From NCBI RefSeq assembly GCF_001194135.2, contig NC_068995.1, positions 28,754,680 to 28,798,911 on the forward strand: a stretch of DNA of 44,232 bases, read 5' to 3'. This document shows positions 1 through 44,232 of the stretch, piece after piece. This stretch comes from Octopus bimaculoides (taxonomy: Eukaryota). The notes beneath the pieces are model-generated. The model was not told the DNA's origin. It was given only the letters and a program-made list of their open reading frames with translations, and ran no database searches. Each line of letters begins with the position of its first letter. Within the stretch, counting starts at the first letter, position 1. The position numbers and the translations under genes are program-made.

Positions 1-287
1 AAAATAAGCAACACGGATTTTAAAGATGGTTGCAGTACGCACGTTTCATGCTACTCCATTTATTTAAGTAATGCGAGCATTACTACATTAAATGCAATAT
101 GTAGAGCAATCTTCAGCTGCACGAAAATGCAGAAAATTACAGTAGAATAGACATATTATAATTGTGGCAACATTTCAAATCCAAGTGGGAGGAAGAATAC
201 ATAAAAATCCATCTTGACATAGCCAAGTCTATCAGGCTAGTAACATAACATAAGTACCATATTCAATTTTTGAATCTAAATCTAAAC

Positions 288-326
<39 letters not shown>

Positions 327-939
327 TGAGAAAAAGAAGTAAATGGAAATTACTGAAATTAAATTAAATTAATGTAATTTAAATTTTCATATTGAAACTG
401 GTTAATTGGGTATTTCATCGGGAGAGAATTTTCCAAATGAGAGTTACATTTCAGCGTGTTGGTTGACCTACGACAGACTAAGATACGTGCGTTTTAGAAT
501 GTGTGCATTGTTTTAAAAAAGACGTTATTTTCATATATATATACATATAAACAAATACGTTTGATATATTTGTGTACGTGCATATGTTATACATGTTGGT
601 TTTTATTGGCGATGGTGTGGTAGTTGAGGCAAAAATGATGTTATAGTGAGAGAAAGAGATTAAACGAGTGAAAGAAAAAAATGGGTAGAGGGAGAGAGAG
701 AGGGAGAGAGGAAGGGAGAGAGAGGGAGAGAGGGAGGTAGCATCCATGATGCAGTTGTGCATGCGTTTGTTAAAATACTGAAGACAACAAAAAATATGAC
801 GTATCGAAACTGCTAGTTAATTACCATATAATGGTGTTGCGTCATCAATATTTGTGCATAATCTATGGTCAATATAAACATTGTAAACAAAAGCAAAACT
901 TAGACACTACCAGATACTATTTATAGATAATCTATATTT

Positions 940-1078
940 ATTTCTTTATTACCTACAGGGGGCTAAACATAGAGGAGACAAACAAGGACAGACAAGGGGA
1001 TTAAGTTGATTACATTGACCCCAGTGATTAACTGGTACTTATTTAATCGACCCCGAAAGGATGAAAGGCAAAGTCGAC
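940..1078 (-). mobile_element. SINE 3' fragment (core ...GTCGACTTTGCCTTTCATCCTTTCGGGGTCGATTAAATAAGTACCAG..., Meta-domain-like)
   Basis: The reverse complement of ~1020-1078 gives the core motif, followed by CACTGGGGTC and a T-rich tail. The head of the same family is seen at 39775-39868. Confidence 0.7.
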
Positions 1079-1344
1079 AAGTACACTAATGTTGAAATTA
1101 CTATTAAGATATTTTGGGATGGTCATTTTCTTTTTCTTTTTTGCCAAATAAACACCTGCACTATATATTTTTTCTCTGCTCGTTTATTACTGTTTTTATT
1201 TTATTATTCATATTCATTGTCCGGAAATCTTTCGTCACACATCAGTGATCTCTTCAGCGACACTTCATTGACACACCAAAACGAAAATAATTTAATATGA
1301 GAGACGAACTTATAAAGTTTTGAACATAAATGCTCAGTACTTAA

Positions 1345-2536
1345 TATGCAAAGAGGGGAGAAAGCAGCCTGCAGAGGATTGCGGTTACGACCATGGGTGA
1401 ACCCGACGGTAGTGGGTATAGATATTTAGGGATTTTGGAGGTAGATGACATTCTACACAGAGAAGTGAAAGTCAAGGTCAGCGAGATGTAGCAAAAAAGG
1501 TGAAGATGGTGTTGAAATCCAACCTGAATGCCAAAAATTTGGTTACCGCAATGAATATCTGAGCCGTTGCGGTGGTCAGATATAGTGCGTCCATTCTCAA
1601 ATGGACTAAGAAGGAAATATCAACACCGAATAGAAGGACGAGAAAGTTGATGACGCTGCATGGCGCGCAACACCCTAAAGCAAACGTAAACAGACTGTAT
1701 ATGAAAAGATAAAAATGGTGGCAGAGGACTAATTAGTATAGACCATTGTATAAGGAGTGAAAGGAGAACGCTTGCCGAGTATTTGATAAATAATGATGAA
1801 GACCCGCTGCAATATACCGTGTAAGATATGGATGTAAATGAAGATGAAATGATGGGCAAGGAAGAGTTTAGCCAAAGAGCTGAGAAGAAGAGAAATGAAG
1901 ACCTTGAAATGAGAATGCATGGAGAATGTGAAAGGAATACACAGGGCGTTAAGGACAATACAGCATCGTGGGCATGGCTTGAGCGGGGGGATTTGAAGCG
2001 TAGTACCGAAAGCCTGATCATTGCTGGACAAGACCAGGCTCTCGCTACCAATTCAGTGAAGTATAACATCCATAAAACTTCTGACCCCCAGAAATGCAGA
2101 CTCTGTGGAAAGAGTTTGAAAAATGTGACCCACTTGGTAAGTGGATGTGAGAGCCTGGCACAAAAAGAATACAAGTGCCGCCACGACAAAGTGTGTGTGT
2201 ATCTTCATTGGCTCTTATGTCGTAAATACCAATATGAAGTAACAGAGAACTGGTATGAGCATGTACCAAGTAAAGTTATGCAGGAGGATGGAAAAGTAAC
2301 GATACTCTGGGACTATGATTTTCAGACGGATCATGTAATCGAACACCGTTGGCCGGATATTGTCATATTGAATAAGAGAAACAAATACTGTCAGATCATT
2401 GATGTAGCCATACCAAATGACATGAATGTTGTGAGGAAAGAGGTTGAAAAACCACCAAGTACACCAAATTGAAAGTGGAAATGATAAGACTGTATGGAAT
2501 GCGAGAGGGTAATGTAAAAGTGATACCAGTGGTGAT
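1345..2536 (+). mobile_element. 5'-truncated R4/Dong-like non-LTR retrotransposon (RT C-terminus, CCHC zinc finger, restriction-like endonuclease), decayed
   Basis: Frames read YRYLGILE...KMVLKSNLNAKNL...YSASILKWT...NRLYMKR..GGRGL, then ORF 1828-2472: AGQDQAL...CRLCGKSLKNVTHLVSGC...RHDKV...LWD...RWPDIVI...IIDVAIPND...KEVEK. After a frameshift it continues KYTKLKVEMIRLYG...VIPVV, which fits the PD-(D/E)xK RLE of R4-clade elements. It runs into the N-gap at 2537. Confidence 0.85.
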
Positions 2537-2744
2537 NNNNNNNNNNNNNNNNNNNNNNNNNNNNNNNNNNNNNNNNNNNNNNNNNNNNNNNNNNNNNNNN
2601 NNNNNNNNNNNNNNNNNNNNNNNNNNNNNNNNNNNNNNNNNNNNNNNNNNNNNNNNNNNNNNNNNNNNNNNNNNNNNNNNNNNNNNNNNNNNNNNNNNNN
2701 NNNNNNNNNNNNNNNNNNNNNNNNNNNNNNNNNNNNNNNNNNNN

Positions 2745-2835
<91 letters not shown>
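2745..2835. repeat. (AAT)n microsatellite
   Basis: About 30 perfect AAT units directly after the gap. Confidence 0.98.
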
Positions 2836-2839
<4 letters not shown>

Positions 2840-3489
2840 CAACAGAAATGGGCTGATGTTCGCTACAAATGTTTCAGACGTGCAAACTTCTTACCACACA
2901 GTCACACATGCGCCTAAACCGTTAGTCGGATCCGCCAAGATCTCATACGACTGGGCGGCTTATTTGTGCTTCCTTTGAGGGTTCAAATTCAAAAAGAAAA
3001 ATTTCATTTTTTTGGGGAAAATAAGTTTTAAAATGAACATGTTGATGACCGCCCTCTCAGTGACACAGAGGTAGTGCTGACACAGTTGCAATACACGTCA
3101 TTTCAACCCCAAAACAGAAGGAGAGGAGAACACTAACCATGTCGACCATGCTGTCAGTATCCACATCCAGTGGACCATGCTGTCAGTATGCCAGTTAGCA
3201 GGAGCAGCAGGAGCAGCAGCAACAACAACGAGAACAACAACAACAACACAGCGGTGGAATTTAATCCGAACTACGGAATTGACTTCCCCCAATGAAAGCG
3301 ACAACATCAGTCATCAACAAGCAGCGATAACAACACGACCAGGAACACAATCACCATCATTGTAACAACAAAAAATAAGACAGAAGGAAAGAACAAAGAC
3401 AACAGTAACCATTGCAACACAAATGAAAACAATAATTCCAACTTGAATAACAATATCATCATCAACAACAAGAATACATTCACAACTAT

Positions 3490-4080
3490 TGTATGTGGAT
3501 ATCCTGGCTCAAGCGACTAAACTGATCAAATTCGAAAAGTCACGGGCTGACATAGCCATTCGCCTGCCCCGAAGTGTTGGCAGAAACACACACACACACA
3601 CACACAGAGTTATATATAAATATGTTTCCATGAACACAAAACGACCGGAGTCAGCGAGTCAGACAGACGTGGAAGGAGCACTCAAAGAAATAATGCTCGA
3701 CATATCTCGAGGGCCAAGTAATTTCTAAGCATTTCAGTGCTCTTCAAGAGGTCGGTGGGAGTGAAGATATCAAGGATTGCACCTGAAGTGAATATAGAGT
3801 AGATTTTAGCATGCATTGTCATGGAAGTAACAGTCTCCTGATGGTGAAGCGAACCTCTCGTCAAAAATAGTTGGAGATTAGTTTAGGAATGCTACTCCAC
3901 ATCAAACCAGACACCATCCACAAGGTCCCAGACCTCATTCATATTCTGGGGGTGGGGGAGAGACTGCATATTACAGTTGAGGGCAGAAGGTTACGATGCC
4001 ACCTACGTGGGGGAGACTGACCACTTGAGAGCTTTCTGTCTTCAACAGAAGACGGAGCCACAGGACCCACTTACTGAGAA
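3490..4080 (+). mobile_element. Decayed Tx1/L1-type ORF1 fragment (RRM-like region plus CCHC knuckle)
   Basis: Pieced frames give VGVKISRIAPEVNIE*ILACIV...HILGVGERLHITVEGRRLRCHL-GETDHLRAFC. This parallels the ORF1s at 31257-32426 (VRVEAIPPDIEVAW...RVPRCFKC) and 34945-35448 (ITVEGIPPEIDVAW...VEGRVP). Confidence 0.6.
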
Positions 4081-4119
4081 CATCGGGTCCCCCAAAAGCC
4101 ACCACATTATATCATCAGC

Positions 4120-4260
4120 GAACAACAGCAAAAAGCATCAACATCAGCAACATCGACAACACGAAAAGCAAAATCAGCAACTGCTGGAACAGCAAAAACA
4201 CCAGCAAAAATAGCAGCGTCATCAACACCAACAACAGCGCAAACATCAACATCAGAAAGA
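4120..4260. repeat. CAG/CAA/CAT low-complexity tract
   Basis: Imperfect trinucleotide repeats; these produce the Q/H-rich end of ORF 3977-4213. Confidence 0.8.
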
Positions 4261-5099
4261 AAAATAACGAACACAAAAAAAAAAAAATACTCAAGGGCTC
4301 TTCTAACGAAGCTCTCCTTCTCTCTTTCCGTTTCCTCTAAACTCAAATACACACAGACTATCACCCAGATTTCACAGATACTGATACTCTGCATCAAGAA
4401 ATAAAAATGAAGGGGAACCCCAAGAATCAAAAGGAAACTAATAGTAAAAGAATAAAACATCATGCCTCATACCAACGTACACACCAAACAACAGAAAACA
4501 CACCCACAACAACCACAAACACACCTACAGTAAAACCAACATTTCTTGCACCACAGTCATCATCACATCTACCGCCACCACAACTCTTCCTCAACGGCAA
4601 CAATCCGTAAAAGACAACACATTGCATTGCAACAATCAACAATATAAACACAAAACTGTGTTAGTGAGGAAAGACATAGCACGAAGGAAGGGCATCAGAT
4701 AGAGGGTGATGTCACTGATTTTGGTGCGTGTGCGACTAGAAGCATATAAAAACATTAAGGAGAGCTTCTTCGTAACGTTGAAGTAAAAGTAATTTTTGGT
4801 ATAAATCAATACATAAAGAGTTATTAGTAATTAAAGTTTGAAAATTTTGGTAATTTTAGTCAATCGTAAGCCACGGACACATTCATGTTTTTCTCTTTTG
4901 AATTAACATAAAAATTTATTTACATGCAAGAAAATTACCGGAGACATTGTTTACAAATATTGACATGTGCTAGACGGAGAAGTTGCTGTCTGCCAGTAGA
5001 GAGGAAAATAGTAAGGAATGCACGGTGCTCACTAGAAAGAAAGAAAAGATAAAGGTGGGTCTGCTCTGATTGGCTGTAAGCAAATGAGTTCATTACTGG

Positions 5100-6112
5100 G
5101 GTCCGGAACTGACGTGGGAAAAAATTTCGCCTCCAGATAGGGTTAGAATGGGAGGCGGAGTTGCAGTGCTGCTTAGGAAAGGCCTGGTACGGAAGATCTT
5201 CCTGGACCCGGATGGTAAGTTTGTGGTCCTGGATGTGAGCAGTAGCGAAAATAGTGCTTTTATATTAGTCGCTGTGTACGCCCCGATAGGGGTGGGGAAC
5301 AGACGTTTGAAGGTTTTCTATTGGACGTCTTGCTCTTTAGTGCTAGTGAGCGATTGGAACGCCATATCGGACACACACCTGGATAGGATGCGGTAAACCA
5401 ATAGAAGACAGGGTGTAGGTGTAAAAGCCTCACAAACCTGCTCATTGCTTCCAACTGGCTAACTGGATTTCCCGAATGCGCCAGTATGAACAGGGTCATC
5501 AGCTCATCCATATCATATCTTGATAGAAGTAGCATTAGTTGTCCACAATTCAAAGACTTCAGCTGCACAGAGCACAAATTTGTGATCTGTACAGTCAATA
5601 AAGATACGATCCATAGGCAGGGTCCCAGTTACTGGAAGTTGAACGCATCTTTCCCGGCACCTGAAGCTTTCAGACACCGGCCTAGCAAGTTAGTCTATCG
5701 GAAGCTGTCGGGTGAAACTGTCAACAACCGATGGTGGATAGCCTTGAAACGTGAGTAGAAGCGTAATGGTTAAGAAAGAGGAATCTATAGTAGAAGGACT
5801 CTCAGTAGGACAAACTTGAAGAGGCATAGCGATCGACGTGCTGACGGCGAAATTTCCTCTTGATCAGCCCTTCAAAGACAAGCACGAAAGTTGCGTTGTC
5901 AGAGTTAGGGCACGTGTTCTAAGACATGAGATGGCTGAAAGTCATCCGACAAGCTTGGGTAGCTGAGGGGCAACGTAGCAACAACGCCACAATTTTGGTC
6001 CTTGACGGACCGAAAAGGGCACACGCTACTTGAATCCAAGACCAGTCGGAGGTAACGAATGCATACAACACTTCCGTCATCTACTACTGCCTGACTGTCG
6101 TCCCTTGTCCTG
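5100..6112 (+). mobile_element. Tx1/L1-clade ORF2 fragment (APE endonuclease and linker), decayed
   Basis: ORF 5148-5396 reads GGGVAVLL...DPDGKFVVLDV...LVAVYAP...SDWNA (GDFN-like). ORF 5486-5758 reads YLDR...TEHKFV...GPSYWKLNAS. These are APE motifs typical of Tx1/L1 ORF2. Confidence 0.8.
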
Positions 6113-6189
6113 CTTCATTATTGATCATGCTGGAGCGCTAACTCTTCCGTTTTCTCTTGGTGGCAGCTGCATGATATTTTCATCGGGCA

Positions 6190-6720
6190 TTTGTAAAAAA
6201 ATCATGCTGCTGCTGCCCAAATATGAAGAACATTATCACTCATAAATATCATCAAGCGCACACTCCCACTTGTAACTGTCGGAACCCTAAAGCTTGCCTA
6301 CTTGGACAGGCGTGTTTGATAAACTCCCTCGTATATGAGGCAGAATTCACATCAACGCTTCAAGAAAACTTAACCGAAAAGAATTACATCGTGTTATGCA
6401 AAGGCTATTTCAAAAGACGTTATGCAAAACATTCTATCTTCTTTCTAGCACATCGACAAAAGTTAAACCACTGAGTTGATTAGCTGCGTATGATGTTTGA
6501 AGAACAGCTCCACACCATATATAATCAAGTGGAAAATTGTAGACAAATCCATGCCATATTTTCATGGATCTAAGAATGAATAGGTGAAAGATCGCATAGT
6601 CTTTTTAGACCGAAGAAATCTACCACACTTGTCAATTCCATATCTGAAATTTTCAGCAAGTACAAACATATGGAGAAATTTATTTTGGTGAATTGCAGGA
6701 CATCACCCTCTCCGGATTGA
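6190..6720 (+). mobile_element. Penelope-like element (Naiad-type) linker plus GIY-YIG endonuclease fragment
   Basis: SC..PNMKNII...CNCRNPKACLLGQAC (CxCx5Cx5C) ...LVYEAE...NYIVL..YFKRRYAKH...IKWKIVDKSMPY...NSISEIFSKYKH. Confidence 0.85.
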
Positions 6721-6969
6721 GCAGTTGTCTTGCAGACTCTGGGCTCCTTTCCATTAAATCATTCTACAACAACTAGCTTTATTATGGCTTTATGGTCAAA
6801 GGAAGCATTACTATTTTTCTTTTTTCTTTTTTTTTCCCGTTTTTCACCCTTCCACTTTTGCATCTACCATTCAAGTTCGATGTAAAAAAGGGCATGGCTC
6901 TGGTGTAAATATTATGTGTATGCTTATTATTGACTCGAGCATTTAACCCAATAAACATCACCTTTGATC

Positions 6970-8240
6970 AGGTAATTTCCATTAAGAGGACAGGACAATG
7001 CAGATAGCAAGTATGGACTTATACATAGAAGAAATTCTTCAGTAATTAAGGACTTAGAAACTTTCAAACTAATAAAGATAAAATTGCTCAAAGTGAACAA
7101 CAGTTTCCAAAGTTCTCTTAAAGGAGCTGTTAACTTTGTATGAAAGCTACTTTGAGGATCCTACCCACCCCACAACCCCGACTCAAAATGTAGGTCTATA
7201 AACTTGATTAAAAACAAAATAATTTTAACTATTGAAAATATTTTAGATTCTATTTTGCGAATGTTATAGATTTTCCCTTACTCAATTTAATATCGTGAAG
7301 ATTTACTCGTGAATAGAAAGATATTTTCTACTAAAAGGTACTTGGACAATGACTTCATCCTACATGTCAAGGAATCATTACTGCTTTTAAATGTTATACA
7401 TGTGTCAAGAAAAAACGATGTTACTTTCTTCGATATGGTTATATGTGCGAATGGTGAAGTAGAATAATAAATGCATATAGGAACATATATTCTTCATTGT
7501 TTAGATACAGAATTTTCATATTTGTAAGCAGATGTATACTGGAATAATAACCTTATTATTACATACAACATGAATAGACATGAACTCGATAAACTTAGGA
7601 AAGACTTTATTGCTGTCTTCTAGTTCATGGGTCTGCAGACACGAATCTTAGTACTGTTAACTTCGTAGATATCATCTTAGGTCTGCAATCCAACAGTTTC
7701 AGGCCTTATCGTAAGCCTAATAAAATGTTATTCTTCATTAATATGGGTTGTAGTTATCCGCCCTGTATATGTACGAATTTAGTTTGTTACATAAATAAGC
7801 CAATCGTCTTGACATCAGATGAAGCGACTTTTAACAATGTATTTTCATGCTACTTAGGAATAACAGATTATCCAAGCAGATTTACTATTTTGCGAGACAT
7901 CACAGAACTAAAACTAGAAAGATTTTGCGGTTTAAACCTGTTTCGTGTGAATGTCAGGAACAACGGCGAAAGAATTTATATCTAAGTATTTTACCAGGGA
8001 CCGTAAATATTAGAACTTTTAACGGAATCTCGAAGCCTAGCAATTATTGCTGCAAAGACTTCGCCTTGTAAGTAGTGGCGACAAATCTAATGCATATAAT
8101 GACAACCTTAAGTGCAATCCAAAGACCTCAGTAACTGCTCTCTGAATGTTAATTTTCTGATCAAAGAAGTTAACAGGGCCGAAGAAATTTACACTGGCGT
8201 CACAGAAAACAGTTTCAAAACGCGATCGGTCTTTACCTTT
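6970..8240 (+). mobile_element. Penelope-like element (Naiad-type) RT/thumb to start of GIY-YIG, heavily decayed
   Basis: Fragments include FNIVKIYS (FDIxxFYPS-like), FFDMVIC..GEVE..IGTYILHCL (FDVxMGSxDGAExCELVGxYIL-like), FRPYRKPN..FIN..SYPP, SDEATFNN and EIYTGVTENSFKTR. Confidence 0.65.
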
Positions 8241-8615
8241 TTCGTACACTTAACACTCTACTTTTTCCATCATTTGAACGCTTTCTAACCGCTTCCATCC
8301 CTCCCTTATACTGATTGGTTATCCTTATTAGATACTTGCTTAGTTTTAAGTATCAGTATCTTTTAACTTAGATCCCACCTCTCCTCATTTAATTTTCCTT
8401 TTTTATTTTCCTTGTCTTTTTCTTTGTTTAAACTTCCTCTTCTCCCTTTTCTTCTTATCCCTCACCCTTTTCTTTGCTTGTATGTGTTTCTCATCTATTT
8501 TATGCATATCTTTTCGACTTCACCTCCTTTATTTTATTATTTATTTATTTTATTATATTTTTTGCATTTAATTTTACTTGTTTTTATGAAATTTTAATAT
8601 TTATCACTCACAACG

Positions 8616-8645
8616 TGTATGTGTATGTGTGTGTGTATGTGCATG

Positions 8646-8678
<33 letters not shown>

Positions 8679-8708
8679 CTGTGTGTATGTGTGTGTGTGT
8701 GTGTCTGT

Positions 8709-8740
<32 letters not shown>
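8616..8740. repeat. (TG)n compound microsatellite
   Basis: Direct inspection; it explains several spurious HT/CV ORFs. Confidence 0.95.
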
Positions 8741-8741
<1 letters not shown>

Positions 8742-9131
8742 GCTGTGTGGTAAGAATCTTGCTTTCCAACAACATGATTTCGAGTTCAGTTCCACTGCGT
8801 GGCACCTTGGGCAAGTGCTTTTTACTATAGCCTGGGGCCGACCAAAGCCTTGTGGGGGGGGGGGGGGATTTGGTAAACGGAAACAGAAGGGAACCCGTCA
8901 AATATATATGTGTATATATATCTATGTGTGTGAGTCTTTGAGTCTGTGTTTGTGCTCCCACCTCAGCTTGACAACCGGTTTTGGTTATATTTGCGTCTCT
9001 GTAATATAGCGGTTCGGCAAAAGGGATTAATAGAGTAAGTACCAGGCTTAAAAATAAATACTAAAAAAATTCAAGGCAGTACCACAGCATGGCCGCAGTC
9101 TAATGCCTGAAACAAGTAAAAGATATAAAAG
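8741..9131 (+). mobile_element. Near full-length tRNA-headed SINE (octopus-type)
   Basis: Head GGCTGTGTGGTAAGAATCTTGC...GAGTTCAGTTCCACTGCGTGGCACCTTGGGCAAG, internal TA/TG tract, core TAGCGGTTCGGCAAAAG...AAGTACCAGGC, tail CTGAAACAAGTAAAAGA. Other copies of the family are spread through the window. Confidence 0.85.
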
Positions 9132-9334
9132 ACATATATATATCTGTGTGTATGTGTATATGTGTCCATATACACATATTTGCAACATTAAACTACCACT
9201 CCATCTCAGCTGTAGCACGCCACTACTAACATTATGCATATCACAGCGCTACTAATACTGTGAACTTATAGATACCAAACTACCTCCTACTCTGCACTTC
9301 TGTCATCATTGTTAAAATCACTTCCATTGCCATC

Positions 9335-9428
9335 ACCACTACCAAAAACCACTACCACCACCACCACCACCACCACCGATACAACCACTACCACCACCAC
9401 CACCGATACAACCACCGCCGCCGCCACC
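9335..9428. repeat. (ACC)n imperfect microsatellite bordering a gap
   Basis: Direct inspection. Confidence 0.9.
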
Positions 9429-9967
9429 NNNNNNNNNNNNNNNNNNNNNNNNNNNNNNNNNNNNNNNNNNNNNNNNNNNNNNNNNNNNNNNNNNNNNNNN
9501 NNNNNNNNNNNNNNNNNNNNNNNNNNNNNNNNNNNNNNNNNNNNNNNNNNNNNNNNNNNNNNNNNNNNNNNNNNNNNNNNNNNNNNNNNNNNNNNNNNNN
9601 NNNNNNNNNNNNNNNNNNNNNNNNNNNNNNNNNNNNNNNNNNNNNNNNNNNNNNNNNNNNNNNNNNNNNNNNNNNNNNNNNNNNNNNNNNNNNNNNNNNN
9701 NNNNNNNNNNNNNNNNNNNNNNNNNNNNNNNNNNNNNNNNNNNNNNNNNNNNNNNNNNNNNNNNNNNNNNNNNNNNNNNNNNNNNNNNNNNNNNNNNNNN
9801 NNNNNNNNNNNNNNNNNNNNNNNNNNNNNNNNNNNNNNNNNNNNNNNNNNNNNNNNNNNNNNNNNNNNNNNNNNNNNNNNNNNNNNNNNNNNNNNNNNNN
9901 NNNNNNNNNNNNNNNNNNNNNNNNNNNNNNNNNNNNNNNNNNNNNNNNNNNNNNNNNNNNNNNNNNN

Positions 9968-10033
<66 letters not shown>
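9968..10033. repeat. (TG)n microsatellite bordering a gap
   Basis: Direct inspection. Confidence 0.95.
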
Positions 10034-10037
<4 letters not shown>

Positions 10038-10755
10038 ATATGTGTGTAATATGTGCACGTCAATATGTATGTATGCACAAGTATGTGTGTACATGATTAT
10101 GTATGTGCTCTTTGTGCTTTTGCTATGCACATGCCATTCTCAACCATGTTTTAATTTCTACGTGTTTACGTGATCCGGGTATATGTGTGTCTGAATAGCT
10201 ACGTGTATATATGTGTGTGAGTGATTGTTTATCTCAACGTTGTTTTCTGGTATCGTTTACATGTGCGTGTATGAATGTATGTATGTGAGCGCACGCATGC
10301 TTAACTGTATATATGCCCTAAGAATATCGGTGTGTGAGATAAATGTGTACTAATATGTACATCTAGAAATCACTGGTCTTGTGTAATTATGTATATGTTC
10401 ATATATTTGGCATTTATAAAGCAATGATTAAAATATTTAGTAAATTAACGGATCGGCTTTCAAGTTATACGACACTGCTAATAGAAATCTGCTTGTGTGT
10501 GACGTAGAATTATTGTTTGTCATTTTGTTGCCCCTATCAATAAATTGTTGTATATCTATCAGAATATAAGCTGGGAAAACTTGGATTTATCCGGTTTGAA
10601 AAGGATGCATGCACTTTCGTCACTTGATATATTGATAATAAGAGGCAACGCAAGATATTTAGTATGTTAAAAGAATTTAAAGAACTCATAAAGATATTTG
10701 ATAAATTTAAATATGCCTTTTGGTATTTATAAGGAAATTATCAATATATTACCAT

Positions 10756-10937
10756 AGCGCAGGTAAGAGGTTGTGTGGTAAGGAGCTTACTTCTCAACCA
10801 CTTGGTTCCGGGTTTAGTCCCACTGCGTGGCACCTATAATCTTCTACTATAGCTTCGGGCAGACCAAAACTTTGTGAGTGGATTTAGTTGACGGAAACTG
10901 AAAGAAACCTGTTGTATATATATATATATATATATAT
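10756..10937 (+). mobile_element. tRNA-headed SINE, 5' half (runs into gap)
   Basis: TGTGTGGTAAGGAGCTTACTTCTCAACCACTTGGTTCCGGGTTTAGTCCCACTGCGTGGCACC...GACGGAAACTGAAAGAAACC then (TA)n. Confidence 0.85.
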
Positions 10938-12288
10938 NNNNNNNNNNNNNNNNNNNNNNNNNNNNNNNNNNNNNNNNNNNNNNNNNNNNNNNNNNNNNNN
11001 NNNNNNNNNNNNNNNNNNNNNNNNNNNNNNNNNNNNNNNNNNNNNNNNNNNNNNNNNNNNNNNNNNNNNNNNNNNNNNNNNNNNNNNNNNNNNNNNNNNN
11101 NNNNNNNNNNNNNNNNNNNNNNNNNNNNNNNNNNNNNNNNNNNNNNNNNNNNNNNNNNNNNNNNNNNNNNNNNNNNNNNNNNNNNNNNNNNNNNNNNNNN
11201 NNNNNNNNNNNNNNNNNNNNNNNACATCGAGTTGACATCAGCCTAATGTCATATTCACATCAAGGTGACATCGGTCCGATATGAAAATCAGGTTGGGCTG
11301 AGGTATGGTTGTTCAACTTGAGAAGTTTCAATATCTCCTTGAGCCGATTTTGCTAAATGCCTGATCTGACTCCGAAATACATTCAAGGATGAGCTAATTA
11401 ATGTATGATTAGACGTTTATACGGGTTCGACATCGGCCACATTTTATGTTCTCCATAGCATTACACCAGATCCCTGGCATGAATTGCTCTGATTCCAGCC
11501 TCACCCACCCAGCGTTTGAAAATAAAAATATAAATTTGTTTCAATTTACAGCCAATGAGGACCAGCTAAACAAACAATGCTAAATAAACAATATTAAATT
11601 TATTTTGAAGATGTAAGTGTATGAGCATCAGTTTACATGGCATGTGTATGGGAATATCTAAAAAAATCATGTAGAAACCGCTAGAAAAATTTTAGATGAA
11701 CAGTTATTTTTCTTTGCAAACATCATTTATTTTATCAACTATAACTTTGAAAAATGGCTATTTACAACACAACAAAAGTAAATCACAACATTTAAAAGTT
11801 AATAAAAATGAAGACGAAATATACTGGCCAATATACACTGTGAAACTAAGATATTTATTTAATGGTGTTAAGGTCACTTATACCACTGTGGCTATTTGTG
11901 TCAAAGTTCAACAATTATTCATATCTGCACATAAAGCCTGGTAAATAAGGAGTAATGGTATTCATTTTAGGGTTCGATTTTATGACTTGAAATTTGGGAG
12001 ATTTGTTAAAAATAAATATATTTAGAATGTGCAGAAATAGGAAAAACACATTAAACGCAAGAAATATCATCAATAAAATTGTATTTGAAACCACAGATAG
12101 GAGTATTCCTTACTAATTTGGTGAATGAGAAATTTGAATGGAAGACAAAACCATGTATGCAAAGTTATTCAGCCTATTGTTACCAATGCGTTGCTAAAAT
12201 GGATTACTTTAAAAAATTGAGGTAACCCATAAATGAGTTATCTTAATTTTCAATTTGTGCAGACCTGAGACCTGTGACAGATTCATTG

Positions 12289-14851
12289 TCAAGAGTAGAC
12301 TTGTTGAAATATTTTTTCTCTTCTCCTTCAGCCACCATTTCTGTCACTGGCAGTCCGAACCCATTCTCAAGTCACCAACTCAACTTCTGCATCATCTGTT
12401 GCATTTTCCAGTCTTGCGAACAGCCCCTTAAATTAATTAATTATGTTACTTAAGAATAGTTCTTAATGTGAGGATAACAAATGCACTCACGTCCATTTAC
12501 TCACGTACTCTTCACTAAGGCAAAAATCCACTAGCATAAATTACATGGATTTGACTAGCTCTACAGTTGAAAACAGATACAAAGTGAAAGCTTCACATTC
12601 ATAAATGTTCAATACTGTTTAGTAGTCAGAACCTACTAAAGCTAGTACAACCCACCCACCACACAGTCTTGCTAAAGCAGTGCTCAAAGTGAATATTAAT
12701 ATCATCATATGCCCAGACCAGGGCCATTTTCAGTCCAGTGACTGCAAAAAAATGCAGTCATTTTCAATACACTATGAGCAAATGATAAAATATATACTCA
12801 AATGTAAAGCAAAATGTAGAATAATAACCTTGTTGTCAAACATCAAAAACAATTAACTGGATTCCTGCGGGTTTTTAAAAAGAAAATTCAAGGGTTTTCA
12901 AGGTTTTTCAAGGGTATTTTCAAGCTAAATTCAAGGAGCATCACGACCACTCCACAAAACATTCAAAGGTTTCCAAGGACATCCTTCTGATAAAACAAAA
13001 CTATTTACACTACTTAGATTCTAAAATCATATTGTTTAAATATCGCCCAATCTATTTCCTCACGTTGTTACAGGTAGCATGGAAACATTGCAAATATGAA
13101 TTCAGACTGCTGGTTTAAGTAGAACATTTTCCTTTTGTTTTAGTGATAGAGTGATAAATTTGGGTTGGCAAATATAAGACACCAGAAAGATAGGTGCACA
13201 ACGTCAATTTCAGCATCTAGGTTATTTTGTGACGAACACTTGTCAAATTGTTTATGCATATGATGTCCAACTGCCAATTGTTGACTTACCTTATTTTCTC
13301 AGTAAGACAGAACTAGTAAACCAGAGTATACAAGCACCATATTACTTTCTGAGGTTCCTGCTGGGACCTTAATCAAATAATCATTTCAACTGAATATCAG
13401 GTTGATGCGTTTAAATATTTTTAATTACTATACATTCAAAACAAACCAAATCTGAGATTATGAGTACCGAGATGAGCACACAATGATGGGTGTGAGTTTC
13501 TTTGGTGTGTGTGTGGGATATGGAAACACACGTATGTGAAGAATGAAGGAAGCAATAGTCACATCTAAGTAGACAGATCAGTTAGAGAGGGGCTGAGAGG
13601 TTATTGATGAACCAGCAGATAAAACCTTCAAAATGTAAAATGTACAACTTACCATGTTGTCTTGAACTGCACCATCACTTAACTCAGCTTCCAAAGCCTC
13701 AACATCCTCTTGACACTCACAAGGGAAATGAATTGTGTCGGGTAGATTTCTTGTCTCCGAAATGGAGGATGAGGATGGAATATTTTAAATTAGCTCCAGT
13801 ATAGACTGCAGCATTTCCCTTTGCTGGGACCGTTCCTCTCGAATTCTTTCAATTGCGGTGAATAGCCGCTGAATCCCGAAGTGAAAATAGAAAATAGGGA
13901 AAAAAGTTACGAAATACTTGCTGAATATGACACTACTAGTTTACAGATATACTGAAAATATATATAATCAACAATAATCTAATTTCACATTTGCTTTCCG
14001 GAATTGGAGAGATCGCTAAACCAACAATCAACTATCTGTGGTCTTATATAAGGTATAGTGTAACACTAATATTTATTTGCCATTTCTAGTTTGCTGTCAT
14101 TAGGGGTAGGGGTTTCATATTCCAGAAATGGTAATTATGATACCTATTTAACAGGGAAGTGGCACCTTATTTCAGTGCCCCTAGGGCCTCTAGAATAGTA
14201 AAAGACACCAAAGTTAATATTACAGTATTATATTCCTCACGCTAATACAAGCAAAGATTTTGTACCTCTTCACCCAAAAGAGAAAACGTCCGACACGGAA
14301 ACGTTGTGGCTATCTGAAGCTAAAACTTATGCTATCCTCACACAAATATCAACAGACCAGTTAGGATGATTTATACGATTTATTGTTTTTAAGTAATCCT
14401 TTTGAAACAAGATAGGTCAAATTGATAAAATTCTTGAAAATGTGTTTTTTCTTTTGACTCCACCCTCATTTACCTGCCAGTTATTTCTTTAGCATATATT
14501 TCAAACATGGCTTTCCATGGAATGATCCCAAGAGCTGCTTTCAAACACAAAATGTCTTATTTTTCTGTTTATAAATAAATTTGAAACCACTTTCCACATA
14601 TCCTCAAGTATACCGATGATATAATATTGACTTACCATGTAACAACTGTTAAGATTATCCCGACAAGTTCGGAGGAGCTACATATGCACTTCTTTCTTTT
14701 GGCGTATTGTGAATGCCAGTTGGTTGTGGTTATTTACATGACTCTAAAGAAGACAAGTGGGGTTGAGATGCTCTCTCCTTTGGAAACTGAACGACAGGAA
14801 GTGGCTTTTGAAGCGTCCGTCTCTGATACTCAGAATCATCATCTGTGACAA
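12289..14851 (-). pseudogene. Spliced DUF4806 (BEN-like) domain pseudogene; exons ~14851-14636, 13868-13653, 13389-13290, 12426-12289
   Basis: All exons have AG acceptors, and the first three have GTAAG donors. Exon 13868-13653 is 216 nt, phase 0-0: RLFTAIERIREERSQQREMLQSILELI*NIPSSSSISETRNLPDTIHFPCECQEDVEALEAELSDGAVQDNM. The last exon reads AVRK..ENATDDAEVELVT*EWVRTASDRNGG*RRREK, matching the DUF4806 C-terminal pattern AVR...AT..EVE..I..W...A.DR.GGR. Stops and frameshifts are present. Confidence 0.65.
12858..12990. repeat. Short TTCAAGG-motif repeat cluster, probably a non-autonomous DNA-transposon subterminal remnant
   Basis: About six TTCAAG(G) units within ~130 bp, inside a predicted intron. 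Confidence 0.4.
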
Positions 14852-16049
14852 CTGGTGCCCCGTACAAAATGAAATGAAAAATAAACAGGGAACAACATGT
14901 ATTTCCCTTCACACAGTGAATTACATTGGTATATGTTTGTCAATACATAGCCTTAGAACACATTGCAACTCATACAAATGTTTATGAGCCTCAAACTTGT
15001 AGTGCTATTTATGGACATGTCTGACAGCCTACCTGCAATTTCATCTAAAATGAAAGGTGAATGGTGAGTGGGGACTCATAGTTTTATATGGGGTGTCCTC
15101 GGGGACTAATATTCAGCACCATTTCCAATGCAAATAATAAATTCAGCAAACATGGGGTGATCCTAGCCGTCAGATATGTTGATATACCTCAAGACATAAA
15201 ATAAACGAATATCTAAAAGGGATTCTCTAGTTATACTAATTATTAAAGAACTGTCTGTTTGAAATCTGTAGACAGGCTATCTGTAGCTCTCCTAATGATA
15301 TCCATTTCTGTAGGGTTTCATTGAGAAATTTGAAATATATTTTGCGCTGTGGTGGGTTTATGTTGTTTTATTGTCTATTTGTTTTTGGTTAGACGCATCA
15401 AAACGAATAACCTGTCAAATGATGATAACCACTCGATTATTAGCTTTAAATATAAACGCCATGATGTTTGTTGATGCTTAAAAAAAATCGATTTTAGCAA
15501 CTTCTTTCATTCCATTTTAACATACTTTAAATTAAAAATGTGTCGGTTTGGATCCAAGTTTTCAAAATGACGCGCACTATTCTGCACTGAAACATACCAT
15601 TCGCAATTAATTGTCTGAAGTCAAATGACTTTAAATTTTCCCATACATTATATTAAAATGGCAAAATTTAAAAGCGCTTTTAGTCTTATTTATGACACTA
15701 GATAAATCACGTGCTTTTTTAATCCTAACTTTCGACAGGTATATTGAATTTCCCTGCTTTCGATGTGGAAAATATAAGGATTGCATTTTGAGTTGCTTCC
15801 CCTGTCCCTGCTTGGAACACAAGGATATTCCGTGTCCAGCTGCAGTACGACAGCAATCTGATCTGCCCGATGTTGGAGTACCGTTAAAAAAAATACTGCT
15901 ACAAATACAATTTTTTTTACATGGCCGATGATAGCAGTAAATGGAACTGACAATGAGAATGCACAACGTAAAATAACAATCGGCAAAAAATTACCGATAT
16001 TCCGCTGTTCACCTGATATAGGCCTGACATGGTCATGCTGGCTTGGTAT

Positions 16050-16272
16050 ATATCTATGTGTGTGTCTTTGCGCCTGTGTTTGTCCACCCCACCGCTTCAT
16101 AACTGGTGTTGTTTTTATTTACGTACCTGTGACATAGTGGTTCAGCGAAAGTGACGATAGAATAAGTACCAAGCTTAAAAAATAAGTCTTGGGGGTCGAT
16201 TTATGCAAGTAAAATATTCTCCAAGGCGGTTCCCTGGCATGGCTGCATTACTGAAACAAGTAAAAGATAAAA
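16050..16272 (+). mobile_element. tRNA-headed SINE, 3' half
   Basis: TAGTGGTTCAGCGAAAG..GATAGAATAAGTACC...GGGGTCGATT...GCATGGCTGC..CTGAAACAAGTAAAAGA. Confidence 0.8.
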
Positions 16273-17459
16273 GTTATCTAATTTAAGCAAATTCTTAAGA
16301 ATACCAAATACATTACAACTACTTTTAATTTATATCAAATATTTTTATAAAGAACGTAAATGTCATAAAATTTACAAAATATCATACGATTAATCTTGAA
16401 TTCATCAAACATCTTAAAAATTTGCTTACACAATAAACACCACCTTGAAATTTTTCAAATATCTTTATAAATTACCTTAAATTTATCGAATACTTTAACA
16501 GCGAAATATTTAATTCATAAACAAGTGACTTACACATAATAATTAGCAGCAAAACCCAGGGCAAATTGTGAAGTACATGAATTAAAGACTGAAAAAAGAG
16601 AAAAAAAAGATAAGGTGAAGTCCTCCGAAGAAACTGACTGAGGAAGAAAAAAGTAATTGTATGACAAACCGGAAGAGAGAGAAAATGAAAGTAATATTTG
16701 GTCAGCTGTATGTCATGCTAGAGTGGTATATGAGGAAGTTGGTTTTAGAAGAATGAAGAGGAGATATGGTAAAGGTGGCATGCTGAAAGGAAGTGCATGA
16801 GGTATGTTTTGTGCGTGCATTAGCAAACAGAAAATTGAGTTGGGTTAATGTTGGGCAAGTGTAAGCGCATTTGAAGAAAGTGTATAGTGCATACGAAAGA
16901 AAGAGATTTGTTAAATAAGCGTGGGTATTTTTTGTTAGGAATAAGGAAAACTTTATTAACACAAATCAACCAAAAGAAATTGACCGTCGGATACCCCAGT
17001 ATCTGTGAGACCTCACGAAAACAATAGAGAAAAAGCTACACAGAGGAAAACGACAGAAACAGCAAACATCCGATAACTATGATTCAGTTTACTGTTATAT
17101 GAACTTCAACCACCTAAATGCACGGACACAGACATAACCATGATTGCGTCCGGTTAAAATATTTTGGTATTAATTTCACATTAACGATATGCCGCAATCG
17201 TATACATTCACAAAGAAGAAATATATGTTTTGTTATAATTTTGTTACAGTTTGTTTTTCTTTTCTGTGCATCATGACTATGCTTCAAACGTTTGAAACGT
17301 ATTGTGAGTTTATCTTGCATTGTTTGCTACCACATACGTGACTTATGCGGTATTTAGTCAACTTTGAAAGTTGTTTCTGCTTGTAGTGCTTTATATTTTG
17401 TATTTAATATTAATTTTCAGAATATAAAAAATATGCATATATAAATGGAAAAAAATTCT

Positions 17460-17625
17460 AATGAAGAATCATATCAGTGAGGAATGTGGATCCGAATATG
17501 AGCAAAATTTAAATGAGAAAAATAGCTCTGCAAAGAGTATTAAAATTCAACCTAATCGCAAATGAGCGAGTTATTTAAGCTTTGGTTTTACCGAGACTAG
17601 CAACGAAGATAATCTTTTACAATAT
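17460..17625 (+). mobile_element. Possible hAT Charlie/Buster-type transposase N-terminal fragment
   Basis: QPNRK*ASYLSFGFT...LQ resembles the RKY..SYL.FGFT...PQC motif that precedes the BED finger. The match is short and decayed. Confidence 0.4.
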
Positions 17626-17789
17626 GTTTATTATATGGAAATAAGGGACAAGCACAATAATTTTGATATAACAATGGGATTAATAGATTCGGTGCAAGAT
17701 ACAAATCTCGGGGATAGATACATACTATAATGCATCAAAAATGAATTCCAAAAAATGAAGGTAGTCTATATAGTGATGATGTTCTCTTT

Positions 17790-19260
17790 ACATTCCGTAA
17801 ATGTAGTAACGTGGAGTTAGAGGGGAAACTGGAAAAAGTTTATTATTTTTTAGAACATAAGATTTTCTATTACTGTAGGTACTAATTCTAATGCGGTAAA
17901 TTTTCTCATTTATGCGATTGGATTTGAATACAGGTCTCTATCGACTTTATCATATAAACCTAATAAAATTTTACATTACATAAATCGACATTCTAACTAT
18001 CCTCGAGCAGTGATAAACTGTTTTATCAGTGGCGTCTCGTCTAGAATATTTACACTATTTACCAATGAGGAAATTTTCTCTCGGTGTACCGATTACTACA
18101 ACAGTTTTAGTAAAAACTGAATATATTGATAACATTGAGAACATTCTTAATAAAGTCATTGATATTCCACCTAGAGTTGGTTGTTTGTACAACCACTCAC
18201 TCACCGCACAGGGTATATGCGTAAATACACTGTAAATCTTAATTACAGTGACAATGGAAATGGATGGGGCTTTAAAACTATTGATTGCAGCATCAGGTAT
18301 GCGCCTGGGTTTAATGGAAACATTTGTAAATCCAAAGTTGGAACAGCAGTCTTCAGTCATATTTATAGATTAAAGAAATACGTGATCCAAACACCCTTAA
18401 ATCTTTTCTTCGAAACCAACATCCGAATCCTTATAGCTGCAATAGCCGACATGTAACCAATGCGGGTAAAAGAATTAAACATAAGAATGCTAATTTGAGT
18501 AAAAGTCGTATCTACAATACCTGTGCGGGGCGGATTACTCACCGCAACAACAAGAATGGAACACGTGGGTTGCATAAGCAGAATAGAATCACCACCACGA
18601 CTACCACAACCACCACGACCACCACAACCACCACGACCACCACCGCTTTCGGACTTTAGGTGACTACAGGATACTTCCGCAATCTTTTACCGAACACAGG
18701 AAAACCACTTTCCTTCTTGAAGTAAAAAATATCGTAAGTAATTCAATAAACACAGTTAAATTTTCACATTCCACCATATCTATTTTATTTGATAATATTG
18801 CCGCTATTAATGAAAAGAAATTAAAACAATATTAGAAATTAAGTGTGAGATCTAATTATTCCGTTAGCTGGTTTGACACTAGCTCTTGGGTTAGTAATGT
18901 ATCTCGACCTAACAAATATTACTATTGATTATAAGCCTCTTCGTAACAAAAGCTTTAGCAACCATATAACATCGTTACCTAATAAACCTGATAGTATGTC
19001 TAACTGGTGAAATCGATATAATTATCCTTTGAATAGCCAGAGTCTCAGAAGAAATGTATACAAATGTTTCCTCCAGACACCCAATAAATTATACGACTAT
19101 ATTGCTGCTACAGCGTCAAAATTAAAATCGAGATGAAATAATCACATAAATTCTTTTAATAATGGTAGTAAATTAATTGATAAATAACCAGCAAAATATA
19201 TTTGGGACTTAAAACATTGAAAAATTAATTGCTCTATTTCGTAGTCAGAACTTTCGTTCT
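17790..19260 (+). mobile_element. Penelope-like element (Naiad-type) thumb, linker and GIY-YIG, decayed and interrupted by an (ACC)n tract
   Basis: LDLNTGLYR..KPNKILHYINRHSNYPRAVI...NEEIF..YYN; KSKVGTAVF...FFETNIRI-SYSC; YPLNSQ..RNVYKC...YDYIAATASKLKSR*NNHINSF...KYIWDLK. Confidence 0.65.
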
Positions 19261-21989
19261 GTAGGAACTTCTAGGGGAAGTTGTATGGAGACATCCGAAG
19301 ATATAAAATGTAAAAAAAAAAAACAAAAAAAAAACTGATAGCGAAAGAGTGGCGGTAGCAGACCAGGTGCGACTGCTGCCGCTCGCCGCCCTAACTGATA
19401 AACGTAATGTGTTGTTGGTCCGTTTTCACACCAGTATCATAAAACATTTTAAAAAACTCCATGTAGATATTATAAAAAGTTATACGTTTCTACCGATCGC
19501 ATTTCAACTTTCACTGTTACTATTTTTTTCTTCTGATCTTACCATACATATAGACCGATAACCCTTTTATCCTTTATATAAATATTAATCATTTTCAGGA
19601 ATATTAGTAAATGACTAAAATATAGTTTATCTTAATGATTCCCGTTTCAGCTTCTGTCTTCCTTCTGTAACTGGCTCAGTACATTGTAATAATTTTATTG
19701 TTTTATTTATATTCTACTACATTATTATATTACATTATTGTATTGTTACATTTTGATTATTACTAAGCCCCGTTATTTCTATCTTTCTATTCTTCATAAC
19801 CCCTTTTTTGCATTTTTCTATGTCGTTTCCTCTCCCTCATTCACTTACTCTTTCTTCCCCATCTTATTAGCCTTCTTTCGTTGATGTTACTCTTGGCACA
19901 CTTGTTCTCCTAATGAAGGTGAATTCCTCCATTCTTGTACAGAGAGCCTACTATATTGTCCATTTTATCTCGCTTAAGCTATTGGGCTCGACGTCACAAT
20001 CTATGTAGTATAATATGCCTTTCTATCTGTTCAATCATTTTGCCTCACTACGTTATAAACTGCCCCCACATGGAGTCTTTTAAGAACCATAACAATGCAC
20101 GTTGAATCTTGTTACATGACTTAAAGGTCTTGATGAAATGACTGGTGGGGTTATATTTAAAATTGCATGATGTTGCATAATCATCGTTTATATTTGTTCC
20201 AACACATAGCAATGCACGCACAGCACACCGTCGCTCTCTCTCTCTTTCACACACATAAACATACACACACAGCGTAACTCGAACATTTTATGCGTTCACA
20301 TTATCTATCTACTACCAATATACCAACGGGTATTTTTTATATTTTTTGACAAAATATTGTAGGTTAATAGTTTTTTTGTTTCAGCTTTATACTAGTCATT
20401 TGCAAAAGGTTTGGACTTTAAAACACCGCGGGTGTGATTAAAGAATTGTTAAGAAAATGTAATCTATTTTGATATATTTGTAAATACTTAAGTTGATTTA
20501 GTAGACAATATATTTTGATAGTATTACACATCTTGTTCTATTAATTTTGCTTATGAAAAACCTGTGGTTGATATGTGTTGGGCTGTAAATGTAATTAAGC
20601 AAGCCGATTCGTCAGTACATTAAATTTCCACTTTTGACTCATACTATTGATAAATGTTAAAAATCCTAATCTGTATAAGTGAAACGTTGAAAATTGTAAT
20701 AAAATTTTGAAAGATATTCTTTAATGCCTTTCAAAGGGCATTTCATTATATTTGGACTTCCATACAACCTGTGGATATAGCCGCTAGTTCTTTGTCTGCC
20801 AATATCAATATTTAGTTTGCAACTTCAATGAGATATTTACAAATTTAGCGTAGGCTCGAAACGTTAAAGACTTTTCACTTCCCGAACGTTAAACTAATAT
20901 ATCTGTTTGTTGTCTACACCACCTGTCTTCATCTTTTGTTGTTTTGTGAATTCTCCCCTACTTATATATTTATATACAAATATATATACGTATATGTGTA
21001 CATATACATATATATGTACTTATTCATATCTATACAAATTTGCATATATATATATATATATANNNNNNNNNNNNNNNNNNNNNNNNNNNNNNNNNNNNNN
21101 NNNNNNNNNNNNNNNNNNNNNNNNNNNNNNNNNNNNNNNNNNNNNNNNNNNNNNNNNNNNNNNNNNNNNNNNNNNNNNNNNNNNNNNNNNNNNNNNNNNN
21201 NNNNNNNNNNNNNNNNNNNNNNNNNNNNNNNNNNNNNNNNNNNNNNNNNNNNNNNNNNNNNNNNNNNNNNNNNNNNNNNNNNNNNNNNNNNNNNNNNNNN
21301 NNNNNNNNNNNNNNNNNNNNNNNNNNNNNNNNNNNNNNNNNNNNNNNNNNNNNNNNNNNNNNNNNNNNNNNNNNNNNNNNNNNNNNNNNNNNNNNNNNNN
21401 NNNNNNNNNNNNNNNNNNNNNNNNNNNNNNNNNNNNNNNNNNNNNNNNNNNNNNNNNNNNNNNNNNNNNNNNNNNNNNNNNNNNNNNNNNNNNNNNNNNN
21501 NNNNNNNNNNNNNNNNNNNNNNNNNNNNNNNNNNNNNNNNNNNNNNNNNNNNNNNNNNNNNNNNNNNNNNNNNNNNNNNNNNNNNNNNNNNNNNNNNNNN
21601 NNNNNNNNNNNNNNNNNNNNNNNNNNNNNNNNNNNNNNNNNNNNNNNNNNNNNNNNNNNNNNNNNNNNNNNNNNNNNNNNNNNNNNNNNNNNNNNNNNNN
21701 NNNNNNNNNNNNNCAATTACGTAAGTAATTAACAATGAAACCAGTCTATGATTAATTCTTTATATTTTGTATCTTTTCATTTGTCTTGCTCGCTTACGTT
21801 CTGGTGTTTGCTGAATTTTCTTGAGAACAATCTTTTCTTAGTGGTCAGATCGTAGGTGATCTACTTCTAGCATAATGGATGTCCACTGAGTGGTTATCCC
21901 TCTTATATGTATATTATATATGTATGTGTATGTATGTATATATGTATGTGTATGTATGTATATATGTATATATATGTATGTGTGTGTAT

Positions 21990-22204
21990 ATGTTTGTGTG
22001 TTTGTATTTGTTCCCCAACATCGCATGTCAACCGATGCTGGTGTGTTTACGTCGCTGTAACTTAGCGGTTCGACAAAAGATATCGATAGAATGAGTACTA
22101 GGCTTACAAAGAATAAGTCCTGGGGTCGATTTCTTCGACTTAAGGTGGTTCTTCAGCATGGCCACAGTCAAATGACTGAAACAAGTAAAAGAGTAAAAGA
22201 GTAA
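21990..22204 (+). mobile_element. tRNA-headed SINE, 3' half
   Basis: CTTAGCGGTTCGACAAAAG..CGATAGAATGAGTACTAGGCTTACAAAGAATAAGTCCTGGGGTCGAT...GTAAAAGAGTAAAAGAGTA. Confidence 0.85.
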
Positions 22205-22229
22205 ATGTAGGATCCAGTCATCTACGTTC

Positions 22230-23420
22230 GATAATGCGGTAATATGGGGATTAGTTAAGAATATTTCTACAAAAATTTCCAGATTATCCGGTAATAAAGG
22301 AAAAAAAAACCTTATAATACTGCTTTAGATAGGGCTGGATACCGTGAGAAAATTCATCAATTCTTCCAATAATAATACACATTGTACACCATCACAACAT
22401 TACGGTATGCGAACTGACTCAGATCGAGAATAAAGGCCAGGAAGAATTCGTCATGGCAATAAACTACTAACCAAAAACGCATAAACACACACACGATGCA
22501 ATAATTCTATTGCTCATAATACAGTAAATTGTTCCAATTCAATACAACACACTAGATCAAATAAGCCAAGTAACAAATATAAGAATCATGATGTCCTCTG
22601 GTACAACTCAATCTTCAGTTCACGTTTCAACAAAGATCACTGGGAAATTCTTTGCCGCTTTAGACAGATGTTTCCCTATACCAAATAGATACCATGCTAT
22701 TTTAATCGACACACCGTGAATGTATTTTACGCTAACTCTATTAATTTAGAGCAGCATATGCACCGCATAAGCAATAGTAAAATGAAACAACAGTTTAATA
22801 ACCCACCTACTGGACCCAGCAAACATAGGCATCAAAATACCAACAAAGGAGATGTAAACTGCAATGAAAAGCACCAATTAAAGCCAAATCGTGATGGTAG
22901 AAATGCTTGCGATATAGCTAACACGGTAACAACGTCGGAAAATGAAGTCAGAACTGCCATATATACAAATAGATATTATATATGCTCATGCAGAGAAAAA
23001 TCAAAATACCCATTGATGAATCTCTGCATGAATACAAATCTTGTATATAAATGTACCGTGCACACAAGGGAAAAGATGTATGTTTACATTGGGCAAACGG
23101 CTGATTCATTCAAAAATCGTTATCGCAACGATGTCGCCAGCTTCAGAAAGATCAATAAGAAACAGTCAACATCTTTGGCCCATTTTGTGTGGCGACTTAA
23201 GGAAGATCAAATTAAGTGTAACACAACTTGGTCCATATTGAGGCACGCAAAACCATATGATATCATTTCCAGGAGTACCGACTCTGCTCCGCGGAATCCC
23301 CTATCTATTCTGTGGACCAATGAAAAGTTCCTTAATAGAATTTCTGAAAGACTTTCAAGATGCCTACATGCATCTAAGTGTACTTTCGCACGATGGAGTA
23401 GGAATGAATTTGAGTAGCTG
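22230..23420 (+). mobile_element. Penelope-like element (Naiad-type) 3' portion, including open GIY-YIG frame 22716-23417
   Basis: LWYNS...LDRCFP...FNRHTVNVFY; CSCREKSKYPLMNLC; VYKCTV...YVYIGQTADSFKNRY..D..SF...TSLAHFVWRLK...TWSIL..AKPY...CLH. Confidence 0.85.
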
Positions 23421-23939
23421 TTAACGTAATTTACCTTAAGTTATAGATGAATTAAGTTTAGCTTTAACCTCTCCCCTACTACCATTCTCATACACAAGTA
23501 GCTATTTAACTCACTATGTGAACGTATGTGCGCAAAACCACACGTATGCGTATACTTGCATCTTCGCAGTTGCTTGTATGAGCGAGTGTACATGCGCCCT
23601 ACAACTTACGCGAGGGCGTTTATGCATCCATATCCGTTAACGGTTATTTTAAATGCTTTTCTCGCTGTATTGTGTGTTAATTTCTCTTTTGCATCTGTTA
23701 TCTTATTATTGATCTTCTATATTAGTGAAGTTATATCCTTTAATTTGTTGCTTTTCTTTACACGAACCGAGAAGATACATTGCAGAACTATTATTTTAAT
23801 TCGTTATATCTATTTATCTCTCGTCGGATGCTCCTGAACCGGTTAAGTATTCCATCTGTGAGGGATCGATGCTAAATGTGTCGAAACGATTGTAGTGATT
23901 AATAAAAATAATCGTATCTTCCATCCTCCGTCTCCTATT

Positions 23940-23982
<43 letters not shown>

Positions 23983-23992
23983 NNNNNNNNNN

Positions 23993-24032
<40 letters not shown>

Positions 24033-25083
24033 TAGGTATATAAATGTGTTTCTGAAATCAAGTATGCATATTTTATAGATGAACAAACGTACATATCTGT
24101 AGGTATGTATATACGTTATGTATATGTTTACGTGTTTACGCACGTATGTTAATATCATTGTATTATATGAATAATCAGATTGAATCCAACGCAAGTGGAG
24201 AGATGAGAAAGCTGAGGGATTTTCTTGTCTTTGCTTTGAGAGGCTGTGTGCAGCAGAGACTCACCGCCATCTCCTCCCCACTCCCGACACAAATACCGCT
24301 GACATCTGATGTTTATTTATACAAGGTTTCTCTAGAATCACTAATTATTTTTGACATCAGTGTGGCCAACGTCACAACCGCCTTCCTTACCCTCCCCATT
24401 ACCACCACCTACACTCGAATACTGTAACAGAACAATAAGAGCAACAATAACAGTTACAACAGTAATTACCATGAATAATAATATTAACAACAACAACGAC
24501 GACGATGGTAACTAAAACAACAACAATTATAATGTTCATAGGAACGTACAATGAAGGAAGAACAAAAAGAAGAACAAAAGAAAAAAAAGAAAAGAGAAAG
24601 AGGAGGAGGGGTAGGGGTAGGAGAGGTGGAGGGAAAAGGGGAGGGGAGGAGGTTGGGAAAAGAGAAAGTGTTTGATATGAGTGAGTTTTGCCATCATAGA
24701 TAAACAAAGAGAAAATATACCAAAATAATCAACAACAGCCCCTCTACTCCAAAAAGGAAAAATATGCCAGGACTGAAAAACTTTCTAGAAAAAGCAATAC
24801 TTCAAAAATTCTCCGATTTTAATACACAAATTTCTGTTGGCGCTTCCTCTGCATCAACTGCAATAAATATATATGTATGTGTGTATGTCTCTNNNNNNNN
24901 NNNNNNNNNNNNNNNNNNNNNNNNNNNNNNNNNNNNNNNNNNNNNNNNNNNNNNNNNNNNNNNNNNNNNNNNNNNNNNNNNNNNNNNNNNNNNNNNNNNN
25001 NNNNNNNNNNNNNNNNNNNNNNNNNNNNNNNNNNNNNNNNNNNNNNNNNNNNNNNNNNNNNNNNNNNNNNNNNNNNNNNNNNN

Positions 25084-25835
25084 ATACATATTCGAATATG
25101 AATTAGAAGCAGCTCGAGGCATATAAACAAAACTGAACACACATACAGAGGATGTATGAGTTGTTAGTTCATGGGTCGGCTGCATTTTAAGCGTAAGAGT
25201 ATACTGTCAATGCGTCCGGTGTTAAAAACCTCTGAAAGTAAGCTATAAGCAAGCGAGACAATTCACAGAGGTCCCTTCTCGGAGTGACAGATATCAATGT
25301 TTCGTCATTATTGTAACTTCTCAGTGCCTCGTACAAGGCCTGCTCAAAGCCATATCGCCGACTATGGCTATATGCTAAATGTTTTAGAAACAATCTGCTG
25401 GTATGTCCCAACGTTTCATGCCAGGGGAGATATTCAAATATGAACTAGAAGCAGCTCGAGGTATACAAACAAAATCGAACACGCATACACAAGGTGTGTG
25501 TTGTTAGTTCGCGGCTCGGCTGCATTTAAGGCGCAACAGAATAAACAAGGTAGTTCAAAAGTAGGTATACCGTAAGGAAGAAAGAAATACGCATTTATTT
25601 TTATCAAAAAATTAAAAGTTACGAAAAAAGCATTATTATAGTTATGATAAATATATTATGATGATTAATGACACTAAAAATATCAAAAATCAGGCTAAGT
25701 ATTGTAACATTACTGAGATACTTACTGTATACCTACTTTTGTACACCTTGTATTCTGAAAGCACCTGGCGTAAAAAAAACACCTGATAGTAAATCATAGG
25801 CAAGCGAGACAACTCACATCAGGTACCTTTCTCGA
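25084..25835. repeat. Two diverged direct copies of a ~200-bp repeat (25084-25285 and 25425-25835, the latter split by a MITE)
   Basis: Shared blocks are ATATGAA(T/C)TAGAAGCAGCTCGAGG...GTTGTTAGTTC...CGGCTGCATTT and GCAAGCGAGACAA(T/C)TCAC. Confidence 0.7.
25546..25750. mobile_element. Tc1/mariner-like MITE (~205 bp)
   Basis: TIRs of ~30 bp: left CAAGGTAGTTCAAAAGTAGGTATACCGTAAG, right (reverse complement) CAAGGTGTACAAAAGTAGGTATACAGTAAG. TA follows the right end; the left flank is AA. Confidence 0.7.
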
Positions 25836-26123
25836 TTTTATTATCTCTTTCGAGCCGCTTCTTATTTATATTTGACTTTTTCCCGTGGCATGAAATGTTG
25901 AGACATGCCAGCAGATGGTTTCTAAACCATTTAGCATGTAGATATAATCGGTGATATGGTATGCAAGCCTTGTTCGGTGCACAGCATTGAAAAGTCACGA
26001 CAAAAAATCGATGTCTGTCGCTCCGATTTATTTTCATGTGTCTTTAACACCAGGTACATTGATAATATATTATCTTACGCCTAAGATGCAACCGGCCTAC
26101 GAATTAACAACTCACCTTTTCAA

Positions 26124-26266
26124 TTTGGTTTCTGGGTTCAGTCCCACTGCGTCGCACCTTGGGCAAGTGTCTTCTACTATAGCCTCGGGCTGACCAAAGC
26201 CTTGTGAGTGGATTTGATAGACCGAAACTGAAAGAATCTCGTCGTATACACACACACACACACACA
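26124..26266 (+). mobile_element. tRNA-headed SINE, 5' half (runs into gap)
   Basis: GGGTTCAGTCCCACTGCGTCGCACCTTGGGCAAGTGTCTTCTACTATAGCCTCGGGCTGACCAAAGCCTTGTGAGTGGATT. Confidence 0.85.
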
Positions 26267-27317
26267 NNNNNNNNNNNNNNNNNNNNNNNNNNNNNNNNNN
26301 NNNNNNNNNNNNNNNNNNNNNNNNNNNNNNNNNNNNNNNNNNNNNNNNNNNNNNNNNNNNNNNNNNNNNNNNNNNNNNNNNNNNNNNNNNNNNNNNNNNN
26401 NNNNNNNNNNNNNNNNNNNNNNNNNNNNNNNNNNNNNNNNNNNNNNNNNNNNNNNNNNNNNNNNNNNNNNNNNNNNNNNNNNNNNNNNNNNNNNNNNNNN
26501 NNNNNNNNNNNNNNNNNNNNNNNNNNNNNNNNNNNNNNNNNNNNNNNNNNNNNNNNNNNNNNNNNNNNNNNNNNNNNNNNNNNNNNNNNNNNNNNNNNNN
26601 NNNNNNNNNNNNNNNNNNNNNNNNNNNNNNNNNNNNNNNNNNNNNNNNNNNNNNNNNNNNNNNNNNNNNNNNNNNNNNNNNNNNNNNNNNNNNNNNNNNN
26701 NNNNNNNNNNNNNNNNNNNNNNNNNNNNNNNNNNNNNNNNNNNNNNNNNNNNNNNNNNNNNNNNNNNNNNNNNNNNNNNNNNNNNNNNNNNNNNNNNNNN
26801 NNNNNNNNNNNNNNNNNNNNNNNNNNNNNNNNNNNNNNNNNNNNNNNNNNNNNNNNNNNNNNNNNNNNNNNNNNNNNNNNNNNNNNNNNNNNNNNNNNNN
26901 NNNNNNNNNNNNNNNNNNNNNNNNNNNNNNNNNNNNNNNNNNNNNNNNNNNNNNNNNTATTTGGTGTTAGTGTATGCGCAGATTTGTATGTTTGTCTTAT
27001 GGATGCGTTTTTATGTATATATTTTCATGTCTAGATGCATGCATATGTATTTATGTGCTAAATTTTTGGAAAGTTTTACATATCTTTACAGTTCCATTGA
27101 TGGCTTGAATCTGTAGTCTTGTATGTATGTATGTATGTATGTATGTATGTATGTATGTATGTATGTATGTATACATAATATGCATATATGTATTGCAGTA
27201 GAGGAAGCTTTACAACCTTTGTTTATATCATTGTAACCTAGTGGTTCAGTAAAAGAGACAAGTAACCGATACAGTCAGTATTAGGCTTAAAAATAAGTAA
27301 TGTAGTCTATTCGATTA

Positions 27318-29661
27318 CACTGGGCAACGAAAACAGATTTATTGTCTGCTACCCAGATAAATAGTGCTGTACTAAACTAAATCGAGTACGCTGATTCCGA
27401 ATCTGAACTCAGAATTGCATATTATACATACATACATACATACATATATATATACATACATACATACAATTTTGAGTTATGCGCATAATTATATGATAAT
27501 ACTATATCAGAATCAGAATAGTTAAGTTCAAGATAAATAATTATTATAATCATACATTAGTACTGTATGCAGTGAATTTATGTTCAAGGCAAACAGTATT
27601 ATAATATAATGGTACATAGTATATTTATGCTATGGGAATACTCACTTTATTTTTGATTGCACTTATGCATCGAGTTGGTCTTCCGTTGTAGGAACCAGCA
27701 GTAGTCACACATCCTGTGTGGATGGAACCGGCCTTGATACGTCGTTTCCATCTCAGATATGTCCTGGTGGAACCTCTTACCATGTTCATCACGAAGGGCA
27801 CCAAGATTCGTTGGAAAAAACATCGAGATGAGAATGCAAGAAGTGCATTTTAAGGGACATTCTTCTATACGTTGTTAGCATGTTGTTTATTAAATCAGCA
27901 TAGTTTTCAACTCTATGATTTCCCAGAAAGTACTGTACAACTAACACGAATGAATCCCATTGCCGTCAGCTCAACTGGATTCAGTTTACCTCTGAATTTA
28001 CTATCAGATATCAATTCTCTGATCTCGGGTCCAATGAAAATGCCTTCTTTCAGTTTTGCGTCACTTTTCTCTGCACCACATTTTACTTTTAGGTACTGGA
28101 AGCCACGACCATCGTGTGTCATTGCTTTTACAAAGTTTTTCATGAGGCCGAGTTTGATGCGAAGGGGTGGAATGAAAATCTTTTACGGGTTTAGCAGTGG
28201 TACATGCTGCACATTGTACCGACCAACTATGCGCTCATCTCTTTTAGGCCAGTCTTTTACAGTGTAATGATTGCTGACGTCGCGGCTACTTCCAACACAC
28301 AAGAAGCACATATTTTTGGTATATCCAAGCTGCAGTCCCAGGAGGAGGGAAATCACCTTTAAATCACCACAAATATTCCACTTGTGAACTGAATAATTAA
28401 CACCTTTCAGAAAGAGTTCCATCGATTCATAAGTTTCTTTCATACCGACAAAATGACTCACAGGAATGGAAGGCTTTTCATGACTATTATGTGACAACAC
28501 AGCTTTGAGGCTAACTTTTCTCGAGTCTATAAACAATTTCCATTCGTTAGCCACATGCACGTGTCCTAGTTTTTGCATGCGGACATTAACATCAGTACAG
28601 AAACAAGCATTATTTTCTTGCTTGTAAAAGACAGATAAGCCTTCATGGCGAGAACGGAAGATGGAAACTTTTGTACCTTGCTGTAGGAGATTCCGTTGCT
28701 GTAGTCTGGATCCTAAAACTTCTGTTTTCTGCTTTGACAATGTCAGATCTCTTACTAAATCGTTCAAATGTTCTTCATTAAACAATTGTGGCTCATTTTT
28801 CTTAGAATCATCTACGTACTCTTCGTCGTTAGGAGAGTCAGGGGGTTCATCGTGCGACATGTAAAGATTTCCAAGTGAAGCATGTGAGAGGGGAACTGAG
28901 ACAGGGTTCTTGAAGTCATGTTTTAGAGCCGATTTACAATCTGCATACACAAATATTGCTTTGGTTTTCTTTGAGAAACTGCTAATATTAGTCATGTAAA
29001 AGTAACATGATTGGTTGGCTCACGCCATACTATTGGTACAGCAAAATGCATTCCCTTCCGTTATCCATTCAGCCATTGTGTAAGCCCTGAGTAACGCACG
29101 GTGCAGCACATATGAGGTGCCCACCTCTTGTCTTGGTCCCAACTTTACATCCGAAATATTATTTTTAGGCAATTTTTAATTTGGTAGCAATGTTCCTCCG
29201 CTGGTCACGCGGAGCAAGTTTCCACAGACATAACAAACGTTGTCTGGGTGATTCACACAGCCTCTCTTATTCATGATCTAGCATAATGGACAGAGTTAAA
29301 ACAGTAATCACGCAGAACGAGAGATACACATACCACACGTGATGGCAGCGCAAACGACACTGATAGTTACCAAGAACATAATATGTCAGCGCCATCTATT
29401 GCTAAACTAAATGATGAACTTTCTTATTATTTGTTTTATTGCTGTTATTTCTTTAATTTTGAATTAAGACCGCTTTCATTTTATCAAATTTTATAATACG
29501 GCCTATATCTAGCCGAAAGTATAGTTATAATCTTGCGCATACGCATAACTCCAAATCCTGACGTGCTAGAACAATTTTGAGTACAGATTCGGAATCAGCA
29601 TCCTCGATTTAGTCTAAAACACCTGCTTTTACCCCAGTAGCAAAACTTTTGTTGTCCAGTG
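27318..29661 (-). mobile_element. Full-length Chapaev3 (CMC) DNA transposon, 2344 bp, TTA target-site duplication
   Basis: Termini are CACTGGGCAAC (27318) and GTTGTCCAGTG (29661). Subterminal inverted blocks read CTAAATCGAG.A.GCTGATTCCGAATCTG.ACTCA.AATTG. TTA lies at 27315-27317 and 29662-29664. The internal transposase carries Chapaev3 motifs. Confidence 0.9.
27647..29274 (-). pseudogene. Chapaev3 transposase, frameshifted
   Basis: N-terminus MNKRGCVNHPDNVCYVCG...GDQDKRWAPHMCC...VPIVWREPTNH. ORF 28183-28995 has WKLFIDS..SLKAVL.HN...ICGDLKVI..LLGLQLGYTK.MCFLC. Then MKNFVKAM..KLKEGIF.GP, and a C-terminus LKMHFLHSHLD...DEHG.RFHQDI..ME..YQG...MCDYCW. Confidence 0.9.
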
Positions 29662-29904
29662 TTATCTAAACCAAGAAGCTGGTGTCCCAACAAAACCACC
29701 GTCCATAACTGAAACGAGTAAAGAATGAAAGAGTAGAATAAATTCGTGTGTGTGAGTTTGTGTGTGTGTGTGTGTGTGTGTGTAAGAAGAGAATCTAGTG
29801 AAGCCGGTGGTTGTTTATGTTGGCAAAATTGCATTTATGGGTATAAAAGTAAAAAAATGCTTGGCAAACCAACAGTTTCTCTGAATGGAACGCCATTCCA
29901 TCGC

Positions 29905-29985
29905 AGGGATGCCCATTTACTTCTGAGAGGACTGAAGCAACTTGAAAGGAAGTGTTTTGTTTAAGAACACAACATACAATACCAA
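29905..29985 (-). mobile_element. Fragment of a second SINE family (TGTTGTGT.CTT.A.CAA.ACACTT-type core)
   Basis: The plus strand CCATTTACTTCTGAGAGGACTGAAGCAACTTGAAAGGAAGTGTTTTGTTTAAGAACACAAC resembles a recurrent metazoan SINE core. Confidence 0.45.
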
Positions 29986-30750
29986 CGCAGCAGATATCAA
30001 ACGCAGTAGATATTAAAAAAAAAAAGAACCTAATTACAAAATAAGAAAAGGAAAAACATGTGAATTACTAAACCAATTTGTAAAGGCCTCGCTGAGAAAA
30101 TTTGAAGGAAACAAGAGATGCATTCTCAAAGAGAAAACATCCACATATCTCTCATTCGTCCCAGTTTCAACCCTCCAGAACACAGTTTCCACTCCCCTTT
30201 GATCTGGTTTCAACTCTAAAAATTACTGTCACACACACACACTCACTGTATATGTATGTATATGTACATGTATATGTATGCATATGTACATGTATATACA
30301 TATAAACATATGTATATTTCTATATGTAGCTTATTTTTTTATTCTTTATTCTTTTACTCGTTTACTTGCTTCACTCATTTGACTGCGGCCATGCTGGAGC
30401 ATTGCCTTAAAGGGTTTTAGTCGAAGGAATAGATCCCAGGTCTTATTCTTTTTAAGCCTGGTACTTATTCTAGCGTAATCTTTTGCCGAACCGCTAAGTT
30501 ATGGGGACGTAAACACATCAACACTGGTTGTGAAGCGCAGCGGGGTGGGGTGGGGTGGGGATACAAACACAGACATAAAGACATACACATATAAATATAC
30601 ACATAAATATACGACGAGCTTCTTTTAGTTTCCGTCTACGAAATCCACTCACAAGCCTTGTTGCCCCGAAGCTATAGTAGAAGACACCTGCCCCAGGTAC
30701 CACGTAGCAAGATTGAACACGAGGCAATATGACTGGGAAGCAAGCTTCTT

Positions 30751-31054
30751 TATTTCTTTCTTTTAAATTGCCATAAAGGCATTACACCGAGGGAGACACT
30801 ACAACACATGTGTGGACATATAACAATTAAAAATATGAAAATAAAATATGATATTATGAATGGCTTCAGCAAAACTTATTGTCTTCAATACTCCTTCCAT
30901 CTTTATGACCACCCTCCTCCGACCAGCTCCGACGACGACGACGACGACGACGACAACTCAGACCCGTCAAGTTCTGAGTACATCTTCTAAGCAACACAAA
31001 GAACTACGTCCAACTCTTACAAAATCCAGACAGTAAATAACCCGACGCATGCGC
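30751..31054 (-). mobile_element. 304-bp internally deleted Tx1-like mini-element (B2): 5' UTR, ORF1 start and 3' tail
   Basis: 30870-31054 is highly similar to 32330-32494, and 30751-30860 is highly similar to 31070-31175. It is bounded by 15-bp TSDs at 30736-30750 and 31055-31069. Confidence 0.9.
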
Positions 31055-31069
31055 GGAAGCAAGCTTCTT

Positions 31070-32494
31070 TATTTCTTTTAAATTGCTATAAAGGCATTAC
31101 ACAGAGGGGGACACTATAACACATGTGGGGACGTATAACAATTAAAAATATAAAAATAAAATATGATATAATGAGTGACACATGAAATGAACATGAAAAA
31201 CGAATTAAAATATGATAGCATGAATGATATCTGAAAATGATATTATGAAGAGTGTGCTACTCATCCCACACTGAGTAACCCCACTCGCTGCCTCTAAGGC
31301 CTAAGTCCTTTTTCTCCTTCAGTCCAATCCTTTTCTCCCTCTCTCCATCACTTAGTGACATCATTCTCTCCGCCATGCATTCAATACCTTTTTCACCGGG
31401 GGTGGGGGGGCGTCTTCTAAATTTTGTGGTGTTTGTTCTTTCTTGTGGGGTGGGTGGGTTTAGTGTCTGTATGGGGAGGGTGGGTCTGAGTGGTCTTGGG
31501 TGGGATGGAGTTGGACTGGGGTACCACATCATACTCAGAGTTTTTCTTTTTCTCTCTTTCTCCGTCTGCTCTCTAACTTTCCATTCTTCCTCCTTTTCCT
31601 CCTTTCCTCCGTCTGTCTTTTCTTCCTCTCTTTTCTCTTCCGTCTCCACAACTGTTTCTTCAGTCATTGTCTTCTGTAGAGGGCAGTATGCTCTAATGTA
31701 ACTCTTTTGGCCACATTTAAAACAACGTGGTACTCTGCTCTTTACCCACACCCTCGGCACAATTTCCCCTAACGTCACCGTCTCTGCCAAGTTCTCCAGT
31801 TGATCCTCCTCCCTCTGAATAATGAGTACAAGTGTCCTTCCTTTCAAGCCTCCTTCTTCCGTTTCTGTGGCTTGGAGGACAGCCACCTTCTCGCTTCCAA
31901 CAAGGACAGCTGCCGCTACCCAAGCCACTTCTATATCCGGTGGAATTGCTTCTACCCTCACCTTGGAAGTCTTTCTTCTCAGGTATGTGGGCAGAAGTAC
32001 TACTTCATCTGTTTTCACCACCACACTCGCCAGCCTCCTCGCCTCCTCTACTGTCCTAAATTGGACGACCATTGTCCTACATCTTCTTCCTTTGGTTATG
32101 TACGTTATCTCCTTTGTTCATTCCCTCAGCGTCTTTTCCATTTCTGCCTCCACCTGTTCTGCCTTTTTACCTTTCAACGAGTACACCTTATAGGTGATCG
32201 TTTTCTTCTCCACCCTCTCCATAATTCCTTTGGGGAGCAACAACTTCACATCGCCACCCACCTTCTGAGCCATCTTCTCGTACTCCTTCATACCAGTCAA
32301 GTTCAGCTCCCTTCGCTTCATCTCCTTCGCCTCAGCAAAACTCCTTGTCTTCAATACTCCGTCTATCTTTATGACCGCCCTTACCAGCTCCTCCTCCTCC
32401 GACGACAACTCAAGGTCTGAGTACATCTAAGCAATACAAAAAACTACGTCCGACTCTAACAAAATCCAGACAGGAAATAACCCGACGCATGCGC
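31070..32494 (-). mobile_element. 1425-bp ORF1-only Tx1-like non-autonomous retroelement (B1)
   Basis: It has a 5' UTR starting GCGCATGCGTCGGG, a single ORF1, and a ~190-bp T-rich 3' UTR ending AAAGAAATAAA. There is no ORF2. TSDs are at 31055-31069 and 32495-32509. Confidence 0.85.
31257..32426 (-). pseudogene. Tx1/L1-type ORF1 protein (389 codons, one in-frame TGA): RRM-like domain plus CCHC knuckle
   Basis: ORFs 32118-32426 and 31257-32072 are in the same frame, separated by TGA at 32118-32120 (LRE*TKEITY; W in the paralogue LRPIWDDIVY). Motifs include VVQFRTVEEARR, VRVEAIPPDI and CFKCGQKSYIRAYC (H replaced by Y). Confidence 0.8.
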
Positions 32495-32529
32495 GGAAGC
32501 GAGCTTCTTACCACAATGTCACGCTTATG

Positions 32530-32560
<31 letters not shown>

Positions 32561-32699
32561 GCATACCAAGTCTGCTTAGTACAGAAGGTGATCTTCGTTT
32601 GATATCCTGCTGGATGAAGAACAAAAGTTGTCAAAAGGTAGATGAACTCAGTATATATAAAGGATAAGTTAAAATAATTAACTTTGTATTAGATAATGC

Positions 32700-33560
32700 A
32701 AACGTTTCGTTTGCAATTAAGGTATTTAGATAAATTAGACATTACCATGGGGGCACTTTTAATCCTTTGTCACCCGATTTATACATAGTGTTTTTTACGG
32801 AACTTTAATTTCTTAGGGTTTTATGGAAAAGTAAGAAAATAGGACTAGTTAGACAACTTAGGGGTTGTTTCAGATGTTCAGATGATAATTTCGTCCCAAA
32901 TTATAGTTTCATTGAATGATTATTATTTAAAATTTACCTTAGGGATCTGAATGCTAGTAGGAGTTTTAAGGATGTTAATAAGATTATTTATCTGGACATT
33001 GCGGGTGAAATTTGTAACATATTTATCGTTACGAATATGTACAATATGACTAGCCAATTTGAGTTTCAAGTATCGGTGAAACCTTATGCTAATAGTTGCA
33101 CGCTAAATAGGAAAGATGCAGTGTGCTTGCGGCACAAATTGTAATATTTTCAAAAGTAACTAATAAAAATGAACTATTGCTTAAAGTTACTAATTATCTT
33201 ATTAGACTTACTGTTAAGCAAGGTTTTAATGCCAAAAAGATTAATTCGGCAATTTAATTATAAACTCGATTTACTCAATGACATTTTGAGTTCGGGATTA
33301 TACCAAGCTTGTAATTGAGTTGTGAACTGGAAGCTTAGAGAGATATTTTTTATGTTTTAACCATAGCACATTGATGCATTGATTTGAATGTTTGCTTGAA
33401 TTGTTTGGATAGCATAACTCAACCAGTTAGTATTGCCTCTTTTTTCTTATTGCATAACAATGCTCACTCTCATTTTGTTCCTAAATTTGCCTCTGTGAGT
33501 TCCGGTCAGATGTAGAATTCTTTCTTTCTAAATAGGAGGGGCCTGAATACAATGGCTTTC
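32700..33560 (-). mobile_element. Highly decayed Penelope-like (Naiad-type) fragment
   Basis: The minus strand gives WYNPEL, ISYF, KYVTNFT..NV and IIWD fragments in the expected order, followed by CGAAACGTT near 32700-32710. Confidence 0.4.
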
Positions 33561-33689
33561 TTTAGTATTGTCCATGACTGCATGCCGAGAGTCTAGCCGT
33601 TCTTTGAATTTTATTGTTACATTAATTTACTAGAAGAGATACCCGCTGTTGCTCAGGATTAAAATGGCATAGTTTCTTTTGTTTCACTT

Positions 33690-33786
33690 GTTTGAGTTAT
33701 GTAACTGTGGCACCGCCTTTAGTTGAAGAAATCGACCTCAGGATATATTCTTTGTAAACCTAGTACTTGATCTATCGGTGTCTTTT
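33690..33786 (-). mobile_element. SINE 3' fragment, truncated at the junction with the Tx1 ORF2 piece
   Basis: GCACCGCCTTTAGTTGAAGAAATCGACCTCAGGATATATTCTTTGTAAACCTAGTACTTGATCTATCGGTGTCTTTT matches the reverse-oriented SINE core, as at 43560-43640. Confidence 0.7.
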
Positions 33787-34485
33787 AGTCTTTGGTGTGG
33801 CAATGTTACAGAGGAGCCCTACCCGTTCGGGATAAGCTCACCAGACACAGCCACCCTAGGCCGTCGGCCTGTCCAAGATGCGAGCGGGACGTAGAAACTA
33901 TTGTTCAGTGTCCGGGTGTATCAGAAGTGTGGACTTATGCAGAACACCTGTTGTCAGATGGAAGAAAAGTACAGCTATCACCTGAAGCAATTCTAAATAT
34001 TAACCCACCAGATTTCCTTACGGAAGAAGGTAAGAATTGTTTTCTCGTAGTAGTAACAATTGTGAGAGAGGTGATATGAAAGTCAAGGATGAAAGGTATT
34101 GTGGCAGACAGCTTCGTCTCCGGCCTCGCTTTGGTGAATGTTTTCACTTTTCACCTGAAAAAGAAGGTGGGGCTGGAAAGGAAGTGTCTGTTAGTATGTT
34201 CAAAAGATGGACGTGTGTAGCACGTATGTTGGGAGTGAAATGCCCTGCGTGAGCACGTCATAGAGATTACCAAAGGTGTCGGTAGAGAAGACAGGGCTCG
34301 TGGGGTTGGAGCATGCCTGTCTTTTAAACCCCATATTGTCTTTCATTGTATGTAATTGTCTTTTATATCCCATTCGATTTTTCATTTTGTCATTTTAAAT
34401 TTTTATTACCATTTGATTGTAAATGACCCTAGATCATATTGTATTGTCCTCTCTATGTGCACCTGTAATAGGTAATACAGAAAAA
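33787..34485 (+). mobile_element. 5'-truncated Tx1/L1-clade element (D): ORF2 C-terminal zinc-finger region, 3' UTR and A-tail
   Basis: ORF 33792-34079 reads WQCYRGALPVRDKL.RH...CPRCERDVETI..C (zf-RVT-like). The T-rich 3' UTR ends TTGTCCTCTCTATGTGCACCTGTAATAGGTAATACAGAAAAA. Confidence 0.8.
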
Positions 34486-34498
34486 GCAACGAAACGTT

Positions 34499-36179
34499 CG
34501 CTTCGAACCTACTGTGCTATTTTGTCTAATGCGTTTGTGAAATATTGAGTGTTGTGTGCTGCTTTGCAGCAGTTTGGGTGTTTGCGTGTGTTTGTTTGTG
34601 CTTTCTCTTCTCGTAAGAGGAGGGATAGCTTGGTAAAGGATGTCTGAAGAAAATTATAGTTTCTCGGACATATCATCGTCCGAGGAGGAGTTGCTGGAGG
34701 CGGTCCAGAAAATGGATCATAAACTGAGAACGAAGAAAAGAAATTTTGCTGATGCAGCAATGTGTAAGGAGACTGAATTGAATATTGAGGAGAAAGGAAA
34801 ACACAGAAGTGAAATGAAACGAGATAGGATCGAAGTAAAGCTGTCAACCCCGCAAGAAGTAAGAAACAGGATTAAGGAAAAACAATAAACTATCAAACCT
34901 TTTCGATAAGTAAAAGAAAGATTGATGTCGTCACGACGGAACAAGTGGAAAAGGTGCTAAGGCCGATTTGGGATGACATAGTGTACCTGGCGAGAGGTTC
35001 AACGTTCGGCATAGTGGAAGTAAGATTTCGGAATGCAGCAGCAGCAAGAAAACAGGCAGCGACTACAATACAGAGTGAAGAAGTGGTGTTTTTGCCCACG
35101 TATAGAGGTATCAGAACAACGAGAATTACTGTCGAAGGAATCCCACCAGAAATAGATGTGGCTTGGGTGGCAGATGCTATCCTCTTTGGATATGAGGACA
35201 ACATAGTGGTGCTCCAGGCCGCGAAAAGGGATTGCGTAAACTGGAGAGGACAATCACTGAATATGATAGTACAGGGATCGAATGAAACGTTGGAAAGGAT
35301 CACGAAAACGATAACTATGGAAGAAACAGTAATGACAGTCAGGGTGGAAGGAAGAGTTCCACACCGCTTTAATTGTGGCCTGACGGGCCACATTAGCGCA
35401 GACTGCACGATAAGATCAAGAAAACCGGAGGGAAAAACATCCAGATAATATGGAGGAGGATAAAGAAGAGCGCCGCGGAAAGGAAGAAACCAAAAAAGAA
35501 GAGGAAGTTGCGAAAACAGAGGAAAAATGGGGAAAAAGCTACAGGAAGAAAAAGGAAAAAGGCAAGTGAACTAAACTGTAAACCCCATTCCATACCCATC
35601 CCACCCACTCCCTCTCAGACCCACCCTCTCTCTGCAGACACCAAGCCTACCCGTTCCCATCCGACACAAAACAAAAGACAAACACACACAAAGAAGCTCA
35701 AAACCCCTCCCCCAAGGAAAAAAAGGAGGAAAAAGTGCAGAGCGTACATGTCATTTAGTGATGAACTGTTGAATGAAACGTCGACATGGGATGATCTGAA
35801 GTTTGTTGGAACTGCTGAGTTTGATAATATTGAGGAGTATTACATGTGTGTGGTGCCTAATAAGAAGCAGGAGGGGAGAATACTTGCGTTTAAGGTCGGA
35901 TATAGTTCTTGGGAGGTGGACTGCAGCTGGAATTCACTCCCAGGTTTTACAACTTATGATAAGTGGTTAGAGGAGACAGGAATTAATCTTTTAGAAGGTA
36001 GAAAAGGTAGAAAATGAGGCTACTTGTAAGTGGGGCGAGTGGTTCCATTTCCATTTTTCATAATCATGTTTTTATGCATTATATCATACATTTTTGTTTT
36101 ATTTTCAATGTTTTATGTCCCACGTGTTTTACTGCATTGTCCCCTCTGTGTGTCCTGGTATGGGAAATAAAAAAAAAGC
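34499..36179 (+). mobile_element. ~1.68-kb ORF1-only Tx1-like non-autonomous retroelement (C)
   Basis: It has a 5' UTR of ~140 bp, ORF1 pieces spanning 34640-36017, and a ~160-bp 3' UTR ending TTGTCCCCTCTGTGTGTCCTGGTATGGGAAATAAAAAAAAA. CAACGAAACGTT flanks it at 34487-34498 and 36180-36191. Confidence 0.8.
34640..36017 (+). pseudogene. Tx1/L1-type ORF1 (RRM plus CCHC plus C-terminal extension), two frameshifts
   Basis: ORFs 34640-34888, 34945-35448 and 35508-36017 lie in three different frames. They are colinear with the B1 ORF1: SSSEEELLEAVQKMD, VEVRFRNAAAARK, FLPTYRG, ITVEGIPPEIDVAWVA, RFNCGLTGHISADC. Confidence 0.8.
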
Positions 36180-37188
36180 CAACGAAACGTTTGGTGAGGA
36201 AATGACCAGTGAGTGGTCAGCTCGAAAATGGTTTAAACGATTTTACAGTGGAGATCTGAGCCTTGAAGATCGTAAGCGTAGTGGACAGCCACCTGTCATC
36301 GATGACGGTCAATTAAAGACCGTCACTGAGAAAGATCTACGTAAAACCATTCGAAAACTGGCAAACGAACTTCAAATTAGCCAGAAAACTACCTGCAACC
36401 ATTCGCATGCGATCGGAAATACAAAACAGCTCGACAAATGGGTACCACACGATTTGAATGAAAATCACAAAATGCGCAGATATGACATTTGCTCGTTGCT
36501 TCTTCTCCGTAACCAGACCGATCCATTTCTCAACTGTATTGTAAGTTGCGATGAAAAGTGAATTCTGTACAATAATAAAAAGAGAAACGTTCTTCGCAAT
36601 GGTTGGACCAAAATGCAGCACCGAAAACCTTCCATAAATCCGAGTTCTTCAAAAAGAAGGTTATGGTGGCTGTTTGATGGTGTACTGCTGGACTCATCTA
36701 CTATAGCTTCTTAAAACCCGGAAAAACCATTACTGCAGAAATATGTTGTTATGAAATTGCCAAAATGAAAGAAAAACTGTTACTCCTCCAACCCAGACTG
36801 GTCAACAGAAGAAGGTCAATCATTCTTCATGACTATGCTCGACCACACGTTTCACTAATGACGCTCCAGAAGTTGAGGAAACTTGGCTACGAAGTTCTTC
36901 CTCCCCGGCCCAAGCTTATTCCCCAGATCTTTCTCCTACCGACTACCACTTTTTCAAGCACTTTGATGGTTTCCAGCGATAGAAGGAGTTCAAAAACCAA
37001 ACTGATGTTGAAAGTGCGTTCAAAGAGTTCATCAGTTCCAGAACTCCAGATTTTTATGTTACTGGAATAAACAAACTTGTAACTCGTTGGCAAAAATGTG
37101 TTGATTGTAATGGTACTTATTTTGATGAATAAAATTTCCGCATTGTTGAAATATATTGTGATGGATTTCATATTTCAAAACTTTTATT
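36180..37188 (+). mobile_element. Mariner (Hsmar1/cecropia-like) transposase fragment lacking its N-terminus; stop at 37130-37132
   Basis: NETFG...RKWFKRF..GDLSLED..RSGQP...KWVPHDL...CDEK*ILY...HDYARPH...PDLSPTDYHFFKH...RWQKCVDCNGTYFDE*. These are the WVPHEL, D,D34D and YSPDL-type motifs. The 3' TIR probably lies in the gap. Confidence 0.9.
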
Positions 37189-37438
37189 NNNNNNNNNNNN
37201 NNNNNNNNNNNNNNNNNNNNNNNNNNNNNNNNNNNNNNNNNNNNNNNNNNNNNNNNNNNNNNNNNNNNNNNNNNNNNNNNNNNNNNNNNNNNNNNNNNNN
37301 NNNNNNNNNNNNNNNNNNNNNNNNNNNNNNNNNNNNNNNNNNNNNNNNNNNNNNNNNNNNNNNNNNNNNNNNNNNNNNNNNNNNNNNNNNNNNNNNNNNN
37401 NNNNNNNNNNNNNNNNNNNNNNNNNNNNNNNNNNNNNN

Positions 37439-37470
<32 letters not shown>

Positions 37471-37479
37471 CTCTCTGAA

Positions 37480-39620
37480 TGTGCTTGTATTGACATTTTC
37501 ATAGAGTGCCGGATTATAGCAGTACGAAGTACGCAATATTGAATTACAGGTTGCATGGACACTATCTAATTAAGAATACACAGCGCAAAGAACGGTTAAC
37601 CGGATTGCATGTAGTTAAACCCTCTTCCGCGGATGCACTGTGCATCCCCTACAACTGTCGAGTGAACATGCCTGTTGACTGACAGGACCAGATGGACTGA
37701 CATAGCGTAATGTATCTAGATTGTCTACCATTATTTTGTGAATACTTGCGAACATACACACTGTCTAGGAACAGACAACAATTTTGCAGTTTTCTGCACC
37801 GGGAGTTTTCTTAGATGGATACGAATTAAACAAAAGGGACTTAATGTATCTATGTGTATTTTTCCTCTACTTTCATTTTAACTTTCGTGTCATGTGGTAC
37901 TTTTCTCACTTTCAGGTTAGTTCACCTTTGTGTGTAGCCTCGATGAACACCGGACACTGGAAATTGCTTTTGTCGTACCGAGAATTTTATCCAGTTTTTC
38001 TTTTCTTTCAAGTCTATTCGAGAATTTAGTCCGGGATGTGAGTTACACTCCATTAATATCAATGCTAATGATAGTTTCAAACTTTTTTTTGGCTCTCTTG
38101 TATACTCTGATTTGATCTGGCTGATTGTATCCATGTTTTTTCAGTTTATGTGGTGGACATATATAAGATGTTTCTCATCAGCCTTACTAGGTCTACTACT
38201 AGTATATTCCTTTTTGCGTTTGTTGATATAGCAGGGGTCCCAAGGATCGGGTGCTTTATAGAGTGTAAGTGGGGTATATATTTCTTGCCATGTATAATTT
38301 CTTGCCATGGTTATATATCTAGAACTGGTAATCTTTTGTTGGGTAATCGATGATAATTTTTATGCTTTATAGATGGAGTTTGCTATCTTCTGGAACTTTT
38401 TTAGAGTATGCTTTTTCTATTTCCTTGTGGAGTGGTTTTAATCATAATGTTTCTGTCATCTACATAAGAATACATCCTGAAAGGAATGGGTTTCTCTATT
38501 AGGTTTTGTTTGAATTGCTTATTCCACCATACCACGAAGAGATTGGTCACATCTCCTGCAACGCCAACGCCAATTGTTGCAAATTTGTCTTATTAAATTT
38601 AAATATACGTCCTTTTAGTATTGTTTTTGTACTAGCACCAATCACATGTGCTGTCATTTCTTATCTGGCCATAGTTTCTTGAAATTTGGATGGGTTTATT
38701 TCATCCTTTCGAACGTTCAATGGAGATCTTATTTGTTGCAAAAGTAATGCTAAGTGGTCCACCTTCCTCTATTCTGGTTGGACAAAAGCTTTTCAGCTCA
38801 TTTCTGTTTAGATACTCACTATCGTACGTGAAGAAGAGTCCTAGGGTTCATGAGAGTGGTTGTAGTCATCGATTCTACTGAGATCTTCAATACTATCACA
38901 TACATTTGAAGGTATTTGAAGGATCAAGTGCTTACTAGCAACAGGTTTTATAGAATGTAAGTGGTATATATATTTCTTGCCATGAATAATTCTAGCCATG
39001 GTTATGTATCTAGAACTGGTAGTCTTTTGTTGGGTAATCGATGGTAATTTTTATGCTTTATAGATGGAGTTCATTATCTTATTATTGAGAGAAAATATGA
39101 TAATCTGAAGTTACTGGAGGTGTTAGACTCGGCAGACTAGTCTGGCTGGTGATCCAGTAAGTAGATTTAGGAAGAATTTGTATCTTTCTTAAGTCCAGGT
39201 ACGTTGGTGTTTATGACCTAAAAGTTGTTTTCAACGTTTTGTCTTGGTTTAAGGATGTTGGCTCACATAATCTTATGATATGTTTGGTCATATGGTTTCA
39301 TACCATATGATTTATTCGAGGGATTATACACGTTCTGAGGGTCATTTGTATTACTGTCCTCAGTGTTTGTAGTCAGGTTAGAATAAAAGTTGTTGCTATT
39401 ACCTGTATTCCAAAGGGAGTTATACTCGTTGTGGCTAATATTCTTTAATTTCTATCTAATTTCTGTAAAATATTTTTCGATTTCAGATAGACATTTCTTG
39501 TATAAGTCATTCTTTGGTGGTAACGCTTTAACCAGATGATTTCTCCTTATCCAGTTGCACAGCACTGTAAACTTTAGTAGATATTTGTATTAGCATTTTA
39601 AGTTTGTGTTTATGCATTAA
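37480..39620 (-). mobile_element. Penelope-like element, Neptune-like RT/thumb/linker, decayed and rearranged
   Basis: The minus strand reads AGDVTNLFVVWWNKQF...MYSYVDDRNIMIK, KIANSIYK..DYP..KRLPVLD, KHGYNQPDQIRVYKRAKKKFE, FIEATHKGEL and KVKMKV. The subgroup assignment is inferred. Confidence 0.75.
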
Positions 39621-39774
39621 AATTGTTAGTGAACAGTCAACCAAAATACTTTCACCAGTGGTGTTAGGATATTCTCACTTCTCACTGGTAGAGTGGTGTT
39701 GTAGTTGCTTCATCCATTTTAGTTAGTTGCAGAAGTGTCGGTTTCAACTGTTGTTTATGTTCCGGTATTCTCAT

Positions 39775-39868
39775 GAGGGCGGTGAGCTGGCAGAATCGTG
39801 ATCGCACCAGACAAAATGATTAGCGGTATTTCTTCCAGTTTTACGTTCTAAGTTCAAATGCCGCCGAA
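39775..39868 (+). mobile_element. Head of second SINE family (truncated before its core)
   Basis: GGCGGTGAGCTGGCAGAATCG...AAATGATTAGCGGTATTTC...ACGTTCTAAGTTCAAATGCCGCCGAAGT; A-box-like and B-box-like segments are present. Confidence 0.7.
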
Positions 39869-39976
39869 GTATCTATCTATATAAATGAACTTTGGGTTAG
39901 TAAAAACATGTTTTTGACATATTTCAACTTATAAAAGAAAATTCACTGCAGTTATCGTTGAGAAAAATATTCTCGG

Positions 39977-40175
39977 TTATCTTAAAACAGTCGATATCAG
40001 TAGCTGAGTTGCGCTCAAGGACCATCTACATGGAACAAAAACAATGATATCAGCGCTAAGAAGTGACAAGGAATAAACGAACTTTAAGTTATTTAAATAC
40101 GTTTGTGACATATTTGTTCTGATCAGGCGGTCCATTGGCGCATCTCAGTCACTGATATCAACTGTTTTAAGATAA
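39977..40175. repeat. ~47-bp imperfect inverted repeats (39977-40023 and 40129-40175) enclosing ~105 bp; MITE/foldback-like
   Basis: Left arm TTATCTTAAAACAGTCGATATCAGTAGCTGAGTTGCGC versus reverse complement of the right arm TTATCTTAAAACAGTTGATATCAGTGACTGAGATGCGC. Confidence 0.75.
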
Positions 40176-41474
40176 AGCTACGGCTTTAGAATCTGCTCCA
40201 GTTATCTTTCTTCGGTATCTCCTATTGATGAAGGCTAAAAAACCAAAAATGTGTCTGGGAATCCGCCATAAGGAGATACTGAGCAGATATAATGTTTTTA
40301 AACTTTCTCCTACAAAAGGGAATTTTTTCTTTTCGATAACAGCAGTGTTGCCTTTAGGAGTTGAAATACATCACAAACCTATTTTAACTAATCTAAAATT
40401 CGTTTATTGCTCATTATTGCTTAGCGCTGATACCATTGTCTGTCTGTCTGTCTGTCTGTATCTATACGCGTGCACGCACACACACATACGAATATAGCTA
40501 TTATTCTTTAACAAGAATAGTATTGACGAAAAAATCTAAGTCCGATGATGGTTTAGCAAGTTGAAACTTCGAAGTCCCTGTCTATGGTATTCTTGCTACA
40601 AAATAATAAATATGTACTCTAAGAAAAGTATGAGTAATCTTTCAGTTGAAAGTAAAATTGTCTTTATTATAACTTAACATGAAAAACAAACATTAAGGTA
40701 TATGAATGTACAGATATACATACATGTGTACGTGTGTGTATGTGTATGCGTGTTTCTATATATATATACTTGCGCAAGTATATGCAAAACATGGTGGGAT
40801 CGATGGATCTTGCTTTCATTCTTTCCAAATCGTTTTGATTTCAAGATAAATGAAAATAGTCAGAATAAAAGAAATGAAGAGAAATAGAAAAGACAAACAA
40901 CGAATGAATGAATGAAAGAAGAAAGAACATGAAGAAGAGGAGAAATGAAAGAGGTGAATTATGTAAAAGTCTTATTCCTATCAAACACTGTCAAAAATAA
41001 TTGAAATACTCTTCCCTCTTCCTCCCCACACCCTTCTTGTATCATCCATGGTCCATATTTGGAAGGCTCTCTAACCTAACTTCACATCACAACCATCCAT
41101 CTTCATCACTGATACCCCCACCCCCATCGTCTCTTCTCTATCGCTACTACACCAGTGCCGCCTTGTCACGTCTCACAAGTCTGCTTCCGTCGTTGCAACG
41201 TAAACTCCATCGCAAATTCCTTTTGATCATTTGGATTAATCAGGCAGAATCTGATACTTTGTCAGGGATGATGATAGTAATGATTATAGTGCTGCTGATG
41301 ATGGCGATAATGATAATGATGATGATCGTGTAGGTAGTGGCGGTGGTGGTGATGAGGAAGGGGAAGAAGGACGGTAAGAAAGAAAAGTAATAATGATGCG
41401 TATAATTTGAATGGTGATGATTATGACTATGAAGACTAACAGAAATATAGACATTGAGAGGAGGAAATAAAGAG

Positions 41475-41477
<3 letters not shown>

Positions 41478-41554
<77 letters not shown>

Positions 41555-41556
41555 GG
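41478..41556. repeat. (GA)n microsatellite
   Basis: Direct inspection. Confidence 0.95.
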
Positions 41557-41859
41557 ACAGGGAGAAGTAGAGAAAAAAGGACGATGATTATGATGCTGGT
41601 GATAATGCGTAAGAATAAGACAAAGAGGGAGAGAGGCGCTGATATTTGGGATAGAAAATGTTAACGATAACAACGATGGAGGCAATGATAACGAAAATAA
41701 AATGAGTGATGATAGATGAATGAAGATAAACAAACGAATGGTTTGAGTAAGTTCAAATAACTTACACAAAGAAGAAAAAGAAAAGCTGGTGCTGTGTGTG
41801 ATGATGACAGTAGTGGAGATAGTTTGAGTGCGTCGAAAGAACTTGTGTTGTGCCTCTCG

Positions 41860-42310
41860 GCAAGCAACCAACTAATCTGTATGCTTGCTCTCAAAGTGAT
41901 ACCTTCGTGACAGAAGTTTTACCATCTTCTGCCCAGTTGTTGGCCTATGCCTTTGCAGTGACTTTGATATATCTTTACCGCATATTCTTCATCGTTGTTC
42001 ATTTGTCTTGTGGTAGAACAGGAGATCTTTGAAACACGAGTGTGGTCGATACGTTATTACGTATGAACCACACTCATGTTTCAAAGATCTCCTGCTCTAC
42101 CACAAGACAAATGAACAACGATGAAGATATCGTAAGTCTATCCGTCACATATACTACACATATACTAAAGTCTATCCGTCGCCCAGTCTAACCACTTGGA
42201 CTTTGGATAACTTTATTGCAGGTCACTTTACTGTAAATATTTATTTCTTCTATCTTCCTTGGAGAAAGTAAACAGCCATCGGCACTATCTTCCATCTCTA
42301 AGTAAGCTGT
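41860..42310 (-). mobile_element. Possible Neptune-like Penelope thumb fragments with an internal inversion
   Basis: Minus-strand pieces QRSPVLPQDK*TTMKN and EDRRNKYLQ...PKSKW weakly resemble the PLE thumb and linker. The match is weak. Confidence 0.35.
41986..42127. repeat. Long palindrome: 61-bp arms (41986-42046 and 42067-42127), 2 mismatches, 20-nt spacer that itself folds
   Basis: Base-by-base comparison of the arms; the spacer contains ATACGT-TATT-ACGTAT. Confidence 0.95.
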
Positions 42311-42311
42311 A

Positions 42312-42520
42312 TCTTATATATAATAAAGCTGAAGTTGTGTATCTGTGTGAAGCCTTTTAAAAAGTTTATAGAAATCCACATTTTCCACTTTTTCGTAAAA
42401 GTTTTTACATCAATGGAATTTTCTCGATGTGAAATTTCCAGTGCAGTAATTAGATTTTTAAAATTCCGTTTACTTTGTGTGATTTAAGGGAGATTTGGCT
42501 GTTGTTTCTAGCAACTTTTG
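42312..42520 (+). mobile_element. Possible non-autonomous Helitron 5' end
   Basis: A|TCTTATATATAATAAAGCTGAAGTTGTG resembles the TC...ATAAAGCTGAAG starts of invertebrate Helitron-N families. The 3' hairpin and CTAG were not confirmed. Confidence 0.35.
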
Positions 42521-43524
42521 TATTTCTTCCCTTCTACCTGTAGCAGCGTTCTTACACATCGATCATGCACTCAACATATAATATAGAGAGTAAGAGTAAG
42601 AGAGAGAGAGAGAGAGAGAGAGANNNNNNNNNNNNNNNNNNNNNNNNNNNNNNNNNNNNNNNNNNNNNNNNNNNNNNNNNNNNNNNNNNNNNNNNNNNNN
42701 NNNNNNNNNNNNNNNNNNNNNNNNNNNNNNNNNNNNNNNNNNNNNNNNNNNNNNNNNNNNNNNNNNNNNNNNNNNNNNNNNNNNNNNNNNNNNNNNNNNN
42801 NNNNNNNNNNNNNNNNNNNNNNNNNNNNNNNNNNNNNNNNNNNNNNNNNNNNNNNNNNNNNNNNNNNNNNNNNNNNNNNNNNNNNNNNNNNNNNNNNNNN
42901 NNNNNNNNNNNNNNNNNNNNNNNNNNNNNNNNNNNNNNNNNNNNNNNNNNNNNNNNNNNNNNNNNNNNNNNNNNNNNNNNNNNNNNNNNNNNNNNNNNNN
43001 NNNNNNNNNNNNNNNNNNNNNNNNNNNNNNNNNNNNNNNNNNNNNNNNNNNNNNNNNNNNNNNNNNNNNNNNNNNNNNNNNNNNNNNNNNNNNNNNNNNN
43101 NNNNNNNNNNNNNNNNNNNNNNNNNNNNNNNNNNNNNNNNNNNNNNNNNNNNNNNNNNNNNNNNNNNNNNNNNNNNNNNNNNNNNNNNNNNNNNNNNNNN
43201 NNNNNNNNNNNNNNNNNNNNNNNNNNNNNNNNNNNNNNNNNNNNNNNNNNNNNNNNNNNNNNNNNNNNNNNNNNNNNNNNNNNNNNNNNNNNNNNNNNNN
43301 NNNNNNNGATATTCCTATCTTAAAAAGTAATAATCGATTATCTCGGTAACCATGGGAGTTGGAGGGCAATAAAAATCTCCTGAACATGAGCGGACCATGC
43401 TGCCGCTCTGTGCTGAATTTCACGCGATTCCACTGCACCGTTCTCGAGTGAATCTGCCGACACTCAATCAATCAATCAATCAAGCAATCAAGAACACTGC
43501 AATTTATAGTATAGATATATAAAT

Positions 43525-43896
43525 TCTTTTGATTCTTTTACTTGTTTCAGTCATTTGACTGCGGCCATGCTGGAGTACCGCCTTAAAGTGTTTTAGTCAA
43601 AGAAACCGATCCCAGGACTTATTATATCGGTTATTTTGCCGAGCAGCTAAGTTATAGGGACATAAACATACCAGCATCGGTTGTCAAGCAGTGGTGGGAG
43701 GATAAACACAGACACACACGCACATAAATATATTTATATATATACGACAGACTTCTTTCAGTTTCTGCGTACCACATCCATTCACAAGGCTTTGGTCAGC
43801 CCGAGGCCGAGGCTATAGTAGAAAACACTTGCCCAAAGTGTCACGCAGTGGGACTGAACAAGGAATCATGTGGTTGGGAAGTAATGCCTGCGCCTA
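43525..43896 (-). mobile_element. Full-length tRNA-headed SINE
   Basis: Reverse-oriented tail (CTTGTTTCAGTCATTTGACTGCGGCCATGCTGG), core, TA/CA tract and head (CACGCAGTGGGACTGAAC...GTGGTTGGGAAG). Confidence 0.9.
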
Positions 43897-44232
43897 TAGA
43901 TACATATACATACATATATATATACAAGAATAAGGGCAGAGAATCGTCAATTAATAATAGAATTAATAATTAACAATTCTGCCAAGTAGTTCAGTATGAA
44001 AAAAACCTTTATCGGTAAAACTATTTATCATTATAAATATACAGGGATTAGCAATTGAGTTGCTTCTCCAACATACTGAAAATTTAGAAATAGCAGTCAA
44101 AGAACTACTGATTCCAAACTACAAATTTTTCTCCAAAATGGATGGCGATATTTATGGCACACATAGAACAAAAAACCAGAAGGAAATGCGTAAACAAACC
44201 AAGCCTTATATACATATATATATATATATATA

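Follow-up and report, generated by a model that had tools for sequence, protein, structure and literature searches.

Tandem ORF1-only LINE derivatives inside an octopus SINE head: a probable case of sequence-specific re-insertion

Results

Organization of the locus

The window, by which the whole analysed stretch of 44,232 nucleotides from Octopus bimaculoides is meant, contains a minus-strand, head-to-tail pair of related elements, B1 and B2, located within one copy of a SINE (SINE#1). Both are bracketed by copies of the 15-mer GGAAGCRAGCTTCTT (plus strand, starting at 30736, 31055, and 32495), giving the overall order SINE5'-TSD-B1-TSD-B2-TSD-SINE3'. Features and coordinates are listed in Table 1. 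The bracketing had been pointed out in a preliminary description and is confirmed here, since the 15-mer has no further match in the window and its chance expectation in 100 dinucleotide shuffles is 0.00. When up to three mismatches were allowed, the sole additional SINE-related matches were diverged heads at 8752 and 10780. Once B1, B2, and two of the three 15-mers are excised, the remaining sequence can be aligned without a gap to uninterrupted SINE heads (8740 and 10769), so that the earlier claim of a restored head holds; of the two intact heads then cited, at 8741 and 10756, the second begins near 10769.

Table 1. Features of the B array, its host SINE, and the neighboring C array in the window.
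Feature	Position	Strand	Basis or context
SINE#1 5' end, upstream of the insertion	32510..32535	-	Aligns with intact heads 8740 and 10769
A-box-like motif TGACATTGTGG	32511-32521	-	Motif scan; within the SINE#1 5' end
TSD copy a, AAGAAGCTCGCTTCC on the element strand	32495..32509	-	5' of B1
B1, ORF1-only ("half-LINE") non-autonomous element, 1425 bp	31070..32494	-	ORF1 homology, translation
B1 ORF1 frame, 389 codons	31257..32426	-	Six-frame translation, comparison with P0002
Zinc-knuckle remnant CFKCGQKSYIRAYC	31683..31724	-	Comparison with relatives
B1 3' tail	31070..31135	-	Tail profile
TSD copy b, AAGAAGCTTGCTTCC	31055..31069	-	Between B1 and B2
B2, 304 bp, without the internal region	30751..31054	-	Alignment to B1
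TSD copy c, AAGAAGCTTGCTTCC	30736..30750	-	Runs straight into the remaining SINE
Rest of the SINE#1 copy	30400..30735	-	BLAST to other SINE#1 copies in the window, head alignment
Degenerate B-box-like motif GTGTTCAATCT	30710-30720	-	In the SINE#1 remainder
C0, 5'-truncated 3' end of a sister-family autonomous LINE	33789..34486	+	Pfam PF13966, E=4.7e-5
First copy of CAACGAAACGTT	34487-34498	+	Directly after C0
C1, sister-family ORF1-only element	34499..36179	+	ORF1, tail homology
Second copy of CAACGAAACGTT	36180-36191	+	After C1, continuing into a mariner transposase gene

Intact copies of the SINE display an A-box-like TGGCTGTGTGG, located by motif scan, and a motif resembling a B box, GGGTTCAGTCC, recognized by inspection. 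As proposed earlier, the head is interrupted between its two boxes, provided that these are understood as A-box-like and B-box-like motifs. Octopus SINEs are of tRNA origin according to Ohshima and Okada 1994, as that work is cited in PMC4758252, and SINEs account for more than 11% of octopus genomes (PMC13282606). No tRNA was recognized in the SINE heads by the Rfam model (E<=10, four heads) or by ARAGORN, and no RNA genes were detected in the window by the Rfam gathering scan or ARAGORN.

The three 15-mers are almost identical, copy a differing from copies b and c by a single T>C change. All of them carry the private variants of the host SINE copy, AAGAAGCT.GCTTCC; the same stretch reads AAGTAGCTTGCT(A/T)ACC in SINE copies of O. 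vulgaris and AAGAATCTTGCTTTCC and AAGGAGCTTACTTCTC in the other SINE copies of the window. The private variants indicate that the 15-mers are target-site duplications made in place, and the concern raised in the preliminary description, that the 15-mer could be a terminus of the element itself, is answered in favor of the target. Moreover, at both ends the homology between B1 and B2 breaks off exactly at the 15-mers. The implied nick in the bottom strand of the head, ...GCTTCTT/ACCAC, contains the CTT/ACC first-strand nick suggested previously. The target predicted for B is GTGGTAAGAAGCTTGCTTCCCA, in degenerate form AAG(A/T)AGCTTGCTT(A/C)CC, in SINE#1 heads or a cognate tRNA gene.

Composition of B1 and B2

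B1 consists of a 68-nt 5' UTR, ORF1, and a 3' region of approximately 300 nt. It has no ORF2, and no similarity to reverse transcriptase or endonuclease was found within 31070-32494; ORF1 and the LINE 3' tail are retained, which is the composition of a half-LINE (HAL1-like) element. An in-frame TGA at 32118-32120 and a likely frameshift near the 3' end of ORF1 imply that this copy is dead. The ORF1 product shares 42% identity (E=2e-68) with the intact ORF1 of E1, an element of O. sinensis, 42% identity (E=2e-37) with ORF1 of a full-length LINE of O. vulgaris, and 72% identity with one O. bimaculoides gene model. In the CCHC knuckle of B1 the His is replaced by Tyr (CX2CX4YX4C), whereas relatives carry an intact CFKCGQKGHIRAHC, and Pfam zf-CCHC scores above threshold in two of them (P0005 and P0026). 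Upstream of the knuckle a beta-alpha-beta-beta-alpha-beta unit is predicted at a low pLDDT (55-74). The mean pLDDT of the ORF1 AlphaFold model is 45.7, its Foldseek matches are generic alpha/beta and ferredoxin-like folds, and comparison with PDB sequences gave nothing meaningful.

B2 joins ~190 nt from the 5' end of a B element to ~110 nt from its 3' end. Identity to B1 is 89.8% over the columns present in both (5' ~180 nt, 3' ~105 nt), with about as many transitions as transversions among the differences, and the tail repeat of B2, AAAGAAAGAAATA, is 4 nt longer than that of B1. The B sample thus comprises two copies, both at one site of one SINE copy. Exact-protein look-ups of the B1 ORFs and of the nearest B-like proteins (P0001-P0004, P0042) found nothing on record. 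The B ORF1, 5' end, and tail and the SINE core had no match in metagenome, prokaryotic-genome, and viral collections, which apparently hold no octopus DNA, and no autonomous B partner was found. An identity as DNA transposon or LTR element was rejected: terminal inverted repeats and long terminal repeats are both absent, and the element has an A-rich 3' end and a LINE ORF1.

The shared tail and the full-length relative

The B1 tail is made up of a GTCCCC..CTCTGTGT motif, a mini hairpin GCC-TTTAT-(A/G)GC, and an A-rich end ..AAAAGAAATA. The tail profile matches B1, B2, C1, C0, the full-length LINE of O. vulgaris, and a second SINE, SINE#2. Homology of the C1 tail to those of B1 and C0 is reflected in a score attained by 0 of 1000 shuffles. 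Pairing of the 3-bp stem of the hairpin is kept in 88.9% of cells, and two of the three pairs show compensatory changes; covariation in the tails is confined to this mini hairpin. When the terminal ~100 nt of four tails were folded, the z-scores lay between -0.8 and +0.7, implying that no large stable structure is present.

In the O. vulgaris full-length LINE (L001), ORF2 encodes Exo_endo_phos, RVT_1, and zf-RVT, upstream of the same 3' tail motif as in B1, and is colinear with human L1 ORF2p (residues 3-868, E=2e-71). The ORF2 layout expected of the Tx1 clade, in which an APE-type endonuclease comes first and a zinc-binding region follows the reverse transcriptase, is seen in this relative; B is without ORF2. 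No clade name appeared among its database matches. The full-length relative is an L1-group element and may belong to either Tx1 or L1. The repeat annotation of O. vulgaris contains 13 recently active "L1-Tx1" families (PMC13282606). The ORF1 and tail homology to a full-length LINE bears out the earlier view of B1 and B2 as LINE-derived retroelements; both are non-autonomous offshoots of a lineage of L1-group LINEs in octopus, probably "L1-Tx1".

Sister array and other loci of the lineage

A second array of the lineage, in which two elements are separated and followed by the 12-mer CAACGAAACGTT, is located in the same window. C0 contains the C-terminus of an ORF2 with zf-RVT, followed by the lineage tail, and is 74% identical over 419 nt to the full-length LINE of O. 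vulgaris; its ORF2 C-terminus gave no protein matches. Similarity between C0 and C1 reaches no more than 71%, over 48 nt, and the two do not align elsewhere. Given this divergence, the chance that in-situ duplicates would retain identical 12-mers is roughly 0.65^12 = 0.006. Local duplication is therefore unlikely for the C array, the elements being too diverged while CAACGAAACGTT is identical. Tandem elements sandwiching a TSD are expected from sequential insertion into a regenerated target, and this arrangement is displayed both by TSD-B1-TSD-B2-TSD and by C0/C1 with CAACGAAACGTT.

Tandem or same-site arrangement was found at four of eight lineage loci. Besides B, it is displayed by the C array, L001/L004, and L006. 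In O. vulgaris at least three full-length units are arranged in tandem, and approximately 55 nt recur at each unit junction and upstream of the first unit. The units are 99-100% identical, from which it follows that this array could be a segmental duplication. Extension of the locus did not reveal the target, the right side ending in an assembly gap and the left flank yielding no identity. A tail-to-head junction of lineage elements was observed in a Logan contig.

Insertions in SINE heads with TSDs were found for E1 in O. sinensis and for a 76-nt copy in O. bimaculoides, so that with B three of seven loci lie in SINE heads, against ~2.1% of the sampled sequence (P=3e-4); without the discovery locus P is about 7e-3 by binomial estimate. 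The three insertions involve two unrelated SINEs and different positions (the 15-mer in SINE#1; CAGAAAYGTTAGCACGCCG and GGTATTTAACCYAGC in SINE#2), and the implied nick sites, CTT/A, ACC/T, and TGT/A, have no common consensus. Copies outside heads are located in a mariner ORF, a LINE-like 5' UTR, and one sequence without identity, and the tail-sharing SINE#2 occurs in ordinary AT-rich DNA. As a whole, the lineage does not keep to a single kind of target. The ORF1-only layout recurs in three families (B1, C1, and E1), ORF1 of E1 being intact with 384 aa.

Discussion

The best reading of the B1/B2 array, and in our judgment a reasonably probable one, is sequence-specific re-insertion into the site in the SINE head. 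It is favored by the sister C array, by the location of three of seven loci in SINE heads, and by the tandem arrangement at four of eight loci. Site specificity would then be expected of the B family as a whole, of which one locus was examined. The process can be pictured as follows. B elements would be mobilized in trans and copied by target-primed reverse transcription, for which an autonomous relative would furnish the endonuclease and reverse transcriptase, the enzyme recognizing the common 3' tail (the mini hairpin and ..AAAGAAATA). The bottom strand of the SINE head would be nicked at 5'-GCTTCTT/ACCAC-3', the A-rich RNA end would pair with ..TTCTT, and reverse transcription would follow. 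A second nick 15 bp away would give rise to the 15-bp target-site duplication. The duplication recreates the complete 15-bp target on both sides, which makes a later second insertion possible, and a further member of the family would subsequently enter one of the TSD copies. B1 and B2 would accordingly have been inserted one after the other. Template switching within a single insertion is ruled out by the complete TSD-length copy between B1 and B2.

A less likely alternative is that a single non-specific LINE insertion into the SINE was duplicated in tandem between its TSDs, by unequal recombination or replication slippage across the two 15-bp repeats, with subsequent loss of 1.1 kb from one copy and decay of both. 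Unequal exchange between direct repeats yields exactly TSD-element-TSD-element-TSD, and one hit in a SINE is unremarkable at a SINE content above 11% (PMC13282606). Likewise, the single difference among the 15-mers, against ~3.3 expected from the 10.9% divergence of B1 and B2, is compatible with such a history (Poisson P about 0.16). However, 15 bp is very short for homologous exchange, and B1 and B2 are ~10% apart with similar numbers of transitions and transversions and unlike tail repeat numbers. Nor can the sister C array be explained in this manner, and the frequency of tandem or same-site arrangement and the over-representation of SINE heads among the lineage loci also speak against it.

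It is decidedly improbable that the lineage is instead drawn to Pol III-type SINE heads, or to cognate tRNA genes, by chromatin, factors, or structure, the exact re-use in B being due to the regenerated TSD and to pairing of the tail with AAGAAG. The lack of a nick consensus among three positions in two unrelated SINEs is in agreement with this explanation. On the other hand, B re-used one exact nucleotide position, other families occupy sites that have no Pol III promoter (a mariner ORF and a LINE-like 5' UTR), and a separate sequence target for each family, as published for Tx1, would suffice; the sample, moreover, comprises seven loci. Finally, there is very little to be said for the 15-mer being an element terminus or donor sequence carried by read-through, and hence uninformative on the target: the O. 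vulgaris ~55-nt junction repeat could be such carried 5' sequence rather than a TSD, but in the B array one 15-mer is required to complete the SINE head, all three hold private variants rather than the SINE consensus, and the homologous element ends stop exactly at them.

If re-insertion at the SINE-head site is confirmed for B genome-wide, SINE heads would join the repeats targeted by sequence-specific LINEs, and a mollusc case of the Tx1-style "transposon inside transposon" strategy would be provided. With each hit the A box of a SINE copy is parted from its B box, which may inactivate the Pol III promoter of that copy, while the SINE may offer the LINE family a "safe harbour". This could be part of the explanation of LINE activity with little gene damage in a genome as rich in SINEs (>11%) as that of the octopus. 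A wider proposal, which is rather doubtful as a whole, is that a cephalopod L1/Tx1-group lineage comprises families homing to defined sites in SINE Pol III heads or in other transposons and also supplies the tail of SINE#2. As the supplier of this tail, the lineage would probably mobilize SINE#2. If this were true, a LINE would propagate a SINE and yet split SINE promoters, a conflict with its own parasites, and ORF1-only "half" elements would arise from the lineage and spread at the same sites. Potential use as programmable insertion tools lends practical interest to site-specific LINE endonuclease/RT modules. At present there is one well-formed locus together with supporting relatives, from which specificity of the family as a whole can at most be proposed.

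Comparison with known systems

Tx1 families that target other transposons, and tandems sandwiching TSDs, have already been published (Kojima 2015, PMC4494074). Examples are Tx1 in the piggyBac-type Tx1D of Xenopus, Tx1-Mar in Mariner-N4_AMi of crocodilians, and further target-specific families in LTR elements and Harbinger; a LINE is regarded there as target-specific when >20% of its copies are flanked by the same sequence (PMC4494074). The octopus elements resemble these Tx1-type LINEs in the APE-type lineage, the L1-like ORF2, one position per family in another repeat, TSDs of ~12-19 bp, TSD-sandwiching tandems, and short non-autonomous partners sharing the target. As with Tx1-Mar, mariner is also the target of the sister C family. 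They differ in that the target is a SINE Pol III head and the host a cephalopod, and no description of a SINE Pol III head as the target of a Tx1-type LINE was found in the literature searched. The octopus elements are most likely another member of an already described type of target-specific LINE, with the SINE head as target.

Dewa, Keno, and Mutsu, Tx1-clade families described by Kojima and Fujiwara in 2004, are reportedly specific for tRNA arrays, U2 snRNA genes, and 5S rRNA genes; of the three, Keno is quoted in PMC4494074. Their insertions lie inside small multicopy RNA genes and split them, and by analogy the tRNA-like SINE head could be an extension of this type of target. In contrast, it is SINE heads rather than genes that are occupied in octopus, none of the insertions was in a tRNA gene, and neither Rfam nor ARAGORN recognizes the heads as tRNA.

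The ORF1-only architecture of B1, C1, and E1 recalls HAL1, LINE derivatives in which ORF1 and the LINE 3' end are preserved and ORF2p must act in trans. Unlike HAL1, the octopus ORF1 has a predicted RRM-like region and a CCHC knuckle, not an L1 type II ORF1, and the elements display same-site and tandem insertion. HAL1 ("half-L1") of mammals is listed under L1 (PMC5753468).

Association with Pol III templates bearing A and B boxes is shared with TRE5 and TRE3 of Dictyostelium and Ty3 of yeast. The octopus insertions nevertheless occur at defined sequences within the head, and the targets of sister families are unrelated to Pol III, whereas TRE5/TRE3 and Ty3 integrate outside the tRNA gene, at a fixed distance brought about by contacts with TFIIIB/TFIIIC.

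The B1/B2 array within a SINE head

The B locus is a real, cleanly resolved nested insertion. The 15-mer GGAAGCRAGCTTCTT has exactly three occurrences in the 44-kb window, starting at 30736, 31055 and 32495, all on the + strand, against a chance expectation of none. Read along the minus strand, the order is the SINE 5' end, AAGAAGCTCGCTTCC, B1, AAGAAGCTTGCTTCC, B2, AAGAAGCTTGCTTCC and the remaining SINE. When B1, B2 and two 15-mers are deleted, the host SINE, SINE#1, aligns without gaps to two heads of this repeat that carry no insertion, those at 8740 and 10769. Both the bracketing of two related elements by the 15-mer and the restoration of a normal head upon excision, as claimed in the preliminary description, are thereby borne out. 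All three 15-mers read AAGAAGCT(T/C)GCTTCC; the equivalents in SINE#1 are AAGTAGCTTGCT(A/T)ACC in O. vulgaris copies, and AAGAATCTTGCTTTCC and AAGGAGCTTACTTCTC in other copies of the window, which contains several. The private variants of the host copy are common to all three 15-mers, and therefore the duplications were made at the locus. The option that the 15-mer represents the element's own termini does not hold.

The insertion lies directly past an A-box-like motif, which reads TGGCTGTGTGG where the copy is intact and TGACATTGTGG in the host; the B-box-like GGGTTCAGTCC follows approximately 35 nt beyond the insertion point. The proposed splitting of the head between A and B boxes thus agrees with the positions of these box-like motifs, which are now separated by 1.76 kb. 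To judge from the sequence, Pol III promoter function of the split copy should be abolished. No tRNA was called by Rfam or ARAGORN in any SINE head tested, so that a tRNA origin rests on the octopus-SINE literature and the box-like motifs. The window is draft-scaffold sequence: its 3510 N fall in many blocks, which adjoin microsatellites and SINE tails. These gaps interrupt several SINE copies, whose heads are consequently not open to inspection.

Coordinates of the array, of lineage relatives and of other features
Feature	Location	Strand	Details
B1	window 32494..31070	-	1425 bp
B2	window 31054..30751	-	304 bp
Sister array C0-C1	window 33789-36191	+	continues into 36192-~37200
SINE#2 example	window 941-1080	-	basis: shared tail motif
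SINE#2 example	L005 1000-1165	+	basis: shared tail motif
O. vulgaris tandem array	L004 4445-19184 (= L001)		GCA_951406725.2, OX597840.1
Tail-to-head junction	L006 1500-1716		Logan SRR11869391, cephalopod read set
E1	L005 ~4454-6056	+	O. sinensis GCA_006345805.1, CM016880.1
Tail-only copy	L003 4526-4601	-	O. bimaculoides GCA_001194135.2, CM046605.1
D1	L003 ~4783-5671	+	same contig
Short lineage copy	L003 ~7165-7315	-	same contig
Long ORF	window 1828-2472	+	no Pfam match
Long ORF	window 22716-23417	+	no Pfam match
Long ORF	window 28183-28995	-	no Pfam match

Anatomy and relatives of B1 and B2

In B1, a leader of 68 nt is followed by a 389-codon reading frame (32426..31257), disrupted by a single in-frame TGA and, towards its end, probably also by a frameshift. 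It encodes a zinc knuckle with a mutated histidine, CFKCGQKSYIRAYC, and approximately 300 nt separate it from the A-rich end ..AAAAGAAATA. No endonuclease or RT similarity was found in B1. B2 joins the first ~190 nt of a B-type element to its last ~110 nt; it has 89.8% identity to B1 in shared columns, and its tail contains one more GAAA unit. When 1.84 billion representative proteins were searched with a profile of the B1 ORF, 585 matches resulted, and Octopus bimaculoides gene models matched at 72% and 43% identity. The ORF shares 42% identity with the intact ORF1 (384 aa) of an O. sinensis element that is similar and also ORF1-only (E=2e-68), and likewise 42% with ORF1 of a full-length O. 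vulgaris LINE (E=2e-37). ORF2 of that LINE (1132 aa) carries Exo_endo_phos, RVT_1 and zf-RVT domains and aligns colinearly with human L1 ORF2p (E=2e-71). Since the B1 ORF1 is homologous to that of a LINE with an L1-like ORF2, B1 is classified by homology as a half-LINE from an L1-group lineage, retaining ORF1 only, and B2 as a related copy without the internal region. ORF1-only L1 derivatives are named HAL1. Among recently active families of O. vulgaris, the sole L1-group category listed is 'L1-Tx1' (PMC13282606).

Two annotated genes join sequence resembling lineage ORF1 to other domains, namely C2H2 zinc fingers with a B-like ORF1 in P0001 (UniRef A0A0L8GU38), and Helitron/PIF1 helicase domains with an ORF1-like stretch in P0028. 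Both are probably gene-model chimeras spanning neighbouring repeats. Elsewhere in the window, the three long ORFs tabulated gave no Pfam matches at E<=0.01. On visual inspection, the first looks like a C-terminal region of another LINE ORF2, and a YVYIGQT..F..R..H motif in the second recalls GIY-YIG (Penelope-like) endonucleases.

The last 50-65 nt of the lineage have one layout, GTCCCC..CTCTGTGT, a stem of 3 bp closing a 5-nt loop, and a AATAAAGAAAT-like end, common to B1, B2, C0, C1, the O. vulgaris LINE and further copies. In the mini hairpin, 88.9% of cells keep the pairing, and 2/3 pairs show compensatory changes; no significant larger structure of the tail was found by folding. The abundant octopus SINE#2 has the same tail as its 3' end (..TTGTCTCCTCTATGTTTAGCCCCCTGTAGGTAATAAAGAAATA), which suggests this LINE lineage as its mobilising partner. 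Such conservation and sharing would be expected if ORF2p of autonomous members, by recognising the tail, mobilises ORF1-only elements and SINE#2 in trans.

Probable re-insertion, or local duplication

Because the element sense is the window minus strand, cDNA would be primed from the + strand 3' end ...GGAAGCAAGCTTCTT, implying a nick at GCTTCTT/ACCAC that would expose this end. The RNA end ..AAAGAAAUA could pair with TTCTT, and a staggered second nick would produce the 15-bp duplication. The B target is near-palindromic (GAAGC-TT-GCTTC). As each copy of the duplication holds the whole 15-mer, the target would be regenerated, and a second insertion would give a target-site duplication (TSD) sandwich.

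The main rival is local tandem duplication of B. From the B1-B2 divergence of 10.9%, ~3.3 differences would be expected among the 15-mers and 1 was observed (P ~0.16), so that the B data taken alone are ambiguous. Against duplication stands the sister array, in which C0 (an autonomous LINE's 3' end that includes zf-RVT), CAACGAAACGTT, C1 (ORF1-only) and a second CAACGAAACGTT lie in succession, the last passing directly into a mariner transposase gene. Both elements sit in its N-terminal HTH region, and the upstream mariner half is missing. Only ~48 nt of tail can be aligned between C0 and C1, at 71% identity, making recent local duplication impossible there despite the identical 12-mers.

Other loci can be considered alongside. 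The O. vulgaris array contains at least three full-length LINE units of 5.28 kb, 99-100% identical. A stretch of ~55 nt ending ..AACGAAACGT, resembling CAACGAAACGTT, recurs at every junction and also precedes the first unit; the right end of the array is lost to an assembly gap. In the L006 contig, the 5' UTR and the beginning of ORF1 of a second lineage element lie ~17 nt beyond a lineage tail ..AAATAAAGAAA. E1, ORF1-only with an intact 384-aa ORF1, lies inside a SINE#2 head (TSD CAGAAAYGTTAGCACGCCG) among a cluster of several SINE#2 copies. Three lineage copies occur within 3 kb at the O. bimaculoides locus L003: a tail-only copy of 76 nt within a SINE#2 head (TSD GGTATTTAACCYAGC), D1, without the internal region (TSD ACACAACMCAGTT), apparently within the 5' UTR of another LINE, and a ~150-nt copy in anonymous sequence (TSD CAGTCCTCGATGCATA). 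SINE heads hold 3/7 independent lineage loci (P=3e-4; binomial estimate ~7e-3 without the discovery locus), an enrichment by small, post hoc tests against the ~2.1% of head-like sequence in 86 kb of sampled octopus DNA. The LINE-like 5' UTR and anonymous sites, and ordinary DNA in the case of SINE#2, indicate that the lineage is not confined to one target kind.

The wider lineage evidence, namely the sister and O. vulgaris arrays, the tail-to-head junction and the two members in SINE#2 heads, favours re-insertion. With the B family known from one locus, and site specificity read from it plus lineage relatives, it appears reasonably probable that a target-specific, non-autonomous element of the L1/Tx1 group inserted twice in succession at one SINE-head site, while local duplication of B is considered unlikely.

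Comparison with known systems

Many Tx1-clade LINEs are target-specific. Besides microsatellites and snRNA genes, their targets include a piggyBac-type transposon in Xenopus and, in crocodilians, a mariner family, LTR elements and Harbinger elements; 'tandem insertions sandwiching a TSD' are explicitly described (PMC4494074). The literature searched contained no description of a SINE-head-targeting LINE. Unlike the described Tx1 cases, the octopus target is a SINE head, the host is a cephalopod, and ORF1-only derivatives form part of the combination. The B array follows the same logic as the target-specific Tx1-clade LINEs, and its element is most likely a further member of an already described kind.

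What the first reader, a model, noticed from the sequence alone, without database searches (positions are those of the whole stretch)
31070..32494. ORF1-only (half-L1-like) Tx1 elements with intact ends
Seen: B1 (1425 bp) and C (34499-36179) each have a 5' UTR, one ORF1, a short 3' UTR with an A-rich tail and flanking direct repeats, but no trace of ORF2. B1's 389-codon frame has just one premature stop (at a W position). The two ORF1s are clearly homologous yet well diverged. Known: HAL1 elements are ORF1-only L1 derivatives mobilised in trans. Inference: this is an old, diversified lineage of non-autonomous Tx1 elements that retains ORF1p, possibly for cis RNP formation or to compete for the partner's ORF2p. 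Each lineage would inherit target specificity from its partner.
Basis: partly seen in the sequence, partly recalled or inferred. Interest (0 to 1): 0.8.

Follow-up and report, generated by a model that had tools for sequence, protein, structure and literature searches.

The report
Octopus LINE elements that lack ORF2
Two retrotransposon copies in this octopus sequence carry only the first of the two usual genes, and copies with the same build elsewhere in octopus genomes suggest an established kind of dependent "half-element", comparable to HAL1 in mammals and HeT-A in flies, rather than accidental damage.

Summary
B1 (32494→31070, minus strand) and C (34499-36180, plus strand) are complete retrotransposon insertions. 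Each has a 5'UTR, one gag-like ORF1, a 160-190 nt 3'UTR with an A-rich end, and target-site duplications. Neither shows any detectable ORF2.

The host is Octopus bimaculoides. Full-length relatives found in O. vulgaris and O. sinensis are 5.3-5.6 kb. They carry ORF1 followed by an APE-RT-zinc-finger ORF2 and share the same conserved 3' terminus.

Two further ORF2-less elements turned up elsewhere. One in O. sinensis has flanking duplications and a fully open 384-codon ORF1. The other sits on a 1.7-kb contig assembled from a sequencing run of unnamed species. B1, C and the O. sinensis element are colinear from the ORF1 end into the 3'UTR. They also share a one-residue ORF1 deletion that three full-length families lack.

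Corrections:
- B1's frame hides two compensating frameshifts and a His→Tyr change in the zinc knuckle.
- The stop is not clearly at a W position.
- C's ORF1 is split over three frames.
- Copies with other internal deletions (B2 and one in L001) also exist.

Tx1 clade membership, copy numbers, dN/dS and trans-mobilisation were not tested. I file this as a new member of a known kind.

The parts
32495..32509 (-). Upstream copy of the 15-bp target-site duplication of B1 (AAGAAGCTCGCTTCC), part of the SINE-like repeat's head
32427..32494 (-). B1 5'UTR (68 nt)
31257..32426 (-). B1 ORF1: 389 codons plus terminal stop. Acidic Ser/Glu-rich N-terminus, RRM-like core, one zinc knuckle, Glu/Lys-rich and Pro-rich linker
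32118..32120 (-). The single in-frame stop (TGA) in B1 ORF1
31683..31724 (-). B1 zinc knuckle CFKCGQKSYIRAYC (CCHC with His→Tyr). Coordinates derived by hand from the ORF listing
   Evidence: compare the intact knuckles
31440..31530 (-). Pro-rich linker DNA conserved with C and L013. B1 reads it in a different frame from its relatives, implying compensating frameshifts
31070..31256 (-). B1 3'UTR. The last ~120 nt are the terminus shared with full-length relatives, and it ends aaaagaaataa
31055..31069 (-). Middle copy of the target-site duplication (AAGAAGCTTGCTTCC), between B1 and B2
30751..31054 (-). B2: short internally deleted B-type element in tandem with B1, made of ~190 nt of 5' end plus ~110 nt of 3' end, with no ORF
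30736..30750 (-). Third copy of the target-site duplication, followed by the rest of the host SINE-like repeat (30735→~30350)
33787..34487 (+). 5'-truncated element with the ORF2 C-terminus (zf-RVT; 64% aa identity to L002 ORF2 residues 973-1110) and a 3'UTR, in tandem upstream of C. A candidate partner type
34488..34498 (+). AACGAAACGTT, upstream copy of C's flanking repeat
34499..34639 (+). C 5'UTR (141 nt)
34640..36017 (+). C ORF1, decayed into three frames: 34640-34888, 34894-35448 (RRM-like core and knuckle RFNCGLTGHISADC), and 35508-36017 (linker and C-terminal tail)
36018..36180 (+). C 3'UTR with the conserved terminus and an A9 run
36181..36191 (+). AACGAAACGTT, downstream copy of C's flanking repeat. 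It lies in frame inside a mariner ORF (codons A-N-E-T-F)

Best explanation
B1 and C belong to ORF2-less, ORF1-retaining, non-autonomous lineages of a site-specific L1/Tx1-like LINE superfamily of octopods.

**Shown.**
- Both are complete insertions with their own 5' ends, the superfamily's conserved ~120-nt 3' terminus and target-site duplications.
- The full-length relatives sampled carry a 1130-aa APE-RT-zinc-finger ORF2, starting within about 55 nt of the ORF1 stop.
- The same ORF2-less build recurs at other loci, including one in O. sinensis.

**Inferred.**
- An ancestor lost ORF2 cleanly, from about its start codon to a few tens of nucleotides past its stop.
- The resulting RNA kept being copied into the genome by ORF2 protein supplied in trans by full-length relatives. 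These recognise the shared 3' terminus and impose their target choice, whose core is GAA(A/G)C(G)TT. That core occurs in two SINE-like repeat heads and in a mariner.
- Master copies kept ORF1 open, presumably because ORF1p coats its own RNA in cis.

B1 is a fairly young dead copy and C is an older one. B2 in the window, and the truncated element in L001, are most simply further internal deletions of such elements.
For: **Intact ends and duplications.** B1 and C both have them.

**No ORF2 signal.** tblastn at E<=10 finds nothing in B1 or C, yet it detects the adjacent ORF2 fragment.

**Full-length references.**
- L002 has 5279-bp tandem units with ORF1 then ORF2. ORF2 matches Exo_endo_phos, RVT_1 and zf-RVT.
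- L003, L010 and L014 are also full length.

**Independent ORF2-less elements.**
- L013 (9458-11056) has the duplication AGAAA(C/T)GTTAGCACGCCG and a 384-codon open ORF1 with an intact knuckle. No ORF2 lies within 10 kb.
- L012 has about 680 nt between the knuckle and the 3' end, then a B-type target and a second element's 5' end.

**Shared junction and shared indel.**
- B1, C and L013 align colinearly from the ORF1 end into the 3'UTR.
- L013 keeps GGTAAGCGATG, a 10/11 match to the full-length ORF1-stop/ORF2-start motif.
- L013, B1, C and P0004 share a one-residue deletion absent from three full-length families. L013 is 44-45% identical to B1, C and P0004, against 34-40% to the full-length families.

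**Open ORF1 despite divergence.** L013's ORF1 is open although it is only 42-46% identical to B1. This is hard to explain without selection in master copies.

**Partner link.**
- C shares its target and tandem position with the ORF2-bearing fragment.
- C's terminus resembles L002's, and L013's terminus ...CTTCGT...TAAAGAAATC resembles that of the same-species full-length L014.

**Precedent.** HAL1 is a non-autonomous L1 derivative that encodes only ORF1p (PMC5753468). ORF1-only telomeric Jockey-clade families are known in Drosophila (PMC13534243).
Against: - No close copies of the B or C families themselves could be retrieved. Amplification of each family in its ORF2-less form is inferred from sister families, not counted.
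- B1 is about as similar to the full-length L002 ORF1 (42%) as to C (37%). An exclusive ORF1-only clade is therefore not demonstrated, and no tree was built because the script machine was lost.
- Breakpoints could not be placed to the nucleotide against a same-family full-length element. The alignment to full-length junctions is ambiguous.
- Internal deletions with other breakpoints (B2, L001) show that the superfamily also produces deletion derivatives that do not keep ORF1.
- B1's ORF1p is probably defective: a stop, the His→Tyr change, and two compensating frameshifts.
- B1, C and L013 lack a detectable version of the C-terminal domain found in full-length ORF1 proteins.
Confidence: 0.7

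Rival explanations
1. ORF2 was lost independently and repeatedly in each family (B, C, L013-type), each from its own full-length parent. A site-preferring mechanism or selection for ORF1 retention would favour such losses, so there is no single old ORF1-only lineage.
For: - HAL1 arose several times (PMC5753468).
- In Drosophila telomeric elements, ORF2 was lost in dozens of lineages (PMC13534243).
- Distances among B1, C and the full-length L002 ORF1 are star-like at 37-42%.
- The superfamily readily makes internal deletions, as B2 and the L001 element show.
Against: - The junction is colinear in three families.
- They share a one-residue ORF1 deletion relative to three full-length families.
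- No sampled full-length family is closer than about 42% to any ORF2-less element.
Confidence: 0.2
2. B1 and C are one-off genomic deletions that removed ORF2 from full-length insertions after integration.
For: Post-insertion deletion would also leave the ends and duplications intact. Within the window each structure is seen only once.
Against: - Both elements, plus L013 and L012 at unrelated loci (L013 in another species), have lost ORF2 so that the ORF1 end abuts the 3'UTR.
- Two random deletions of 3.4 kb with both ends within tens of nucleotides of the ORF2 borders are very unlikely. This is an argument from reasoning, not a computed probability.
Confidence: 0.04
3. They are retrotransposed copies of a spliced transcript of full-length elements, like SpIREs of human L1. 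The GGTAAGT at the ORF1/ORF2 boundary would be the splice donor, and ORF2 would be removed as an intron.
For: - A perfect 5'-splice-site-like GGTAAGT lies between the ORF1 stop and the ORF2 ATG in L002, L010 and L014, and GTAAGT overlaps the ORF1 stop in L003.
- Spliced L1 copies are known (PMC5860796).
Against: - L013 retains GGTAAGCGATG. Use of that donor would have removed this sequence.
- No good acceptor was seen at the start of the 3'UTR (by eye only).
- ORF1 divergence from every sampled full-length family argues against recent derivation.
Confidence: 0.05
4. The ORF1 sequences are host genes domesticated from a LINE gag, as L1TD1 is, rather than mobile elements.
For: Several octopus gene models contain this ORF1 (P0001-P0007, P0016).
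Against: - The copies have target-site duplications and LINE 5' and 3' ends, and they sit in tandem at target sites.
- Many are decayed.
- The gene models are chimeras with unrelated domains.
Confidence: 0.01

Closest known systems
HAL1 (half-L1) of mammals
   Same: A non-autonomous LINE derivative that keeps the 5' end, ORF1 and the 3' end, lacks ORF2, and is taken to be mobilised in trans by the autonomous relative. It arose more than once (PMC5753468, citing Bao and Jurka 2010).
   Different: HAL1 derives from vertebrate L1, which I recall as having a coiled-coil/Transposase_22-type ORF1p and no strict target choice. The octopus ORF1 matches no Pfam family, has an RRM-like core plus one CCHC knuckle, and the elements insert at specific sequences.
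HeT-A and other ORF1-only telomeric Jockey-clade retrotransposons of Drosophila
   Same: Target-specialised LINEs that form head-to-tail arrays. Many families have lost ORF2 and depend on the ORF2 protein of related families, and ORF1-only lineages can give rise to new ORF1-only lineages (PMC13534243).
   Different: They belong to a different LINE clade (Jockey), a different target (chromosome ends) and a different phylum. There is no evidence here of any host benefit.
Target-specific Tx1-clade LINEs (Tx1 in Tx1D, Keno in U2 snRNA genes, Kibi/Koshi in microsatellites, Tx1-Mar in a mariner of crocodilians)
   Same: The full-length relatives have APE-RT-zinc-finger ORF2s. They insert at defined sequences: SINE-like repeat heads, a mariner and a (TTA)n microsatellite. 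This matches the clade's described behaviour (PMC4494074).
   Different: Clade membership was not tested by RT phylogeny. In the papers I searched I found no ORF1-only derivatives described for Tx1-clade elements.
Short internally deleted LINE derivatives such as Bov-A from Bov-B
   Same: B2 (window 30751-31054) and the L001 element keep only the 5' and 3' parts of the parent. Such non-autonomous LINEs are described in PMC4494074.
   Different: B1 and C keep a whole ORF1, so they are not mere end-to-end fusions.

Membership tests
ORF1-only non-autonomous LINE (HAL1/HeT-A kind) | Complete LINE 5' and 3' termini with target-site duplication, showing insertion by retrotransposition | tested here: met
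   B1 has a 15-bp duplication derived from a SINE-like repeat's head. C has AACGAAACGTT on both sides. L013 has an 18-bp duplication.
ORF1-only non-autonomous LINE (HAL1/HeT-A kind) | ORF1 present, ORF2 absent | tested here: met
   tblastn with a 1132-aa full-length ORF2 finds no hit in B1 or C at E<=10, and none in L013 within 10 kb either side at E<=1e-3.
ORF1-only non-autonomous LINE (HAL1/HeT-A kind) | The same ORF2-less architecture in several copies at different loci, showing propagation in that form | tested here: inconclusive
   Four ORF2-less elements with ORF1 were found (B1, C, L013, L012), from O. bimaculoides, O. sinensis and one run of unnamed species. B1, C and L013 have a colinear junction. 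No second copy of the B or C family proper could be retrieved, and no genome census was possible.
ORF1-only non-autonomous LINE (HAL1/HeT-A kind) | Autonomous relatives with ORF2 that share the 3' terminus | tested here: met
   L002, L003, L010 and L014 are full length. The last ~80-120 nt are alignable among full-length and ORF2-less elements.
ORF1-only non-autonomous LINE (HAL1/HeT-A kind) | ORF1 kept under purifying selection within the ORF2-less lineage | tested here: inconclusive
   L013's ORF1 is open for 384 codons, and B1's has one stop, despite only 42-46% identity between them. No dN/dS was computed.
ORF1-only non-autonomous LINE (HAL1/HeT-A kind) | Mobilisation in trans by a partner's ORF2 protein | not testable with these tools
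   Indirect only: C shares its target and tandem position with an ORF2-bearing fragment, and the 3' termini are similar.
HAL1 proper (L1-derived) | ORF1 of the vertebrate L1 type (Transposase_22) | tested here: not met
   No Pfam family matches beyond a weak zf-CCHC hit. These elements are an analogue of HAL1, not a member.
Tx1 clade of non-LTR retrotransposons | ORF2 with an N-terminal APE endonuclease, RT and a C-terminal zinc-binding domain (in full-length relatives) | tested here: met
   L002's ORF2 matches Exo_endo_phos, RVT_1 and zf-RVT. This architecture is shared with L1 and does not separate Tx1 from L1.
Tx1 clade of non-LTR retrotransposons | RT sequence falls inside the Tx1 clade in a phylogeny with reference elements | not tested
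   No reference RT sequences were at hand and the script machine was lost. O. vulgaris is reported to hold 13 recently active L1-Tx1 families (PMC13282606), but no link to these elements was made.
Tx1 clade of non-LTR retrotransposons | Preference for specific target sequences | tested here: met
   B1 and B2 sit at the same SINE-like repeat head site, and L012 has a similar target. L013 is in a second such repeat's head. C and the ORF2 fragment sit at AACGAAACGTT. L003 is in (TTA)n.
Spliced retrotransposed copies (SpIRE kind) | The deletion junction coincides with a splice donor and acceptor of the parent | tested here: not met
   L013 retains the GGTAAGCGATG motif, which use of that donor would have removed.

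The most novel reading that the evidence does not exclude
Octopods host a long-lived two-component LINE system like the Drosophila HeT-A/TART system. Site-specific Tx1-like elements have spawned ORF1-only lineages that persist and diversify for tens of millions of years. These lineages track the 3' ends and target motif of autonomous partners. Their shortened ORF1p, which lacks the partner's C-terminal domain, is selected because it promotes their own RNA's access to the partner's ORF2p or helps direct insertion into SINE-like repeat heads. If so, target specialisation would predispose LINEs in general to ORF2 loss.
Probability: 0.2. Interest if true: 0.65.

Novelty: new member of a known kind. 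Interest (0 to 1): 0.45.

Why it matters
ORF1-only LINE derivatives are known from mammalian L1 (HAL1) and from Drosophila telomeric elements. In Drosophila, loss of ORF2 appears tied to target specialisation.

A parallel case in a mollusc, in a different LINE group that targets SINE-like repeat heads, a mariner and microsatellites, would suggest a general rule: target-specific LINEs tend to split into autonomous and ORF1-only partners.

It would also matter for annotation of repeat-rich octopus genomes. Several octopus gene models are chimeras that contain this ORF1.

Tried and rejected
- **ORF2 fragment as a protein query.** The search for homologous proteins with the 95-aa fragment found nothing.
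- **Loci for the closest relatives of B1 and C.** Look-ups for P0004, P0006 and P0026 failed because these proteins have no contig on record. The closest relatives of B1 and C could therefore not be placed in the genome.
- **C's 3' ORF segment as the C-terminal domain.** I suspected that C's segment (35750-36017) is the C-terminal domain seen in full-length ORF1 proteins. hhalign against a seven-sequence profile gave 0.2% probability. BLASTP against the corresponding L013 segment gave E=0.22. The idea is dropped as unsupported.
- **Splicing at the conserved GGTAAGT.** I considered splicing as the cause of ORF2 loss and rejected it as the main explanation because L013 keeps the motif.
- **Short direct repeats flanking ORF2.** Deletion between GGTAAGTG and GGTGAGG could not be evaluated without same-family full-length elements.
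- **L004-L009 contigs (P0011 family).** They end inside the linker and are uninformative about ORF2. L011 is likewise too short.
- **Fold search.** The ORF1 core model (pLDDT 83.7) gave no significant PDB match. The best hit was the tandem RRMs of IMP3 at E=0.014, so 'RRM-like' remains only suggestive.
- **Tree and dN/dS.** Both were planned but the script machine was lost.

Full report
**What is in the window.** The window is draft eukaryotic sequence with nine runs of N and about 35% G+C. Named protein relatives of the ORF in question all come from octopods. Most are from Octopus bimaculoides, so I take that species as the source.

**B1.** B1 lies on the minus strand from 32494 to 31070.
- The 5'UTR is 68 nt.
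- One frame runs 32426→31257 (389 codons plus stop), interrupted only by TGA at 32120-32118.
- The 3'UTR is 187 nt and ends aaaagaaataa.
- B1 is flanked by AAGAAGCTCGCTTCC (32509-32495) and AAGAAGCTTGCTTCC (31069-31055).

Aligning four other copies of the local SINE-like repeat shows that GTGGTAAGAAGCTTGCTTCCCAACC is contiguous in the repeat's head. The flanking repeat is therefore a genuine 15-bp target-site duplication.

**B2.** Directly downstream on the same strand lies B2 (31054→30751). It is made of about 190 nt of B-type 5' end joined to about 110 nt of 3' end. A third copy of the 15-mer and the rest of the SINE-like repeat follow it.

**C.** C lies on the plus strand, 34499-36180.
- It has a 141-nt 5'UTR and a 160-nt 3'UTR with an A9 run.
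- Its ORF1 is now split over three frames.
- AACGAAACGTT lies on both sides. The 10-mer AACGAAACGT occurs three times in the window against 0.04 expected.
- Downstream is the interior of a mariner ORF (HTH_48), and the repeat reads in frame there.
- Upstream is a 5'-truncated element (33787-34487) with the zf-RVT end of an ORF2 and its own 3'UTR.

**The ORF.** B1 and C ORF1 are 37% identical. Pfam recognises nothing except a weak zinc knuckle in C. An AlphaFold model of the B1 core, built from a 22-sequence alignment, is confident (pLDDT 83.7). It consists of beta-alpha-beta units followed by the knuckle. The best PDB match is the tandem RRMs of IMP3, but only at E=0.014, so the RRM-like nature is suggestive and not shown.

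B1's frame is less pristine than it looks.
- Its knuckle has Tyr in place of His.
- In the Pro-rich linker, the frame used by C, by P0006 and by the O. sinensis element is B1's other frame. This implies two compensating frameshifts.
- The stop aligns with Q, L or I in relatives, not clearly with W.

**Full-length relatives.** A profile search of 1.84 billion representative proteins found 676 ORF1 homologues. The named ones are from O. vulgaris, O. sinensis, O. bimaculoides and Argonauta hians. Fetching their loci gave four full-length references.
- **L002 (O. vulgaris)** holds a tandem array of 5279-bp units that are 99% identical. Each has ORF1 followed after TAAGGTAAGTG by the ATG of ORF2. 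An intact 1132-aa copy of ORF2 matches Exo_endo_phos, RVT_1 and zf-RVT.
- **L014 (O. sinensis)** is a similar array.
- **L003 (O. sinensis)** is a full-length element inside a (TTA)n microsatellite.
- **L010 (contig from run SRR11869391)** shows an ORF1 running into GGTAAGTCATG and the start of ORF2.

The window's ORF2 fragment is 64% identical to L002's ORF2 C-terminus. The same query finds nothing in B1 or C at E<=10. All elements, full-length or not, share a conserved 3' terminus of about 80-120 nt.

**Are B1 and C one-offs?** I could not search the genome itself, so I judged this from other sampled loci.
- **L013 (O. sinensis, 9458-11056, 1599 bp)** has a 5'UTR and a completely open 384-codon ORF1 with an intact CCHC knuckle. 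About 330 nt of non-ORF sequence follow, ending in the conserved terminus. An 18-bp duplication, AGAAA(C/T)GTTAGCACGCCG, lies inside the head of a second SINE-like repeat. There is no ORF2 within 10 kb.
- **L012 (contig from run SRR11869391)** has a decayed ORF1, only about 680 nt between the knuckle and the 3' end, then AGAAACTTGCCTCC (the B-type target) and the 5' end of another element.
- **L001 (O. bimaculoides)** has a 0.9-kb element with a 13-bp duplication. ORF1 codons up to about 212 are joined to the 3'UTR.

Of seven outside loci that could be read, three lack ORF2.

The stretches from the ORF1 end into the 3'UTR of B1, C and L013 align colinearly. L013 keeps GGTAAGCGATG, a 10/11 match to the full-length ORF1/ORF2 boundary. 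In the ORF1 core, L013, B1, C and P0004 share a one-residue deletion that L002, L014 and L003 lack. L013 is 44-45% identical to B1, C and P0004, against 34-40% to the full-length families.

These points favour ORF2 loss before these families diverged, or at least propagation in the ORF2-less state. They argue against post-insertion accidents. The support is limited. B1 is about as close to L002's ORF1 (42%) as to C (37%). No tree or dN/dS could be computed after the script machine was lost. Alignment of the junction to full-length elements is ambiguous.

**How it most likely works.**

Shown:
- The ORF2-less elements carry the superfamily's 3' terminus and insert with duplications at defined sequences.
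- C shares its site, in tandem, with an ORF2-bearing element.

Inferred:
- Full-length relatives supply ORF2 protein in trans. It recognises the shared 3' end and nicks a target whose core, GAA(A/G)C(G)TT, is common to the duplications of B, L012, L013 and C and to the 5' junction of L002.
- The 3' termini of C and L013 resemble those of the full-length L002 and same-species L014 respectively, although the ORF1 proteins are far apart. This is what tail matching between a dependent element and its partner would predict.
- ORF1 remains open in L013, and nearly so in B1, despite only 42-46% identity. This suggests that master copies need ORF1p, most simply for coating their own RNA.
- The full-length ORF1 proteins have a C-terminal domain that I could not detect in B1, C or L013. 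The dependent lineages may therefore encode a shortened protein.

**Comparison with what is known.** The closest analogues are HAL1 of mammals (PMC5753468) and HeT-A-like telomeric elements of Drosophila. In Drosophila, about 40% of telomeric families are ORF1-only, and ORF1-only lineages give rise to new ones (PMC13534243).

Target-specific insertion, including into a mariner and into microsatellites, is characteristic of the Tx1 clade (PMC4494074). L1-Tx1 families are reported as recently active in O. vulgaris (PMC13282606). I did not test clade membership by RT phylogeny.

In the papers I searched I found no description of ORF1-only derivatives for Tx1-type elements. I therefore rate this as a new member of a known kind, of moderate interest.

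Noticed in passing
L002 11331-11347; L014 10977-10991; L010 ~1852-1866; L003 11805-11813; L013 10901-10911: Full-length relatives keep TAA-GGTAAGT-N-ATG between the ORF1 stop and the ORF2 start. The heptamer is identical to a consensus 5' splice site. The ORF2-less L013 still has GGTAAGCGATG. Its role (splicing, U1 binding, or ORF2 translation) is unknown.
   Followed up: partly
window 31440-31530 (-), 35585-35665 (+); L013 10500-10590: The DNA of the Pro-rich linker is about 75-80% identical between B1, C and L013, although the neighbouring coding DNA is not alignable by blastn. B1 reads it in a different frame. This hints at a constraint on the nucleotide sequence rather than on the protein.
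   Followed up: partly
window 32702-32711 (-): A third AACGAAACGT lies here (3 hits against 0.04 expected). On the minus strand it is preceded by gtgcccccatggtaatgtc...aaata, which looks like a very short 3'-end fragment of a related element.
   Followed up: partly
window 30736-30750, 31055-31069, 32495-32509; L012 1540-1553; L013 9440-9457 and 11057-11074: The B-type and L013-type families insert into the heads of two different SINE-like repeats. All target duplications seen share the core GAA(A/G)C(G)TT, which suggests one endonuclease specificity used by several families.
   Followed up: partly
window 5115-6250 (+), 3531-3999 (+): APE and RT pieces of a more distant LINE lie here (34-42% aa identity to L002's ORF2), with a weak ORF1-like match upstream. 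This is probably another Tx1/L1-like element that does carry ORF2.
   Followed up: no
window 36181-~37100 (+): A decayed mariner transposase ORF (HTH_48, HTH_32) is interrupted by C at codons A-N-E-T-F. Its 5' part was not found upstream of the tandem pair.
   Followed up: partly
L002 4445-19184; L014 8019-16257: Full-length elements form head-to-tail arrays. In L002 the units are 99% identical, so the family was active or homogenised recently in O. vulgaris.
   Followed up: partly
proteins P0001, P0003, P0007, P0016: Several public octopus gene models are chimeras or fragments containing this retrotransposon ORF1. One is fused to a C2H2 zinc-finger array and one to an ISXO2-like transposase.
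   Followed up: no
window 22716-23417 (+) and 28183-28995 (-): Two further long ORFs (233 and 270 aa) have no significant Pfam match. The first contains a motif (YIGQT...) reminiscent of GIY-YIG nucleases of Penelope-like elements. That resemblance is from memory only.
   Followed up: no
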